A DNA stretch of 64,000 nucleotides from an uncultured virus (IMG/VR IMGVR_UViG_3300032282_004613). Its lineage: Duplodnaviria; Heunggongvirae; Uroviricota; Caudoviricetes. Location of the stretch: the IMG/VR virus record IMGVR_UViG_3300032282_004613. One strand, written 5' to 3'. Both the position numbers and the translations under genes were made by a program. Shown piece by piece: positions 1-64,000 of this stretch (position 1 is its first letter; each line of letters begins with the position of its first letter). The notes beneath the pieces are model-generated. The model saw only the letters and a list, made by a program, of their open reading frames with translations, was not told the DNA's origin and did no database searches.

Positions 1-51
1 ACAAATGTCGGAAGTTAAGTAATACGAAGTTGTTAAGGGGTTGTTAAAGTG

Positions 52-423
52 TTAAAGGTCTTTTGTGCAAAATTTTCTTAATTTATACCTGAACTCATCG
101 TGCATACCATCTAGGTCATACACTTTTTTTGTTTCATCCACATTACCATCTTTATCTTCTGGATGGTAATACGCCACATCTACTTCAATCGTGTCGGTTA
201 ATTTATCTTCATCTGTCACCTCCAAGATATCCTGAACATCAAATCCTTTATATTCAAGATACTTAAATAATTTTTTACTACTTAACATGATTTCTTCTTT
301 GGTTGCAAACGGGTTATCATTACCTTCCTCCCATGTGTCATACCATTGGGTTATTGCCATATTTTTTAAACCATTTAAAGTCCAGTAGGATATGTCGGAT
401 AACGTATCGTTCATATCAGTCAT
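52..423 (-). CDS. hypothetical acidic protein (probable start MTDMND)
   Basis: ORF track; co-oriented with neighbours. Confidence 0.7.
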   Translation of the reverse strand: MTDMNDTLSDISYWTLNGLKNMAITQWYDTWEEGNDNPFATKEEIMLSSKKLFKYLEYKGFDVQDILEVTDEDKLTDTIEVDVAYYHPEDKDGNVDETKKVYDLDGMHDEFRYKLRKFCTKDL

Positions 424-482
424 CTTATAAATTTTAATCGGGTGCATTGTGCAAAGTTTATTTATTAAGTAATACGAAGTTG

Positions 483-1208
483 TTAAGGGGTTGTTAAGGT
501 TTCTTCTTTCTTCTTTTTTTCTTCTGCTATTTTGTCGAGTTTATCTTTACGATATTCATCATACATCTTGATAATCTCTTGGATATCTTTATCGCTACAA
601 TATGAATAATCCGTTTTTATCTGTTCAATGGCATCATCATAGTTCTCCTCATCATCATCCGTTGTAATACCATAATCTTCCCACAAACTTTCTATTTGCC
701 ACTCCAAGTAGCCCTCCCAGAAATAATCTTCATTATAAGTGTATTGTCCCTCACCAAAATCCAATGAATCGTGTATTACCCATTCTCCATCTATACACTT
801 ACCCTTGAAGTAAAAATCATTACCACCTTCTTCCGAATCCATTTCAACTTCAACACCATATTCTTTGGTGAAGTTTTCAATAAACTCTTTGGGTGGTGAC
901 CACGCAGTATCGAAGTGCGTGGTGAATCCAACCACCTCACCATCTTCCCATACATCTAAAGAATCCAAGAAGTCATCTTTACTAATGTCCCATTTAGTTC
1001 CGAACCTACCAAGATTATGGTCATACCAAGCACCACCATCATACTTGTCCCTATCTATATTCCCGAGTCCAATAAGTTCCTCGAAAACACCGACTCTTGT
1101 ATCTTTCTTATCTTCATCAAATTGGATTAAGTTTACTTTAGTAAGTATTAAATCTATAATCCCTTTCTTACCCGTAACAACGATTGAATTTGAACACCAA
1201 TTAGGCAT
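483..1208 (-). CDS. YubB/DUF1281 ferredoxin-like domain protein
   Basis: MPNWCxN start, GTKWD and FDTAWSPP motifs typical of the family. Confidence 0.75.
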   Translation of the reverse strand: MPNWCSNSIVVTGKKGIIDLILTKVNLIQFDEDKKDTRVGVFEELIGLGNIDRDKYDGGAWYDHNLGRFGTKWDISKDDFLDSLDVWEDGEVVGFTTHFDTAWSPPKEFIENFTKEYGVEVEMDSEEGGNDFYFKGKCIDGEWVIHDSLDFGEGQYTYNEDYFWEGYLEWQIESLWEDYGITTDDDEENYDDAIEQIKTDYSYCSDKDIQEIIKMYDEYRKDKLDKIAEEKKKKEETLTTP

Positions 1209-1255
1209 AGTAATAATTTTTATGAAGTTAAAAATAATTTATTAATGTAACAAAA

Positions 1256-1702
1256 CTATTCAGGATTTGTTACAGACATAAAATTCACCAATATATCTCT
1301 ACAAGAATCCGAGCAATAATCTTGGTTTAACATTTTTTGTGCATTAGAAAAGATATATGAATCATCCAGTAGTGCTTCCCATACCAGACCTGATATGTCA
1401 CGATAGTTTTCTCTGGCGTAATCATATAGATTCAGGTTCACGCCTTCTGGTACAAATAGCCCAGTATCGCCATAGTCACCAGCAATTACTATCTGGTCAC
1501 CAGCCCACGAACCCACTACTTGTTTATCGCTGGTCAAATCACCACCGCCCCTTCCGTTACCAGACGCCAGAAGGATAGATAGTCCAAGCATTGCACCATT
1601 ACCAGAACTTCCGAATTCCAGTAGTTTACTTCCATCATTAAAAGAATGTGGTTCGATAAATTCACCTTTGGTGATGTTTACCAGTTTGTAGTATTGTCCC
1701 AT
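1256..1702 (-). CDS. conserved phage hypothetical protein (MGQYY family)
   Basis: ORF track; MGQYY...GSWAGD.I...GDY motifs; TAGTTTTG promoter upstream. Confidence 0.75.
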   Translation of the reverse strand: MGQYYKLVNITKGEFIEPHSFNDGSKLLEFGSSGNGAMLGLSILLASGNGRGGGDLTSDKQVVGSWAGDQIVIAGDYGDTGLFVPEGVNLNLYDYARENYRDISGLVWEALLDDSYIFSNAQKMLNQDYCSDSCRDILVNFMSVTNPE

Positions 1703-1721
1703 AATTGTAAAGTTTATACAG

Positions 1722-1729
1722 CAAAACTA
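1722..1729 (-). promoter_or_regulatory. Bacteroidota sigmaA -7 element TAGTTTTG
   Basis: matches TAnnTTTG about 20 nt upstream of ATG 1702. Confidence 0.6.
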
Positions 1730-1760
1730 AAATTAATTATTGAAACCAAGAAAGTTGAAA

Positions 1761-1777
1761 TGTTAAAATGCTGTTAA
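1761..1777. promoter_or_regulatory. TGTTAA-N5-TGTTAA direct-repeat box
   Basis: 11-bp period repeat; copies at 31, 481, 2759, 3835 and inverted at 6887. Confidence 0.6.
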
Positions 1778-1781
1778 AACC

Positions 1782-1896
1782 AGACAGCCAGAATTCCTGC
1801 GGGACACCTGGGCTGGATCTGGTTCTAGATCTTTCCTGTGATCTGGTCTGGATCACCTGCGGATCTGGCGAGCCGGGCCGGCCGGGCCTGAACAGG
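1782..1896. repeat. GC-rich intergenic island with phased GATC sites
   Basis: GATC at 1816, 1828, 1840, 1851, 1862. Confidence 0.7.
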
Positions 1897-1900
1897 ACAT

Positions 1901-1930
1901 AAAAAAACCCCACCATTTCTGATGAGGTCT
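1901..1930 (-). terminator. intrinsic terminator
   Basis: ACCTCATCA-GAAA-TGGTGGGGT stem plus T7. Confidence 0.75.
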
Positions 1931-1952
1931 TTCTATTATGAACCACTAATGT

Positions 1953-2276
1953 TTAAGAATGTGCTAGTATATCATTTTGTATTCTTAATTGAATTTGATT
2001 TTGTTGATGTATTGTATAAGTATTGTTATTAATACTCTCGTAATATTTTTCACCCCAATATAACGCCCCCGATTTATCTTTACTATTCAAACATTTTAAA
2101 TAATTTGTTCTATATGTATCAATTTCACTTTGGTCGTAGTTTGGTCCATATGTAAAAAATATAATACACAATAAACATAACCCGGCGGAAAGACCACTTA
2201 CCGGTTGTTCGGAACCAAATGCCATTATTCCTGTGATTATAATAAAACAAAATAAAATTAATTTATATGTTTTCAT
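1953..2276 (-). CDS. small membrane protein (2 TM)
   Basis: two hydrophobic N-terminal segments. Confidence 0.7.
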   Translation of the reverse strand: MKTYKLILFCFIIITGIMAFGSEQPVSGLSAGLCLLCIIFFTYGPNYDQSEIDTYRTNYLKCLNSKDKSGALYWGEKYYESINNNTYTIHQQNQIQLRIQNDILAHS

Positions 2277-2314
2277 AATAGATTGTGTTCGGATTTTATC
2301 CCGTTCCTGATTTT

Positions 2315-2689
2315 TTATTTAATTTTATTTACAAATTCATTTCTTTTCTCAATCAAACCATTCAATGTTTTTTGTTTAGATAGATATTCTTGTTTCAAAT
2401 CATCTAATTCCTTTTTACTATAAAAACTATATCCTTTACTTGATTCATATCTACTTTTAGTAAGTTCAACGTCAATTTTGTAACGACTAATTTCACCATC
2501 CATTTCAGATATTTTATATTCATCTGATTGTAGATATTCTTCGTGTTCTTTGTTTGCTTGATATTGTTGGAAATTACTAATTCCTTTATTAATACCAATT
2601 AATGTTTGTCTATAAACATCACCCACAAAATAGAAAAGGAACAATACAATAATAACATTACCCCAAGAGAACACTAATAACTTTTTCAT
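2315..2689 (-). CDS. membrane-anchored coiled-coil protein
   Basis: N-terminal TM, helical C-terminus. Confidence 0.7.
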   Translation of the reverse strand: MKKLLVFSWGNVIIVLFLFYFVGDVYRQTLIGINKGISNFQQYQANKEHEEYLQSDEYKISEMDGEISRYKIDVELTKSRYESSKGYSFYSKKELDDLKQEYLSKQKTLNGLIEKRNEFVNKIK

Positions 2690-2815
2690 TTTAATTTTTT
2701 TAATGATTTATAATAGAATGCGAAGTTAAGAATAATTCTTGATACCAAGAAAATTAGTTGTTAAAACTTTGTTAAGTTCCTGGATCTGGATACCTCCCAG
2801 GGTACAACCAGGCAT

Positions 2816-2842
2816 AAAAAAACCCCTGGACGAATCCAGGGG
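2816..2842 (-). terminator. intrinsic terminator
   Basis: CCCCTGGA-TTCG-TCCAGGGG plus T-tract on minus strand. Confidence 0.8.
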
Positions 2843-2866
2843 CCTGACACCAGCAAAACGGAATAA

Positions 2867-3241
2867 CTAACCCATCATTCCTTTTATCTTATGGACATTG
2901 CTAACAACCTTCTGTCCTTTTACTTTATAGTTTTGATAACCGATAACGAATGAATCCGAATCCTTACCAATAAAGCAAAGACCTTCAACTTTCATACCAT
3001 CATAGTTTACCTTCAACTTACGCATAAAGTCGTTGAAAGATAACTCTAACTTTTTACCAATCTTATCTGTTTTAGGGATTGGTGCATTCTCGATTCTATA
3101 TGAAGTTCCGATTCGTGAGAATCTTAATCTGTAAACAGATTTGTTAGTATCCTTCACAATAGATTCATCTAAACATTGTCTCATTTCACTTAGCGACTTC
3201 TTTATAGATTCCGCAGTAGTTTTTCTTGGTTTTTGTACCAT
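2867..3241 (-). CDS. hypothetical basic protein
   Basis: ORF track; TACTTTTG promoter at ~3271-3278. Confidence 0.7.
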   Translation of the reverse strand: MVQKPRKTTAESIKKSLSEMRQCLDESIVKDTNKSVYRLRFSRIGTSYRIENAPIPKTDKIGKKLELSFNDFMRKLKVNYDGMKVEGLCFIGKDSDSFVIGYQNYKVKGQKVVSNVHKIKGMMG

Positions 3242-3387
3242 ATTATTTTTTTGTTTATGATTAAACATCACAAAAGTAACATATGTTGATAACTTTACAA
3301 AATAAATTTAGTTATCCACACCACTACTTAAACAAAAAAAAGGGATAGACGAATCTACCCCATTGGTTTTCAAGGACTTATATCTTA

Positions 3388-3783
3388 CTATTCACTAAAT
3401 TTCATTAAACATTTTTCATCAACGGCAACAATTACTTTGAATAAATCTGCTAAATGTGGGAACTCACACATTCTAATTGAATGGGTTTCTTCATCTTCAG
3501 TATCGTACACATTAATATAAACTTCAGGTTCGTGGTTCTCATCACGCTGACCTGAAACAGAATGAACTTCATAACAAGAACCAATAGTTAATTCACCTTC
3601 ATTAAAGGATACAGATATAGCGTCTGCTTCGTGAATTGATTGTAATACTTCAAGTAGGTTCAAGTCCTTTAAACTTTTAATTTTAGTTTTCTGTGATAAC
3701 ATCATAGAATAAACAACGCGTTCTGTTTCTCTACCTAAATGAACATACGCTTCAAAGATTTTTTCTGTTAATACTGCTGCCAT
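3388..3783 (-). CDS. hypothetical protein
   Basis: ORF track; terminator at 3334-3361 downstream. Confidence 0.75.
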   Translation of the reverse strand: MAAVLTEKIFEAYVHLGRETERVVYSMMLSQKTKIKSLKDLNLLEVLQSIHEADAISVSFNEGELTIGSCYEVHSVSGQRDENHEPEVYINVYDTEDEETHSIRMCEFPHLADLFKVIVAVDEKCLMKFSE

Positions 3784-3865
3784 GATTGATAAAATTTAGT
3801 AGGTTAATTAAGGATATAAAATTACGGAACTTTTTGTTAATGAGTTGTTAAATCTTTTTTTTATT

Positions 3866-4120
3866 TCAGGACTGGTAATACGAGCGAACCCTGAGCACCT
3901 GGTAATACAACTGGCTGGTGCCGCCAGGCAAAACGAGCCGCCTGGATCACCATTGGATCTGGGCCTGGTAATACAAACGCATCTGGGCCTGGAACCAGTC
4001 GATCCGCATCTTACCTGGATCACCAGCGGATCGAAACCAGGTAGTAATACGCTGCTGGGACTGCCAGGCAAAGTGAGCCGCAGTTAACTGCAACTGGGGA
4101 CTGCAGCACGGGTAATACAA
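3866..4120. repeat. GC-rich intergenic island with GTAATAC, CCWGG and GATC repeats
   Basis: 5 GTAATAC, 8 CCWGG and 5 GATC counted by eye; CTGGATCACC, ATCTGGGCCTGG and GCCAGGCAAA duplicated. Confidence 0.75.
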
Positions 4121-4183
4121 AAAAGTAACCCCCGTATTTCTACGAGGGTTGGGGGACTTGGGGGAATGAACAACAAACACAAT

Positions 4184-4558
4184 TTAGTAATTATTATATT
4201 GAGGTCGTCGTTGTGGGCGATACCCGTTATTATTGTTATTATATCTTGGTTGATAACCGCCACTATTATAAGCACCCGTGTTGCTATCATAATCTCTCTC
4301 CATTCTATCTTCAATGTTCGGTGCGGTATCAACCCAATCGCACGATTGGTATTGACCTTGTTCATTTTCTTGAATTAACTTTAATATCTCTTGTAGTTCT
4401 TCATCTACAATAACATATCTCTCGTTTTGAAAATTAACACGAGTAGCCATCTTGTTTGAGTTCTTGTCAAAGAAACGATATGTGCTTTCAACCATATCAA
4501 AGTTAATAAGGGTTGCTTTACCCGTTTGTGCATACGTCAATTTAATAGTAGTAGTCAT
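4184..4558 (-). CDS. hypothetical protein, N-terminus FlbD/SwrD-like; N/Y/R-rich tail
   Basis: IKLT...LINFDMVE...VDEELQEI pattern. Confidence 0.6.
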   Translation of the reverse strand: MTTTIKLTYAQTGKATLINFDMVESTYRFFDKNSNKMATRVNFQNERYVIVDEELQEILKLIQENEQGQYQSCDWVDTAPNIEDRMERDYDSNTGAYNSGGYQPRYNNNNNGYRPQRRPQYNNY

Positions 4559-4583
4559 AACTTACATTTTAATTATTAATATA

Positions 4584-4796
4584 TTATTGTTCTGCAAAGA
4601 TAACCATTGTTTGTGCATATTCGGACTTTATTATTGTGTCCACGTGTTGAGTACCACGAAATCTATTTTGGTGGTGTTCTTCTGCGATTGTATGACTACC
4701 AACGGGTTGCCATCCATCATTAATATGCTCACTAATTTTTGTGTTCAATCCTTCGGGTGATGAAGAATAAATAACTTTTTGTTGCTTGATTGTCAT
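4584..4796 (-). CDS. DUF1737-like small protein
   Basis: L.TKI..HI.DGWQPVGS...YAQTMV motif. Confidence 0.65.
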   Translation of the reverse strand: MTIKQQKVIYSSSPEGLNTKISEHINDGWQPVGSHTIAEEHHQNRFRGTQHVDTIIKSEYAQTMVIFAEQ

Positions 4797-4923
4797 ACGA
4801 ATTTAATTAAAGATTAACCAATATAAAATAATAAAGAAAATTGTTCCTTTGATAAAGTCGATTATAAATTGTTTCATTGTGCAAAGTTAAGGTTTTTTAT
4901 TGTGCGAAATTAAGAATTTTTTA

Positions 4924-5184
4924 TTAATGCCACAAATATTTTTTTAATTCAATTTTAGATTCGATCCACTGCATAACTTGGTCTGCCCAATAACTGCTCG
5001 TTAGTTCGTGTAAGTAGTTATTGATTTGTGTATCACAACCTTGTTGGTCTGCGTTAAAATCACTCTCCATTACAACTTTTTTTGAATTCCAATCTAATGC
5101 TTGGATTCGTATTACGCTGCTGGTGATAGTTAATTTGATTCTGCCGCCTATGGCGTACTCGCCAATGTTAAATGTCTTTGTCAT
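4924..5184 (-). CDS. hypothetical protein
   Basis: ORF track. Confidence 0.7.
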   Translation of the reverse strand: MTKTFNIGEYAIGGRIKLTITSSVIRIQALDWNSKKVVMESDFNADQQGCDTQINNYLHELTSSYWADQVMQWIESKIELKKYLWH

Positions 5185-5369
5185 ACTAATTGGTTTTTAA
5201 GCGTTGTTTAATTACATTATAAGCGTTGTTTACTGCCGCTATATCATTCTCGCGGCGTAATACCTTGCGTTTCTTTCTTGCTGCACTTTCTTTTTTAAGT
5301 GCGGCTAATAATTGGGGTGTTATATAAAAGCGTGTCATACCACAAAGTTATTTAAGTATTTGTTAAGAA

Positions 5370-6152
5370 TTAGTTAATCATTTCTTTTTTGGCTCTACGA
5401 GTATACCCTTTCTTCTCAAAAGCATCAATCCATTTAAGCATCACTTGGCTATACCCTTTACCGCATCTTTGCATCCTATAATGGCCGTTTACCATAAAGC
5501 CAGTAATACGGATGCTCTCAATGTTCCAACTTGTATCAACCATTGTTATTGGTGTATTACTTTCGTTCTTTATCTTACCATTCTTCCTTGTACCATATGA
5601 GCCGTTCCCTTGTATTACCCTTGTTTCAATATCGGATAGTTCGGTATAAACAAGCATACGCAAAAATGAATATAGGGATATTGTTAGCAAAGAATTAACT
5701 TGATTGGTATATTCTTCATCAACCATTATCTTCTTATCCGAATAATGAATTGAGCCGGTATTGGTATCAATACCAAAGCCGTTCCACAATACGCGTTCAT
5801 CTTTAAGATTAATATTAAAGATAAGCCCAACAATTAAATCGTCTTGTTTAGTATATCTAACGCAACAATTCGCGTTTACAAAATAGGTGTCCTTTCTATT
5901 GGGTAATGGGTGCAATAAACGAAAATCAAAATCTTCGCCAACTTTAACCTTTGCAATTTGGTTAAACACATTCTCACTAAATATTAATCGCCTAACATTA
6001 TTAGGGTTGATATTAACCCTTTGTAAATCTAATATGCGTCTGCTTACGCCTTCGGGTTTTAATTCCTCTAACTTGGTGTAACTATCTATAACGGATTGCA
6101 CTGCCTCGCTTTTCTCAATTATGAGGCCTAAATTTGTCTGCTTAATTTTCAT
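5370..6152 (-). CDS. conserved phage protein (probable start MKIKQ)
   Basis: C-terminal VNGHYRMQRCG..WIDAFEKKG motif. Confidence 0.75.
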   Translation of the reverse strand: MKIKQTNLGLIIEKSEAVQSVIDSYTKLEELKPEGVSRRILDLQRVNINPNNVRRLIFSENVFNQIAKVKVGEDFDFRLLHPLPNRKDTYFVNANCCVRYTKQDDLIVGLIFNINLKDERVLWNGFGIDTNTGSIHYSDKKIMVDEEYTNQVNSLLTISLYSFLRMLVYTELSDIETRVIQGNGSYGTRKNGKIKNESNTPITMVDTSWNIESIRITGFMVNGHYRMQRCGKGYSQVMLKWIDAFEKKGYTRRAKKEMIN

Positions 6153-6214
6153 ACGATAAAAGTATTGATATAAAATAATAAAGGGCAAGGGATTGCTCCC
6201 TCGCCCTTTTAGGA

Positions 6215-6817
6215 CTATGCTACTATACTAATCACTTCGCCATTGATTGCTATCTCTCTAATGCTCTCAATTTTGAAATTTCGGTACACTACTTGGTTAT
6301 CTCCTGTCAATCCTGCACTAACTTGCTTACTGCTTGTCTTATCCCTTAATAAAGGTTTAATAACTTCCATAGGCACTTCCTTAAATTCACTATCATAGTA
6401 GGTAGTTTCAAAAACTTGCTTACCACTAACAAAGTAGATTGCTATATACCATCTGCGTTCATTCAAAGGTAAATTTTCATCTGCTTTGTGAAATCCTAAT
6501 GTAGTCAATTTACCATTTTCATTGTAGTATCTTTTCATCCACAAATGTTCCTCGTGTTGAAAATCGGTAGGGTTTAATCCCTCTCGTTCCATACGATTGG
6601 TAATTGCTTTAACATAATCAACATTTGTCATTCCGTTTAGTCGCATATACTTATACAACTTGCCACCGAATTGGTCAAATGTTTTTTTGCCACCTACTAA
6701 ATCAGTTACTTCATTAAAGAACTTTATTGCTCCGAATGGGTGTCCTTCAATACCCATTAATTTACTAACCAACTCCGTTGGTGTAAATTCTAACGCGGTT
6801 TTTGTTTTGTTGTTCAT
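6215..6817 (-). CDS. hypothetical protein
   Basis: ORF track; TATCTTTG promoter at 6822-6829; terminator at 6179-6209. Confidence 0.8.
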   Translation of the reverse strand: MNNKTKTALEFTPTELVSKLMGIEGHPFGAIKFFNEVTDLVGGKKTFDQFGGKLYKYMRLNGMTNVDYVKAITNRMEREGLNPTDFQHEEHLWMKRYYNENGKLTTLGFHKADENLPLNERRWYIAIYFVSGKQVFETTYYDSEFKEVPMEVIKPLLRDKTSSKQVSAGLTGDNQVVYRNFKIESIREIAINGEVISIVA

Positions 6818-6919
6818 ACAACAAAGATAGGGTTTTTTTTAATACTAAAACTTTTTTTTTGGTTTCAAGGATATTTTTTTAATGTTTTAACAAAGCATTA
6901 ACATACTAACATTTTTAGC

Positions 6920-7120
6920 AAAGGTGTTGGGGGTAGGGATCATAGTAGGGGTATGCCACCCCTCCCCCCCGTACCCCCTCCGGTATCCCCCCTTAAATAA
7001 GGGGTTTTTCGCTTGTCTCAGGAGGGGGGACAATACCTTAACAGAAATTTTTCCGGAAAAAATCCAAAAAACCGACTTTTTCCCCATTTTCTAAAAAAAA
7101 ATTTTTGGGAAATTTTTCTG
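6920..7120. other. G/C-tract and A/T-tract element at the transcription divergence point
   Basis: C4-C7 and G4-G7 runs followed by A/T homopolymers; non-coding. Confidence 0.6.
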
Positions 7121-7134
7121 AATATTTATAATAC

Positions 7135-7827
7135 ATGAACTTACACGAACAAACATATCGCATTAAACAGATGATGGGCCTCATTGTTGAGGATCAAAAC
7201 AACTACGAAAACAAACCTATTGTTTTTGTTGGTTCTGCTGGTGCTGGTAAATCAACAACCGCTCAAGCAGTATCTAAACAATTGGGTATACCATATATTG
7301 ATGTTGATGCTATGGAGGGTAGCGAGGAGTTTGAAAGGGCCTGTGCTGGTGATGGTATTGTTGTAAATATTAAAAGGGTTAATGGTCATAATTACGGACC
7401 ACAAAATTTAAAAAATATTCCTGAAAATGAATGGGCGCAAGTACAAGATCAATACAAAAGATGTGTTCTTACCAAGATATTACAAAAGTATGGTAATATG
7501 AAAGTCGTTATAGATATTGGTGGGGATAGTATTAAGAATTCTGATTTACTTGATGGAATATCTAATCTATTTGTTTTTGGTGTTCCGTCGTCTCCAGATG
7601 AGGATGTACCATATATTGAATTCTTAAGAAAAAGTAGAGAAGATAGAGCAAAAAAAATGGGACAATCTGGATTGGAGAGCGGAATAAATAACGACGATAT
7701 ACAGCAATCCATTAATAACATTAGAGAATATTATAGGGGTAAACAGAATATAGGTGTATTTGACGAAAATGGAAGAAGAAAAACTACTGAGGAATTAGTT
7801 GGTGAGATAATGGTTAAACTCACATAA
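7135..7827 (+). CDS. P-loop kinase (shikimate-kinase-like) with LxEQxxRIKQMM leader
   Basis: GSAGAGKST Walker A, YIDVD, VIDIGG. Confidence 0.75.
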   Translation: MNLHEQTYRIKQMMGLIVEDQNNYENKPIVFVGSAGAGKSTTAQAVSKQLGIPYIDVDAMEGSEEFERACAGDGIVVNIKRVNGHNYGPQNLKNIPENEWAQVQDQYKRCVLTKILQKYGNMKVVIDIGGDSIKNSDLLDGISNLFVFGVPSSPDEDVPYIEFLRKSREDRAKKMGQSGLESGINNDDIQQSINNIREYYRGKQNIGVFDENGRRKTTEELVGEIMVKLT

Positions 7828-7850
7828 TTTTCGGGGGATATTTATATAGT

Positions 7851-9152
7851 ATGGAAAAAAGATTAATAATAACAGAATCCGAAAGGAAAAAAATTCGTGG
7901 TTTATATTCAAAACCACTAATAATGGAAGATGAGATGCACGATGAGGTTGAGAAAATGATAGATGGTGAGGTTATTGACAGAGATATTGTTAAATTACCG
8001 CCTAATGATTTATTTGATCCTAACGTGTATGGTTCTTATCACTACTATGAATTGGTTCGTTATAAATTATTTAAGGATGGTATGTCTGGTGATGACCATG
8101 GTTCAGCATATTATAGAATAACCGATCCTAAAATTGTTGAGTCAATTAAGAATGCAAAATTCAATAAAGGTAGTGGCAGTCCAATAAGATTCGGTCATTG
8201 GCACTTTAGTAAAGACAACCCTGGAATGATTGAATTATTAGCAGATGGTACAAGTCCTAAACGTACTGGGATGTTAGGTAAGGTTAAAGATTTTTTCAGT
8301 GACGGACCTTCCTCAGTTGTTGGTCTATTACCAATTCCAAAGGGTGTTATGAATGTTGGAATGCTTCAAGCAGGTTTATTTTGGTTTTGGGATAAAACAT
8401 TCACAAACATATTTTTTGAATTCAAATTAGCGCATGACCAAAATGATGCGTATGTTAAGTTGATGAAGGAAGTTATTAAAGACATTCCTGAACCAGATCC
8501 AAAACTTAAACCAAAAGTAACTGCTAGTCAACAACCCACAACTGATACAGATCAATTAAACGAAGAACTATCTCGCATCAAAGAGGTGATGGGTAAATTA
8601 ATTAACGAAAGACAAAAACACAAGTACACAGAAGCGGAAGTCGATGAGTCAGAGGGCGTTGAGTCAGAATATGTTCTAGATATCTCTGATTTGGAATTCG
8701 ATGAAACAAATCAAGATCTAGTTGATATGGGCGAAGAGCCGATTACACCTGAGGAAGCGAATGCACTTGTTTCATGTCCAGATGATGAAGAGGAAACAAT
8801 TCCTGCAGAGCACCAATCAACTTGGCAGAAACTAAAAACCGCAATTAATTCTACAAATGATAGAGACGCACTTAAAACTGCGTTCAAACAAGTCAGGACT
8901 GCAATGAAAGCCAAAAAGAGCGAACAGAATGAACAAGCGCTAGCAGCAGCATTAGCGGCTGAAACGGTGACAGTATTGGGTATCCCTATTGCAACCTTTG
9001 CTTTTGGTCTTATTGGTGGATTGGTATTGTTAACAATTCTTGGACGTTTACTTAAACGAATAATAAAAGGCCCAGAACCAGGCGAAAGAGGAAGAAATTG
9101 TAGACAGGACGATAGACGATATAGAAGATTGATGAACAGAAAGTATTATTAA
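7851..9152 (+). CDS. putative virion protein with two leader motifs and a C-terminal TM
   Basis: LIITESE start, internal LNEELSRIKEVM; C-terminal half similar to 21555-22094. Confidence 0.75.
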   Translation: MEKRLIITESERKKIRGLYSKPLIMEDEMHDEVEKMIDGEVIDRDIVKLPPNDLFDPNVYGSYHYYELVRYKLFKDGMSGDDHGSAYYRITDPKIVESIKNAKFNKGSGSPIRFGHWHFSKDNPGMIELLADGTSPKRTGMLGKVKDFFSDGPSSVVGLLPIPKGVMNVGMLQAGLFWFWDKTFTNIFFEFKLAHDQNDAYVKLMKEVIKDIPEPDPKLKPKVTASQQPTTDTDQLNEELSRIKEVMGKLINERQKHKYTEAEVDESEGVESEYVLDISDLEFDETNQDLVDMGEEPITPEEANALVSCPDDEEETIPAEHQSTWQKLKTAINSTNDRDALKTAFKQVRTAMKAKKSEQNEQALAAALAAETVTVLGIPIATFAFGLIGGLVLLTILGRLLKRIIKGPEPGERGRNCRQDDRRYRRLMNRKYY

Positions 9153-9200
9153 CATATAAACCCTCCACAACAGGAGGGTTTTTTGTTATATTTATATACT

Positions 9201-9662
9201 ATGAAACTTATTATAACAGAATCCCAATTAAAAAGGTTAATGAACGAAAACGACGGAGCACCCGAAGAGGACCCGTTTGACATGAACACCTACAATAAAA
9301 GAATGCTCGGAGACAATATCATTAACATGTTCGTTGGCGCACTAGAAGGTGGTTCCAACTACTGGTATCATCTTAGGAATGTGCCAACTGAAGTAAAACA
9401 AATAATGAAGCAAGAAAACTTAGCATTCTCTGAAGCAATCGGACAATACATCCTGGATGGTGGACGTGTTTTTTTCTATGACGCAGAAGATCGCGAAGAA
9501 GTATTGGGGTATGTGGATATGGACAAAATAACGAAAGCATTAGATATTATCAAGAATGAATACCCAGATGTGTATGAAGCCATTGTGGAAGAACAAGGTG
9601 ATGCGGGTACCGATGATATATTCTTGCAGATTGCGGTTATGGGTGAGATTGTGTTTGGGTAA
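9201..9662 (+). CDS. hypothetical protein with MKLIITESQ leader
   Basis: ATG 9201 follows TATTTATA 9189-9196. Confidence 0.75.
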   Translation: MKLIITESQLKRLMNENDGAPEEDPFDMNTYNKRMLGDNIINMFVGALEGGSNYWYHLRNVPTEVKQIMKQENLAFSEAIGQYILDGGRVFFYDAEDREEVLGYVDMDKITKALDIIKNEYPDVYEAIVEEQGDAGTDDIFLQIAVMGEIVFG

Positions 9663-9695
9663 TAATAGATATTTATAATAACAATTAAAACAAAA

Positions 9696-10508
9696 ATGAT
9701 AAAAAAATTAATCCTTACAGAAGCAGAAAGACAAGAGATCTTTAACATGCACAAAAAACATGGTTATAGAAAACCATTAAACGAGAATAACGAAATCATA
9801 ATAGGGGCTAAACCAACTGGAGAAGTTGCTGAAGATATACCAATGGGTCAAGAAGATGCAGAGCCAACTCCAGCGGACAAGGTTGAGGACATTGTTAATA
9901 ATGATCCAGGATTCCAAAGCAAGATTGACGCAATTATTGGCGCATTATCTGATGAAGATATGGCTCAATTGCAAAGCGCATTGGCTGCCAATGGTATTGA
10001 TGCGAATGCAAGTGCTGAAGAAATCCATAGTGTAATCGAGCAACCACAAGAAGGTGAGCAAGAAATGGGCGAGAATATGGGCCATGATCCAAAGAAACAA
10101 ATCAAACATAAAGTTGCGAATATTTTGCATTCAGTTGGTGCTGGTAATGTTGCTGCATGGGGCGGAGTTCCTGCTGCAATAGTAATTGGTTCCATGACCG
10201 GAATGCCAATTGGTTTTGCAATCAGTTGGGGTGCTACAGCCGTTCTTATGGCTATTGCAAAAAAATTGAATCAGAATGTTGAGAAGGATTCAATGTATGA
10301 ATCAAAGAAAGCAATTAATGAAGGATTGGCTGATGAGGCGTATGAATTCACTGCGGCTTCAAGAAGAATTTCACAATCTTTAGAAATGCTACACACATAT
10401 GCCAAACAAGGTAATATTCGTGCAGCCAATGAAGAGAAGGATGTTCTAATGAGACATGTTAGAAAATTGGAATATGCGTTGGACTCAATAAAAAGAATTT
10501 TAAGATAA
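9696..10508 (+). CDS. putative virion protein with hydrophobic hairpin
   Basis: LILTEAE leader; Gly/Ala-rich TM segments. Confidence 0.75.
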   Translation: MIKKLILTEAERQEIFNMHKKHGYRKPLNENNEIIIGAKPTGEVAEDIPMGQEDAEPTPADKVEDIVNNDPGFQSKIDAIIGALSDEDMAQLQSALAANGIDANASAEEIHSVIEQPQEGEQEMGENMGHDPKKQIKHKVANILHSVGAGNVAAWGGVPAAIVIGSMTGMPIGFAISWGATAVLMAIAKKLNQNVEKDSMYESKKAINEGLADEAYEFTAASRRISQSLEMLHTYAKQGNIRAANEEKDVLMRHVRKLEYALDSIKRILR

Positions 10509-10517
10509 TATTAAATC

Positions 10518-11246
10518 ATGAACAAAAGAATTATAAAATTAAAAGAATCAGATATCGTTAAGTTGGTTAAAAGAGTAATATCTGAAGATCAAGTTGATGA
10601 TAACACCTCTCAAAGTAAACTAGTTGCATTCAAATGCTATAAACCAGGTGTTATTGAAATTACTGTTGATCGGTGCGGTACGGCTGATGCTGGTTGTTAT
10701 ACTTTTATCTTCCCTAAAAGAACCGGAGCCGCTCCTAGATTAGGTGCCGTAACATTACAGGAAGAATTTAAGGGTGAGACATGGAAAGTTACTTGTGAAG
10801 ATTTGAAAAAGGGTTTTATATACAATCAACAAGAGTATATTATAAAATGTCGTGAATTAGCACAATATCTTTTATACAAAGCAAATTGTTGTGGTGGTAA
10901 TAAAATAGGTGGTGGAGATAAAAACGGAGGTGGAGATAAAAACGGAGGTGGAGATTGTGCTGGCAAACCTGGCTGTGGTGGTGGTAGAGTTGGTGGAGGA
11001 GATGTGCCAGTAGCAGGATGTACAACCATTAGATGCAAAGTTGAATCAGAAATAGATAAGTGTACAAAGAAGAAATATACTTGGAGAGAGGTTAAGAAAG
11101 CATTTGAAGAAGAATTCCCAGCAGGTGCACCAAGCGGTTCTTCAGAAAGAAACCAACAACTATGGAAAGAATGGAAGAAAGGTTGGAGACCAAAATGTAA
11201 AGATGGTTCAAGCACAGGTGGTGATAAACCAATATACGCTGGTTAG
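10518..11246 (+). CDS. Cys/Gly-rich protein with IKLKESD leader
   Basis: many Cys; GGGDKN repeats. Confidence 0.75.
   Translation: MNKRIIKLKESDIVKLVKRVISEDQVDDNTSQSKLVAFKCYKPGVIEITVDRCGTADAGCYTFIFPKRTGAAPRLGAVTLQEEFKGETWKVTCEDLKKGFIYNQQEYIIKCRELAQYLLYKANCCGGNKIGGGDKNGGGDKNGGGDCAGKPGCGGGRVGGGDVPVAGCTTIRCKVESEIDKCTKKKYTWREVKKAFEEEFPAGAPSGSSERNQQLWKEWKKGWRPKCKDGSSTGGDKPIYAG
10911..10955 (+). repeat. 18-bp tandem repeat x2.5 (GGTGGAGATAAAAACGGA)
   Basis: direct reading; in-frame GGDKNG. Confidence 0.9.
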
Positions 11247-11248
11247 TA

Positions 11249-12220
11249 ATGAAAGTAATAAAACTAAAAGAATCAGATTTAGTTAAAATTGTTAAAGGGG
11301 TTATCCAAGAACAACAAACCCCTGCTCAATACGCTTGTCAAGTTGTTTCCGAAAAATCAACAAACATAAAAGATTTACCCGAATTGTTAAAGATATGGGG
11401 ATCTTATGAAAAAATAAATCAAGAACTGAATACCAGGTCCCAACAGTATATGTCTAAGTTGGGACAGGATTCTGTTCGTGCCGCTTGCGAGATTGCGTTA
11501 ATACAAATCAGACCAAACTTTAAAAACAAAAATCTATTTGTTTTAGATGGTATTAATAATTTTATTTATCTCTTTGATCAAAACTCTAATTTTGTTACAA
11601 GTGGCCCAATAATAAAAGGCGAAAATAAACAATCGTCTGATGCTCTACAAATTTCAAATGCTTTAGTATCATCACAACAGATCGCTGATAAACTAAAAGC
11701 ACAAGGATTACCTTTTACAACAGAAAATTTTTACGCTTACACGGAGAAAAATAATATAGAATTTATCCCTAGTGGAATATATTATTCAGAAAAAAGTTTG
11801 GTTGACCAACCAGGTATGTATGGTAAAACAAATAATTTATTACCATTAAAAACACTTGATGGTAATAAAATGATACAAGCAATTCATGGGTATGTAACCA
11901 GTAAACAAAGAACGCAAGCAATGGCTCTAGCGGAAAAACTTGTTAACGACCCAAAGAACCCTACATTAACAAAACAATTTATTGATGCAATCAATAAAGA
12001 TTTAAATTTAAATCTATCTCATGGTTGTATAAATGTTACCGCAAACTTTTTACCATACTTGCAGAAGTACGGACCAAGTTCATATGTGTTCGTATTATCA
12101 GATAGTGAAAACAATTATTTAGCAAACAACACAACAAATTATTTTAATAACTTATTAACTAACCCTAACTGTTTGTCACCAGAAAAATTGGGTGCTGTAC
12201 CGACATCAAATCTCGCTTAA
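11249..12220 (+). CDS. L,D-transpeptidase (YkuD)-like protein with leader
   Basis: PSGIY, AIHG and SHGCINV catalytic motif. Confidence 0.7.
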   Translation: MKVIKLKESDLVKIVKGVIQEQQTPAQYACQVVSEKSTNIKDLPELLKIWGSYEKINQELNTRSQQYMSKLGQDSVRAACEIALIQIRPNFKNKNLFVLDGINNFIYLFDQNSNFVTSGPIIKGENKQSSDALQISNALVSSQQIADKLKAQGLPFTTENFYAYTEKNNIEFIPSGIYYSEKSLVDQPGMYGKTNNLLPLKTLDGNKMIQAIHGYVTSKQRTQAMALAEKLVNDPKNPTLTKQFIDAINKDLNLNLSHGCINVTANFLPYLQKYGPSSYVFVLSDSENNYLANNTTNYFNNLLTNPNCLSPEKLGAVPTSNLA

Positions 12221-12768
12221 TGAATTTAAACGAACAAATATCTAGAATACAATCTATGATGTATCTAAGTGAGGATGCTTTACCGCAAACTTATGATAAG
12301 TTAATTAAAACAATGCCATTGGAATTAAAGGAGTTATTCTTTAAACAATGGCAAGCAAAACAAAATCCAAAGTGGCACCCAGAAGGGAATACTTTAAAAC
12401 ATATTATCGTTGTAATCCAAAGAGCATATAAACATTATCCTGATGACCCTAATATGATCATTGCGGCACTATTCCACGACTTAGGTAAGTTGGACACCTA
12501 TGCTCCACATCCTAAGACGGGTGAACCTACCGCTTATGGTCACGAGTTTGAAGGTGAAAAGTATGTGGACCAATTTAAAGATTGGATTCTTTCATTTGAT
12601 GGTACCGATATTGACGAGATAAAATATATCGTTAAGAACCATATGAAAATTAAGCCACGCACTTGGGATGCAATGAGGGATACCAAAAAGGAACCAATAC
12701 AATCACACCCATCCTTTGAGAAGTTAAAAGGATTTACGGACAAGTTAGACGGTGGTGGATATTTATAA
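12220..12768 (+). CDS. HD-domain phosphohydrolase with LNEQISRI leader
   Basis: HPEGNTLKH...LFHDLGK...GHE...NHM. Confidence 0.8.
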   Translation: MNLNEQISRIQSMMYLSEDALPQTYDKLIKTMPLELKELFFKQWQAKQNPKWHPEGNTLKHIIVVIQRAYKHYPDDPNMIIAALFHDLGKLDTYAPHPKTGEPTAYGHEFEGEKYVDQFKDWILSFDGTDIDEIKYIVKNHMKIKPRTWDAMRDTKKEPIQSHPSFEKLKGFTDKLDGGGYL

Positions 12769-12771
12769 TAC

Positions 12772-13329
12772 ATGAAACTCATAAACTTACTAGAGGGCGT
12801 TAATTCAAAATATGATGCAGTTCTTGTTGCTGGGCTAAATTATCGAGATGATGATAAGACCACTGAAGAACAGTTATCTTTATTTAAGAAGGGGTATGGT
12901 GGCAATGTTAAGGTGTTTAACTACAGCGATGCCACAAGTTCCATTCTTAGTTTTATGCAGCAAAACCCCAAGATCCCGATATTCTTATTTAGTGCGGGTT
13001 GTAAAAATTCAGAAGATATTAGTATGAGCAAGTTTGTGGATCTAAATAAAATGTACATTATAGAACCATACGCTGCGGGTCCAAAGACCAAAACTAGTGT
13101 GCAGAACGCCGTTAGCAATGGTGTTCCAGCAAAGAATGTATTTGTGGGTCCACATGTTGGAAGAGGTTTAGGTGTTGTTGCTGGTGCCACTAGTACAAAC
13201 GCTAAGTCCCATTGGGACGCTTTAACCATTGTCGGATCTAAGATTAGAGGTGGGAATGTAGGGACTGCAAGTCAAACACCCGCTATTAGACGTAGGTCTA
13301 GTTTCACCGTTGATGATTTGAATTTTTAA
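12772..13329 (+). CDS. alpha/beta-hydrolase-like protein, C-terminal TVDDLNF
   Basis: LFSAGC nucleophile-elbow-like motif, IEP, late His. Confidence 0.55.
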   Translation: MKLINLLEGVNSKYDAVLVAGLNYRDDDKTTEEQLSLFKKGYGGNVKVFNYSDATSSILSFMQQNPKIPIFLFSAGCKNSEDISMSKFVDLNKMYIIEPYAAGPKTKTSVQNAVSNGVPAKNVFVGPHVGRGLGVVAGATSTNAKSHWDALTIVGSKIRGGNVGTASQTPAIRRRSSFTVDDLNF

Positions 13330-13331
13330 TT

Positions 13332-14225
13332 ATGAAAAAACTAATATTAATTATGTTACTGATTTTGGTAACATTTGTAACAAATGCACAAATTGTTAAA
13401 CCAGATACATTACAACTTACACCTAAAGAATTATTTGGTGAGAGCGATGACTGGAACGATTTGGGTATACTTGAATCATATATTGATTTCTCGAAGGATG
13501 TATTATCATCTTCTAATTTATCCGTTGGTATAATTGGTAAACAAGTGTCAAGTACATTGAATTTAGGGTATAGTAAGACCTCTAAGAATGGTAGATGGGG
13601 ACATTCCTTCTCTACGTCTATAAATCCAATATGGAAGTATTATGGCGTGGGTTATGGATTCACTAGAAATACGGATAAAAGAACCACTACCTTACAAACA
13701 TTTTATTCTACGGATTTTGATTTCCAAAAGGATATTAGTATTTCATTCATAGATGTGTTCAGAACAAAAAAATATGGCACGTTTGGTTATAGTTTAATTG
13801 CATCAAAAACATTCTGGGGAACATATGAAGGTGAATGGGAAGGAAAGTATACTGTTGATGAGAATGGCGACTTTTTGGATTTGATTTATCCGCAAATGCC
13901 AGCATCATCTGAATTAACATATAAAGGAATGTTGATGTACACTTACACATATAAAACAAAGTTGGTTAATATCTCACCGCAAATATTCGCTATGAGCGAT
14001 ATCTACAAAGTGTTCAAAGACGGAACGGCATCAGATTTGGCATATTTGGATGATTTTAATTTGGATTTATATTATGGAACATCTTTGGATTGGAAAATAA
14101 CTAAAAGATTTGTTTTGAATACCAATATTAGATTCAATAAAACTTGGGATAAATTATCAGAATCTGTTGGGTATAAAAAGAGTAACCCAATAATGTTTAT
14201 GATTGGTACAAACTTTCAATTTTAA
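13332..14225 (+). CDS. predicted outer-membrane beta-barrel protein
   Basis: signal peptide, amphipathic beta strands, C-terminal ..GTNFQF. Confidence 0.65.
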   Translation: MKKLILIMLLILVTFVTNAQIVKPDTLQLTPKELFGESDDWNDLGILESYIDFSKDVLSSSNLSVGIIGKQVSSTLNLGYSKTSKNGRWGHSFSTSINPIWKYYGVGYGFTRNTDKRTTTLQTFYSTDFDFQKDISISFIDVFRTKKYGTFGYSLIASKTFWGTYEGEWEGKYTVDENGDFLDLIYPQMPASSELTYKGMLMYTYTYKTKLVNISPQIFAMSDIYKVFKDGTASDLAYLDDFNLDLYYGTSLDWKITKRFVLNTNIRFNKTWDKLSESVGYKKSNPIMFMIGTNFQF

Positions 14226-14228
14226 GAT

Positions 14229-14999
14229 ATGAAAAAACTTATATTCTTATTTTTATTGTCCCCATTATTTGTGTTATCACAAGACGCAAAGAATCGGGAA
14301 ATGCAAATGCAAGTAAACAATTTGCAACCACCCCCTCCACCACCTCCTGGTCAAAAGGGTTCTATAGTTAAAACAAACGCATTCTTAACATCATCTGATT
14401 TTGTGTTTTTACAAAAACCTACGTATGTCGGTGGGTGGTTACAAGCATTTTCATTAGGTGCTGGTAAACAATCTTTAAATGGTGTTTATTCTTATGGTGG
14501 TAATGGTTTTGTAACAACGGATGGTTCACAATATGGTTTATCTGGTTTTGTGAGTAAAGGGAAGGATAATGTGTTTCTTTCTTTTACACAAATAGGAAAC
14601 AATAGAACAACAACAGCAACTTATGTGAAACTATATAAAGGAAAGTGGAACAAAGGATTTGGATTTAACGTGTCATCTACGTTTAGTCAGTTAACCGACA
14701 CTCTACCGCCAATGCATACGGGCGCTCCGTCAGCAATGATTTTCTTTAATAGAACCTATGGTACCGGTAGATTTACAGTTACCCCAGATTTATTGTTAAG
14801 TTATTCCCATATGTATTGGGACATCGGTTTGGGGATGCAAAAGAAAGATCCCACGTTTAACGCATTGGTTGGGGCTTCATTTGGGTATAAGTTCTCTAAA
14901 CGTTTTATTTTATTGGTCGCATATAGAGGTAATATAAACACTAATCCGAAGTTTGGACTAATGAACAACATTTCCATCGGGAACAAGTTTAATTTTTAA
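14229..14999 (+). CDS. predicted outer-membrane beta-barrel protein
   Basis: signal peptide, poly-Pro linker, C-terminal ..GNKFNF. Confidence 0.65.
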   Translation: MKKLIFLFLLSPLFVLSQDAKNREMQMQVNNLQPPPPPPPGQKGSIVKTNAFLTSSDFVFLQKPTYVGGWLQAFSLGAGKQSLNGVYSYGGNGFVTTDGSQYGLSGFVSKGKDNVFLSFTQIGNNRTTTATYVKLYKGKWNKGFGFNVSSTFSQLTDTLPPMHTGAPSAMIFFNRTYGTGRFTVTPDLLLSYSHMYWDIGLGMQKKDPTFNALVGASFGYKFSKRFILLVAYRGNINTNPKFGLMNNISIGNKFNF

Positions 15000-15078
15000 C
15001 TTAATGACCGCCCGCCGCGCCTTCGGCGCAAATGAGTTGGCTTGTTTAGAAAGCGCAATTTTTATATATTTATAAGGT

Positions 15079-16395
15079 ATGAAAAAGATCATGATCACCG
15101 AGAGTCAACTTAAGAATCTCCTTAATGAAGGTAAAAAGTTGAACCAAAAAGAAATTGGCGTAAGATTATCGAAAGCAAAGAAATTGGCTGTTAAATTCCC
15201 TAACCCTAGACAGTTCTCATTGAAATATCCTAACTTATGGAATTTTCTTAGAGGACAGAACTTGGTTGATGATGTATTCGTTGATAGAAAAAAATATAAC
15301 CCGGATGGTTTTTGGACACCTGAAAAAGTTGGTGAAGAAGCGGCAAAATATAAATCATCATCAGAGTTTCAGAAAAACAATCAGGTGGCATATAGAAAAG
15401 CAACTGAGTTTGGTATGTTAGGCGTTCTTTTCCCAATTAGATTAACAAAATGGAATTTAGATAATGCAACTGAGGTTGCTAAAACATTTGATACCCCAAC
15501 AGAATTATATAGAAATTATGCTAGAGCATATAACATATTAAGAGATGCCGGCCTTTTGAATGATATCTACCCTAATTTTGTTTCCAAAAAAGGTGCTAAA
15601 GAAGGTTCTAGCAAATATAACAACAAAACAAAAGAAGAATTAACACAAATAGCAAAAAGTGTTTTTGAAAAGAACGGATCGATAAAAGGGAACGCCGGTT
15701 TATATAATGCTTGTATTGATAAAGATGTTGATTTGGATAGCATAAAAAAGAACACCAAGTCAAAACAATATCGTTTAATGAGTGATGATGAATTGTTAGG
15801 TCTTGCAAAAAAATATACCGACATAAGAATTTTACAAAGAAAAGATGGTATATTATATAAAACGTTAAAAGAAAGAGGATTATCTAAAAAAGCGGTTAGC
15901 AAATTTAAAGGTGACATTAATTCTGAAATACCTACAGACCAATTCATTAAAATGAAAAAAGATTATAGTCATATGGATGATGACAGGAGAAATAATGATG
16001 AATTTATGTTTACACCTGTCACTGAAAATATAGAGGAATCAAAAAATAATCCATTAGAACAAATGTATTCCACAGATTATGTTTATTTTGGTTTTGGAGA
16101 TCAAGGTTTATATATTACAATGGATTTTATATTTGAAGATGTTGATGAGAATGAGGATGATGTTGAACATACCGTTGAAGTTGTTTATGATGGCGGTGGT
16201 TCAGTTGAATTGGGTGCGAATAGTGAACATGACAATGAATGTCCAGAAGAATTTAAACATATAGCAATTTCCGAATTTAAAAGAATATTTCATATAAATG
16301 AAAATAATACATGTGATATGAGATTTGGTTTTTCAGGCACAAGACACGATGACGGAGAAATAAAAATAAATACGACTCTTGACTGGAACTACTAA
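15079..16395 (+). CDS. helical-repeat protein with ITESQ leader and acidic C-terminal domain
   Basis: repeated W/Y-x-x-E...AKKY...F...AY...G.L units. Confidence 0.7.
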   Translation: MKKIMITESQLKNLLNEGKKLNQKEIGVRLSKAKKLAVKFPNPRQFSLKYPNLWNFLRGQNLVDDVFVDRKKYNPDGFWTPEKVGEEAAKYKSSSEFQKNNQVAYRKATEFGMLGVLFPIRLTKWNLDNATEVAKTFDTPTELYRNYARAYNILRDAGLLNDIYPNFVSKKGAKEGSSKYNNKTKEELTQIAKSVFEKNGSIKGNAGLYNACIDKDVDLDSIKKNTKSKQYRLMSDDELLGLAKKYTDIRILQRKDGILYKTLKERGLSKKAVSKFKGDINSEIPTDQFIKMKKDYSHMDDDRRNNDEFMFTPVTENIEESKNNPLEQMYSTDYVYFGFGDQGLYITMDFIFEDVDENEDDVEHTVEVVYDGGGSVELGANSEHDNECPEEFKHIAISEFKRIFHINENNTCDMRFGFSGTRHDDGEIKINTTLDWNY

Positions 16396-16401
16396 TATAA
16401 T

Positions 16402-16926
16402 ATGAAATTAAAAAATTTGCTGGAGGAAATCCTTTTAGAATATAGAGACAAACTATATGCTTTTCTTAAAGCAGATCTTCCAGGTGTTCCTGAGTATATT
16501 ATTCGTGATTTTTTTTATAAGGGGTTTAAACATAGTAAGAATTTTACCACACTTGGAACTGAGGATAACATATACTATAACAGATATAAAACAATTGACT
16601 GGGACTATAAAAAAGATTTCCCAATTCGTATGGATATGTTTGACCCAATTTCCAAAGAAAGGTTGGAGAAGCGAGTTGGTGGCGATATGGGTAAGCACCA
16701 AGCACCTAACGATGAACTAAGACACGAAAAACAAAAAGAACTATTACAAACGAAGGGTTTAACTGAACCTATCATTCTATTCATTTCCGCTGACGACCCG
16801 GACAAGTATTCATTGGGAGAAGGTTGGCATAGGGTTATTCAATTGTTTAAAGCGAACCCAAAAGGATTCAAATATCCAAATGTTTACATCGGTAGATACC
16901 CCGATCAGGATTTCATTGATTTTTAG
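16402..16926 (+). CDS. ParB/Srx-like domain protein with leader
   Basis: EPIIL...YSLGEGWHRV motif. Confidence 0.6.
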   Translation: MKLKNLLEEILLEYRDKLYAFLKADLPGVPEYIIRDFFYKGFKHSKNFTTLGTEDNIYYNRYKTIDWDYKKDFPIRMDMFDPISKERLEKRVGGDMGKHQAPNDELRHEKQKELLQTKGLTEPIILFISADDPDKYSLGEGWHRVIQLFKANPKGFKYPNVYIGRYPDQDFIDF

Positions 16927-16950
16927 TATTTATATTAAAATCAAATATCA

Positions 16951-17070
16951 ATGGGAAGTAAAGCAAAAAAACCTAGAGCAATGCGCAGCAAGAAATCTGG
17001 TATCAAATCACAAATCAGAATTGACGCAAATAATAAAATCCTTTCAAAATTAATGAAGGAAATAAAGTAA
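16951..17070 (+). CDS. small basic protein MGSKAKKPRAMRSKKSG... (39 aa, not in ORF track)
   Basis: translated by hand; TATTTATA at 16927 upstream; fills the intergenic gap. Confidence 0.65.
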   Translation: MGSKAKKPRAMRSKKSGIKSQIRIDANNKILSKLMKEIK

Positions 17071-17074
17071 GAAT

Positions 17075-18205
17075 ATGTCTAATGTTATTAAATCCGGAAC
17101 AACGACGCTTAATGCTGTTGTTAAAGCCGATTTTAGGGTCGGTATTGAGGGCGTGACCGATTATGGCCCAACTACCTCAACCGGGTTTTATAATGGAATT
17201 ACGCCCCCTCCTAGTGGTTATACAATATATGTAACCAAAGTGGATGATGGTCCGAGCATACATGTGGCTAATAATGATACTGAGTGTATCTTTTTTCTTA
17301 GATCATTTGGATCTACGGGGACAACAATTGTTGATGTTATCGCATGGGCGAATGCTCAAACAAATATTTGGGTAACGAGCGCTGATTTAACTGCAGTTGA
17401 TTTACTTGCACCAACACCAACTCCGACACAAACTATTACACCAACCTTAACACCAACTAGAACTGTTACACCAACACCTACAATTACTTTAACACCGACC
17501 ATGACCGTTACTCCAACGCCATCAACAGGAGTTACACAAACAGGATTAATAGTGAACTTATTAACAGCACCAAGTTCTGGTTCATCTTGGACAGATGCAA
17601 CTGGAAATGGTTATAACGCAACATTAGGTGGTACACCATCATACGTATCTAATAATGGCGGTGGCATTAGATTAAATAATGCAAACTATACTGGTAATGA
17701 TTATATCAGCGTACCCTACAATATCAGTGGCACAACTACAACTGTGGAAATTGTGGCATCATTTAACCCAACATCAAACTGGGCAACTATTTGGGGTAAT
17801 GAAGCATATAGTTTTAGTAAAGGATATTTTGCATATATGGGAACATCGACAAGTATAACATGGGGTTCACCAACTAGTAATACTGTAAACAATACGATAA
17901 CAGCAAGTAATGCTATTAGACATTGGGTATTTGTAATAAATGGTACAAGCAAAAGTTTATACTTAAATGGTTCTCAAGTAGGTACAACACAAACATCAAA
18001 TAATCCAACTGGTGGTTATGTTACAAGTGAATTTTATTTTGGTGCAAGACATACAAATAGTGGATCTGGACCAACAGATAAGATGAATAACTCAAATTCT
18101 GCAAACTATCCGGTATTTTATCAGATGAGAATATATAATACAGCATTATCGGCTGCGGATGTAACGACTAACTTTAATGCAATAAAGGGAACATACGGGC
18201 TTTAA
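17075..18205 (+). CDS. LamG/concanavalin-A-like virion fibre or decoration protein with PT linker
   Basis: TPTPT repeats; HWVFV..LYLNG..MRIYNTALS..NFNA motifs. Confidence 0.8.
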   Translation: MSNVIKSGTTTLNAVVKADFRVGIEGVTDYGPTTSTGFYNGITPPPSGYTIYVTKVDDGPSIHVANNDTECIFFLRSFGSTGTTIVDVIAWANAQTNIWVTSADLTAVDLLAPTPTPTQTITPTLTPTRTVTPTPTITLTPTMTVTPTPSTGVTQTGLIVNLLTAPSSGSSWTDATGNGYNATLGGTPSYVSNNGGGIRLNNANYTGNDYISVPYNISGTTTTVEIVASFNPTSNWATIWGNEAYSFSKGYFAYMGTSTSITWGSPTSNTVNNTITASNAIRHWVFVINGTSKSLYLNGSQVGTTQTSNNPTGGYVTSEFYFGARHTNSGSGPTDKMNNSNSANYPVFYQMRIYNTALSAADVTTNFNAIKGTYGL

Positions 18206-19338
18206 TCTTCATCCCTTTTTGCGATAGCATATAATTTGGCGATCCTTTTGATAACCTTTGTGGCTTTTTCTTGGAAACGTTTTTCTTCATACTTAAAAAA
18301 TTCTTCAGGGTGGTTTTTAAATCTAGCAACCCTATTATAATATTTGTCCATGAATGCTTTTTTATGCGCAGGGAATTGTATTTGATCAAAAAAATTCGCT
18401 GTAAGGTGTTCTTTCATCTTTTTAATTTTTTGCATTGAAAAGTGACTATATGCTATTCTAAGAATTTCGTTAATCTTTTCATCGTCAGTTCCGTTTACTA
18501 TTGGACTATTAATGTGGTCTAATAACTTATTAACTCTTGGCATTTCATTTCTAATATCTTCTTTAAATTTTTCAAAGGTGAATCCCTGGATTTGTTTTAA
18601 TTGTTTGTATGTTTCATTACCAAATAAAAAATCCTTAAACTTATCCGCCTTAACATCATTGTTTTTCATAATCATGGCTAATTCAGATGGTCTAACTGTA
18701 CTTTCAATATCATCAATGTAATATTGGTTAAAAAAGAAATCATTTACCGTTTTAATATGAAAATTAGTTCTATCGGCCGCCGCAGCGTATCCTGATCTTC
18801 GGGTTACCCTTTCGGTTTTCTTTTTGAATATTTCATACACATGCATCAATTCATGAGCAAAGTTATCACTAACGGTAGTACCCATTTCATTAGATACCTT
18901 GATTAACTCCTGAACATTGAATGGTGATGGTAATACATACCTTACATACATTTCCGCTTTACCACCTTCTACCGACACATCTTTTAGTTGTATTTTATCA
19001 TAATCCAGATAACTTTGGGACGAAGCCGCAAATCCGTATATTTCCGGTATTGTGCTCGAATCACCTAGTGTAACCTCTAAACTAACGTTAATAACATCAA
19101 TAACCATATCAGCAACCTGATAAGGTCCTCTGAGATCCATATTGGCTGAAACACCAAGGTCTTCACCTCTAAAAAGTTCTTCTTTAAAATCTGATGTCTT
19201 AATTGTTCTAATTTTTTGAAAAAAGTCAATTTCTATCTGTTTTGCAGCATTTTGCATGTTGGATGGTACTCCTACCGATTCGTCAAACTCTTGGCTTAAT
19301 ATCTCTAATAATGTTGATTCGTTAATGATTACTCGCAT
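18202..19338 (-). CDS. HExxH metallopeptidase-like protein with leader
   Basis: AHELMH...E; MRVIINES start. Confidence 0.65.
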   Translation of the reverse strand: MRVIINESTLLEILSQEFDESVGVPSNMQNAAKQIEIDFFQKIRTIKTSDFKEELFRGEDLGVSANMDLRGPYQVADMVIDVINVSLEVTLGDSSTIPEIYGFAASSQSYLDYDKIQLKDVSVEGGKAEMYVRYVLPSPFNVQELIKVSNEMGTTVSDNFAHELMHVYEIFKKKTERVTRRSGYAAAADRTNFHIKTVNDFFFNQYYIDDIESTVRPSELAMIMKNNDVKADKFKDFLFGNETYKQLKQIQGFTFEKFKEDIRNEMPRVNKLLDHINSPIVNGTDDEKINEILRIAYSHFSMQKIKKMKEHLTANFFDQIQFPAHKKAFMDKYYNRVARFKNHPEEFFKYEEKRFQEKATKVIKRIAKLYAIAKRDED

Positions 19339-19388
19339 AAACAATAAATATCTTGATTTTGTTACTGAAAAACAGATATTTATTACAG

Positions 19389-19910
19389 ATGAAAGTAACT
19401 GTAATAACCGAAACCGAATATAAACAAATTAAAGAAGGTTTTTTTAATAAAAAAGAAGGACCTTTTGATATTAGCACGTTCTTTAGGAATATAGTTGGTG
19501 AAGTAATCATGAAAAAAGAAAGCGGAGGAATTGTTTGGTATGGAAATGGTAAAGAATATAACTCATCTTCTAGGGTTGTGACTTTCCCATTTGATCCAGA
19601 AAAAGATGTACATATAAACACACATATAGTTGAAGGTATCGCCGCTTCATTGGAAGTTGATTTATTAAAAGCCAGAAATATGTTTATGGATTGGTTTATA
19701 AAAAACAACGTTAACAAAAAAGAAATGTATGAAATATATAAAAAGATTTTTCCTGCGGAAAGCATGCATGGCGATAGCCCAATAAGGGCGAAAGTGGCTT
19801 TTAATATTTTATACAATCTTAAGTTTTCTAAATTTCTTGGCGGATTAGTATATGGTAGAAAGAAAAAATTTAGTAAAGATGAAGCACCAATAAATGCTGA
19901 ACGATTTTAA
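19389..19910 (+). CDS. hypothetical protein with VITETE leader
   Basis: ATG follows TATTTATT. Confidence 0.7.
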   Translation: MKVTVITETEYKQIKEGFFNKKEGPFDISTFFRNIVGEVIMKKESGGIVWYGNGKEYNSSSRVVTFPFDPEKDVHINTHIVEGIAASLEVDLLKARNMFMDWFIKNNVNKKEMYEIYKKIFPAESMHGDSPIRAKVAFNILYNLKFSKFLGGLVYGRKKKFSKDEAPINAERF

Positions 19911-21014
19911 ATGAGGAAAATAATAATAACAGAATCTCAGTTAAAAAGAATTATTGAGGATAAAAAAGTTAAAAAAGGTTCACCGGAAGAACTGGTAGAT
20001 CTATTAAAGTTTTTACCTGTTAATGATACGGCACAATATATTTCAGAGGAGGTATATTTGGATTTGGTAAATTATTATGAAAATGATATTGAACCAAATA
20101 GTAGGGTGATAACATTTCATCCTGAAGAAGAATGTTTAAAACCATATGAATTGGAAATAAATTTTAAATCTTCAGGTAGTGGTACTGGTATTGGATATGC
20201 GGACGATTCATATATTGATGTCAAATACGTTAGAAAAGAATCTCTCGAATATAGAAATAATCCTCGCATGAGTAACACAATTAAAAAAGATATATATCAT
20301 ATTGTTAAACATGAATGTAGTCATTTCTATTTGACGCAAAGAGGTGTTGAATCTTGTTTATACCACACACATCCTGACGGGATGAAGAAATATTATCAAG
20401 ATAGACAAGAGATGGTACTACATAGTAGAGAGATGTTTGAGCGCTTCACTGAGGATTTCCCTAAGTGGCGAACTTATGATTTGGAAACGATAGCAAAAAG
20501 GTTGGAACACAGGGTTAAACATTTGCAATCTCATACGAGCATTTATTATCCGTTCAACGCAGGAACCCAGAAGAAGTACTTAAGTTTTATTATGAATCAC
20601 TATGTTAAACCAGAGTTAGCAACATCTATTAATGAAGATTTTAAAGATGTTGAAAAAGAAGATAACACTGAATATTTTGACTGGGAATTAGAGTTATGGG
20701 ATTTTGGTAGCCGTTCAGGTACGTTTACTATTACTATGTTTGAGGGAGACGATGAGGAGTACAACTATGAAACAGCAAAAATATTTGAGATAGATTTTAA
20801 ATATTCGACAGCCCCTTATGAAGCCCCGTCAAGTGATTATCCTGGATACGGAGGTGGTGTTGAGGAATGGTACGTAACTGGTATTAGATTGGTTCAACCA
20901 GAAAAAAAAGAATTGGAGGTGTCATTTGCGGATCTGTTTACCGAGAACCCTAAAATTAGTGAAGCAATGAATGATGCGATTGCTGACGCATATAATAGTT
21001 ATGATTCATGGTAA
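19911..21014 (+). CDS. HExxH metallopeptidase-like protein with ITESQ leader
   Basis: KHECSH...YY...QE. Confidence 0.65.
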   Translation: MRKIIITESQLKRIIEDKKVKKGSPEELVDLLKFLPVNDTAQYISEEVYLDLVNYYENDIEPNSRVITFHPEEECLKPYELEINFKSSGSGTGIGYADDSYIDVKYVRKESLEYRNNPRMSNTIKKDIYHIVKHECSHFYLTQRGVESCLYHTHPDGMKKYYQDRQEMVLHSREMFERFTEDFPKWRTYDLETIAKRLEHRVKHLQSHTSIYYPFNAGTQKKYLSFIMNHYVKPELATSINEDFKDVEKEDNTEYFDWELELWDFGSRSGTFTITMFEGDDEEYNYETAKIFEIDFKYSTAPYEAPSSDYPGYGGGVEEWYVTGIRLVQPEKKELEVSFADLFTENPKISEAMNDAIADAYNSYDSW

Positions 21015-21571
21015 AACTTAACGAACAAATATTGAGAATTAAAACAATGATGGGGTTAAATGAAAACAACATCCTTCAATCCGCGTTAAAAAAAATGGAT
21101 AACGGAATTCCTTATTCTTATTTAGATGCTAAGGAACGTATGAGTTTAGATATTATGGTAAACCATACAGAAAATATTGATTTACACAAGTTTTATCGTG
21201 ACAGAGGTAACACCTTTGGTCATGTGGATACAAAAGTTAGAGTTAAATCAGTCGGTGACCAAATGATAAGTTCTGAAAGAGATAGAAAAAATGCGGGTAG
21301 AATTGGTTGGCTAATGCCATATTACAATATTGAAGATGACACCAACCGTCCTTGGGTAACTGTTTGGACTGAAGATAAGATTGAAGACAAAAGAAATATA
21401 ATGGGTTACTATTATGATACTATAAACGTGTATTTACATAATTTAGAACTTATCGAAGTTGGTGATCAAAATACAAAATATTTTGAGTATGACCTAGAGA
21501 AAAAAAGAAAAGAAGGTTTTTGGATTAAAAATAAAATGGGTAAAAATAATACAGATGAAACAAACACTTAA
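21008..21571 (+). CDS. hypothetical protein with LNEQILRIKTMM leader
   Basis: ORF track; overlapping-gene operon. Confidence 0.75.
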   Translation: MVKLNEQILRIKTMMGLNENNILQSALKKMDNGIPYSYLDAKERMSLDIMVNHTENIDLHKFYRDRGNTFGHVDTKVRVKSVGDQMISSERDRKNAGRIGWLMPYYNIEDDTNRPWVTVWTEDKIEDKRNIMGYYYDTINVYLHNLELIEVGDQNTKYFEYDLEKKRKEGFWIKNKMGKNNTDETNT

Positions 21572-22094
21572 CGAAGAAATCGGTAGAATAAAACAAATGA
21601 TGAATCTAAATGAGGATGATTCACAACAAATGGCAGTGTTGCAACAAGCAACGCAAGAATTTAATGAAAAGGCGGAAGAAGATCTTACACCCGAAGAATT
21701 ACAAGAGGTGGCGTGTACTGACCCCGATACTATTGAGGCACCTCAAGAAGCCACTAATGAACAAAAACAAATGTTGCAGGAATTTAAAAAAGCAGTAAAA
21801 ACCGCTAAAGCAAACAGAGATATTCTGGGTTTAAAAAAAGTAAAAAATGATTTAAAGGAATTTAAGAACAAATATAAACAAGCACAAAACGAACAAGTTG
21901 CAGAAACTGCTCTTATTAGTTTCTTGGGTGTTAGTATGCCACCCGCTTTTGCAATGGTTATTGGTGGAATTATGTTGATTATTGTGTTGAACGTTTTACT
22001 TTCACTATTCGGTATTGGTCTTGTTAAAACCATAACTTATTGGTGTACTGGTAAACGAACAACAGGTTACGGATTAAGATTTGGTAGAAATTAA
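21555..22094 (+). CDS. membrane-anchored protein with LNEEIGRIKQMM leader
   Basis: paralogous to the C-terminus of 7851-9152. Confidence 0.75.
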   Translation: MKQTLNEEIGRIKQMMNLNEDDSQQMAVLQQATQEFNEKAEEDLTPEELQEVACTDPDTIEAPQEATNEQKQMLQEFKKAVKTAKANRDILGLKKVKNDLKEFKNKYKQAQNEQVAETALISFLGVSMPPAFAMVIGGIMLIIVLNVLLSLFGIGLVKTITYWCTGKRTTGYGLRFGRN

Positions 22095-22101
22095 ATAAAA
22101 T

Positions 22102-22518
22102 ATGAAATTATTTGAACTTATAAACGAAGCGAAAGACCCAAAGATTAAATGTAATCATTGTGATTGGTCATGGAAGACATCTGAGGGTGGGAAAGATAAA
22201 TATCTTTGTCACAAGTGTGGTCATGATAATACCCCAAATTCATTTGATGAGTTCGCTGAAACGAGAATGAAGGGGGCGAACAAGATTGCTACTAGCGCAA
22301 AAGAGAAGGGTGGTGCAGCCATGTTAACGTATCACCATTTTCATGTTAAAAATCCTTATTACAAGAAAGCAGCAGAGGGTAAATTTGATCTTTCTGCAGC
22401 CAAAAAAGAATTTAAAGAATGTGTTAAAGAATTGTCTTCAGATATGGACCAGATTGCTTTCCAAAAATTGGTGGGTAGGATTGAGGTTTTAGGTGAATTA
22501 ATTATTAAACACAGATAA
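22102..22518 (+). CDS. zinc-ribbon protein
   Basis: CNHC...CHKC. Confidence 0.7.
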   Translation: MKLFELINEAKDPKIKCNHCDWSWKTSEGGKDKYLCHKCGHDNTPNSFDEFAETRMKGANKIATSAKEKGGAAMLTYHHFHVKNPYYKKAAEGKFDLSAAKKEFKECVKELSSDMDQIAFQKLVGRIEVLGELIIKHR

Positions 22519-22525
22519 AGATACC

Positions 22526-22608
22526 TCGGGTTTGAAGACCCGACTTAGGACCGGGACTAGTTACTAATCCCGTTGGGGTGTGAATTCGCTACTCACATCC
22601 CTTTTTTT
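22526..22608 (+). ncRNA. three-hairpin element ending in a terminator
   Basis: TCGGGT/ACCCGA, CGGGA/TCCCG and GGGGTGTGA/TCACATCCC plus T7. Confidence 0.45.
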
Positions 22609-22635
22609 GTATATTTATATAAAAAGATTTTTTAA

Positions 22636-23028
22636 ATGAGAGTAGATAATTTAATAAAAAGGTTGCAATGGGCTCAGAGTATGAATATTCGATACGCTAA
22701 TGTTGCGACGGACCCAATTACTGGATTCCACATTCTCACAGGCGTAACTGCTGATGGAGAGGTAAAACAAATTTACCCAATGTCTGATGAAGAAAAAGAA
22801 CAACAAAAAGCATTAAAACCTGTAAGCAATAAACCTAAAAAAGAAACTCCACCAGTAAGAAGATACCCAAGACCTAGTGACGGTGAAGATATGCCAGATG
22901 CAGCAAGTGACGCATATGATTTATATATGGGTTATGAAAGAGGCCGCTCAGGTTCTTATAATGAATATGACGATGATTTATTTGAATCAGTTAAAAAAAT
23001 TAAAGAGCAATTTAAAAGATTCTTATAA
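22636..23028 (+). CDS. hypothetical protein with C-terminal LFESVKKIKEQF motif
   Basis: ORF track. Confidence 0.7.
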   Translation: MRVDNLIKRLQWAQSMNIRYANVATDPITGFHILTGVTADGEVKQIYPMSDEEKEQQKALKPVSNKPKKETPPVRRYPRPSDGEDMPDAASDAYDLYMGYERGRSGSYNEYDDDLFESVKKIKEQFKRFL

Positions 23029-23031
23029 TCC

Positions 23032-23403
23032 ATGAAGTTAATCATAACAGAAAGTCAACTAAAAAGAGTTCTATCAGAACAACAAACACAAAATTCTAAC
23101 CTAACATCCGTAGAACAAACTATGTTAGGGTTCCTTGCTAGATTTCTTCATGGAGAAAAGGGTGAGGTTGAAAATACACCAAGTAATGACCTTAAAAAAA
23201 TATTTAAATTTAACGATGAAAGGGTGTACCCAATGGTTAAAAATTTATTAGATAAAAAGAATACTGGTAAAAAAACATATAACGATAATGAATTTAAGGC
23301 CATGTTTATGGCGATGGATAAAAATATCACACAGGATCAAAAATATGACTTTTATATAGAGGGCGGAAAAATAACAAACGTAGAATATCACGCACAATAT
23401 TAA
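23032..23403 (+). CDS. hypothetical protein with MKLIITESQ leader
   Basis: ORF track. Confidence 0.75.
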   Translation: MKLIITESQLKRVLSEQQTQNSNLTSVEQTMLGFLARFLHGEKGEVENTPSNDLKKIFKFNDERVYPMVKNLLDKKNTGKKTYNDNEFKAMFMAMDKNITQDQKYDFYIEGGKITNVEYHAQY

Positions 23404-23414
23404 CAACAAACAAC

Positions 23415-23783
23415 ATGGTAATAAAATTAACAGAAAAAGAATTATTAAACATTGTAAAACGTGTCATCAAAGAAAGAGTGATTGAAAAAGAGGGTGAAAT
23501 GTTTGATGACGCATACACTAGTGGCGAAGATGATAATCATGACAATAAAGAAGAAGAAATTATCGATTACGATTCTGAAGAAAACGAAGATGATTGGGAA
23601 AATATGCAAAAGCATGATAGATTAAAGTCGAGCCAAAAAAATAAAAACGCAGCAAACATACAATATGGTAGGATGGAATGGAGAAAAGAATATGAAAAAC
23701 CTTGGTCGCCAATTAAATCAAGTGACATGTCTTTAGAAAAATATCTTACTAGTAAAAAACAGAAGAGGGATGAAAATAAATAA
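23415..23783 (+). CDS. acidic protein with IKLTEKEL leader
   Basis: ORF track. Confidence 0.75.
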   Translation: MVIKLTEKELLNIVKRVIKERVIEKEGEMFDDAYTSGEDDNHDNKEEEIIDYDSEENEDDWENMQKHDRLKSSQKNKNAANIQYGRMEWRKEYEKPWSPIKSSDMSLEKYLTSKKQKRDENK

Positions 23784-24249
23784 ATTATCCAATTCGGATA
23801 TTATTAATGTGGTAAAAAAAGTAATCAGGGAAAACGAAGATGCTTTCTCTCCAGATTACTTTATCCAAAGAATGATGGGTCGTTTAAATTATGTTGATTT
23901 TGCGCAAGAAACATTATTTTGGGGTGAGTATGTTGAAAAACCAAAATACACTATAGTAATTAATTTGGACCCCGTTAATTTTTGGATTCATCCAGATATA
24001 TTAGAAGCAATTTCAATAGGATTAAATACAAATATTGAAGTAGCAATTAAGATGGTTAAAAATTGGTTTTCAAGAACGCATATATTCAATGAAAAAAGTT
24101 TAGAAACATTAAAAAGAAGATTCTATGAAAGTTTATACAGAAGAATGAGGAGTCAAGGTAATGTTGATACCGATAGCGATGAATTTAGAAATATGTGTGA
24201 GGAATACTTTGAAGAAGGAATTAATAGAATAAAAAAAGCATTAGCATGA
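23770..24249 (+). CDS. hypothetical protein with leader
   Basis: SDIINVVKKVIRE; weak similarity to 19389-19910. Confidence 0.7.
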   Translation: MKINKLSNSDIINVVKKVIRENEDAFSPDYFIQRMMGRLNYVDFAQETLFWGEYVEKPKYTIVINLDPVNFWIHPDILEAISIGLNTNIEVAIKMVKNWFSRTHIFNEKSLETLKRRFYESLYRRMRSQGNVDTDSDEFRNMCEEYFEEGINRIKKALA

Positions 24250-24851
24250 TGAAATTAATAAAAATATACGAATCAATAAATGGGGTAAGAGGAAAAATAA
24301 GCGGATCATATGATATACCTACTGGCGATTGTGACTCTGCTCATGATTTTTTAAAACATGGTATGGGGGAACAAGTTGGTAATGGGCTTGAGGAAGTTTA
24401 TAAAAGTGGGGGCAAACCAATCGTTACAGATGTTACAGTAACTGTTGATTATGGTAAAGGGTCGTCAAACATTAAAGTTAGTTGGGTAGTATCTATTGGT
24501 GAGAGTAGTGACGGCAAAGCGTGGTTAGGTTTTACAACAAGAGGTTCTGGTTGTGGTGATGAAATAGAACTTAGAGCAGGTAATGATTCCGCACCATACA
24601 AAAATGGAATACAAAATGTTAAATCAAGAGTTATTGAAAAATATAACGAACCAAACACGGAAGTAAAACAATTAGAAAAAACGTACACATATACTGATCC
24701 AGTTAATCCAAAAAAAATTGATGGTAAAGATAGTTATTCTTTTAAACAATTTTGGTATGTTTACACTAAACCGAATAGAGAAAAACAACTAGGCGGCGGG
24801 TCCAGTTTAAAACCTAATTCAACTATTACAGTTGACGACCTAAATTTCTAA
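24246..24851 (+). CDS. hypothetical protein, C-terminal TVDDLNF
   Basis: ORF track. Confidence 0.7.
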   Translation: MMKLIKIYESINGVRGKISGSYDIPTGDCDSAHDFLKHGMGEQVGNGLEEVYKSGGKPIVTDVTVTVDYGKGSSNIKVSWVVSIGESSDGKAWLGFTTRGSGCGDEIELRAGNDSAPYKNGIQNVKSRVIEKYNEPNTEVKQLEKTYTYTDPVNPKKIDGKDSYSFKQFWYVYTKPNREKQLGGGSSLKPNSTITVDDLNF

Positions 24852-26707
24852 TCTAATAATTTTTTAATTTTAATTGCGTTTTCAAACATGTCGTAGTTAG
24901 TTGCGTAACCCATTAGATTTTCAACTTTAACATAACCTGTATGTGTTTTGTTTTTTTCTTTATTAACGAAGTTTATTGATACACCTTTATCACAATCAAA
25001 GTAATTTATCCAAGGGTTATGAACATTAACTAGCACATGTTCGTTTTCAAAAACCCATGAATTAGTTCTAAGTTTAAAGTTTTTTTCTAAAATATTTTTA
25101 AGTTCTATTTTTTTATTTTGACATTCTGTTCCATCGTCAGTACTTAAATTTTCACTTAAGTCATCAAAAAAACTATCAATATGTGGTAACATTTGTTCAA
25201 TGCTTGGATATACCCAGTCATATTCGGGCCAGTCCCATATTTCAGTTGGTAATCTATAATGTTCTATGTAATTATCTATAACAGTATTTAAATCAATACC
25301 TTCCTCGTCATTTATATTAGTTACGTTTGTTTTTAATAAAAATAAAACGAAATCAAACTTGTTAATGGTAACATCTTTTGTCCCCCAAGCACTGCCAAAA
25401 CTAATATATCTTGTTATTTCATCTATCTCAGATTGCATCGCCCCTTCGTAATTTGCTGCGGTTGCTTCAGTGTAAAATTCTTTATATTTTTCTTTCACCG
25501 TATCGTTGTCATAAAGTTGAAAACCATAGGTTTCTTGAAACGTGTTAAAATTTTCTGCAGCAGAGCCAAATTTGGATTTTAATTTATCAACATTTTTTGA
25601 ATAATAATCTTCCAAATAACTATCTAACTCTTCACTCCAATCGGCACCATCTAAGTTTTCATTAACATATTCCCAAGACGAATCTTTACTATGTTCATAA
25701 CCACGAATTGAATCGTCAACACCGTCCATATTAGCAGATGTATTACGTAACTCGAACACGATTTCTGAATCTCGAAAAAGTATATCAACTAAATTACTAG
25801 AGTTAATATGTTTTAAATACTCTTCATTTCCAAATCTAGGGCCAGTAGATATTATAAATTTAGCCAAAGGGTTTGCAGACATATCATCAGAAAAATTACT
25901 AGCAATGTATTTTTCAAATAGTATATTACTTTTTTCTTTTGTTATGATTTTTGAATGAACTAATTCTTTTTCAATATCGTTAGCACTTACTTCATTAGAA
26001 AATAATGAAGGGAAGAAATATTGTTCTAGTTCAGGATTTTTTTCTAAAAAAACTACTGTGTTGATTGTTTTATCTGAAGGGTCCATATATTGATCACTTT
26101 CAAAATGAAATTGATATTTCTCATTCTCGTTTGATTTATTTATAATAATATAAAGAGGGCCTCGGACATTATGTTTATTAAAGTGGTTTGTTCTATCTTT
26201 ATGTGCTGGATTTAACGAAAGGTGGCCCCAGGTCGTGCACCAGTCAGTACTAACACCAAGATATGACGCCGCTTTTTGATTTCTAGGTATAAATATTAAC
26301 CAATTTTTCCCATCATGTACTTTTTTATATTCGTTCTCATTTAACATTGGTAATATCACCGATAATGACCTTGTTGATTCAGCCATTTTACCTTTAACAA
26401 TATCATATAAATCTGATAACTCATTAACGCCTTCTGGCATTGGAATATTATATGTATACAAATAACCTAAATATTCTTTCGCTCTTGGTAGATCTTCTAA
26501 TTTTAAAGTATTTTTTCTATACATGTTTAAAAGAACTTTTGAATATCTCCCAACCTTTACTATTTTTCCGTTTGATATTTTACTTTTTGGTTCTGCAGAT
26601 ACTATTCTAATGTATGTAGATGGTTCAATATCTGAATAATATTTTTTCTGAATTTCTTCTGGACTAATCTCATTTAAGAGTTCTTCTAATAATATATTAA
26701 AGTTCAT
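24848..26707 (-). CDS. large protein with a 'TDWCT...EKYQFH' domain
   Basis: domain shared with 28265-29449. Confidence 0.75.
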   Translation of the reverse strand: MNFNILLEELLNEISPEEIQKKYYSDIEPSTYIRIVSAEPKSKISNGKIVKVGRYSKVLLNMYRKNTLKLEDLPRAKEYLGYLYTYNIPMPEGVNELSDLYDIVKGKMAESTRSLSVILPMLNENEYKKVHDGKNWLIFIPRNQKAASYLGVSTDWCTTWGHLSLNPAHKDRTNHFNKHNVRGPLYIIINKSNENEKYQFHFESDQYMDPSDKTINTVVFLEKNPELEQYFFPSLFSNEVSANDIEKELVHSKIITKEKSNILFEKYIASNFSDDMSANPLAKFIISTGPRFGNEEYLKHINSSNLVDILFRDSEIVFELRNTSANMDGVDDSIRGYEHSKDSSWEYVNENLDGADWSEELDSYLEDYYSKNVDKLKSKFGSAAENFNTFQETYGFQLYDNDTVKEKYKEFYTEATAANYEGAMQSEIDEITRYISFGSAWGTKDVTINKFDFVLFLLKTNVTNINDEEGIDLNTVIDNYIEHYRLPTEIWDWPEYDWVYPSIEQMLPHIDSFFDDLSENLSTDDGTECQNKKIELKNILEKNFKLRTNSWVFENEHVLVNVHNPWINYFDCDKGVSINFVNKEKNKTHTGYVKVENLMGYATNYDMFENAIKIKKLLD

Positions 26708-28271
26708 TTAAATTATCTTTTAAAATATCGTTAAAGTTAACACGATCAATATCTGGTGTCCATCTATCATCCGTATCAAACTTTGGTTTATCTTCGTAAT
26801 AATGTCCCATTATTTGACTAAATATACATGAAGGGTCATCTTCGCACGCTTCAGAAAATTGATCAAGAATTTCATCTTCAACATCAAAATCATTAATAAT
26901 GACATCTAAATTAACTTCTATTTCAACACCATCATCATTCATGTTTACTACCTGACCATATTTTTCTAAACATTCTTTTAAGGTATCATGTAAATAATCG
27001 TAATAACTATTTGCTTCAGCGTCTGACACTGATCTACGAAGCATATCAATAATCACCTCATATGTATCATATTCTTCAATCGCAGAAGTTAATGGTAAAC
27101 TATCATCAATAGCATTGTCTCCAGCAAATTTTCTAACTAATTGCCAAATAAACTCACTATTTTCATCGTTAATATAATAATCAATAACATTGTGCCAATC
27201 ACTATCATAATATTCGGTATTCCACAACTCCCAAATATCACCACTTAATATTGTTTCAAAAATATCAACATTAATACTATTTCCAGCAGCATTTTTACGC
27301 TTACTTACTGTCCACCCTCCTTTAACATAATCATCAATATTGTTAGGTTTAATAAATAAAGTAAACTCAACATTTCTCGCTGGGGTTTCAATTATACCTA
27401 AACTCTGTAATAGTTTTTGTTCTTTTCTTCCGTGAAATAAATCTTTTCTTTTTTCATATAAATCAGTGACTTGTTCTTTAGTTAAATCACTTAATTTAAA
27501 ATCATTTTTACTATCATACTCATACCCAAATTCCGTGATTAAAAAATGACCCTCTTCTTTGTTATATAAAGAAAATAATGGTAAAATATATTCATGGAAC
27601 TTATCGTCTGGTTTTGAATTTTTTACACCTTTTAGTTGTAATAATGAACCATCCTGAATTGATGCCGTTAAATAACTTCTATTTAACGTATGTTCTCCTC
27701 CAGGTATTTTTTTATATTCTCTAAAAGAATATAGTTGGCCGCTAGATCTTGCACAGTGACCCATTCTTTCTGCTTCTTCAGAACAACTATTGGTCGCTAA
27801 ATCAACCCAATAAAAATTTGAATCTCCTTTTTCAAACTTTAATAATATTTTATTTTTTTCATCGTAATCTATTTTTGAATCACCAATACTCAAAGAATCG
27901 TGCCATTCTAATGATTTACTATATAAATCAGAAAATGATAAATTTTCATATGGTTTTATATTACCATTTAATCCAACTCTAAACCAGTCCATTATACCTC
28001 TAACCTTACCTCTTTCGTAAATAAAACTATTTGAACCATTAACTAAAGAAAACCTATCTTGTAAACTTCTACCTTTGGGTGGTATACCATTTTCATAATA
28101 ATCCTTTTCATAATGTTGCAATATTTTATTCGCTAAAAATATTGTTAATGGCCCAGCAATATCTGCCAACGCTTCAGCATTATGTGGATTTACACCAAAT
28201 TTATTTATTAAGACGTCAACTTTACTTGCTTCTAATAATACTGATTCTAATATATTTTTAAAATTTACCAT
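26697..28271 (-). CDS. large protein with a PcfJ-like 'EEAERMGHC' domain
   Basis: domain shared with 33293-34498. Confidence 0.7.
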   Translation of the reverse strand: MVNFKNILESVLLEASKVDVLINKFGVNPHNAEALADIAGPLTIFLANKILQHYEKDYYENGIPPKGRSLQDRFSLVNGSNSFIYERGKVRGIMDWFRVGLNGNIKPYENLSFSDLYSKSLEWHDSLSIGDSKIDYDEKNKILLKFEKGDSNFYWVDLATNSCSEEAERMGHCARSSGQLYSFREYKKIPGGEHTLNRSYLTASIQDGSLLQLKGVKNSKPDDKFHEYILPLFSLYNKEEGHFLITEFGYEYDSKNDFKLSDLTKEQVTDLYEKRKDLFHGRKEQKLLQSLGIIETPARNVEFTLFIKPNNIDDYVKGGWTVSKRKNAAGNSINVDIFETILSGDIWELWNTEYYDSDWHNVIDYYINDENSEFIWQLVRKFAGDNAIDDSLPLTSAIEEYDTYEVIIDMLRRSVSDAEANSYYDYLHDTLKECLEKYGQVVNMNDDGVEIEVNLDVIINDFDVEDEILDQFSEACEDDPSCIFSQIMGHYYEDKPKFDTDDRWTPDIDRVNFNDILKDNLNEL

Positions 28272-29449
28272 TCAAAATCTGGGTTTGTTTTTTTAATTTC
28301 TCTAATTACAATACCCACAAGAATACATTCTTCAATACCTTTGTGTATCATACCACTGAAATGTTGATCGCTATATTCTTCCCATTCCCATGTGCTAGTC
28401 ATGTCTTCAGATTTTTCCATAAGATCATTTAAATCAAACCCTAAAACATTTACACAGTAATCATAAATTTCTGGTTCTCTTAATTCTATTAATGATTTGC
28501 TAGATTCTACTAGGAATTCTTTTTCATGTTTAATCGTCACCTCATTAGCGATTGTTTCATATGCGTGATCTTTAATATGGTCATAAAGATTATTTATTTC
28601 GTTACGTAATTCATTAAACAATGCGTCCCTGCTTTGATCTTTTTTTAATACGGTGTGAATTTCTTCCATAAAATTTTTAACCAATGTCTTAATTTCTGGT
28701 ATTGAGTGTAAAATATCACACATTTTAAACCACGGTACAATTGTCTCATAATCTGGAATGTTTCTAACTAACATTTGATCATCGAATTTATCAGCCAATT
28801 GCATTTCCTGAGCGTGAAATTGATATTTTTCTGTTGGATCAACCTTTGATATGAAAATAAAAAGTTCATCCATCTTTATATAATTTTCAAATTGATCGCT
28901 ACCTTTTGTACACCAATCCGTGCCACTTGCAAAATACTTTGATGCTGGATATAAATCAAATCTACCTTTTGGTAATTTATATACATTAAAAGTTTTTGTT
29001 TCGCCAATTTTAAAAGTATCTTCGTAAACAACCTTCTTTTGTTTTCCTTTAGTAAGTTCTAAGTAATCTGTGTTATCTTTAACATGTGCACCATCGCTAT
29101 TAAAATCTTCAGCAGTTGGGTACTTTAAAATATCAACATGTCTAAATTTATTCGGTATTCTATTGTGTAATTCTAGATTACTTTTAATTTTATATGCTAA
29201 GTCCTCGAAAAATAATCTATAATTTATTTCATTTCGTCTTTTGTCTATATCTCTAGTTACCGGTTTTTTATATTGTAAAACCCATTTAATTAATACCTGT
29301 AAGTATTTTTTATTTGGGGTTGGGTCATTGTCTAAAAGTGTATTAAATTCCTTCTCTGTTAGTTTTTTTTGACCAACAGATTGATTTTTAAGGAAATCTA
29401 TTCTACTTTCCTCTACCAGTAAACTTTCAATAATATCTTTAAAAATCAT
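28265..29449 (-). CDS. protein with a 'TDWCT...EKYQFH' domain
   Basis: DPTPNKKY, TDWCT and EKYQFH motifs. Confidence 0.75.
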   Translation of the reverse strand: MIFKDIIESLLVEESRIDFLKNQSVGQKKLTEKEFNTLLDNDPTPNKKYLQVLIKWVLQYKKPVTRDIDKRRNEINYRLFFEDLAYKIKSNLELHNRIPNKFRHVDILKYPTAEDFNSDGAHVKDNTDYLELTKGKQKKVVYEDTFKIGETKTFNVYKLPKGRFDLYPASKYFASGTDWCTKGSDQFENYIKMDELFIFISKVDPTEKYQFHAQEMQLADKFDDQMLVRNIPDYETIVPWFKMCDILHSIPEIKTLVKNFMEEIHTVLKKDQSRDALFNELRNEINNLYDHIKDHAYETIANEVTIKHEKEFLVESSKSLIELREPEIYDYCVNVLGFDLNDLMEKSEDMTSTWEWEEYSDQHFSGMIHKGIEECILVGIVIREIKKTNPDFEW

Positions 29450-29927
29450 TTAAATAATTGGTTAATAGTGGCATCATTTTCTTTAGCGTTAGGGGTGATA
29501 CAACCCAGTTTATGTCAGCATTAACCTCATCTGGTAATTTATCAAGTACTCGATTTACATCAGTATTCATAAAATGTTTAACTCCTTTAATTGCAAAATA
29601 GACAATATCGTCAAAATTTAACTCACTAGCCATACCCATTATTATATCAACTTTAGTGTCATCATCTAAATTTTGTACACCTTTATATGGAAAAATAGAA
29701 TCATCTAAACCCTTGGCTAATTCAATTATTTCGTGACATTGGTCCTCCATAAAACATTTTCTTGCAACTATCCATATGTCATCACTTGACATTCCGCTAC
29801 CAAAATCGTATGTTCTAGCAAGGTTTGTACCATATTTTTCATCAAAAAATCTAGCAGGTTTGAAGTTTTCATTTGCAGTATTTTCTAACAAAATTTGGTA
29901 TTGTGACTCAGTTAGGAGAATATTCAT
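29439..29927 (-). CDS. hypothetical protein with LLTESQ leader
   Basis: ORF track. Confidence 0.75.
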   Translation of the reverse strand: MNILLTESQYQILLENTANENFKPARFFDEKYGTNLARTYDFGSGMSSDDIWIVARKCFMEDQCHEIIELAKGLDDSIFPYKGVQNLDDDTKVDIIMGMASELNFDDIVYFAIKGVKHFMNTDVNRVLDKLPDEVNADINWVVSPLTLKKMMPLLTNYLNDF

Positions 29928-29931
29928 AACT

Positions 29932-29945
29932 TATAAATATTTATA
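29932..29945. promoter_or_regulatory. palindromic bidirectional late-promoter-like motif TATAAATATTTATA
   Basis: gives TATTTATA on both strands between divergent genes. Confidence 0.65.
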
Positions 29946-29965
29946 GAAACAATAGTATTCAATAT

Positions 29966-31258
29966 ATGAAAAAAATAGTTATAACAGAAGCGCAAGCGAA
30001 GAAATTAGTTGATTCAATAATCATTGAACAAGGGGATCAGCAAGAGCAAAATCAACAACCACAACAAGGTGAAATAAAATATCATTTAGGTCCTTTAGAT
30101 TTTATTGTAAAAGACGGAAACCCTTTTTATATTGGGGAAGATGGTCAGAGAAATGATTTACCAAAATTAAGTCAAATAGAGATTATTATACATCCCAAAA
30201 ATCTAGAGCGTGACGATATGACTGGTCAAATGAGTGCAGGTAATAACGTTTTTGGAATTTATGATGGTGAACCAACCCAAGTAGCGAGGAATTTGGCGAG
30301 ACAAATGGCAACATCGATTGCAAATTCTAATATTGAAAAACCCGGAGGCCCTGGATTTGAGGTGATTGTTTTTGACGACCTTGTACGTAAAGTACCTATA
30401 TGGGTTAAGATAAACGTTTTATCGGCTGTACCAGCGGGAGGAAATGTTCGTGAACCAGAAGTTATAAAAGAAAAAGAAGGTGGTTCAATCATGTTTGCAC
30501 AAACAAGAACAAAGAACTTTCTGTTAACAATTTCATCTCCTTTGGGTGTTGGTCAGGTATTTGGTGATGAACAACAAGTAGAAAAAGAAGTTGTGTTTTT
30601 TTGCGTATCATATAATGACGATACCAATGGAATTACAAAACTAACACAGAAAAAAGGCGCTACAAATGGGGCGGAATGGTTAAAAAATAAAGATAACACT
30701 ATTGTGGGTGTTAAAGGACCGTATAGGACCAGAGAAGAAGCACTTAAGGTGTGTCAACCAGAACTTCCAGAATTATTACCATTCGGTGATTTCTTTGCCA
30801 ATAACGTGTCGAAAATTAAATTGTCACCGTCAATGCCGTTTGTTAAGCAGTTGAAGGAATACTTCGATGCTGGTGGAAAACTATCTAAGATAACCATTAA
30901 AGCATCAGCATCTAGCGTTCCAGCAGGACACATGGAAGCGGACCCTAATGCAGATCTTTGGAAAGATGTGAAAACATACGATAACGCCGCAACAGGAAGT
31001 AACGATGACGGAACGGGTAACTTACAATTAACAAAAGCAAGAGCATATAATCTATATGCTGCATTAATTCAAATGTTCCCACAACTTACTAATATTCCAA
31101 GAGAATTAATTGCATCAGGATCTATCGGTATTCCGTTTAAACGTAAACAAAACCCAAAACCGGGACAAAACCCTAATGACCCATCATTAAAAGGTGACGA
31201 TCCAAATGATCCAAAATACGCTAATTTCAGAAGAGTTGATTTGATATTAAACAAATAG
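29966..31258 (+). CDS. protein with ITEAQ leader and C-terminal OmpA-like peptidoglycan-binding domain
   Basis: ITIKASAS...NLQLTKARA...FRRVDL. Confidence 0.6.
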   Translation: MKKIVITEAQAKKLVDSIIIEQGDQQEQNQQPQQGEIKYHLGPLDFIVKDGNPFYIGEDGQRNDLPKLSQIEIIIHPKNLERDDMTGQMSAGNNVFGIYDGEPTQVARNLARQMATSIANSNIEKPGGPGFEVIVFDDLVRKVPIWVKINVLSAVPAGGNVREPEVIKEKEGGSIMFAQTRTKNFLLTISSPLGVGQVFGDEQQVEKEVVFFCVSYNDDTNGITKLTQKKGATNGAEWLKNKDNTIVGVKGPYRTREEALKVCQPELPELLPFGDFFANNVSKIKLSPSMPFVKQLKEYFDAGGKLSKITIKASASSVPAGHMEADPNADLWKDVKTYDNAATGSNDDGTGNLQLTKARAYNLYAALIQMFPQLTNIPRELIASGSIGIPFKRKQNPKPGQNPNDPSLKGDDPNDPKYANFRRVDLILNK

Positions 31259-31259
31259 G

Positions 31260-31781
31260 TCATCTTTTTACAAAAACTCTAAAATTCATAAAATCTGAAT
31301 TTCTGACCTCGCTGAAATAATCGATAAAAACTTTTGGCTTTTTTCCCGTATAAGATATTTTTTGTTCTTGATAAAAGGGTTTGGGTTGCGCTAATTCGTT
31401 TTGTACGTATTCACCGTTTCGTTTTATTGTTTTAATATAAAACGCAGAAAACTCTTCTTTACCCATTGTACGGAAAAAAGCATCCTCTGTAATAACTTCA
31501 CAATTAAGGGTGTCTACAGACATTTCAGAAAGACAACGACTTAGTAATTTTTTACCAGAATCACCATTTAAATAGGTGTAAAATTCAGGTTTACCAAAGG
31601 TTGTATTCGGCGCACATTTTGTTGCTTCAACTATAGAACTGATCACATAATACGTTGTATCCGATTTACTTGGTTTTACCCAGTTTTCTGGTTTTGTGAT
31701 TTCAACATCATCTCTAAGTTTTTGGGCATTACCAAACACAACGAAAAAAATCGTACATAAGAGGACTAGTAACTTTTTCAT
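31260..31781 (-). CDS. secreted hypothetical protein
   Basis: signal peptide ending GNA-Q; TAGTTTTG promoter at ~31802. Confidence 0.75.
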   Translation of the reverse strand: MKKLLVLLCTIFFVVFGNAQKLRDDVEITKPENWVKPSKSDTTYYVISSIVEATKCAPNTTFGKPEFYTYLNGDSGKKLLSRCLSEMSVDTLNCEVITEDAFFRTMGKEEFSAFYIKTIKRNGEYVQNELAQPKPFYQEQKISYTGKKPKVFIDYFSEVRNSDFMNFRVFVKR

Positions 31782-31854
31782 AGTTTTTTGTTTTTAGGTT
31801 ACAAAACTAGGATTTTTTATTGAACCCACAAATTTTTTTTGAGTATTTATAAAA

Positions 31855-32397
31855 ATGAGATTAATGCTTGTTTTAGAAGCACTTATGAATGATTTTAGGT
31901 CTAAATTATATCACTTTACGACCGAAAGCAATGCTTTACAAATACTAGATAGTGACACTTTGTTGGCCTCTAAGCCGGACGAGTACTACCTAGAATTAGA
32001 CAAGAGGTTAGGCGCGTCCAAACATAAGTCAGCCATTTCTCTGACTAGAGATAATAAGTTAAACCCGTCTGGGATGAATTTAGCAAATAAACCGCAAGAC
32101 GAAGATCCGCAAGAATGGTCTAATAATATTAATGTTAAGTTTGTTTTAGATTCGGACAAAATAAAACATAGGTATAAAATTGAACCTTTTAATTACGACG
32201 CTTTAGACAAATATCATGGAATCCCCGTAACTAAAAATAAAGAAGCAGAAGAAAGGGTTATGACAGATAAGATACCAAATTTACATAGATACATAATCAA
32301 TATTGAATATCGAGGAAATAATCCAAAAATAAAGCAAGCGATTGACCAATATGAAGAACGTATCAAGAGAATAGGTCATCACCAGAAAAATAACTAA
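31855..32397 (+). CDS. putative ADP-ribosyltransferase-fold protein
   Basis: LYHFT...ISLTRD...EAEERV (H-S-E-like triad). Confidence 0.45.
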   Translation: MRLMLVLEALMNDFRSKLYHFTTESNALQILDSDTLLASKPDEYYLELDKRLGASKHKSAISLTRDNKLNPSGMNLANKPQDEDPQEWSNNINVKFVLDSDKIKHRYKIEPFNYDALDKYHGIPVTKNKEAEERVMTDKIPNLHRYIINIEYRGNNPKIKQAIDQYEERIKRIGHHQKNN

Positions 32398-32438
32398 TAT
32401 TTATTATTATATAAATTAACTAAACCAAAACTAAAATT

Positions 32439-33281
32439 ATGTTATTAAAACTAGGATCTACGGGCGACGATGTCGTAAAATTACAGAATAAATTAGGTGT
32501 TGACCCTATTGGTAAATTTGGGCCAAAAACAGAAGCCGCCGTAAAAGCATGGCAATCTACTAATGGTATAACCGCCGACGGAATTGTTGGTGATGGTACT
32601 TGGGCTAAGATGTTTTCTGAAGGACAAGTAAGCGCACCTGCATTGATTACCGAACCAGCACCAGTTGCTAGTGTAGGTGGTTTAAATTTAGAAAGATTAA
32701 AAGGACATATACCTGATGCTGTTATCAAACAAATACCAGATACCGCAGCAAAATTTCAAATTAATACACCATTAAGATTGGCACACTTCTTAGCACAATG
32801 TGGTCATGAATCTGGTGGATTTAGATTAACTAAAGAGAATTTAAATTATTCAGCAAAGGGGTTAAATGGGATATTCAAAAAGTATTTTCCGACAGAAGCA
32901 GATGCTAAGGCGTATGAAAGACAACCGGCAAAGATCGCAAATAAAGTTTATGGAAATAGAATGGGAAATGGTCCAGAATCATCTGGTGATGGCGCAAAAT
33001 TTTGCGGAAGAGGGTATATTCAATTAACTTTTAAAGACAATTACACTGCGTTTGGTAAATCAATAAACGAAGATATATGTTCAAACCCAGATAAGGTTTC
33101 TAGTGATTACGCATTACTTTCTGCAGCATGGTTCTTCAGTAAAAATGGGTTACACAAAATTGCTGACGAAGGTGCCGGTGATGCGGTTGTAACTAAAATA
33201 ACTAAAAGGGTTAATGGCGGGACAATTGGGTTACCAGATCGTATAAAACATTTCAAAGAATACTATAGTTTGCTATCATAA
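32439..33281 (+). CDS. endolysin: peptidoglycan-binding domain + GH19 catalytic domain
   Basis: DGIVG PG-binding motif; AHFLAQCGHES, ENLNYS, GRGYIQLT, RVNGGTIGL. Confidence 0.92.
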   Translation: MLLKLGSTGDDVVKLQNKLGVDPIGKFGPKTEAAVKAWQSTNGITADGIVGDGTWAKMFSEGQVSAPALITEPAPVASVGGLNLERLKGHIPDAVIKQIPDTAAKFQINTPLRLAHFLAQCGHESGGFRLTKENLNYSAKGLNGIFKKYFPTEADAKAYERQPAKIANKVYGNRMGNGPESSGDGAKFCGRGYIQLTFKDNYTAFGKSINEDICSNPDKVSSDYALLSAAWFFSKNGLHKIADEGAGDAVVTKITKRVNGGTIGLPDRIKHFKEYYSLLS

Positions 33282-33311
33282 AAAAAGGGGATTTATTTCC
33301 CCTTTTTTTTT
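33281..33311. terminator. bidirectional intrinsic terminator
   Basis: A6-GGGGA..TCCCC-T tract between convergent genes. Confidence 0.75.
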
Positions 33312-34498
33312 GTATCTTTTAAAGATGTATTCGTGTCATTATTTATTAATTCTTTTGCTTTATCTTTTGATATTAATTTAAATCGACCTGAACCATTTAG
33401 GTTCATATCATCCGCCACCTTAACAAATTCTTGTATTGTTAAAAAAGAATCAGCGTCATTGTTGAAATGTCTTATTAAATAGTAATCATCATTTATTGCA
33501 ATGAAATCCGTTAATTCATCGTCAGATAATAAAGTATATTTTAATGGTTTAATTAATTCAACGGTGTCGATATTTGCCAAACCATATACACTACCTTTCT
33601 TAATTAACGCAACTTCTGGATTATCAATATCTTTACCGATTACTTTAACATCTTCACCAAAAACATAATTAAATTTAATTTCCCTATTGTTATCAAAAAG
33701 ATGTTTTAATTCTTTTGGATTTAAATCGTCTAATTGGAAATTATGATCTGGTTTGTATACATTTTGTAATGTTAACCTATTAACTGGGTATTTTCTGTTT
33801 AATAGAAAATCTATAATATATTTTTGATATACATTCTTAGGTTTACTATTCTTTTTACCATGAACTTCGTTAACAACACCTTCAGGAGTTCTGGCTAAAG
33901 TAACAAACGATTGTCCATCACCGTCTTCATTAATACTTCTTAATGAAAATAATGTTGTGCCATGTTTATTACCACAATGGCCCATTCTATCCGCTTCTTC
34001 TTTTGAATAACTTGTGTCTAAATTGGCCCAATAAAAACCAATACCGTTTTCTCTATAATCAATAACAATTTCGTTTTTTTCATCATAGTTAGATGATATA
34101 TTAGATCCTCGACTATCATGCCATTGCTCAGAAGCGTGTAGGGCTTGTCTAAATGTAAAATTTTTTAGATTAAGGTTACCACCGGTATTGACATTTATGA
34201 ACCAGTCAAAAATGTAAGCGTAGTTCGCTCTGTAGTTCATTTCCCAAAAAGAGTGATTTGGACCTTTTTTATTTAGGTATTCAACAACTTCTTTAGGGTT
34301 CTTATCTAAATTATTAACAGCATCTTTAAGGAATGAATCTGCGATCCATATTGACATTTTTGGATTGATTCTATGAAACTCGTTAACCCACTCGTCTGTT
34401 AACCCAAAAACCTTCTTTATCTTATCTCTATTATCATTTTCCACTAATAGTGCTACATTTTCGGTTAATAGTTCAGATAATACGTTTTTAAACCTCAT
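33293..34498 (-). CDS. protein with PcfJ-like 'EEADRMGHC' domain and leader
   Basis: paralog of 26697-28271. Confidence 0.7.
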   Translation of the reverse strand: MRFKNVLSELLTENVALLVENDNRDKIKKVFGLTDEWVNEFHRINPKMSIWIADSFLKDAVNNLDKNPKEVVEYLNKKGPNHSFWEMNYRANYAYIFDWFINVNTGGNLNLKNFTFRQALHASEQWHDSRGSNISSNYDEKNEIVIDYRENGIGFYWANLDTSYSKEEADRMGHCGNKHGTTLFSLRSINEDGDGQSFVTLARTPEGVVNEVHGKKNSKPKNVYQKYIIDFLLNRKYPVNRLTLQNVYKPDHNFQLDDLNPKELKHLFDNNREIKFNYVFGEDVKVIGKDIDNPEVALIKKGSVYGLANIDTVELIKPLKYTLLSDDELTDFIAINDDYYLIRHFNNDADSFLTIQEFVKVADDMNLNGSGRFKLISKDKAKELINNDTNTSLKDTKKKGK

Positions 34499-34559
34499 TT
34501 TGGTTTTTATTATAAATACTTTAAACAAAATAAAACCCCCGAATTTGGGGGTCTTAGGC

Positions 34560-34916
34560 CTAAATAGTTACCTTGGTCTTGGTTCCCGTAAAGAGTTCCT
34601 TTTCTTGTTTATATTCTTGTAACAAATTAATGCAAAGCATTAAATGTTTTTCTATCATCGCCAATTTCAAAGAATCCTCAATTCCGGAAGCACTGATAGA
34701 TTTTTTAGTTCTTTTAATTTTACCAATTTTTCTTAGGATATTTTCCTTATTGGCTTCTTTTATCAGTTTTTTCTGATAATATTTCTTGGCATTCATTTTA
34801 GTACATTCTTTACAATAAATGCTTAATCCGTCTTCGTTCGTTTTATTTTTGTAAAATCGCTCTGCTGAAAAATGTTCTTTACAACCTGCACAATGTTTTT
34901 CCGATATTTTCTCCAT
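34560..34916 (-). CDS. Zn-finger protein (CxxC...CKEC)
   Basis: CAGCKE..FYKNK..DGLSIYCKEC; TACATTTG promoter upstream. Confidence 0.7.
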   Translation of the reverse strand: MEKISEKHCAGCKEHFSAERFYKNKTNEDGLSIYCKECTKMNAKKYYQKKLIKEANKENILRKIGKIKRTKKSISASGIEDSLKLAMIEKHLMLCINLLQEYKQEKELFTGTKTKVTI

Positions 34917-35010
34917 AGTTATTATTTTAGGATGCAAATGTAAATTAAAAAAATCAAGAAAAAAAAGTTTTTTTAAAAAAAAGACATAAAACATTGAATA
35001 TCAATATTAT

Positions 35011-35583
35011 ATGATAAAAAAAGAGTTAGTACAGAAAATGGGTTATTATGAAATTAATAAAATAACCGATAAATCAACAATAAAATATGAAGTTGATAGT
35101 GGTCGGTATTTGTTTATTGCTAGGTTTAACAAATACATTGTGAACCCATATAGAGATAGGAAAACCTTTAAAACATTAGATAAAGCCAAAGATTATGTTG
35201 GTTTGAAATTAGTTAAACAGAAAAAGAAAAAAGTTGAGAAATTGAAAACTTTACCTAAATCCCTTTATCTTGTTTTGATAAAAGAAAAAGAAAGTGGTAA
35301 AACATTTGTAAAGGTTGGGTTTACATCTAAAAAATTCATAATGCGTAGATTCAGTAAAGCATATGGATATGAAGGATATATTTTAGAGTCCATTTTAAGA
35401 CGTATTGAAACACCAGATGCTGAACAACTAGAAGAGCAAATAAAAGACAAATTAAATAAAAAAAGGTCCGTAAAAAAATACAGACCGCTTTTAGAAAGTT
35501 TCTCAGGATATTCAGAATGTTTTGATTTTAATTGTTTGGAAGATATTGTTAATATTTTTGATTCATTAACAAAAACCGCTTAA
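35011..35583 (+). CDS. GIY-YIG/T5orf172-like nuclease domain protein
   Basis: LYLV...VKVGFT...RF...LE...GYSECF. Confidence 0.6.
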   Translation: MIKKELVQKMGYYEINKITDKSTIKYEVDSGRYLFIARFNKYIVNPYRDRKTFKTLDKAKDYVGLKLVKQKKKKVEKLKTLPKSLYLVLIKEKESGKTFVKVGFTSKKFIMRRFSKAYGYEGYILESILRRIETPDAEQLEEQIKDKLNKKRSVKKYRPLLESFSGYSECFDFNCLEDIVNIFDSLTKTA

Positions 35584-35969
35584 GCGTGTTGTGAACCAAA
35601 TGATGGAGCGTCTTGACCCCATGTTACGTATGCTTCAGGATACCCCATTCCACTTAACATAAGATAAGTACTCATATTACATATCTCAATAGAGGTGTCA
35701 GGCGTAAGAATCATACCCTTTTGCGCCCATTTTCCATTTAATTTAATCCCGCCATCAACACTCTTAACCTGAAATTTACAATTTGGTGAATTTAATAATT
35801 TTTTAAATTTATTTTGGTCAGTATCTTCTATTTCACAATTCTTAAATATTCCCTTTAGTGTTGGCATACCTGGACGACCACAATTACCTGCTTCAGATTC
35901 TTCTTCCTCTTTGATCAAATGATCAATGATTTTTTTAACTTGGGATTCTGTGAAAACGTATTTTTTCAT
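35580..35969 (-). CDS. hypothetical protein with VFTESQ leader
   Basis: ORF track. Confidence 0.75.
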   Translation of the reverse strand: MKKYVFTESQVKKIIDHLIKEEEESEAGNCGRPGMPTLKGIFKNCEIEDTDQNKFKKLLNSPNCKFQVKSVDGGIKLNGKWAQKGMILTPDTSIEICNMSTYLMLSGMGYPEAYVTWGQDAPSFGSQHA

Positions 35970-35970
35970 G

Positions 35971-36300
35971 CTATTTTGTTTTTGTTGTTTTAGTTGTTGC
36001 TCTGGTTCTTTTTTTGTTTGCTAAATCATCATTTTCTTTTTGTAAAAAATCAACTTTAACTCTAAGTTCGGATACTTCACCAGTAAGTTTTAAGATCTCA
36101 CTTCTCATTTCATCTTTTTCTTTAGAACTTCTTTCTAAAAGCACTTCTAGTTTTACAATTCTTTCGCGACATTCGTCTTTCATAAAATTTTCAGATTTTT
36201 CTTTGGCGTATGCTCTTTTTTCATAGAACCTCCAAGCACTTGCTGAACCCAAAACTGTTAATGCTGTTATTAAAACAGTGTAAATCGATGTTGTATCCAT
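35971..36300 (-). CDS. single-TM coiled-coil protein (holin-like candidate)
   Basis: N-terminal TM, coiled coil, basic tail. Confidence 0.55.
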   Translation of the reverse strand: MDTTSIYTVLITALTVLGSASAWRFYEKRAYAKEKSENFMKDECRERIVKLEVLLERSSKEKDEMRSEILKLTGEVSELRVKVDFLQKENDDLANKKRTRATTKTTKTK

Positions 36301-36369
36301 AACTTTATATAAATAGAGATTTTATTAGAAAAATTTCAAAAAGTGTATTTTTTTTCGTATATTAACCAA

Positions 36370-36921
36370 ATGAGCACAATAATTAACTTTTTTGGTGGTC
36401 CTGGTATAGGGAAATCCACCCAAGCATCAGGATTGTTCACTGAAATGAAAAAACATCAGATGAATGTGGAATGCACCTACGAATTCCCTAAAGAGGTCGC
36501 TTGGGAGGGTAATATTAGTCAATTGAAGGATCAGTTTTTTATTACCGCAAATCAACATAGAAATATTAGTCGTTTATACGGTAAAGTGGATTATATTATA
36601 GTTGATTCACCAATAATTTTAGGGTGTTTTTACGAAAGTAGGTATGGTGACGACTACCCGTCATCATTTTATGGTATGACTGGGTTAGGTAAATTCCTAT
36701 GGGGATTATTTAAACAATACAATAACATAAACATTCTATTGACGAGAAATGAAGAAACTTATGACCCAAATGGTCGATTACAAGATTTACAAGAAGCCGT
36801 TGAAATTGATAAAGACATTAAAGAAACATTGGTTATTAATAACATACCTTTTGTTGAATTTTCTGTTAATACTAATACTGCTATGGAGATATTTAAGTAT
36901 ATAACAGATAACAAATTATGA
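36370..36921 (+). CDS. P-loop NTPase/kinase (AAA_28/NadR-like)
   Basis: GGPGIGKST, IVDSP, GRLQ. Confidence 0.8.
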   Translation: MSTIINFFGGPGIGKSTQASGLFTEMKKHQMNVECTYEFPKEVAWEGNISQLKDQFFITANQHRNISRLYGKVDYIIVDSPIILGCFYESRYGDDYPSSFYGMTGLGKFLWGLFKQYNNINILLTRNEETYDPNGRLQDLQEAVEIDKDIKETLVINNIPFVEFSVNTNTAMEIFKYITDNKL

Positions 36922-37520
36922 AAAAATTATTAGCCCTTTTTATCGTTTTATTCTTCGCGGTAACAACAAATGGACAAGACACAGTAAGAGTGAAAAATCA
37001 GGTATTTGAGGTGCTTTATTCACAGAATTTAGAATCACCATTATGGTTGAAATATCGTTCAACCAATAGACCTACAAACGTTAATAGAGGTACTATGGAT
37101 TTTTACACAGAAAAAAATATCCATACTTCGGATGCGGATGATTATACTAAAAACATATACGATAAAGGGCATTTGGCTCCAGCAGCGTCTTTTTCAGATA
37201 ATATGGAAAATCTTAAACAAACATTTTCGTATTTGAATTGTATGTTACAAGATCAATATATGAATAGGGGTGAATGGAGATTCTTAGAAGAACAAGAAAG
37301 AAAATGGGATGACGATGAAAATTTAACAGTTATAATCAAAGTATTTTTTGATAAACCAGTAAAAAGATTACCCACAAATGCAGCAATACCGGCATACATT
37401 CAAAAGCACGTTTATTTTGAAAAACAAAAAAAATGGAAATGCTATGTTTTCTTAAATGAAAAACCTAAATTTAAGTGGAGCGAACTTGAGATGGTATGTC
37501 CACCAAGTGACCACAAGTAA
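36918..37520 (+). CDS. secreted DNA/RNA non-specific endonuclease
   Basis: signal peptide; YDKGHLAPA, TFSYLN, NRGEW..LE. Confidence 0.88.
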   Translation: MKKLLALFIVLFFAVTTNGQDTVRVKNQVFEVLYSQNLESPLWLKYRSTNRPTNVNRGTMDFYTEKNIHTSDADDYTKNIYDKGHLAPAASFSDNMENLKQTFSYLNCMLQDQYMNRGEWRFLEEQERKWDDDENLTVIIKVFFDKPVKRLPTNAAIPAYIQKHVYFEKQKKWKCYVFLNEKPKFKWSELEMVCPPSDHK

Positions 37521-37523
37521 ATT

Positions 37524-37727
37524 ATGATATTAAACAAAGAATTGGTCAGATACCAAGATCGTCTATTTTGGGTGTACCGTAAATTAAACATTGAGAAGAT
37601 TAATGAGCAACATGTTCAGGACATAAAAACTCTTTGGGAATGTGACATGGTGCTAAAACAAAAAACCCCGCAAGGCGAGGTTTTTTTATTCATTCGGGAA
37701 ATCCCTGATTTGGAGATTGTTACTTAA
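37524..37727 (+). CDS. hypothetical protein
   Basis: ORF track. Confidence 0.65.
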   Translation: MILNKELVRYQDRLFWVYRKLNIEKINEQHVQDIKTLWECDMVLKQKTPQGEVFLFIREIPDLEIVT

Positions 37728-38238
37728 TTCTTGATTTTAATCTATTCATTGCTGATTTTACAGATTTGATTGCTGACATTACACTAGATAATGAACTAGA
37801 TCCACCTGCACTTTCTTTTACTTCTTTCTTTGTTACTTCAATACTTGGACTTGTCTTTTTAGTTGACGTGTGAGTAGATTTTAAAGATTCGTAAACTTTT
37901 CTTAATTTGATTGAAACTTGTGGTAAAAATTCTTTTAAGATTTCAGCATATTTTGTTGATTCGCTTTCAGAACCAGATCTTGTTATTGAAACAACATATT
38001 TTTTTGTTTCCATAACAGTTTCACCAGTTGCTTTTAACTCTTCCATTATAGCCCCAATTCTATCTTTACCTTCTTTGTACTTTGGATCGCTTTCTAAACT
38101 TTTCAATTGAGATTTTAATTTAGAAATTTGTTCATGAATTACTGAAAATTCATCTAATTCCTTGGCTAGACCGCCTTTCGCTTCCTTTGCTTCGTATAAT
38201 TTCTTTAGTTCTTTTTTAATAATTGATTCTAATAACAT
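37720..38238 (-). CDS. coiled-coil protein with leader-like start
   Basis: MLLESIIKKELKKLYE. Confidence 0.7.
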   Translation of the reverse strand: MLLESIIKKELKKLYEAKEAKGGLAKELDEFSVIHEQISKLKSQLKSLESDPKYKEGKDRIGAIMEELKATGETVMETKKYVVSITRSGSESESTKYAEILKEFLPQVSIKLRKVYESLKSTHTSTKKTSPSIEVTKKEVKESAGGSSSLSSVMSAIKSVKSAMNRLKSRIK

Positions 38239-38248
38239 GGTTATATTT

Positions 38249-38647
38249 TTATAATAAATATCGTTTTATATATCTAACGCACCTATTTGTGTGTAAATCC
38301 TCATTTTTTCTGGCTTCAACCTCAAAAGGATGTGAAAAATAATTGTAATACTCGGTAAACTCGTAATATTTTTTATTTGATTGTAGATAGTGTGTATACT
38401 CATGAATAACCGTTGAAACAACTTCCTTTACGGTTGGACAATTCATATGATAAACAATGATTCTATTTTCGTCACTATGGTAAGACCCACAGTCATTTTT
38501 ATCGTCTAAGGCCCTTGGCTTTTTTAAAACAGACAATTTAATGGGTTTTCGTTTTCTTAAATTATGGCCAAGGTATTTTTTACACCATTTCAACGCCTGC
38601 TGCGCGTAAAATTTTTGAACCTCGACATCGATAACCCTGCGTGCCAT
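38249..38647 (-). CDS. HExxH metallopeptidase-like protein
   Basis: IHEYTHYLQ...PFEVEAR. Confidence 0.7.
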   Translation of the reverse strand: MARRVIDVEVQKFYAQQALKWCKKYLGHNLRKRKPIKLSVLKKPRALDDKNDCGSYHSDENRIIVYHMNCPTVKEVVSTVIHEYTHYLQSNKKYYEFTEYYNYFSHPFEVEARKNEDLHTNRCVRYIKRYLL

Positions 38648-39006
38648 TATTCGTTTTTATGCTCTTTTTTAACTTCACCTCTTTTTATTTTTTTGGTCGG
38701 TTTAGTGACCTCATTTATAGAATCGAAATTGTCGCATATGTCGTGTAAAATGGACGCAAACTCGTAATTTTCATTTTCCTCATTTTTCTTCCATAATGCT
38801 GTAATGAAAACACGAAATTCCGCATCCCCAAGTTTCACGTGAAACGTTGTGGTTGATTTGATAAGTTTAAAAACGACATATAAAAGTGCCATTTTCTTAT
38901 CATTAGGTAGGTTAAAATAATGCTCGACCGCAATATTAGACAAGACATGGTCGCTTACCTCAGTTAAAAACTTAGTGATCGTTGGATGGTTTATATTCAT
39001 ACTCAT
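38647..39006 (-). CDS. hypothetical protein
   Basis: ORF track. Confidence 0.7.
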   Translation of the reverse strand: MSMNINHPTITKFLTEVSDHVLSNIAVEHYFNLPNDKKMALLYVVFKLIKSTTTFHVKLGDAEFRVFITALWKKNEENENYEFASILHDICDNFDSINEVTKPTKKIKRGEVKKEHKNE

Positions 39007-39047
39007 GGGTGAAGCATTTTAAATAAATACCATCACCCACCAAATGA

Positions 39048-39407
39048 TTACTTACCCCATTTACCATTTTTTACCAACTGAGCAATGATAGAATATACCG
39101 ATAAATCCTGATAAGTGTCTTCCACGGCCTCTCCTACGTTATCCTGAGCACCCAAAACAACCAGTTGTTTAATTCTTTGGATCTTATCATTCATTCTAAA
39201 AAATAGGCCCATTTGGGACAATTTACGGTCTTCCTCCTTTGCTAAATCTCTACCGAGGGAGATATTATCCGGACCATAATTTGACTGTTTCTTACAAAAT
39301 GTCTCATATTGGGTTCTCATTATTCTTTTAAACTCCCTAGTCATTTCGGGGTATTTTTCCTCGATTTCTTTAACTACAGGATTTACTTGTACTTTCTCTT
39401 CTGACAT
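39048..39407 (-). CDS. nucleotide-modification-associated domain protein (DUF1599-like)
   Basis: KKQSNYG...RMNDKIQR...EDTYQDLSVYSII. Confidence 0.75.
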   Translation of the reverse strand: MSEEKVQVNPVVKEIEEKYPEMTREFKRIMRTQYETFCKKQSNYGPDNISLGRDLAKEEDRKLSQMGLFFRMNDKIQRIKQLVVLGAQDNVGEAVEDTYQDLSVYSIIAQLVKNGKWGK

Positions 39408-39476
39408 AAATTTGTGATTTTACATAAAATAACCAAAAAAATGTGGAAAACCAAATATTTATATAAAAAACACAAA

Positions 39477-39734
39477 ATGGCTTCAAAAAAATATCAAGAG
39501 ATGCAAGCAAACCGTAGTAAGGAGAATCCTAACCCGGATAACAAACCAAAATACAAGCAATTAATCCAAATGTTGTCATTTAGAGTGGTTCCGGCTTACT
39601 TTAAAGAGATTGAAAAGGTTGCTAATAAGAAAAAAATGACAGTATCCAAACTTATTAGAAGTTACATTAAAGACGGTATGAAGAGAGATAAAGAGATTAC
39701 TGGATCAGAAGATAAAGATTTCAGAGTAGAATAA
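39477..39734 (+). CDS. ribbon-helix-helix DNA-binding protein
   Basis: LSFRV...IEKVA...TVSKLIRSYI. Confidence 0.7.
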   Translation: MASKKYQEMQANRSKENPNPDNKPKYKQLIQMLSFRVVPAYFKEIEKVANKKKMTVSKLIRSYIKDGMKRDKEITGSEDKDFRVE

Positions 39735-39814
39735 ACAAAAACTCTAAAAGGAGGCCCTGCTAGAAATAGTGGGGTTTTTTATTAATTTCAAAATAAAAAA
39801 GTATTTATAGTAAT

Positions 39815-40138
39815 ATGGAAAACAAGAATATAACCGAAGAGCAAATAAAAGAAGTTTTAAGTAAAATCTTAAACGAAGAAAAGGTTAGTCGTGATCAATA
39901 TACCAAAGTTAGGTTCAAACTTGAGGATTTAAGCCAATCTCTTAATGAAACAATTAAAGAACTTAGAAAGGTTCAAGATTCTTTACCGTTAAAATTAAAG
40001 GGTTCGATTGGTGGTAAATTAACAGCGTTAGATGGTTCTTTTAATTCTGCACAAAAAACAATTTCTGTATTAAAAGAGAAAGTTAGACAATTGAAGAGGT
40101 CAGAGTATGCTCAACAAGTTGTTGAAAAGAAAAAATAG
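39815..40138 (+). CDS. coiled-coil protein with ITEEQ leader
   Basis: ORF track; TATTTATA upstream. Confidence 0.7.
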   Translation: MENKNITEEQIKEVLSKILNEEKVSRDQYTKVRFKLEDLSQSLNETIKELRKVQDSLPLKLKGSIGGKLTALDGSFNSAQKTISVLKEKVRQLKRSEYAQQVVEKKK

Positions 40139-40142
40139 CGTC

Positions 40143-40532
40143 TTATTTTAGGGAACCAGATGGGTTTAAATCGTCATAATTTATTTCATCTTTCATTACT
40201 TTACCCATTTCTGTTAGGAAAAATACTTCTTCAGTGTTCTCGTCCTCATAAGATTCAATTAAACCTTTTTGCTGTAAAGACCTTAAAACACTTTCCGTTA
40301 TTACTGTGTTTAGGTAATTTTCCGCTTCTTCTGTTGTTAACAATTCAGTACCAGATTCATCAAGTTCACCATTTATAAATTTTTCCGTTAGGATGTTACA
40401 TAGTTCATTTCTAGCAAATGTTAGATCCGTAATTTCAAGTTCTTTGAAAAAACCATCTTCAGTTATTATATCTATAAAGGCCTCCGCTTTCTTTATTATT
40501 GAAGGTTGATAAACAATTTTATCCATATCCAA
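40143..40532 (-). CDS. hypothetical protein, winged-helix-like C-terminus
   Basis: LQQKGLIES...FFLTEMGK. Confidence 0.65.
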   Translation of the reverse strand: MDMDKIVYQPSIIKKAEAFIDIITEDGFFKELEITDLTFARNELCNILTEKFINGELDESGTELLTTEEAENYLNTVITESVLRSLQQKGLIESYEDENTEEVFFLTEMGKVMKDEINYDDLNPSGSLK

Positions 40533-40633
40533 TCCTATTTTACTTAATATACAAAAAAATATTGAGAATAAAAACCCTGAATTAACATTTTAAAATGTCA
40601 AAAAAAATAGTTATATTACCCAAAATATTAGAA

Positions 40634-41887
40634 ATGGGTAACGGTAAAATTTTTATTCAAATTGCATCATACAGAGATCCACAGTTGATACCAACAATAG
40701 AGGACTGTATATTAAAAGCAAAGAATCCAAAAAAATTAGTTTTTTCAATTGCTTGGCAACATTCTAGCGAAGATAAATGGGATGATTTGTCTTTATATAA
40801 AACAGACAAAAGATTTAAAATAGTTGACATTGACTATAAAAACTCAAATGGTGCTTGTTGGGCTAGAAATCAATTACAACAAAATTATGATGGAGAAGAA
40901 TATACATTACAATTAGATTCACATCACAGATTTATACAAGATTGGGATGTTGAGTTAATTAACATGTATAAGCAATTACAAAAAAAGGGCCATGAAAAAC
41001 CATTGTTAACAGGTTATGTTTCTTCGTTCAATCCAGAGAAAGATCCTCAAGAAAGAAATATGGTTCCGTGGAAAATGAATTTTGATAGATTTATTCCGGA
41101 GGGTGCAGTTTTCTTTTTACCTGCAGCAATTGATAATTTCAAAGAATTAAATGAACCTATACCTGCAAGATTTTATTCTGCACATTTTGCATTTACAACT
41201 GGTGATTTTGTAAAAGAGGTTCCGCATGATCCTAATTATTATTTTCATGGTGAGGAAATCTCAATAGCCGTAAGGGCGTATACATGGGGGTATGATTTAT
41301 TCCATCCACATAAAATAGTTGTATGGCACGAATACACTAGAAAAGGTAGAACAAAGCAATGGGACGATGATAAAAATTGGGTTAGCAAGAATGTTGAATG
41401 CCATAAAAGAAATAGAAAGTTATTTGGTATGGATGGTGAGGTAAAAGATATTGATTTTGGTGAATTTGATTTTGGTAAAGAGAGAACTTTAAGTGATTAT
41501 GAAAAGTATTCTGGGTTATCGTTTAGTAAAAGAGGTGTGCAACAATATACCTTAGATAACAATTTAGCACCTAACCCAATCATTGAAAACCCTGAACAAT
41601 ATGAAGAATCATTTTTAACTATTTTCAAACATTGTATCGACATAGTACCTGGTCAAGTTCCATTTGACGATTATGACTTTTGGGTTGTAGCATTTGAAAA
41701 TGAAAAGGGTGATACGATTTTTAGGCAAGATGCTGACACTAGTGAAATACAAAGATTAAAAAATGATCCAGATGGTTATTATAAAATTTGGAGAACATTT
41801 AACATAAAAGATAAACCATACAAATGGGTTGTATGGCCCCATTCAATATCTAAAGATTGGTGTGAAAGATTAACTGGAAATTTATAA
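40634..41887 (+). CDS. GT60/Gnt1-like GlcNAc transferase
   Basis: IFIQIASYRDP, GACWAR, LQLDSHHRF..WD, YFHGEE, GYDLFHP. Confidence 0.85.
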   Translation: MGNGKIFIQIASYRDPQLIPTIEDCILKAKNPKKLVFSIAWQHSSEDKWDDLSLYKTDKRFKIVDIDYKNSNGACWARNQLQQNYDGEEYTLQLDSHHRFIQDWDVELINMYKQLQKKGHEKPLLTGYVSSFNPEKDPQERNMVPWKMNFDRFIPEGAVFFLPAAIDNFKELNEPIPARFYSAHFAFTTGDFVKEVPHDPNYYFHGEEISIAVRAYTWGYDLFHPHKIVVWHEYTRKGRTKQWDDDKNWVSKNVECHKRNRKLFGMDGEVKDIDFGEFDFGKERTLSDYEKYSGLSFSKRGVQQYTLDNNLAPNPIIENPEQYEESFLTIFKHCIDIVPGQVPFDDYDFWVVAFENEKGDTIFRQDADTSEIQRLKNDPDGYYKIWRTFNIKDKPYKWVVWPHSISKDWCERLTGNL

Positions 41888-41888
41888 G

Positions 41889-43622
41889 ATGGTAAAATAT
41901 TGTTATTATTTAAACTTAGATAGACGCAAGGATAGAAAAGAACATATTGAGAACGAATTAAACAAAAGCAAATTATTAAAACCAATTTATAAAAGATTTG
42001 ATGCGGTTGACGGACTGACCGTTCACCCAAGATCAATTCCAACCGGCTTAATAACACAGAACGCTTTAGAGGATGTCTTATCTGATACAATTAGTGCCTG
42101 GGGGTTATCTTTAACACAAGGAGGTTTAGGTGTCCTATTGACATATGTTAAACTATTTGAGGAGATAGCAACGTTAGATGATTTTGCAATTACATTCGAA
42201 GACGATACTGTTTTAAATGAAAATTTTGATGATGAATTAACAAAGGTGTTAAATGAATTACCGAAAGATTTTGACATTTGCTATTTGGGTTATGCTGACA
42301 TGGATGTAAAAAAAATTGAATACTCAAATAACTTATCTAGACCCGACGGTATGGTTGTTTGTTTACCAGCATTGATTATATCACCAGAAGGCGCCAAAAA
42401 GATATTAAGTAAATTAAAAAACATCGATCATCAAATTGATACTGCAATGTATCATATGATGAAAACATTGAATTGTTTTATAATTAATAATAAGTTAGTT
42501 AGTATTAAAAATCATTTTACTACTGACATACAAGGTAATAATAATTGCTTAAAAAAATATGACAAACAAAATTACATTATTACGACATTAGCGTTTGGTG
42601 ACGATGCTAATAATAACGCTAGAAAACTAGCCAGGGATTTAAAACATTTCGGTCAAAATATATTAGTTGTAACAAATAAGAATGGGTTCTTTAGTGATTT
42701 AAGTAATGTTATTGAAATAGAATATGTTGGAGATAAATTTTCTTACAATAAAAAATATATTTGTTTTGAAGAAGGTTTTAAATTAAAGGACGCCGTAGTA
42801 TATATTGATTCAGATGCTAGAATTTATTACGAAAAATATAAAAACACTTACACTAACTTTTTTATTAACATTTCCCCTGGTTTTCATTCTTCATGGAACT
42901 GGGGAAAAATTACTAGAGAGAATAGTAGATTTTTTAACAGTATAGATGTCGCTGGTAGGATTCCTGGTTATGGTGAGTTAGCGTTAGAGTTGTGTAAGCA
43001 AATGAATATTGATTATGAATCAGCGTATCATTTCCAAGAAGGTATAATTGTTTTAAGTAAAGAAGACGGTAAAGAAAAAATATTATTAGATACCTGGAAA
43101 AAATTAGCGATTAAACTAGACCAATATGAAGATGAAAAAGGGGTAGAAAAATTGGGTGTAGGTGAAGGTAATGTTATTGGACTATCAATAGTCAATAGTC
43201 AAATAACAATCAATGGGTCAGAAATTTGTGATTTACTTGGAGAAAGTTTAAAGTACAATTTTTGGGGAATATATCGTGAAAGGTATATTAATAACTTTCC
43301 AAATAGAAAGTTAATAAGATCAACTGACAGTGAAATAGTTAAAGAAGAAACAATAAATGTTAAATTTAAAGACAAGGAAATTGATTTAACTTATTCAATA
43401 ATGAAAGAAGATGAGGATGTAATGACGTTGATATTTAATTGGAACAGGAAAAATGTTGTTGAATTTTTAGACCATGAATTTAGAATTGGTGATACTGTTT
43501 ACCATTTCAATAGTGATAAATCCAACGAACTAAATTTTCCGAATAAAAAAGGTTCAATTATAGAACATACCTACGATTGGTTTGGGGAAAAAGAATGGAA
43601 AGAAATATATAGATATGAATAA
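41889..43622 (+). CDS. GT25 glycosyltransferase fused to a second GT-like domain
   Basis: NLDRRKDR, RFDAVDG, FEDD, DICYLG; second DSD domain. Confidence 0.85.
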   Translation: MVKYCYYLNLDRRKDRKEHIENELNKSKLLKPIYKRFDAVDGLTVHPRSIPTGLITQNALEDVLSDTISAWGLSLTQGGLGVLLTYVKLFEEIATLDDFAITFEDDTVLNENFDDELTKVLNELPKDFDICYLGYADMDVKKIEYSNNLSRPDGMVVCLPALIISPEGAKKILSKLKNIDHQIDTAMYHMMKTLNCFIINNKLVSIKNHFTTDIQGNNNCLKKYDKQNYIITTLAFGDDANNNARKLARDLKHFGQNILVVTNKNGFFSDLSNVIEIEYVGDKFSYNKKYICFEEGFKLKDAVVYIDSDARIYYEKYKNTYTNFFINISPGFHSSWNWGKITRENSRFFNSIDVAGRIPGYGELALELCKQMNIDYESAYHFQEGIIVLSKEDGKEKILLDTWKKLAIKLDQYEDEKGVEKLGVGEGNVIGLSIVNSQITINGSEICDLLGESLKYNFWGIYRERYINNFPNRKLIRSTDSEIVKEETINVKFKDKEIDLTYSIMKEDEDVMTLIFNWNRKNVVEFLDHEFRIGDTVYHFNSDKSNELNFPNKKGSIIEHTYDWFGEKEWKEIYRYE

Positions 43623-44391
43623 TTTTGCATTTTGTACTTTGGTTTATGGTGAAAAATATACGAAATTAAGTAAAACATTAATAGACCAGATAACCAATAT
43701 GGGTTATAAAATTTTCGTTTACACGAATAATGTAGAAGCGTTTGAACCAAACGATAACATTATTTTATTAGAATACACCAAACCATATTTTTCTTTTCAT
43801 GAAAAATTAACGGTGGTTAGAGAATGTTTAAAACAATTTGAAACCGCAATATTTTTAGATTCTGATGTTGTTTTAAAGGACATCGATAATCTAGATTTTT
43901 TTGAAAATATAGATCCTGGATTACATATTTTTGCCACATTTGGGAATATTGGATCAACGTTTTTTTCTGATGATCATCCTAGGTGTGAAAATTTAAATCA
44001 AAGAAATACAAAGTATGGTAATGCTGGTTTAGAATTGGTGAACACGTTAGGTTATAAATGTAAAAAAGAATACCACCCAGGTATTGAGGAAGAAGCGTAC
44101 ATTGAGCATTATTTAGAAGGTAGATGGATTGTCAAAAAAGACAATGGTAAAGAAGAAAAGTTTTTTCAAATCTGGGAAAGCATGGTTGATTTTTGTGAAA
44201 CCTTTGATATTAATTTAGGGTACTTAAACACAATTGGTGCAGGAGAGGGTTCGGTTATGTCAATAGCGTGCTATAATAGTGGAATATCTTATAAAGGTAT
44301 TAGTCCATTAGTAACAATAATGAATAGATATTTCATATCAAACTACCAAGAAAAATTGGATGGCACTAAGCCATGGAATATCGCAGGATAA
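43615..44391 (+). CDS. glycosyltransferase-like protein (DxD)
   Basis: FLDSDV; paralog of the middle domain of 41889-43622. Confidence 0.7.
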   Translation: MNNFAFCTLVYGEKYTKLSKTLIDQITNMGYKIFVYTNNVEAFEPNDNIILLEYTKPYFSFHEKLTVVRECLKQFETAIFLDSDVVLKDIDNLDFFENIDPGLHIFATFGNIGSTFFSDDHPRCENLNQRNTKYGNAGLELVNTLGYKCKKEYHPGIEEEAYIEHYLEGRWIVKKDNGKEEKFFQIWESMVDFCETFDINLGYLNTIGAGEGSVMSIACYNSGISYKGISPLVTIMNRYFISNYQEKLDGTKPWNIAG

Positions 44392-44401
44392 AATTAAAAA
44401 T

Positions 44402-45496
44402 ATGTTTAAAGATTTAGAAATTCACACATTAATATGTAATCGCGACTTAATGTTAGCAATAAACAACTTTAAGTCAATACAAAAATTTGAAGAATTTTCG
44501 GAAGTACCGGTTATTTTACATGATGACGGATCATTAACTGATTCGGATATTGAAATTTTGCAAACAATAAAAAACGTAATCATTATCAGGCGCGCGCATG
44601 CTGATGAACTGATACGTGAATATCTGCAAAATCACCCAAATTGTTTAGAATACAGATTAGGTGATAATAAAATAAATTTATGGCACAAAATCAAATCATT
44701 TGATTATTGGTTTTTTTCAAAAACAAAGAATGTATTGGGTATGGATACCGATCTTTTATTTTTAAGAAAACCAGAGAATGTTATTGAACTAATAAAAAGT
44801 AACACTCCGTTCTATTATCCAGATATCCAAAGTGCGTATTGTTTTAATGAACCAAAATCTGAAATTCCGGTAATTGAGAAAGTGAACACTGGGTTAATTT
44901 ACATTCCGTCAGAAGAATATTATAGTATTAACGATATTGAAAACGCTTTAAGTAATCTATTAAAAAATGGTATTAATTATTTTCCGTCTTGGATTGAACA
45001 ATCGGCATATGCCCATATGTTTTATAAGAATGGTAAGTATCTTTCATTATCTGATCAAAAATATAAAATACCATATTTCCAAAAGGTGGATATTGAAATT
45101 ACAGAATGTTTACATTTTGTTAGTTATCCAGCAGTTAGGGAAACATATAAAACCTATTTAGAATACCTAGAATTTGAAACAGGTGAATTTGTTACTGAGG
45201 TATCATTTAATACAAAATATAAAGAAATAGAAATACCATCAAACTTTAAGATTCATAAAAATAACGGGATTTATAGTTTGACTTATTATTGGGGTCTTGA
45301 GGAAACAACTCAACAATTTTTAGATCATGTTTTTAGAATACACACCGAAGAAGGTGTAATTGAAAGAAAATTACAATCAGACAAAAATGGTTTTTTTATA
45401 TTCACAACAAAATCAAATATTGTTAAAATTGAACATTCATATGATTGGTTTGGAGAAAACGAATGGGTTGAGGTTGGTGAAATAACACTTTCTTGA
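44402..45496 (+). CDS. glycosyltransferase-like protein
   Basis: HDDGSL, MDTDLLF, NTG, EQSAY. Confidence 0.75.
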   Translation: MFKDLEIHTLICNRDLMLAINNFKSIQKFEEFSEVPVILHDDGSLTDSDIEILQTIKNVIIIRRAHADELIREYLQNHPNCLEYRLGDNKINLWHKIKSFDYWFFSKTKNVLGMDTDLLFLRKPENVIELIKSNTPFYYPDIQSAYCFNEPKSEIPVIEKVNTGLIYIPSEEYYSINDIENALSNLLKNGINYFPSWIEQSAYAHMFYKNGKYLSLSDQKYKIPYFQKVDIEITECLHFVSYPAVRETYKTYLEYLEFETGEFVTEVSFNTKYKEIEIPSNFKIHKNNGIYSLTYYWGLEETTQQFLDHVFRIHTEEGVIERKLQSDKNGFFIFTTKSNIVKIEHSYDWFGENEWVEVGEITLS

Positions 45497-45515
45497 TATT
45501 TATAATAAAAAAATC

Positions 45516-45749
45516 ATGGCAAAATTTAAAATTATTGGTATTAAAGCATCGGATACCGGTCTAGTAAAAGAAGAAATTGATCAAACATTTGCAGATAGAT
45601 CTGAGGCCCATATGTATGTTACAACCAACTTTACTTGGGATTTATTCGATAATGAAGAAACAAACGAACATTATATGGCGTTAAGATTTCATCATAATGA
45701 AAATGCATACGATTTCTTCCAGGTGCATGAAATCGCGGAAACCGAGTAA
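45516..45749 (+). CDS. hypothetical protein
   Basis: ORF track; TATTTATA upstream. Confidence 0.7.
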   Translation: MAKFKIIGIKASDTGLVKEEIDQTFADRSEAHMYVTTNFTWDLFDNEETNEHYMALRFHHNENAYDFFQVHEIAETE

Positions 45750-45792
45750 TCTTGTTTCCATAATTTGATAAAATATACTTAGATGGACCCTG

Positions 45793-46035
45793 ATGGTGAT
45801 AAAAAAAATACAATCTCTAAAAGAGAAAACCAAAAGATTAATGTTTTACAAAGATACATCTCTAATGTTAGCGATGTTCTTTCTCCCATTTGGGTACGAC
45901 GCCCTATTCAAGTTAATAATGGATCTGAGTGGTTCGTATTGGGTTGCAGATATCGTTTTCTATTCTATTTCAGGTTGTTTTTGGTTGTCTTATATATTTC
46001 TTACGAAATCTTTAAATAAAAAAGAAACCTCCTAG
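45793..46035 (+). CDS. small 2-TM membrane protein
   Basis: LMLAMFFLPFGYD.. hydrophobic segments. Confidence 0.65.
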   Translation: MVIKKIQSLKEKTKRLMFYKDTSLMLAMFFLPFGYDALFKLIMDLSGSYWVADIVFYSISGCFWLSYIFLTKSLNKKETS

Positions 46036-46036
46036 T

Positions 46037-46189
46037 TTAGGAGGTTTTTTTATCTTGTTTCTTTTCTTCAGGTTTTTGTAAACCTTTCTTAGTTTCTTCT
46101 TTTTGAACATAATGAGTTTTTTTCGCCTCTTTATGTTTTTCCATTATTTTTTTCTTTTCCTCGTCGGACATGCTAAAGATACTACTCAT
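46037..46189 (-). CDS. small charged protein (50 aa, MSSIFSMSDEEKKKIMEKH..; not in ORF track)
   Basis: translated by hand; directly follows 46191-46481. Confidence 0.5.
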   Translation of the reverse strand: MSSIFSMSDEEKKKIMEKHKEAKKTHYVQKEETKKGLQKPEEKKQDKKTS

Positions 46190-46190
46190 A

Positions 46191-46481
46191 TTATATTGTT
46201 TTTTGTTTTATAGTTGCTTCGCATTCTAATTTCTTAAATTGTAATTCTTGACATTTTTCATATTCTTCTTTCTCTTCTAATATTACAATTACTTTATTTA
46301 AAATCTCAACAAATAGTTCTAGGTCATTATCGTAACTCAAAACACTACAAGTAGAAAAGTAATCAAAAATTACGTCACTGTCAACACTTTTCAAATAATC
46401 GTAGATCATTTGGATTTCATATTCGTCATAGTTCCCATTATGTAGTATTCTAGTAACCTGTAATAAAAATGACATTGACAT
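46191..46481 (-). CDS. hypothetical protein with UvrB/UvrC-like C-terminal motif
   Basis: EEKEEYEKCQEL. Confidence 0.6.
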   Translation of the reverse strand: MSMSFLLQVTRILHNGNYDEYEIQMIYDYLKSVDSDVIFDYFSTCSVLSYDNDLELFVEILNKVIVILEEKEEYEKCQELQFKKLECEATIKQKTI

Positions 46482-46498
46482 ATAGATAAATATGTTTC

Positions 46499-46822
46499 TT
46501 AAGATTCATTAATTTTTCTCTCTAGAAACTTAAAGCACTCAAAAAAACCATCACATTCAATCTCTTCTCTTGTTTTCTTTGTTTCTTTTGATGGACCAAT
46601 ACTGATTCCATTTGACAATGAAATACAAAAATCCCAATTACTTTTTGAATACATTTCGATCGTTAAGTAAATCCCATCTTTATCAAAAAACCAATATAAT
46701 TTTTTAATATCATACAACTCAAGTGTAGACACGCTTTCTACCCCAACATTTGGGAACATAACCTCCGTAAATTTTTTAAATGCCGAAGGATACAAATATT
46801 TTATAGTATACCAGTCCAACAT
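46499..46822 (-). CDS. hypothetical protein
   Basis: ORF track. Confidence 0.65.
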   Translation of the reverse strand: MLDWYTIKYLYPSAFKKFTEVMFPNVGVESVSTLELYDIKKLYWFFDKDGIYLTIEMYSKSNWDFCISLSNGISIGPSKETKKTREEIECDGFFECFKFLERKINES

Positions 46823-46895
46823 GTTAATAATATAGCCATTTTCAATAAATAACATATACTTTTCAAAAAAAACATAATACTTATAAATGTTTATA

Positions 46896-47135
46896 ATGAA
46901 AATATTAGAATTTAATTACAACGAGGACGCTAGGACACTTTACGTAGAATTTTCTATGCCAGAGGATGGTGATGATTATTATAGAAGTATTTGGCTTTCG
47001 GTAGAAGAGATTGAGTATTATTCCCCAACCATATTAAGTGAAAATGATTTATTCTCAATTGAACATGAGTTTATAACAGAAATCTTAACAGGGTATTTTG
47101 AGGATAATAATCTACCCGAAGAAAGAACTTTGTGA
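46896..47135 (+). CDS. acidic hypothetical protein
   Basis: ORF track. Confidence 0.65.
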   Translation: MKILEFNYNEDARTLYVEFSMPEDGDDYYRSIWLSVEEIEYYSPTILSENDLFSIEHEFITEILTGYFEDNNLPEERTL

Positions 47136-47148
47136 TATTTATTAAATT

Positions 47149-47517
47149 ATGGCATTTCTAGAAGACAAACAAAAGGAAAAACTGGATAAATTCGTTAAAT
47201 TCGTTAAGGACCAACTTGAATTAAAGGAGGTTCCCAAAATTGTTATCCAGAATGGGCGTAAGGACCTCAAAACGACCGCCAATTACAATTATAACCTAGA
47301 CGATAAGGTTATCAAGGTAAACGCCAAAAATAGGATGCTTGTGGACGTAATGAGAAGTATTGCTCACGAAATGGTTCATCACAAGCAATATGAACAAGGT
47401 CGTTTAAAAGTTAAGCCACCAGATATTGGAGGTGAGATTGAGGATGAAGCAAATGCAAAAGCCGGTCAGTTCATTAAAATGTTCTCTAAAGAGGATAAAA
47501 CCCTTTATGACGAATAG
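47149..47517 (+). CDS. HExxH metallopeptidase-like protein
   Basis: RSIAHEMVHHKQ...IEDEANA. Confidence 0.7.
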   Translation: MAFLEDKQKEKLDKFVKFVKDQLELKEVPKIVIQNGRKDLKTTANYNYNLDDKVIKVNAKNRMLVDVMRSIAHEMVHHKQYEQGRLKVKPPDIGGEIEDEANAKAGQFIKMFSKEDKTLYDE

Positions 47518-47518
47518 A

Positions 47519-48085
47519 TTAATTTCGTCTAAATCTTAACAAAACACTAACAATAACACCCTTCTCTCTTTTACCATTAGAAAGGTAGATATCTGTAACA
47601 AATGACGGACTTAAAATGTCTAATCTTGTTATGTACGATTTTCCGGTTGTTGGGTTTGTTGTATATGTGTATGCTGTTGTTGATCCATTAGTTAGATTTT
47701 GTATATGTAACATTTCTAACATAGGGTCAGTACTAACCCAAAATTTATCTTTCATAATTTCTGAGTTAGGGTTAAATATGTTCAAAACATGACTACTTGA
47801 GCCAATATCCCATATAGTTTTATTTACAATAAATCTCCTATCTTCTGCGGTATTATTATAATCTTGTTTTAATAATATTCCATCAGGGGTTAAAGTTTGG
47901 TTTGAAAAGGAATTAACACAAATTGTATCATTTTTAATTATTTTTACTTCTGATACTGATTTTTCAATATGAATCTCATAATCATAAAAATACCAAGTAC
48001 CATTAAAATTTGGAATGGTTATTTCAGAATACTTCTCACATCCACAAAATAGGATAGGGAACAACAAAATGAGGATTTTTTTCAT
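47519..48085 (-). CDS. lipoprotein
   Basis: lipobox LFCGC; TACATTTG promoter upstream. Confidence 0.7.
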   Translation of the reverse strand: MKKILILLFPILFCGCEKYSEITIPNFNGTWYFYDYEIHIEKSVSEVKIIKNDTICVNSFSNQTLTPDGILLKQDYNNTAEDRRFIVNKTIWDIGSSSHVLNIFNPNSEIMKDKFWVSTDPMLEMLHIQNLTNGSTTAYTYTTNPTTGKSYITRLDILSPSFVTDIYLSNGKREKGVIVSVLLRFRRN

Positions 48086-48168
48086 AAACACTTTATTTTA
48101 TCCCGCAAATGTAGGATATTTTATTGATATCAAGTAGAAAATCTTGATTTTTTTTATATTTATAAGTT

Positions 48169-50463
48169 ATGCGAATTCTTATATCAGAGAAACAACTTAA
48201 GCACATAATTTCAAAAACGGTTCTTAATCAAGAGATTAGTGAAGAAGGAGAGGAAGGTACTGGGGAACCAGAGGCGGGAACTTCCAGTGATGGAGACAAG
48301 AAAACAGGTGCAACAAAGTGGGAAAGTGGAGTAACTAGAGGACCCGCTAACCAAATCGGCGTTACCAAATGGTCTGATATTGTCGGTTCAACATTAAAGA
48401 GAGGTAAAGCAAATCCACTATCAGAACAAGGTGGTGTAACAAAGGGAAAACCGACATTACCTAAAATATCGATTCCTAAAACAACGGAAACAGAAATTCC
48501 CCCATTTACTGACACATATAAAACATTTTGGGGTGAAGCCATTGAGATACCTCGTGACAAATATGGTAATGAAATATACAAAGTAGAGTTATGGAACGCT
48601 TCAACAAATAGAGTTAACTCATTTAATATGGATTCGGAAGGGAAATATTATGTAACAAAAAAAATAAACGGTGAAGATAAACGGTTTACTTACAATGCAC
48701 CTTATGAAGGATATCTTAGGATAATATTTCCAGATGGAACCATTGCATCGATAACAGACACTCGCACTGGTAAAAGGTACCGTACAACAATGTCCATAAA
48801 TGATTTATCGGAAATAGTTAAAAAGAGAGGAGAAACCGAAACCCAATGGCCAGCAATGATGAAAGCAATTGATTTAGATATCCCAACGACGTATCAATGG
48901 TTGCCAAGATATGGTTATTTTTGGTATTCTGATCCGGTACATTTGCAAGGTGAAGAATCGTTTCCTTTAATTAAGAAAGCGAAAGTTTCAGGAGATTATG
49001 ATTATTTTAGTAAAACCCCATATACTAGACAAAATGAAGTTGATAGGTATATGTCTAGAAAATCTTATAATGGTTTAGATGTACCGAAAGGTATGGACCC
49101 AAACAAGTATGATGAATATGTTTGGAGAAGAAATAAGATAACTGATAATATTAGCGGTTTTGATAGCAATGGTGACAAATACTTTGGTTCGACAACTCCT
49201 GAACAAGAAAGGATGTTAGCGGATTTAGATAAAGAATATAAAAGTCCGGAAGGTGAGGGTGGTGTTCCGTTATATAGTTATGGTACTGATGAAAGAACTA
49301 GTGAAAAATATGTGGAACTTAAGAAAAAATACGAAGATTTTTATAACCCAAAAATAGCGGCACAACAAAAAATATTGGATTCCACAAAAGCATATATTGG
49401 TGATTACATTCCTTCAGATGCTATTGGTTATGATCTAACACCAAATCCGGTGTGGGAAGCAGCGTTTAAGGAAAAGAATAGATTAACAAAAGAAAGAGAT
49501 GAAAAATTAAAAAAATTAAAATCAATTTTTGGTTATGATTATCAACACCCAAGTATACTTGGAAAAGGTTTTGATGAGTTTTGGGATACATGGGGAACAC
49601 CTTTCCAGATCGGTATTAACATTGCATTGATTGCTGGTAGTGGTGGTATCGCTGGGTTATTTACTGGCGGTGCGGCGATAACTGCCAGATTATTAGTAGT
49701 ACCTATTGCCGATGCTATGTTCAATGGATTGGTTGCTGCTTATCAAAAAAATAGAGGTCAAGATACCGAAGCATTTATATCACTTGTTTGTGCGTTAGTA
49801 CCACTTGGAAAATATGGGTTTGGTATTGCAAGAGTAAATAAAGAAGCGTGTTTTGAATTAGCAGCAAAAATAAGAAATGAGGGGCCAGGATTATTTGTAA
49901 ATATGGATAGATTAGGGGAATTTGTTGCACTATTAGGTGATGAAGAACGTTATATCTTAAGAAACGTGGCATCATTAGATAGGAAAGTGATTCAGGATGG
50001 TTTGGATGTATATTTTCATGATTTTAAAACATATGCTGGAAAAATGGGTTATCCAGTGGTTGCAGCAAGTGCAAGAACTTGGAGAAAATATGTTATCAAA
50101 GAGTTTGGATTTGAGGGTGGGTTACCAACAGCCGCAGGTATTTTAAATGGTATTTTTGGTTTCGTTGAAGATAAAAATAAACAATGGAATTTTAGTCCAG
50201 AGCAGTTAATGTCCATAAAAAAAGCAATACAAGTCGGAATGGATAATTTGGAATTAGAAAGTACGGATGATTTAGAGAAATTATTAGCGGCTAATGAAAT
50301 AACCAATTTGATAGAAGAGGGAAAAATAGAGGAAGCAAAAAAACTGGCCGATCAAATTGGTACTATATTTAAAGATAAAAAATTTGAAAATTTGACACAA
50401 GAGCAGATTGGTGAAATAAATGCTAACCCAATACTGATAAAATACATCAAAAAAAACCAATAA
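48169..50463 (+). CDS. large putative virion/ejection protein with TM segments
   Basis: LISEKQ leader; Gly/Ala-rich hydrophobic helices. Confidence 0.7.
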   Translation: MRILISEKQLKHIISKTVLNQEISEEGEEGTGEPEAGTSSDGDKKTGATKWESGVTRGPANQIGVTKWSDIVGSTLKRGKANPLSEQGGVTKGKPTLPKISIPKTTETEIPPFTDTYKTFWGEAIEIPRDKYGNEIYKVELWNASTNRVNSFNMDSEGKYYVTKKINGEDKRFTYNAPYEGYLRIIFPDGTIASITDTRTGKRYRTTMSINDLSEIVKKRGETETQWPAMMKAIDLDIPTTYQWLPRYGYFWYSDPVHLQGEESFPLIKKAKVSGDYDYFSKTPYTRQNEVDRYMSRKSYNGLDVPKGMDPNKYDEYVWRRNKITDNISGFDSNGDKYFGSTTPEQERMLADLDKEYKSPEGEGGVPLYSYGTDERTSEKYVELKKKYEDFYNPKIAAQQKILDSTKAYIGDYIPSDAIGYDLTPNPVWEAAFKEKNRLTKERDEKLKKLKSIFGYDYQHPSILGKGFDEFWDTWGTPFQIGINIALIAGSGGIAGLFTGGAAITARLLVVPIADAMFNGLVAAYQKNRGQDTEAFISLVCALVPLGKYGFGIARVNKEACFELAAKIRNEGPGLFVNMDRLGEFVALLGDEERYILRNVASLDRKVIQDGLDVYFHDFKTYAGKMGYPVVAASARTWRKYVIKEFGFEGGLPTAAGILNGIFGFVEDKNKQWNFSPEQLMSIKKAIQVGMDNLELESTDDLEKLLAANEITNLIEEGKIEEAKKLADQIGTIFKDKKFENLTQEQIGEINANPILIKYIKKNQ

Positions 50464-50496
50464 TATTTATATATTAATTAAAAAATAAAAATGAAA

Positions 50497-52281
50497 ATGA
50501 ATAAAAATTTAATAACGGAATTAAATCACCAAAGAAAATTAATGGGTCTTTTAAACGAAGGTATAGTTAATTCGTTTGTGGAAGGTATGAAGAATGTAAT
50601 TAAAATTGGTGTAAAAGAAGGCGTTGAAATATCTGTTTTTAGAAGTGTCTATAATTCAATGGATGGCGCTGTTATTAGTAAATTAGAAAATCTAGGGATT
50701 AAAAATTTTGACGAAATGGCTCAAGATCTTAAGTTACCAAAGAAGGTTGGTGGTCAATTAAACCCAGCAAAAATAATAACAGATGCAGTCGCTGAAGAAA
50801 TTGCAAAAGGATTTGAAAGGGTGATATTCAAAGACAAAAGATTTAACAAATTGGGTGATTTGGTTGTTGAATCTTTCTTTGATATGAGAAAGGCAGATAT
50901 TCAAACTAGACAAAAGTATTATCAATTAGTTGGTTTTGCGGTAAACGGTCAGAGAGATGCAATGTTAGAAATGAAAAAACTATTAGCAAATAATATTGAC
51001 CCGTTGTTTTTAGATTTTGCAACTTCTAAATATGTTGCAAAAGTTGTTAATGATGTTGCTGATGAACCTGGTTTTTGGAAACAGTTTATAAGTGGAATTG
51101 CTTCAGGTAATGGCTTATCATCCCCGATCGCTTTATTCAAAAGGAGTTATACTACATCAGTACCATCAAAAGAAACAGACCAATTATTTACTGAATTTTT
51201 TGCTTTAACAAGATCAATTGAAGAAAAGATGGCGACAGCGGGTGGAGATTATGTTTTTGATCAAGAGATTCAAAGAATGAATGAAATTTTGTATAAGATT
51301 TCTAGAATTAGGAAAGAAAACCTTAAGAATCTTTGGGAAAAATGGAGAGGAAATGTGCCCGATTATATGAGAACGGAAATTGAAAAAACAGGTGGAGCAG
51401 AAAGCGAATTATATATAAAATATGTAAAATATTTTGAATCTCTTACAGGACGCGAAACTGGATCTAACGAAGCAGGAAAAATATTGGCGAGACCGGATTA
51501 TCTAATATCCAGATTAAACGCGTTTAAAAAAATATTTACCGCACCAGCAAAAGGTGAAAAAACAATAGGTCAAAGAATGGGCACAGTAATGCAAAGAGTA
51601 TTTAATGGCGCATTTCTAGGTGATTTTAGAACATATAAAGAAATTGGTGAGATGTATAAAATATTAGGTAGAAGTAAGGCAAGAATGGCTGGAGTTATGG
51701 TTGCTGAAAGAGCGTGGTCTTATTTCTTATATTTTCCAGTAGGATATGGGTTTATTAAAACGTGGTTGGATTTATGGGAAAAAGATGGTGGATATAAAAT
51801 GGACAAGGATGGTGTAACACCACTTAAAGATAAAAATGGTAACCTAATACCAAATAGAAATATTTGGGGTGCGGATGGAAAAAAATTCATAAGAGATAAT
51901 CAGGTAGGAATAAAAGCGTTTATGGAGGTATGGGGACAAAATGTTTGGGCTGAATACAAATTTTCTGGTGAAAGTGTGGGGAACGGTAGATTTATTTCAC
52001 CAATAGGTTCAGAATTAATAACGTGGTTTTTAACCAGACCAGATTATGGTAGTAAAGCGGCCAATATTGAAAAAGAGAAAAGTTATCTCGATAAGCGAAT
52101 AGATTCTGCAACCAAGAAATATAATGAGGATGTTGCTAAATTACAAAACCAAGTAAAAAAACTTGATAGTACAACAAGGGCAGCAGCAAATGATTTAATT
52201 CAAAAGGCGGATAGTATTAAAAGTAGCGTTACTGGTAAAACAGATAAAATAGTTAATGCAATTGATAGTGTGGAATTTTAA
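50497..52281 (+). CDS. large putative virion protein
   Basis: LITELNHQRKLMGLLNE leader. Confidence 0.7.
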   Translation: MNKNLITELNHQRKLMGLLNEGIVNSFVEGMKNVIKIGVKEGVEISVFRSVYNSMDGAVISKLENLGIKNFDEMAQDLKLPKKVGGQLNPAKIITDAVAEEIAKGFERVIFKDKRFNKLGDLVVESFFDMRKADIQTRQKYYQLVGFAVNGQRDAMLEMKKLLANNIDPLFLDFATSKYVAKVVNDVADEPGFWKQFISGIASGNGLSSPIALFKRSYTTSVPSKETDQLFTEFFALTRSIEEKMATAGGDYVFDQEIQRMNEILYKISRIRKENLKNLWEKWRGNVPDYMRTEIEKTGGAESELYIKYVKYFESLTGRETGSNEAGKILARPDYLISRLNAFKKIFTAPAKGEKTIGQRMGTVMQRVFNGAFLGDFRTYKEIGEMYKILGRSKARMAGVMVAERAWSYFLYFPVGYGFIKTWLDLWEKDGGYKMDKDGVTPLKDKNGNLIPNRNIWGADGKKFIRDNQVGIKAFMEVWGQNVWAEYKFSGESVGNGRFISPIGSELITWFLTRPDYGSKAANIEKEKSYLDKRIDSATKKYNEDVAKLQNQVKKLDSTTRAAANDLIQKADSIKSSVTGKTDKIVNAIDSVEF

Positions 52282-52299
52282 CAAAAATAGATAAATAAC

Positions 52300-53475
52300 A
52301 TGGGAACATATCAAGAAAACAATAGAAATAGTTTTTATTCTAAAATAGAAAAACAAGAGGATGTAGTAGGTAGTGGAAAATATCTATTTTCAAAAACTGG
52401 AGAACCAAAAGTTCAATTAAGTTATACTGCTTGGGTGGGTACAATATTTAAAGATTTAGAAACAACTAAAAAAACTTTAGCAAAGTTACAGGCAGCCGGT
52501 GCTAAAGAAGGTAATTGGATTGATAGGTTAATCCCAACACACAAAGCGTTTTTTAGTGACGAGAAAAATTTTATTAAAACATATGCTTGTGATTTAGAAT
52601 GGGCAAAAACATTAGAATATTGTAAAACTAGTGCTGACGGCGCTAGTCAACCACAAGGAACTTTAGATGAATATGTGGGATTTTACGCTGGTAAAGACGA
52701 TGAAGGAAAGGATCATAGACAAGAGATAAAAATAAGTGGAACTAATTTAGTTACAAGTACAAAACATAAAGTTGCTGGCGATCTTACGATAATATTAACA
52801 CCAACAGGAACTAAAGATGTTTTCAGTGTTGATATACAAAATAGTTTAATTAAAAATTCAAGCGGAACTGCGACATTTACAAGAAATAAAGATGGTAAAG
52901 TTTGTAGTATTACATCTAGTGCAAAAGTAAAGCCAGTTATAGGTAAAGAACAATCAATTGACGCGACTGCAACAAAAGAAGGTGTTAGTTGTGATGGAGC
53001 AACTCCGTTACCAGCGACACAAGATGGCGGACAACAAGGTGGTGGTCAAACACAAACACAATACGGCGGAAATTTTCCACCATGCGTAGCCAATTACGGT
53101 GGATCAAGAGCGTTTTATATTTTAACTGACAGCGCAAATAAAAAAGTATTTGGATTCTCATTAGATGAAGCCGGAGCAAATAAAATTAAAACAGATAACC
53201 CAAACAAACAATTAGACATATCTTTAGAAGATTGTAGATATATGCGTGTTACTGAGGATTTTGAAGAAATGTTTAATAGAAACTCAGAGGCCGCAAGAAA
53301 CAAATATTTGATTTTTAGAAAGGATGGTTCTTTTATCTCAAACTCAACAGTAAAAAGAGGCACATACATATGTAATGAAAGGGGAGCAGTTCAATTTACT
53401 AATAGAGAATCAGTTATTAATGAAGAAAAATTAAGGAAAAAAATTAGAGCAAAACTCTTAAAACTTATAAAATAA
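52300..53475 (+). CDS. putative virion protein with C-terminal INEEKLRKKI motif
   Basis: ORF track. Confidence 0.7.
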   Translation: MGTYQENNRNSFYSKIEKQEDVVGSGKYLFSKTGEPKVQLSYTAWVGTIFKDLETTKKTLAKLQAAGAKEGNWIDRLIPTHKAFFSDEKNFIKTYACDLEWAKTLEYCKTSADGASQPQGTLDEYVGFYAGKDDEGKDHRQEIKISGTNLVTSTKHKVAGDLTIILTPTGTKDVFSVDIQNSLIKNSSGTATFTRNKDGKVCSITSSAKVKPVIGKEQSIDATATKEGVSCDGATPLPATQDGGQQGGGQTQTQYGGNFPPCVANYGGSRAFYILTDSANKKVFGFSLDEAGANKIKTDNPNKQLDISLEDCRYMRVTEDFEEMFNRNSEAARNKYLIFRKDGSFISNSTVKRGTYICNERGAVQFTNRESVINEEKLRKKIRAKLLKLIK

Positions 53476-53490
53476 AGATATTTATTCATA

Positions 53491-53590
53491 GAGTTTAGAT
53501 GGTTTGGTCGCCGATAAACGATAATATGATAAACGAAAAGGAGGTATTCTTAATCTCGGCAAAGGGGTCCTAAAGACCTCTTTGTTCGTT
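53491..53590 (+). ncRNA. candidate small RNA with exposed AAGGAGGT
   Basis: own TATTTATT motif at 53479, 5' hairpin, terminator 53560-53584, no ORF. Confidence 0.4.
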
Positions 53591-53634
53591 AATATAGGTA
53601 ACAAACAAAAAACCCATCCGAAGATGGGTTAAAG

Positions 53635-54026
53635 TGGAGATGACGGGACTCGAACCCGTGTCTTTCCTGTTCAACAATAAATGACTACACGTTTATTACA
53701 ACATTGTTTCTCAATGTTCCGAAATATCAGGTTTGATGTATGTGAGAAACCTACCTGCAAACAACTTGGTCTCAGAGTTATTTTAAGAGGGCTCTGACCT
53801 GTGACCCTCATAACGGACTTCTGTTCCTAGGTTATATGCCCACCGACCCGAGGGTGGCACCCAACTTAGTTAGGCAGCCACTTTAGAAGTTGCAAGTAAT
53901 CCTGCAATTTCCATGTTGTTGTAAACGTTGCCGTTTGAATTTTTTCACCGTAGATTTAAGTCATAGATGAATTCTGACTACGTGCCATTTATCCCTGATA
54001 CCTGAAATCAATTCCGTGGCATCCCC
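53635..54026 (-). ncRNA. ssrA: tmRNA
   Basis: 5' GGGGATG pairs with 3' CATCTCC-A; T-arm GGTTCGAGTCC; tag ORF 53932-53870 GNVYNNMEIAGLLATSKVAA*; TATATTTG promoter at 54034-54041. Confidence 0.93.
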
Positions 54027-54097
54027 AGATGTACAAATATAGATAAAAAAAGTGAGAAATTCTCACTTTTAATAACCCCATATCGTTTTTAATTAAA

Positions 54098-54280
54098 TTA
54101 CTTACTCTTCTTTGTCGCTGGCTTTTTTGCTGCAGGTTTTGCTTTTTTAGGGGCTTTTACTTTCACCTCTTCTACCTTAGCAACTTCAACCACTTCTTGT
54201 ACTAAAACAACAGGGCTTTCTTGCGCTGGTGTGCTAGGTGCAAATAATGACTTAACTAGATCAATTAATTTCTTTAACAT
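54098..54280 (-). CDS. small protein with histone-like K/A/P tail
   Basis: KAPKKAKPAAKKPATKKSK. Confidence 0.65.
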   Translation of the reverse strand: MLKKLIDLVKSLFAPSTPAQESPVVLVQEVVEVAKVEEVKVKAPKKAKPAAKKPATKKSK

Positions 54281-54321
54281 AATTTGTAGATTTATTATAA
54301 ATATCTTTTGATTTGCAAAAA

Positions 54322-55005
54322 TCAGCGTTCAATCCTTAAGGGTAATAAATGCCCATATTTCGCCTCAAAAAAAAGTTTATTCTTCTCCCATTGTTTATTT
54401 ACCATACCCACGGATTTGTGGATCACAAGTACCTTAGTTGTCACTCCAATTTTAATCCCCCTAATATAATTTGAAACACAGAACGGAATGTCGTAAAAAT
54501 GAAACCCAGGAAATTCTTCGTCAAATGTTTCCTGTATTCTTTTCTTATGAACTGCAAAGAATAACCCATCTACTGCCACTACTTCCTTCATATTTTCACC
54601 ATAGGCGCCAGAATAGTTGTTTCTATGTACTTTACCTTGATGTTCATGTTTTACTTGACCAAACATTGATTCCCTGTCCGTCCACCACATACCATTAATT
54701 AGATTATCGGTACCGGCGATTCCAATAACACCATATTCTGGGTTTTTTTCAAATAATTTAATTAGTTTGTTAGTTACATTTGTTGTTTCAATAATGAGGT
54801 CATCATGCATAAAAACAACAATATCGTTCTTAGAATCTTTCAAACCAGTATTATAAATTTCAGGTAATGAGGATACTCCATCATTTTCGTAAATGTTAAT
54901 TTCAGTTTTAGGGTGAGAAAACATTTTCGCAACATGTTTAACATATTCATCATCAATTTTACGTGTTGATATGACAACACTTACCGGGTAATTATTCTTC
55001 GACAT
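54322..55005 (-). CDS. GT2-like glycosyltransferase (Glyco_tranf_2_5 type)
   Basis: YNTG, VFMHDD, GIAG, VDGLF, FHFYD. Confidence 0.8.
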   Translation of the reverse strand: MSKNNYPVSVVISTRKIDDEYVKHVAKMFSHPKTEINIYENDGVSSLPEIYNTGLKDSKNDIVVFMHDDLIIETTNVTNKLIKLFEKNPEYGVIGIAGTDNLINGMWWTDRESMFGQVKHEHQGKVHRNNYSGAYGENMKEVVAVDGLFFAVHKKRIQETFDEEFPGFHFYDIPFCVSNYIRGIKIGVTTKVLVIHKSVGMVNKQWEKNKLFFEAKYGHLLPLRIER

Positions 55006-55741
55006 AAGTTGCTACAATTTGTCCGTTGTATTCGTTTAGATCAACAACGATTGGTTTATTTGTTGGACTATATCCTGCGGTACAAGTTGACGCATTAACA
55101 AATAATGTATCATCTAAGTATCTTACGCCGTATCCTTCATGTATGTGTCCAAATACATTTAATGCTGGTTTAATTCGTTCTATGTGGAACCTAAGTGATT
55201 CGCAACCAACATTTCTATTAGGTTGTCTAAAATTGTTAACTAAATCTAAAATACCGTTTGGTGGACCATGTGTGATTAAAACATCGGTATCGTCAGGGAT
55301 CATACCCCATTTTTGTTCTAGTTCATCCCCTAATCTTGGTAAATTAAACGCCCAGTCGTAAAACCAGGGTTGCCATGGTGTACCATAAAATTTAATTGGT
55401 CTTGAGAATTCAGGATCTTCAATTGTCATAAAACTATCTTCCAAATAAATTACGTCAGATTGAGATAGATTTTCAGGCGCCATTAGATTATGTAACCAAT
55501 CGTAATCACCTTTATGGTGTGGCTCTTTAACTCTTTCAAAACAAAAATCATGGTTACCAGAAATGAATATTTTAGTATCGAATCCTTTTATATTTTGAAA
55601 CCAATGAATAAACTCTGTAACATCTCTCTCACCACCTTTATTTGATATGTCGCCAGCATGTATTAACACGTCACCATCAGGTATTTGATGTAACATATTG
55701 TGTTGTAAACTATGTGTATCGGATATACAAACTATTCTCAT
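54992..55741 (-). CDS. metallophosphoesterase
   Basis: SDTH, HAGD, GNHD, THGPP, FGHIHE. Confidence 0.92.
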   Translation of the reverse strand: MRIVCISDTHSLQHNMLHQIPDGDVLIHAGDISNKGGERDVTEFIHWFQNIKGFDTKIFISGNHDFCFERVKEPHHKGDYDWLHNLMAPENLSQSDVIYLEDSFMTIEDPEFSRPIKFYGTPWQPWFYDWAFNLPRLGDELEQKWGMIPDDTDVLITHGPPNGILDLVNNFRQPNRNVGCESLRFHIERIKPALNVFGHIHEGYGVRYLDDTLFVNASTCTAGYSPTNKPIVVDLNEYNGQIVATYVEE

Positions 55742-55773
55742 AGTATTAATATAAACATTTTATTTTAAAACGC

Positions 55774-55800
55774 AAAAAAAAGTCAGAATTTCTTCTGACT
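55774..55800 (-). terminator. intrinsic terminator of the large ncRNA
   Basis: AGTCAGAA-GAAA-TTCTGACT plus T-tract. Confidence 0.8.
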
Positions 55801-55812
55801 AATCTTTTTGTA

Positions 55813-56686
55813 TAGGCCGTATGGTTTTACATACATTCACCACCACTTTGTTTTTCTAAACAAAGAAAATAAAACACTGAGAATACATGTTTTAATGAAA
55901 CTCTCTAAAAGGATTATTTGATTCCCCTTATTTCCACTAACTTTTGATTAGTAAGTTTCAGCCACGGTCAATTAGATTAACCAATCCTTTCGTAACACCC
56001 TACTCTATTAGTACTCATCACTCATCAAATCTGCCGACCTGATTCAACCTTGCGGGTTTAGAGAACTTTCTTAAAAATCATATTGGGCTTGAGACCCTTT
56101 ATGGCTGTGAACCCCTCACAACTATGTAGTGACCTATCGGACATTACGCACGAACACTTTTTCAGTTTAATTTATGACTTTTGATTCCATAATTAAAAGT
56201 TTAGTTTCCGAATTATTCAGGTAGCGGTTCGTGACCAGCCAAATCACCTTTTGAGCGACTCGATACTAAACTACCCGATATGACATCCCTGTCATCATAT
56301 TTTTGGTTTCCTTCGAGATTAAACCCTTGGTAGGATTTATTCAAGGACACTAACAGCACCACCTGTTTTTTGTCATACCTTTCATCTTACGACGCTACGG
56401 TTTTAAGACCACCATTATATTGAATTACGCAATGATATAGTTGGATAACCACACTTCTTACATGAACTCTATGGATTATTCTTATTGGTGTTCCCACCTC
56501 AACCAAACAACTCGGATTGCTTGGTCATTCAACCCTTTCGCTACGGAGTTACCCTCACTACTTCAGGTTAAATGATATTCCACTTGTCTACTCGAGATCT
56601 CTTTCGAAATCCGCAACATACCCCAACCAAGGGTTTGTCACTTTATCCCACTTTCATGGTTTATTTTGTTGACCATAGACGGCCAA
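55813..56686 (-). ncRNA. large (~875 nt) structured RNA, GOLLD-like
   Basis: no ORF; own TATATTTG promoter (56726-56733) and terminator; 5' GGCCGT..ATGG pairs with 3' CCATACGGCC; many GNRA hairpins; near tRNAs. Family assignment tentative. Confidence 0.7.
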
Positions 56687-56775
56687 TATTTTTAAATCAA
56701 AGATCTGTTTTTGTTACTTGTTATGCAAATATAGAAATTTAAATCGAAATAAAAAAGTTTTTACAGAATATTTTT

Positions 56776-57588
56776 TTAAATAAGTGTTAAATTAATTTTT
56801 TGAGGCCCAATTAACACTTTTTCTGGGGAAGTAAAATCGTACCCAAAAAAAATATTTTCATTATAATGTATTTCCATAACTTTAAGTAAATCAGTTAATT
56901 CTAAGGTTATTTGATCATTAATATGGTGATTTTTTTCTAAAAAACTTTTTGCATACACATACACATGATTAAATAAAATACGTTCTTTTTCTGTAAGATC
57001 ATAAAAATCATCAAATAATAGTATAGAAGTTGCTTTATATGCTATAATTAAATTATCTGTATTATTAATAAAAACATCGGACTCCCGACTATCTAATTTT
57101 ATTTTTTTATCAATATCTTCAATATGGATAATTTTATAATGATAAAATTGTTCATCAAACTCTATTCTATGATTAAGGTTTTCAAAATCAGTAAATGAAA
57201 AATCATTTTTTAATGAAAGAATACCAAACGTTTGAGGTAAAAAATGTGCGTCAGGTAATTTTAAACAAATTTCTTTATAATTTTTTACATAATCAGAAAT
57301 ATTAGCAATTTTAAAATTTTCAAAATATTCTTCGTATCTATTGTCTGGATTTTTTTTTAACCAAGAATACCCTGACAGAAATCTATCGGTAGGGTTTCTG
57401 GTTAGAATATAAAATTTATTTCTTTTGAACTTATTGGCGTACTTCTGTAAGTTATAATAACCAATATGTTCATATTCAATGTTAGCCAAATCAAAAAAAT
57501 ATTTTAAAGTGGTTAACATTAAACGAGATCCGCTTCTGTGCGTTACAATAAAACCAATTTCTCTTTTGGGGAGATAGAATCCTCTCAC
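56776..57588 (-). CDS. sulfotransferase-family-2-like protein
   Basis: HRSGSR, RNPTDRFLSGY, HFLPQ. Confidence 0.7.
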   Translation of the reverse strand: MRGFYLPKREIGFIVTHRSGSRLMLTTLKYFFDLANIEYEHIGYYNLQKYANKFKRNKFYILTRNPTDRFLSGYSWLKKNPDNRYEEYFENFKIANISDYVKNYKEICLKLPDAHFLPQTFGILSLKNDFSFTDFENLNHRIEFDEQFYHYKIIHIEDIDKKIKLDSRESDVFINNTDNLIIAYKATSILLFDDFYDLTEKERILFNHVYVYAKSFLEKNHHINDQITLELTDLLKVMEIHYNENIFFGYDFTSPEKVLIGPQKINLTLI

Positions 57589-57591
57589 TAT

Positions 57592-57786
57592 TTATTTTTT
57601 TTTGTTCTTTTTTACCTCGTACGATCCACCCATATCATGGGTAACAACTGGTGATTCTTCTACTTTTTTAACACCTCTCCATTCTTCTTTGGGAACATAT
57701 TTCCATTGATTACCAGCCATTTGATTTGCTTGTTTATCATCAACTCTGATAATATTACCTGTTTTTACATTTTTTAAACATTTCAT
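57592..57786 (-). CDS. small hypothetical protein
   Basis: ORF track. Confidence 0.65.
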   Translation of the reverse strand: MKCLKNVKTGNIIRVDDKQANQMAGNQWKYVPKEEWRGVKKVEESPVVTHDMGGSYEVKKNKKK

Positions 57787-57853
57787 TTTATAAATTTTAA
57801 CTAATATAAAGAAAATTAATTTCTAATTGAATTGTTTCGATTTATTTTATTTG

Positions 57854-57927
57854 TGGACCAGGATGGGCTCGAACCATCGACTTTCACATTATGAGTGTGC
57901 TACTCTAACCAACTGAGTTACAAGTCC
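57854..57927 (-). tRNA. tRNA with CAT anticodon (Ile2 or Met)
   Basis: cloverleaf; loop CTCATAA; GGTTCGAGCC. Confidence 0.85.
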
Positions 57928-57930
57928 AGG

Positions 57931-58036
57931 TGCCGGAGGAAGGTTTGGTTACCTACACGGAGTCCATTTCGGATACTCCACCCACCTAGGAAGGGAACGT
58001 CTCAAGAGTGTACACCTCTCTTTCCGCCACTCCGGC
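57931..58036 (-). ncRNA. aberrant tRNA-Leu-like RNA (106 nt)
   Basis: perfect acceptor GCCGGAG/CTCCGGC-A; hairpin inserted in D-loop; long variable arm; non-canonical T-loop. Confidence 0.65.
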
Positions 58037-58043
58037 GTTTTCG

Positions 58044-58115
58044 TAGACCCACGTGGACTCGAACCACGAATATCTCATTAGAAGTGAGAAGTTATATCCC
58101 TTTAACTATGGATCC
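58044..58115 (-). tRNA. tRNA-Arg(TCT)
   Basis: TCTCA-CTTCTAA-TGAGA. Confidence 0.92.
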
Positions 58116-58123
58116 AATTACCG

Positions 58124-58210
58124 TGCTCCAGGCGGGAATCGAACCCGCACAAACATTTACGGTTTACGGGATTTTAAGTCCCGCGCGTCTACCAGTTCCG
58201 CCACCAGAGC
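58124..58210 (-). tRNA. tRNA-Leu(TAA)
   Basis: CGGGA-CTTAAAA-TCCCG; long variable arm. Confidence 0.95.
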
Positions 58211-58351
58211 AACTTACGAACGATGTCAAAGATCTAACTAATATATGAAATAAACCCAAAAAAACCAAAATTTTTTAAAAAATAGATTATATTGGAAAAT
58301 TTGTTTAATAATCAAGAAATATTCTTTATATTGCGTTATAAAATCTTAATT

Positions 58352-58873
58352 ATGAATCTAAGAGAAGCCACTGCAGAACTACACAGTAAAGCAGAAAAAA
58401 TGGAATTTAATCAAAAAATGTTCAGAGGTGAATTGAGTAAAAAAGAATACTTGAATTACCTTATTCAACAATCAGTTGTTTTTCAATGTATTGAAGAACA
58501 TAATTTACCACAATTAGATCCCGGATTGAAAAGATTAAAGAATGTATTCGAAGACATTCAAGAATTACAAAAAGAAGTGACAGATAAATTACCAGGATTA
58601 GAATCAACAAAAAAATATGGGATTTATTTGGAGTCATTAAAAGGTGAAAAACTTCTTGCACATGTATATTTAAATTACTTAGCATTAGTGTTTGGTGGCC
58701 AAATGATGAGATCTAAAGTTCCTGGTAGCGGTAAAATGTATCAATTTGAAAACGTACAAGAAGTTATTAAGAATGTGAGAGGGTTTCAAACAGATGATAT
58801 GGCTGAAGAAGTAAATAAAGGTTTTAATTTTATAATCGATATTTTAGATGAGTTACAAAAAAACGCTGGATAA
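58352..58873 (+). CDS. hemO: heme oxygenase
   Basis: LREATAELHSKAE, LAHVYLNYLALVFGGQ. Confidence 0.85.
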   Translation: MNLREATAELHSKAEKMEFNQKMFRGELSKKEYLNYLIQQSVVFQCIEEHNLPQLDPGLKRLKNVFEDIQELQKEVTDKLPGLESTKKYGIYLESLKGEKLLAHVYLNYLALVFGGQMMRSKVPGSGKMYQFENVQEVIKNVRGFQTDDMAEEVNKGFNFIIDILDELQKNAG

Positions 58874-59483
58874 TATTGCAAATCAATTACAAGATTTAAT
58901 AACTAATACTGCAAATGGTGTTGAGATTCCAACTGAAGATTATGGTTGGAAGAATAAAAGATATGTTGGTACTAAATTTCGTATAGCGCACGTTGAAAGA
59001 TACTCAGATAAAAATCTAGAGGTGTTACATTTTACGTGTTTTCCAGATTCATCATACCAACATCCAATTTTTGGTTTTGATATTATTACTACTGATAAGA
59101 AACCACTTGCAGCATTTTTAGATTGGTCTCCGGTTGATAATACTTTAAGTTACATATGTGTTGAAGAATTCCAAAAACCATATCCATTACCTGACTGGGC
59201 TAAAATTATTTTTTCAACAACGCCAATTGCAATTATTCCAGATGATTCTGAAATGGAAAAATTGGGTGAAGTTGTAATTGAAAGTTTTGAAGATTATTTA
59301 AGTACTTTAAATAATTCAACGCCAGCAAAAAAAAGATCGGAATATATTATTGCGGCACAAAATAGGTATTGTGAACAACAACAAAAAAATGAAAGGACGT
59401 ATAATGTATTAAAAGCAAAACTTGGTGAAGAAAAAGCCAAGTTCTTTATGTCAGAAATTTTATTTCCAAAAATTATAAATTAG
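58848..59483 (+). CDS. ferredoxin-dependent bilin reductase (PcyA/PcyX-like)
   Basis: FRIAHVE, VLHFTCFP, PIFGFDII, DWSP, LPDWA.IFS, QNRYC.QQ.KN; adjacent to heme oxygenase. Confidence 0.85.
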   Translation: MSYKKTLDNIANQLQDLITNTANGVEIPTEDYGWKNKRYVGTKFRIAHVERYSDKNLEVLHFTCFPDSSYQHPIFGFDIITTDKKPLAAFLDWSPVDNTLSYICVEEFQKPYPLPDWAKIIFSTTPIAIIPDDSEMEKLGEVVIESFEDYLSTLNNSTPAKKRSEYIIAAQNRYCEQQQKNERTYNVLKAKLGEEKAKFFMSEILFPKIIN

Positions 59484-59656
59484 AAACCTCTGTGCTTGTA
59501 AATAGGACTAGGTGCTCGATAAAAAATATCTGGCTGATATTTTCCTATCGTTGCTTTTCTTTTAAAATGATTATGGTATCTGTGATGATGTGGTTTAATT
59601 ATTATGCAACCACTTAGCGTAGCAATAATCAGTACAAAAAATATTATCTTTTTCAT
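59480..59656 (-). CDS. small His-rich lipoprotein (58 aa, not in ORF track)
   Basis: MKKIIFFVLIIATLSGC lipobox; TATTTATT upstream. Confidence 0.6.
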   Translation of the reverse strand: MKKIIFFVLIIATLSGCIIIKPHHHRYHNHFKRKATIGKYQPDIFYRAPSPIYKHRGF

Positions 59657-59672
59657 ACTAATAAATATCCTG

Positions 59673-59744
59673 TACTCGGTACGGAATTCGAATCCGTGCT
59701 ACGTCCGTGAAAGGGACGCGACCTAACCACTAGTCGAACCGAGC
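59673..59744 (-). tRNA. tRNA-Glu(TTC)
   Basis: CGTCC-CTTTCAC-GGACG. Confidence 0.93.
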
Positions 59745-59749
59745 AAGTG

Positions 59750-59835
59750 CGGAGAGAGTAGGATTCGAACCCACGGTACCTTTCAGTACTTCGGTTTTCA
59801 AGACCGACGCAATAGACCAACTCTGCCATCTCTCC
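59750..59835 (-). tRNA. tRNA-Ser(TGA)
   Basis: TCGGT-CTTGAAA-ACCGA; long variable arm; G73. Confidence 0.95.
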
Positions 59836-59840
59836 GTGTT

Positions 59841-59912
59841 TGATACTAACTCACCTTAAATTGCACCTACTGGTCATGCCATGGTTAACAAAGTCCTCGT
59901 TGAGTTAGATCA
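59841..59912 (-). ncRNA. unassigned ~72-nt RNA closed by a terminal stem
   Basis: TGATCTAACTCA pairs with TGAGTTAG(T)ATCA. Confidence 0.45.
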
Positions 59913-59920
59913 AAAAGGTT

Positions 59921-60103
59921 ACAGGTTTTTCGTACCCATTCGTACATCATAACAAATATATTTCTACACCTGTGGTTACATTTTCGTCATTGGGTTAATT
60001 ACTCCCGACTTATAGCAACTCTACTTTCACCGCTATGATACCGCGAATCAAGACGGGTGTTAAGATTTATAGACAGTGGGTTTCCACCACCGTCGTCACC
60101 TGC
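59921..60103 (-). ncRNA. unassigned ~183-nt multi-hairpin RNA
   Basis: GCAGGT/ACCTGT closing stem; internal GACGGTGG/CCACTGTC and ATAGCGG/TTGCTAT stems; no ORF. Confidence 0.5.
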
Positions 60104-60110
60104 AATTTCT

Positions 60111-60230
60111 TTACTTTCTTCTACGCTGACGTAAAGCACATCCAGCAACAGATTTATATGCTTTTGTAGTTCTTTTACTTCTTAAAGCACTACTTGCTTT
60201 TCTTGCTACTCTTCTTGACGTTCTAGCCAT
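60111..60230 (-). CDS. 39-aa Arg/Lys-rich peptide (MARTSRRVARK...)
   Basis: ATG at 60230 just after tRNA-fMet. Confidence 0.6.
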   Translation of the reverse strand: MARTSRRVARKASSALRSKRTTKAYKSVAGCALRQRRRK

Positions 60231-60245
60231 AGTTAAAAGTTTTTG

Positions 60246-60317
60246 TTGCGAGGGAAGGGATCGAACCTCCGACCTTTGGGTTATGAGCCCAACGAGCCAC
60301 CGCTGCTCTACCTCGCG
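60246..60317 (-). tRNA. initiator tRNA-fMet(CAT)
   Basis: C1:A72 mismatch; GGG/CCC anticodon stem; TATATTTG promoter at 60326-60333. Confidence 0.92.
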
Positions 60318-60374
60318 ATGTTTTGCAAATATAGAAAATATTTTTAAAATAAAAAAATATTCCAAATATTTTTG

Positions 60375-60442
60375 TTGCGGGGCCAGGAGTCGAACCTGGA
60401 ACACTCGGCTTATGAGACCGGTGGGAAACCATTCTCCCCGCA
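60375..60442 (-). tRNA. tRNA-Met(CAT) with truncated D-arm (68 nt)
   Basis: intact acceptor, anticodon and T arms; only 14 nt between acceptor and anticodon stems. Confidence 0.75.
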
Positions 60443-60445
60443 ATA

Positions 60446-60522
60446 TGGGGTGATCGACGGGATTCGAACCCGCTTTATTCTAGTGCCACAAACTAGTGCT
60501 CTACCATACGAGCATCGATCAC
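60446..60522 (-). tRNA. tRNA-His(GTG)
   Basis: CTAGT-TTGTGGC-ACTAG; C73 and encoded CCA; no encoded G-1. Confidence 0.9.
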
Positions 60523-60524
60523 AG

Positions 60525-60594
60525 AGTCAAGTATAGGAGTTGAACCTATCTTAAAGGTTTTTGCACCTTCACCTCTCCGCTCGGTCAACTTGAC
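60525..60594 (-). tRNA. tRNA-Cys(GCA)-like with abnormal anticodon loop
   Basis: GTCAAGT/ACTTGAC-T acceptor; AAGG-TGCAAAAA-CCTT. Confidence 0.6.
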
Positions 60595-60597
60595 TTG

Positions 60598-61026
60598 TTA
60601 TACCAAAAGACCATTTATTTCGTATTCCTCTTTTGTTCCAATTTTTAAAGGAACAAATAAAGCAAATCCATCATCATCCTCAAAATGGTTACATTCGTCA
60701 TCAAAAACATGTTGCCATTTTGTTCTTCTATACACAAACCGTATTCCATTCCATTTGGCGACTCTAGCGTTTCTATGGTTTCCAATATAATACTCGTCAA
60801 TAACCAAATCTTTTTTTGGTATTGCCCCAGCCGCAATTAATTTTGGAACATAGAATTCCTGCCACTCTTCTTTAGTAGTGTGTGGTAATTCTGGTATGTC
60901 CTCGGGATTAATAAATTTGGGTAATTCATTTTCCCAATAATCTTTAATCCTTTTTTGTCTTTCTTCTTTCATTCTTTTTAATTGTTCTTCCGCAATTAAT
61001 TTGAATTCTTCTTTGCTCTTTTCCAT
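60598..61026 (-). CDS. hypothetical protein inside the tRNA operon
   Basis: ORF track. Confidence 0.75.
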   Translation of the reverse strand: MEKSKEEFKLIAEEQLKRMKEERQKRIKDYWENELPKFINPEDIPELPHTTKEEWQEFYVPKLIAAGAIPKKDLVIDEYYIGNHRNARVAKWNGIRFVYRRTKWQHVFDDECNHFEDDDGFALFVPLKIGTKEEYEINGLLV

Positions 61027-61050
61027 TGTGTTTTCCTGTTATTGTTTTTG

Positions 61051-61121
61051 CACCCACTTACAGATTTGAACTGCAATCAACTGGTTTGGAATCAGGTATG
61101 CTACCGTTGCACCAAGCGGGC
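61051..61121 (-). tRNA. tRNA-Trp(CCA)
   Basis: loop TTCCAAA; G73; imperfect anticodon stem. Confidence 0.85.
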
Positions 61122-61126
61122 GTTTG

Positions 61127-61201
61127 TAGGGTAAAGAGGACTCGAACCTCCATGATGCCTTGCTCCCAAAGCAAGTGACTTAGCCATTAGTCCATTACCC
61201 T
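61127..61201 (-). tRNA. tRNA-Pro(TGG)
   Basis: CTTGC-TTTGGGA-GCAAG. Confidence 0.92.
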
Positions 61202-61209
61202 ATATGTGT

Positions 61210-61248
61210 AAAACAAAAAACCCCGAGATTTTTAAGTCCCGAGGTTTT
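61210..61248 (-). terminator. intrinsic terminator/attenuator directly upstream of tRNA-Pro
   Basis: AAAACCTCGGGA-CTTAAAAA-TCTCGGGGTTTT plus TTGTTTT. Confidence 0.8.
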
Positions 61249-61271
61249 CTAATATTTTAAGTTAAATTAAA

Positions 61272-61367
61272 TTAACCGACATCAGTATCATCGAGACATA
61301 TGGACATAGGATGCTCATTCCAATTTTGTTGGTCCATCGGCGACATCGTATGTGTTAATTGTCTCAT
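61272..61367 (-). CDS. 31-aa leader peptide MRQLTHTMSPMDQQNWNEHPMSICLDDTDVG (not in ORF track)
   Basis: translated by hand; lies between promoter TATCTTTG (61393-61400) and terminator. Confidence 0.6.
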   Translation of the reverse strand: MRQLTHTMSPMDQQNWNEHPMSICLDDTDVG

Positions 61368-61437
61368 TGAATTTTGTTTTAATCTTCTTTTGCAAAGATA
61401 ATAATAAATACTGATAAAAAGAATAAAAACTAATAAT

Positions 61438-62220
61438 TTATTCACCCCAATGTTTTTTTCTTAAATCATCCATATCAATTGGTTCGCGCTTCATGTGTCC
61501 ACCCTTAGAAAAATTTGCACCTTTTTTCAAATATCCACCTAAGAAATTCCTTCTCATTCTGTTTGAATTATTTGCTTCAGATCCATGAACACAATGAGAG
61601 TGTAAGAGTACTACTTGGCCTTTTCTAAGATAACCTTCTACTTTTCTAAAATCATGACCTTCTGGCATAACACATGGTTTACCTCTTTCGTTACTCCAAA
61701 ATGCTGGGTTGGTTTTAATTCTCTCCTCATCAACTTCAATTGGTAGTACAGGTAAACGATGAGACCCCTCATAATTCCAAACAGCACCGTTTTCTGGATC
61801 ATGATTATCTAATGCTAATGCGGTATTAATTATCTCATTATGACCACATTGAGTATAAAAAGCGTTTTGGTGTTGATCTCTACCTAATTGTCCCGGAGGT
61901 TTAAAATAGCACCAACTTTGCATCCCTTGTATTTCACCTCCCATTAAAAATTCAACGGCTTCTAAAATTTTTGGGTGTGCGAATAGTTTTTCCAGTTTAT
62001 CTGAAAGTTTATGTGGGTACGCAAATGGGTCCCACTCACCCCATATTTTACCATCTGGGGCTTCTGTTCCGGTTCTTTCATTTCTTAATCTATCTAATTC
62101 GTCGTTTATTTCATTACATTCCTCTTCTGTTAATAGTTCCAGAACCGTGAATCCTCTGTATCTCCAATCAAAGGTTATTTGTTGAACTTCTAAGTCGGTA
62201 AGATGTTTAAAATTACTCAT
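61438..62220 (-). CDS. phytanoyl-CoA-dioxygenase-family 2OG-Fe(II) oxygenase
   Basis: YFKPPG, HQN, ALD...ENG...GSH, VHGS..N...R. Confidence 0.85.
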   Translation of the reverse strand: MSNFKHLTDLEVQQITFDWRYRGFTVLELLTEEECNEINDELDRLRNERTGTEAPDGKIWGEWDPFAYPHKLSDKLEKLFAHPKILEAVEFLMGGEIQGMQSWCYFKPPGQLGRDQHQNAFYTQCGHNEIINTALALDNHDPENGAVWNYEGSHRLPVLPIEVDEERIKTNPAFWSNERGKPCVMPEGHDFRKVEGYLRKGQVVLLHSHCVHGSEANNSNRMRRNFLGGYLKKGANFSKGGHMKREPIDMDDLRKKHWGE

Positions 62221-62276
62221 ATATATATGCTTTAATACCCTAAATTAAATAAAAAAATACTTATTGTAAAGAAGAT

Positions 62277-62642
62277 ATGGGTATAATTCCGATTACCTGG
62301 TATATTGAAACGCCAATAGATTTTGAACATAAACAATATACGTTATTATCCTACCTACAGCGTGTAGACGCTAGTTTTATTGAAAAGCAACTATCTCCAC
62401 ACCTTTTACATATGGAAAACATGCTTAAAGAGTTATATGTGTTTGACGAAAAATTTCTATCAATATTAAAGGATTTTGACAGGAATAGATATAAATTCTT
62501 TAATAACCCAAAATTAGAAGGTGAAGATAATGAATTAGTTTACGAGGTAAAGGATATCGTAGATTTCTCAATCCCCCAAGTAAAAACTAGGTTAAATCTA
62601 GGTTATAAAATACTAGAAAGACATTCTCAGATTTTGTTCTAA
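62277..62642 (+). CDS. hypothetical protein
   Basis: PIDFEHKQYTLLSYLQ motif. Confidence 0.75.
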   Translation: MGIIPITWYIETPIDFEHKQYTLLSYLQRVDASFIEKQLSPHLLHMENMLKELYVFDEKFLSILKDFDRNRYKFFNNPKLEGEDNELVYEVKDIVDFSIPQVKTRLNLGYKILERHSQILF

Positions 62643-62780
62643 TAATTTTTCCGGCAATATATACGCTCTATTTGCCTTGCCCGATATTTATTTTATGGCA
62701 AGAAGAAACTAAATGTATCTCTATCATTAAAATGATGGGGCATAGGTTAGGTAAAACTTCTATATCTAAAACTTAATTTT

Positions 62781-63425
62781 ATGCAGAAAATCAAAGCAAT
62801 TTCAAGGAATATCGGTGATTACATCGTTTACGCCTTCCTATCATTAGCAATACTATTTGTTGTATGTGCACTTATCGCCCAAATCTTTTTTATCTTTTTA
62901 GAGTTTAGCGGTAGAAGTGAAACTGCGGCACAAATAGCAAGAGAGTTTAACTGGAAATTTGACGGAACCTTTAAAAATGATCCAAATAACATATTCTATA
63001 ATGCTGACGAACATGTGTATGTTGAGAGTGTTGTTAATAATGTTAAGATAGGCAAATTGGCCGGAAATAGAAATTTAGAGTTTGGGGTAAAAAACATATT
63101 AGAGGAGTTTTTACAAGACAAAGGGTATGACTTAACACCAAACGCTCCAAATAAATTAAAGGTAGAAATTATATACCTAGACGTCTTAACTACAAAAAAG
63201 AACGTGTCAGTATTTCATAAAAACGAAGAAGAAGTAGTCATAAGAATGAAAGGTATTTTATATAAGGACGGAAAAAAAGAAAAGGAAATCGTTGTTGAAG
63301 AAGGTTCCTCAGAAATCTCAATGTCAAGTTTAATTGTTGATGAAGGAGGTCAGTTTAATCAAACATCTCTAAGTAATGCAATAAAGAAAACTTGCGATAA
63401 ATTGATTCAAAAATTATTTAGTTAA
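62781..63425 (+). CDS. membrane-anchored protein, possibly CsgG-like fold
   Basis: N-terminal TM; GVKNILEEFL...AIKK pattern. Confidence 0.55.
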   Translation: MQKIKAISRNIGDYIVYAFLSLAILFVVCALIAQIFFIFLEFSGRSETAAQIAREFNWKFDGTFKNDPNNIFYNADEHVYVESVVNNVKIGKLAGNRNLEFGVKNILEEFLQDKGYDLTPNAPNKLKVEIIYLDVLTTKKNVSVFHKNEEEVVIRMKGILYKDGKKEKEIVVEEGSSEISMSSLIVDEGGQFNQTSLSNAIKKTCDKLIQKLFS

Positions 63426-63427
63426 AA

Positions 63428-64000
63428 ATGAAAAAATTATTACTGTTATGCGGTTTATTTTTATTGTGGGTATCGGGCTACTCGCAATTAAGTGTTAATC
63501 AAAGTATTGTTCAACAACCACCATATAAAGTGGGTGACACAATATCTGTAAACTACACTTTAAGTAGAGGTACAACAAATCCAAAACCTCGTTATTTTTG
63601 GTTAAGATATCAATATAACAACAAAGCGTTGGAATATGTGTCAACCACATGGTCTCAAGGATCACAAACTCAGGTGTATTACACAAACTGGAGCAATTAT
63701 GTTTTTAATGCTAATGCCGGTGTTGCTGCAACTGATTTGTATGGTCAATATATGTTAACCCCTTGGGCTTATGTTACAAACGTAGATTGGAGTGTTGGTC
63801 AATTATCAATACAAAGAGTTGATAAATCTATGGACGGTTTATTTGCAACACAAAAGTACATAATTAAAGACAAGAGTGGTTATGATAATATTCATAAATT
63901 AGATTTATCATATGCTTTAGATAGTACTGCTGGTGCAAATATTTCACCACTAACAACAACTGGTGGATCTGTAGGATTAACCCAGGTTGTAGGTAACACA
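63428..64000 (+). CDS. secreted beta-rich protein (truncated by window end)
   Basis: MKKLLLLCG..GYS-Q signal peptide; reading frame open to the window end. Confidence 0.7.
   Translation, partial: MKKLLLLCGLFLLWVSGYSQLSVNQSIVQQPPYKVGDTISVNYTLSRGTTNPKPRYFWLRYQYNNKALEYVSTTWSQGSQTQVYYTNWSNYVFNANAGVAATDLYGQYMLTPWAYVTNVDWSVGQLSIQRVDKSMDGLFATQKYIIKDKSGYDNIHKLDLSYALDSTAGANISPLTTTGGSVGLTQVVGNT

Follow-up and report, generated by a model that had tools for sequence, protein, structure and literature searches.

A candidate leader-peptide attenuator at the head of a phage tRNA array, and the match of its codons to the downstream tRNAs

Introduction

Phage tRNA genes are usually seen as constitutive cargo that offsets codon-bias differences or stands in for host tRNAs that have been damaged. 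A locus on the minus strand of a 64,000-nucleotide stretch of DNA from an uncultured virus of the Caudoviricetes (IMG/VR record IMGVR_UViG_3300032282_004613; the whole stretch is called the window here) raises the question of why a promoter-like box should be separated from the tRNA genes behind it by a short open reading frame (ORF) and a predicted intrinsic terminator. An earlier note, made from the letters of the window, had proposed an attenuator in which the ribosome on the short ORF controls entry into the tRNA operon. The reading favoured here, which we consider likely, is that of a ribosome-mediated (leader-peptide) transcription attenuator gating the phage tRNA cluster, in which a stall at codons cognate to the array would let transcription enter the tRNA genes. 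The phage would thus probably make its array tRNAs only when ribosomes read the matching codons slowly. Every comparative test that the earlier note had asked for supports this core reading, including the match of leader codons to tRNAs.

Searches of the literature returned nothing on attenuators or leader peptides ahead of tRNA genes. Freshwater phages of 293-331 kb with predicted Bacteroidetes hosts have been described (PMC9723584); in the main text of that paper the strings "attenuat" and "terminator" have 0 occurrences.

Anatomy of the window module

The box, the 31-codon ORF, the 12-bp terminator with its U-run and the tRNA-Pro gene that had been read from the minus strand are all present (Table 1), and the gene order behind the terminator is Pro, Trp, the 142-aa ORF, Cys-like, His and, by Rfam alone, a CAT-anticodon tRNA. 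The 12 pairs of the window terminator give -14.3 to -14.7 kcal/mol. The gap of just 9 nt between the terminator and tRNA-Pro leaves no room for a separate promoter. No Shine-Dalgarno sequence is evident by eye in the 5' untranslated leader. The box has the form TAnnTTTG, which we take to be the Bacteroidota promoter consensus (-7 element).

Table 1. Features of the module and of the tRNA array behind it, in coordinates of the window
Feature	Position	Strand	Remark
TATCTTTG box, putative -7 promoter element of Bacteroidota type (TAnnTTTG)	61400-61393	minus	read from sequence
5' untranslated leader, A-rich	61368..61392	minus	A-rich in every row of alignment A3
Leader ORF, 31 codons + TAA, MRQLTHTMSPMDQQNWNEHPMSICLDDTDVG	ATG 61367, TAA 61274-61272	minus	
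Sensor block, leader codons 8-22, including the invariant TGG at codon 16	61302..61346	minus	
Segment 1, UCAAUGAGACA, with the start codon within	61360..61370	minus	partner of segment 2 (helix P1)
Segment 2, GUCUCGA (ORF nt 71-77)	61297-61291	minus	candidate antiterminator strand
GGUU	61278-61275	minus	second part of the candidate antiterminator strand
Hairpin P3, contains the stop codon	61249..61285	minus	sits in the antiterminator loop
Segment 3, UCGGGAC, terminator 5' arm	61242-61236	minus	common to antiterminator and terminator
Predicted intrinsic terminator, 12-bp hairpin then UUUUUUGUUUU	61210..61248	minus	
Terminator arms AAAACCUCGGGA and UCUCGGGGUUUU, 8-nt loop	61248-61237 and 61228-61217; U-run to 61210	minus	
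tRNA-Pro (UGG), first gene of the array	61201-61126	minus	9 nt past the U-run
tRNA-Trp (CCA)	61121-61050	minus	
142-aa ORF	61026-60598	minus	between tRNA-Trp and later tRNAs
Odd Cys-like tRNA	60594-60524	minus	anticodon loop shortened
tRNA-His (GUG)	within 60375..60594	minus	after Cys-like tRNA
CAT-anticodon tRNA	60442-60375	minus	found by Rfam alone
New TATATTTG box	60333-60326	minus	ahead of next tRNA-Met

A simple sigma-70 and terminator scan picked up neither the box nor the hairpin and is uninformative here, TAnnTTTG shows no enrichment in the whole window (99 observed against 106.5 ± 9.7 expected), and the antiterminator duplex of the window alone is marginal against shuffles. Because of these caveats, the case for an attenuator rests on the relatives of the module.

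Conservation among relatives

Viral and metagenome contigs hold 63 distinct relatives, each heading a tRNA array; they are what is left of 69 distinct terminator-bearing stretches after removal of five unrelated high-GC matches and one stretch whose upstream part measured only 56 nt. The box, an ATG-initiated ORF of 31-37 codons and a stop codon 22-31 nt short of the terminator recur in every one of the 63. Frame 0 is open in 63/63 relatives, frames +1 and +2 in 0/63, so that the leader ORF is conserved, and in a single frame. Where a tRNA is called, it starts 9-29 nt past the terminator match in 37/61 relatives, and in most of the others the first tRNA is Ala-UGC-like and missed by ARAGORN. 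A search with the leader, in which the terminator was not used, led to 18 loci on the same 18 contigs as the terminator matches. A second leader-based search found a hairpin and T-run at 9/9 loci read, six of them with different terminator sequences. These six variants are additional to the 63 relatives, and the two sets together provide the conserved leader and terminator ahead of tRNA arrays that the earlier note had suggested looking for in related phages.

A TAnnTTT[GA] box lies 8-40 nt ahead of the ATG in 63/63 relatives, a count that is partly circular because the box was picked by this pattern; the form TATCTTTG occurs in 49. A TTG stands 20 nt 5' of the box in 46/62 relatives with sufficient upstream sequence and is absent in the window itself. 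No box of the TAnnTTT[GA] type was found at L243.

For the PhyH dioxygenase gene upstream of the module, 80 of 231 relatives were kept; the leader is common to L001-L004 only, and tRNAs follow this gene in 4/42 loci scanned. As so few PhyH loci have the leader or tRNAs, the module is not tied to the dioxygenase gene. A search of GenBank phages with 2 kb around the leader returned tRNA-sized matches only and no relative of the leader. In bacterial genomes a terminator-pattern search gave 10 matches, none with a leader or downstream tRNAs, and thus no host-borne version by that route. Near-identical hairpin arms, with a different loop and a single changed base in the 3' arm, end ordinary genes in three Flavobacteriaceae genomes.

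Leader codons and the tRNA set

The earlier note had stated that the window leader holds codons for every tRNA type in the window and is free of Lys, Phe and Tyr codons. Both statements hold: at least one codon is present for each of the eight anticodon species that ARAGORN finds in the window, a coverage (8/8) reached by random 30-codon stretches from the window's own long ORFs at p = 0.0036, and codons for Lys, Phe and Tyr are absent.

The same match is found across the relatives, with up to 2.4 kb of downstream array sequence read. Leader codons cover 0.94 of array species under strict wobble and 0.98 under liberal wobble (50 instances), against 0.55 and 0.60, respectively, for random 30-codon stretches. 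The true pairing of leaders with arrays scores 0.938 and pairings with permuted arrays 0.796 ± 0.019, with 0/5000 permutations reaching the true value; leaders of the Pro type cover just 0.46 of Ile-type head clusters. For 13/20 anticodon species there is no case of a tRNA in the array without a matching leader codon (52 instances). The counts for CTA/CTG against tRNA-Leu-UAG are 10/0/1/41, with CTA at three different leader positions and p = 7e-10, although the Fisher p-values overstate independence, as many instances are close relatives. Codon 19 is illustrative in that it varies by array, being CAT with tRNA-His (the window), TGC with Cys, CGT with Arg-ACG and CTA with Leu-UAG. The codon content of the leader thus follows the tRNA set of each phage, both in coverage above random and permuted pairings and in the shift of composition with array type.

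Codons cognate to the downstream tRNAs are most frequent in codons 8-22 of the leader. In a set of 50 relatives, the fraction that is cognate lies at 0.72-0.96 for 8/9 codons from Trp-4 to Trp+4 (0.56 at Trp+2) and mostly lower downstream, with 0.68 at Trp+5 and 0.06-0.54 from +6. The cognate block stops 3-4 codons ahead of segment 2.

The tracking of tRNAs by codons is imperfect. The leaders of L173, L204, L215 and L224 retain Phe, Ile or Lys codons with no such tRNAs within 1.1-2.4 kb downstream, L175 has Gln codons and no tRNA-Gln, and L230 has CGT and no Arg-ACG. The window leader itself has Asn, Gln and Asp codons for which there is no tRNA anywhere in the 64 kb.

Independent modules in cultured phages

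Four modules of unrelated sequence and the same design are present in cultured flavobacterial phages, two each in Cellulophaga phage phi4:1 and Tenacibaculum phage Gundel_1. Codons 4-14 of phi4:1 module 1 read CAA CGT TTA CAT TTA CAA GAG CTA GAA CAG CCG, and all of them are cognate to the next seven tRNAs (Pro, Glu, Gln, His, Leu-UAG, Leu-UAA and Arg-ACG). This leader covers 7/7 species of its own cluster, which 0/20000 random stretches reach, and 4/10 of the second cluster. Module 2 covers 8/10 of its own species (9/10 under the liberal rule) and 2/7 of cluster 1, with a random-stretch p of 0.05 against a small background of 13 stretches. The Gundel_1 modules cover 6/6 and 5/5 species; two Gundel_1 tRNAs are below the Rfam threshold (27.8 and 25.7 bits against 29). 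Three tRNA-like genes of Gundel_1 have no annotation or are listed as undetermined; the leader predicted Tyr, Trp and Cys for them, and Rfam alignments put GUA, CCA and GCA at their anticodon positions. All five modules have 23-26 nt between stop codon and terminator arm. Inspection by eye showed no clear box or terminator at gp076 (L270:5183-5284), a third small ORF of phi4:1 that precedes Ser, Asn, Trp and Phe, and it was not counted.

These pairs of modules bear on an attenuator that would sense general translation capacity, that is, ribosome availability or the coupling of transcription to translation, with the codon content not being the signal. For the structural logic it would be enough that a ribosome arrives at segment 2 in time or fails to, and large parts of the leader (MRQ..HT.S and the C-terminal region) are kept whatever the array type. 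Such a sensor leaves unexplained both the coverage of 94-98% of array species against 55-60% for random stretches and the change of codons with the array, and it does not account for two leaders of one phage genome that each fit their own cluster rather than that of the other. For this reason it is regarded as unlikely, and the codons themselves are taken as the probable signal. Nascent-peptide arrest of the TnaC kind, which was considered in view of the CSKW motif of Ile-type leaders, was dropped because the motif is missing from the Pro-type, phi4:1 and Gundel_1 leaders.

RNA structure and the small-gene alternative

The 191-nt leader of the window folds at -49.1 kcal/mol, compared with -30.1 ± 3.5 for shuffles (z = -5.46). 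On alignment A4 pairing in the terminator helix amounts to 99.9%, and 11 cells carry changes in both partners, which is reached by 0/500 shuffles. Hairpin P3 is 90% paired, and 9/13 of its pairs change on both sides (21 cells), again reached by 0/500 shuffles.

A strongly structured RNA with a covarying hairpin would also suit a gene for a small protein or a small RNA that ends at a terminator of its own. The tRNAs would in that case come from constitutive leaky readthrough, and the codon match would reflect codon adaptation of a highly expressed neighbour. Promoter, ORF and terminator would then form a complete short transcription unit, and there is a weak match to the Rfam sRNA STnc180 (28.6 bits against a threshold of 50). 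Adaptation, however, alters the choice among synonymous codons, whereas here the amino acids themselves follow the array. The 63 relatives have 49 distinct leader peptides in which only M1, S9 and W16 are invariant, and no Pfam family was found for the leader ORF. The C-terminal coding part is swapped wholesale between leader types while its complementarity to the terminator arm is kept, and the modules of unrelated sequence have only their design in common. A small gene of this kind is therefore quite unlikely, and the alternative pairings expected of an attenuator are considered next.

Alternative pairings and ribosome position

Segment 2 had been proposed to pair with segment 3 as an antiterminator. 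It can do so in the window, and across the relatives the two are paired in 95.0% of 476 cells (alignment A4), whereas partners slid by 1-3 columns pair in 4-57%. The near invariance of segment 3 is partly due to its use as search bait. The covariation score is 0.168 against 0.148 ± 0.008 for shuffles, of which 1/500 reaches it, and 2/7 pairs change on both sides; covariation of the antiterminator is thus thin (5 cells, 2 pairs). MAFFT misaligns segment 2 in seven A4 rows of the SNLFYN/SNLFYK type (L123, L130, L159, L175, L183, L188 and L217), which were retained in the antiterminator counts as unpaired cells. The duplex between ORF tail and terminator arm beats shuffles at p <= 0.05 in 9/13 representatives, with p above 0.05 for the window (0.06), L168 (0.09), L123 (0.15) and L151 (0.22).

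The second helix of the earlier note, between the start-codon region and UGUCUC, fared less well. The helix P1 (UGAGACA with UGUCUCG), the candidate anti-antiterminator, is present in the minimum-energy fold of the window and 86.6% paired on alignment A3, but its covariation is no better than that of shuffles and its register is not kept in L124. In folds of shortened transcripts it prevails for the window and L123 only (2/13), and other leader types fold a start-region helix of different sequence. Of the helix covariation that had been called for, some compensatory change is therefore seen in the terminator and the antiterminator, and none beyond shuffles in P1.

Folding with ribosome footprints, the other check called for, gave a divided answer. 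At equilibrium the terminator wins in full leaders, with P >= 0.73 at any ribosome position in 8/10; the exceptions are L188, and L124 at a few positions. Since equilibrium folds favour the terminator at nearly all ribosome positions, any switch must be kinetic. Transcripts of 13 leaders were accordingly cut before the 3' arm of the terminator and folded with simulated ribosome footprints. With the A site anywhere from codon 1 to 19, the antiterminator then has a probability of 0.65-1.0 in nearly every position, and it drops to about 0-0.57 with the ribosome at about codons 21-31 in 11/13 leaders. The window is not among these: its antiterminator stays at 0.89-0.98 at codons 21-26, with 0.38 at codons 27-28, 0.00-0.03 at codons 31-32 and a dip to 0.19 at codon 14. 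L123, the other exception, has a similarly irregular profile (0.16-0.69 over codons 21-31).

The same parts could work with the opposite sign, so that efficient translation of the leader would promote readthrough and the tRNAs would feed forward on their own synthesis, for example if the ribosome let go while the polymerase was still short of the terminator, with refolding of the antiterminator. The naive footprint model indeed returns the antiterminator to 0.68-1.0 at the stop codon in L188, L130, L159, L179 and L124. This sign would be at odds with a cognate block that lies upstream of segment 2 and not over it, and with the stop codon 23-26 nt before the terminator arm in the five modules, a spacing in keeping with a ribosome that blocks. 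It also seems sterically unlikely that a helix could close around a ribosome in its loop when only about 10 nt are free. We judge the opposite sign very unlikely and return to a stall that opens the tRNA genes.

A model for the control of the tRNA array

Transcription would begin at the TATCTTTG box, and a ribosome would load onto the 31-codon leader, whose codon block would be decoded by the same tRNAs as are encoded downstream. Slow decoding of any such codon would stall the ribosome upstream of segment 2, leaving segment 2 and hairpin P3 to pair with the emerging 5' arm of the terminator. With the antiterminator paired the terminator could not form, and the polymerase would enter tRNA-Pro, tRNA-Trp and the later genes. 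With fast decoding, the ribosome would sit on segment 2, on P3 and on the stop codon at the time the terminator is made, and transcription would end 9 nt before tRNA-Pro. The combined supply of precisely these tRNAs, from host and phage, would thus be under negative feedback.

More tentatively, it is possible that Bacteroidota phages, and perhaps many others, run their tRNA genes under modular codon-panel attenuators, with one test peptide per sub-cluster that co-evolves with the gain and loss of tRNAs. Such a system would act as a homeostat of decoding supply, replacing host tRNAs that are degraded or cut by anticodon-nuclease defences, and among known cis-regulators of tRNA genes would be the first to read tRNA function itself. 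The link to anticodon nucleases is a conjecture.

If the model is true, phage tRNA genes would for the first time be given a regulatory logic, a feedback loop with usable tRNA as the signal. When and why a phage needs its tRNAs could then be tested in Cellulophaga baltica with phi4:1 and in Tenacibaculum with Gundel_1. For annotation, leader composition would mark the boundaries of transcription units within tRNA arrays and predict the identity of odd tRNAs, and the element may offer a compact natural sensor of decoding capacity for chosen codons.

Comparison with known systems

T-box riboswitches bind uncharged tRNA directly, without translation, by means of a Stem I specifier and the T-box sequence. 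The module resembles them in being a terminator/antiterminator switch that would report on the state of specific tRNAs, and differs in its conserved ORF; no T-box was among the 16 covariance-model matches with E up to 1 within 57000-64000. The Rfam His_leader family (RF00514) scores 24.9 bits against a threshold of 49 (E = 0.87), below the family cut-off.

In the pheST attenuator of E. coli, the Phe codons of the pheM leader sense one amino acid and a synthetase is controlled. Here too a leader-peptide attenuator would stand over a component of the decoding apparatus and not a biosynthetic pathway, but tRNA genes would be controlled and many codons sampled.

The closest likeness in layout is to the leader-peptide attenuators of amino-acid operons, such as trpL, hisL, leuL and pheL of E. 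coli and Salmonella and the multivalent thrL and ilvGMEDA leaders. As in these, the promoter is followed by a short ORF ahead of the regulated genes, the regulatory codons stand a few codons upstream of a segment with two possible partners, and a predicted intrinsic terminator precedes the first gene. Stalling of the ribosome would favour the antiterminator here too, and more than one amino acid is represented, as in the thr and ilv leaders. In contrast to them, the element is phage-borne and set in promoter contexts of the Bacteroidota type, and its codons form a panel of about 6-10, with roughly 1-2 for each tRNA of the cluster and no tandem runs. The regulated genes are tRNAs instead of enzymes, so that the product would be the very molecule that is sensed.

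Architecture of the module in the window

The order claimed in the earlier note, in which a promoter, a 31-codon ORF, a terminator and tRNA-Pro follow one another on the minus strand, was found in full.

Features of the leader module and its surroundings in the window
Feature	Coordinates	Strand	Remarks
PhyH-type dioxygenase gene, upstream of the module	62220-61438	minus	Pfam PF05721, E = 1e-21
Putative promoter box TATCTTTG	61400-61393	minus	read from sequence
A-rich stretch from box to ORF, 25 nt		minus	read from sequence
Leader ORF, 31 codons, MRQLTHTMSPMDQQNWNEHPMSICLDDTDVG	61367-61272	minus	read from sequence
Segment 2, GUCUCGA	61297-61291	minus	
Spacer from ORF to hairpin, 23 nt		minus	
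Terminator hairpin AAAACCUCGGGA / CUUAAAAA / UCUCGGGGUUUU	61248-61217	minus	U-run to 61210
Segment 3, UCGGGAC	61242-61236	minus	terminator 5' arm
tRNA-Pro(UGG)	61201-61126	minus	9 nt past the U-run
tRNA-Trp(CCA)	61121-61050	minus	
142-aa ORF after tRNA-Trp		minus	without Pfam family
Cys-like tRNA	60594-60524	minus	abnormal anticodon loop; tRNA-His follows
CAT-anticodon tRNA	60375-60442	minus	Rfam 33.4 bits; not called by ARAGORN
Second TAnnTTTG box TATATTTG	60333-60326	minus	8 nt before tRNA-Met (60317-60245)
Very basic 39-aa ORF MARTSRRVARKASS...	60111-60230	minus	directly 3' of tRNA-Met; no Pfam family
Heme oxygenase (PF01126) and ferredoxin-dependent bilin reductase (PF05996), adjacent	58292-59483	plus	between two tRNA clusters

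The window is AT-rich (G+C 30-35%), and TAnnTTTG is not enriched in it (99 observed vs 106.5 expected); a simple consensus scan of the window listed neither the promoter nor the terminator of the module. The leader RNA (191 nt) folds at -49.1 kcal/mol (z = -5.46 vs shuffles). The Cys-like tRNA is homologous to tRNA-Cys(GCA) of the relatives (identity with L002:4660-4731 at 51 of 71 positions), and may be decayed or unusual because its anticodon loop, read by ARAGORN as the four-base anticodon 'caaa', is two bases short. The CAT-anticodon tRNA may be either an elongator tRNA-Met or a tRNA-Ile2 (lysidine); an ATA codon is present in the leader. As the second box leads into tRNA-Met without leader or terminator, a putative attenuator does not stand at every tRNA unit in the window.

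Distribution of the module

No relatives of the leader were found in GenBank phages. For the upstream dioxygenase gene, 231 relatives turned up among viral contigs, and among the 80 that were kept the leader accompanies it in L001-L004 only, which implies that the module moves independently of this gene. Pattern scans of the viral collection yielded 7 loci with the 3' part of the leader, 18 with the leader ends and 29 with the terminator, a scan with the leader peptide alignment yielded 18, and the terminator pattern matched 79 loci in the metagenome collection. Deduplication left 69 distinct terminator-bearing stretches, from which five unrelated high-GC stretches and one with 56 nt upstream were removed. 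The conservation of leader and terminator ahead of tRNA arrays in related phages, expected from the earlier note, is borne out by the remaining 63 distinct leaders.

All 63 carry a TAnnTTT[GA] box, a count that is partly circular as the box was chosen by pattern, and TTG lies 20 nt upstream of it in 46 of the 62 leaders whose upstream sequence is long enough. An ATG ORF is present in every leader, with 31 (n=28), 32 (n=25), 33 (n=8), 36 (n=1) or 37 (n=1) codons and 49 distinct peptides, and its stop codon lies 22-31 nt before the terminator match in 63/63. Frame 0 is open in all 63 leaders and each of the other two in none.

Scanning with the 5' part of the leader alone gave 26 loci, of which nine were read (eight on new contigs, and L241). 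In each the ORF is followed by a hairpin and T-run; among them are six distinct variants with different terminator sequences; one variant-terminator locus (L243) is without the promoter box. Among one-genome-per-species bacterial contigs the terminator pattern matched 10 times, never with the leader or downstream tRNAs. Near-identical hairpin arms, differing in the loop and one 3'-arm base, stand at the ends of ordinary chromosomal genes of three Flavobacteriaceae, Tenacibaculum discolor (L235), Algibacter lectus (L238) and Litoribaculum gwangyangense (L239), so the terminator fits use by hosts of this kind. In two metagenomic loci, L188 and L189, 183 and 274 nt separate the terminator from the first called tRNA; each gap holds a short ATG-started frame, and that of L189 another TATATTTG box.

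Leader codons and the downstream tRNAs

The earlier note claimed leader codons for every tRNA type in the window, and all eight ARAGORN anticodon species do have one (p = 0.0036 vs random 30-codon windows from 54 long ORFs of the window); Lys, Phe and Tyr codons are absent, as also stated there.

Array types and their leaders
Type	Array head	Leader
Pro	Pro, Asn, Trp, Leu-UAG, Gln, Thr	..TSPMNQQNWNEQPMS.. or ..NQLNW..
Ile	Ala-like, Ile, Phe, Lys, Trp, Arg-ACG, Cys, His	..HTMSFIICSKWADER..
Cys	Cys, Trp, His or Gln, Thr, Glu, Asp	..TTSSTVCTTWHQECD..

Across the 52 instances whose downstream sequence spans at least 900 nt, 13 of 20 anticodon species never occur in an array without a matching leader codon. 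Codon and tRNA are associated for CTA/CTG and Leu-UAG (10/0/1/41, p = 7e-10), GCA/GCG and Ala-UGC (18/4/1/29, p = 3e-9) and AAA/AAG and Lys (18/13/0/21, p = 5e-6), p-values that overstate the case because related instances are counted as independent. Better guarded against shared ancestry are the varying position of CTA and the array-dependent codon 19. CTA stands at codon 3, 14 or 19 among leaders of Leu-UAG-bearing arrays, with a possible exception in L221 (codon 5, just 479 nt read downstream). Codon 19 of Pro-type leaders is CAT in the window with tRNA-His, TGC in L153 and L194 with a Cys tRNA, CGT in L157 and L213 with Arg-ACG, CTA in L083 and L085 with Leu-UAG, and CAA or AAT in others.

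By strict textbook wobble rules, leader codons cover 0.94 of the anticodon species in the array (random windows 0.55; 50 instances, median per-instance p 0.009), or 0.98 vs 0.60 when U34 reads whole four-codon boxes. That codon content tracks each phage's tRNA set was supported by permuting arrays among leaders, which lowered coverage from 0.938 to 0.796 +/- 0.019, with 0/5000 permutations as high. Pro-type leaders cover 0.46 of Ile-type heads, and Ile-type leaders 0.68 of Pro-type heads.

Counter-examples exist. The array heads of L173, L204, L215 and L224 have lost the Ala, Ile, Phe and Lys tRNAs while their leaders retain Phe, Ile or Lys codons (the Phe codon of L204 is gone); L175 has two Gln codons without tRNA-Gln and L230 a CGT codon without Arg-ACG. 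All arrays were read to 2.4 kb at most, and some tRNAs are missed by ARAGORN. The window leader has Asp, Gln and Asn codons without such tRNAs in 64 kb, and its relatives carry Asn and Gln tRNAs. In Ile-type loci (L082, L103, L129 and others) the first ~85 nt past the terminator hold a tRNA-like gene, whose anticodon loop carries UGC (Ala) and whose acceptor stem is of the G3:U70 type; ARAGORN misses most of these, and the commoner variant has two mismatched acceptor pairs.

Alternative RNA pairings

In every leader type part of the ORF tail is complementary to the terminator 5' arm, even where the flanking sequence differs: the main type has GUCUCGA plus GGUU, L109 and L184 have GUCUCGAG, L188 has GUCCCGAGGUU (11 contiguous pairs, -20.6 kcal/mol), L130 has GUCCCAAGGUU, L159 has GUCCCGAAGUU, and L260 has GUCUCAG, facing CUGAGAC.

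Helix counts in the leader alignments A3 and A4
Helix	Alignment	Paired	Both-side changes	Shuffles as good
Antiterminator (segments 2 and 3), 7 pairs	A4, 69 sequences	95.0% of 476 cells	2 pairs, 5 cells	1/500
Terminator	A4	99.9%	11 cells	0/500
P3, containing the stop codon	A3	90%	9/13 pairs, 21 cells	0/500
P1, start codon with segment 2	A3	86.6%	not beyond chance	not better than shuffles

Helix covariation is present in the terminator, in P3, which sits between segment 2 and the terminator and covaries best of the helices counted, and in two pairs of the antiterminator (A-U to G-C and G-C to A-U; score 0.168 vs 0.148 +/- 0.008). Shifting the antiterminator partners by 1-3 columns leaves 4-57% of cells paired; in the window alone this duplex is marginal against shuffles (p = 0.06). 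The proposed pairing of the start codon with UGUCUCG (P1) appears in the window's fold, and its covariation fails to exceed that of shuffles.

Ribosome position and folding

At equilibrium the terminator dominates at almost any ribosome position, as it also does by energies in classic attenuators. For this reason transcripts cut just before the terminator 3' arm were folded instead, for 13 representative leaders and with the generally known ribosome footprint of 30 nt. Without a ribosome the antiterminator has a probability of 0.66-1.0 in 11/13 leaders, while P1 wins in the window (0.19) and L123 (0.04). For A-site positions from codon 1 to 19 the antiterminator probability stays within 0.65-1.0 almost throughout, except at codon 14 of the window (0.19) and codons 15-16 of L123 (0.04). 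In 11 leaders the antiterminator drops to ~0-0.57 at codons ~21-31. The window departs from this pattern, staying at 0.89-0.98 at codons 21-26 and dropping only at 27-28 (0.38) and 31-32 (0.00-0.03), and L123 is irregular as well (0.16-0.69 across codons 21-31).

Codons cognate to the array make up a fraction of 0.72-0.96 at eight of the nine positions from Trp-4 to Trp+4 (0.56 at Trp+2), and the Trp codon lies 8.3-9.3 codons before the start of segment 2. Given this spacing and the footprint size used, stalling at the final codon of this cognate stretch would bring the ribosome up to the edge of segment 2 and not over it.

Independent modules in Cellulophaga and Tenacibaculum phages

Cellulophaga phage phi4:1 (NC_021788) has two modules, each behind a repeated TATGTTTG promoter segment. 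In the first leader, MKIQRLHLQELEQPIISGGTGV, codons 4-14 are all cognate to the seven tRNAs that follow (Pro, Glu, Gln, His, Leu-UAG, Leu-UAA, Arg-ACG), the two Leu isoacceptors being matched separately by CTA and TTA. This 7/7 coverage was reached by 0/20000 random windows, from a background of just 13 stop-free stretches in an 8-kb locus; the same leader covers 4/10 species of cluster 2 and 0/4 of cluster 3. The second leader, (V)QLTKTGITVIDKTKGARAYLGDTVIG, for which a GTG start was chosen in place of the annotated TTG, which overlaps the promoter box, stands ahead of Ala, Lys, Ile, Gly, Met, Asp, Thr, Val, Arg-UCU, Met and Tyr. Its coverage is 8/10 species strictly and 9/10 liberally (random p = 0.05), against 2/7 for cluster 1. 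Elsewhere in phi4:1, the annotated 33-aa ORF gp076 (L270:5183-5284) lies ahead of Ser, Asn, Trp and Phe tRNAs and has two Trp and two Asn codons plus one each for Phe and Ser; inspection of its region by eye found no clear promoter box or terminator, and ARAGORN calls a doubtful permuted tmRNA across it.

Tenacibaculum phage Gundel_1 (NC_062747) also has two modules. The first leader, MKTKLYSYSCFSSWFKNRAG, covers 6/6 downstream species (Tyr-GUA-like, Trp-CCA-like, Phe, Ser-UGA, Cys-GCA-like, Ser-GCU), of which the Tyr-like (27.8 bits) and Trp-like (25.7 bits) genes fall short of the Rfam threshold of 29, and the Cys-like gene, annotated as undetermined, scores 42.3 bits. The second, MKTNNLHIQQNNLPVFLEGFLYM, contains a 10-nt copy of the terminator 3' arm and covers 5/5 (Pro, Gln, Met, Asn, Leu-UAG); here terminator and tRNA-Pro are separated by an inserted HNH endonuclease gene (L271:2006-2512), which has a TATATTTG box of its own and whose annotated end overlaps the tRNA.

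The four replicate leaders fold well below shuffles (z -3.5 to -6.7), and the stop codon lies 23-26 nt before the terminator arm in all five modules, the window's included. In 4/4 replicates the best duplex between ORF and terminator arm falls within the last third of the ORF; in the window this search picks codons 9-12 (-8.3 kcal/mol), not GUCUCGA.

Comparison with known attenuators

As far as in silico analysis can show, the module has the anatomy by which leader-peptide attenuators are defined. The exception is the helix between start codon and segment 2, which stays a candidate for the 1:2 helix, being well paired with covariation no better than that of shuffles. Judged from sequence, the module is probably a stall-dependent antitermination device, in which stalling of the leader ribosome would cause antitermination depending on the supply of the cluster's own tRNAs. 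Among rival readings, a sensor of general translation capacity is unlikely, an unrelated small gene followed by a leaky terminator quite unlikely, and identical parts working with the opposite sign of the switch very unlikely. A link to tRNA-cutting host defences is conjecture. Full-text literature, with most subscription journals outside its scope, yielded no account of attenuators or leader peptides ahead of tRNA genes. Similar freshwater Bacteroidetes phages have been described (PMC9723584), with no mention of terminators or attenuation. Leader-peptide attenuation is already known as a class of mechanism; what would be new is its application to tRNA genes, with a leader whose panel of codons tracks the array.
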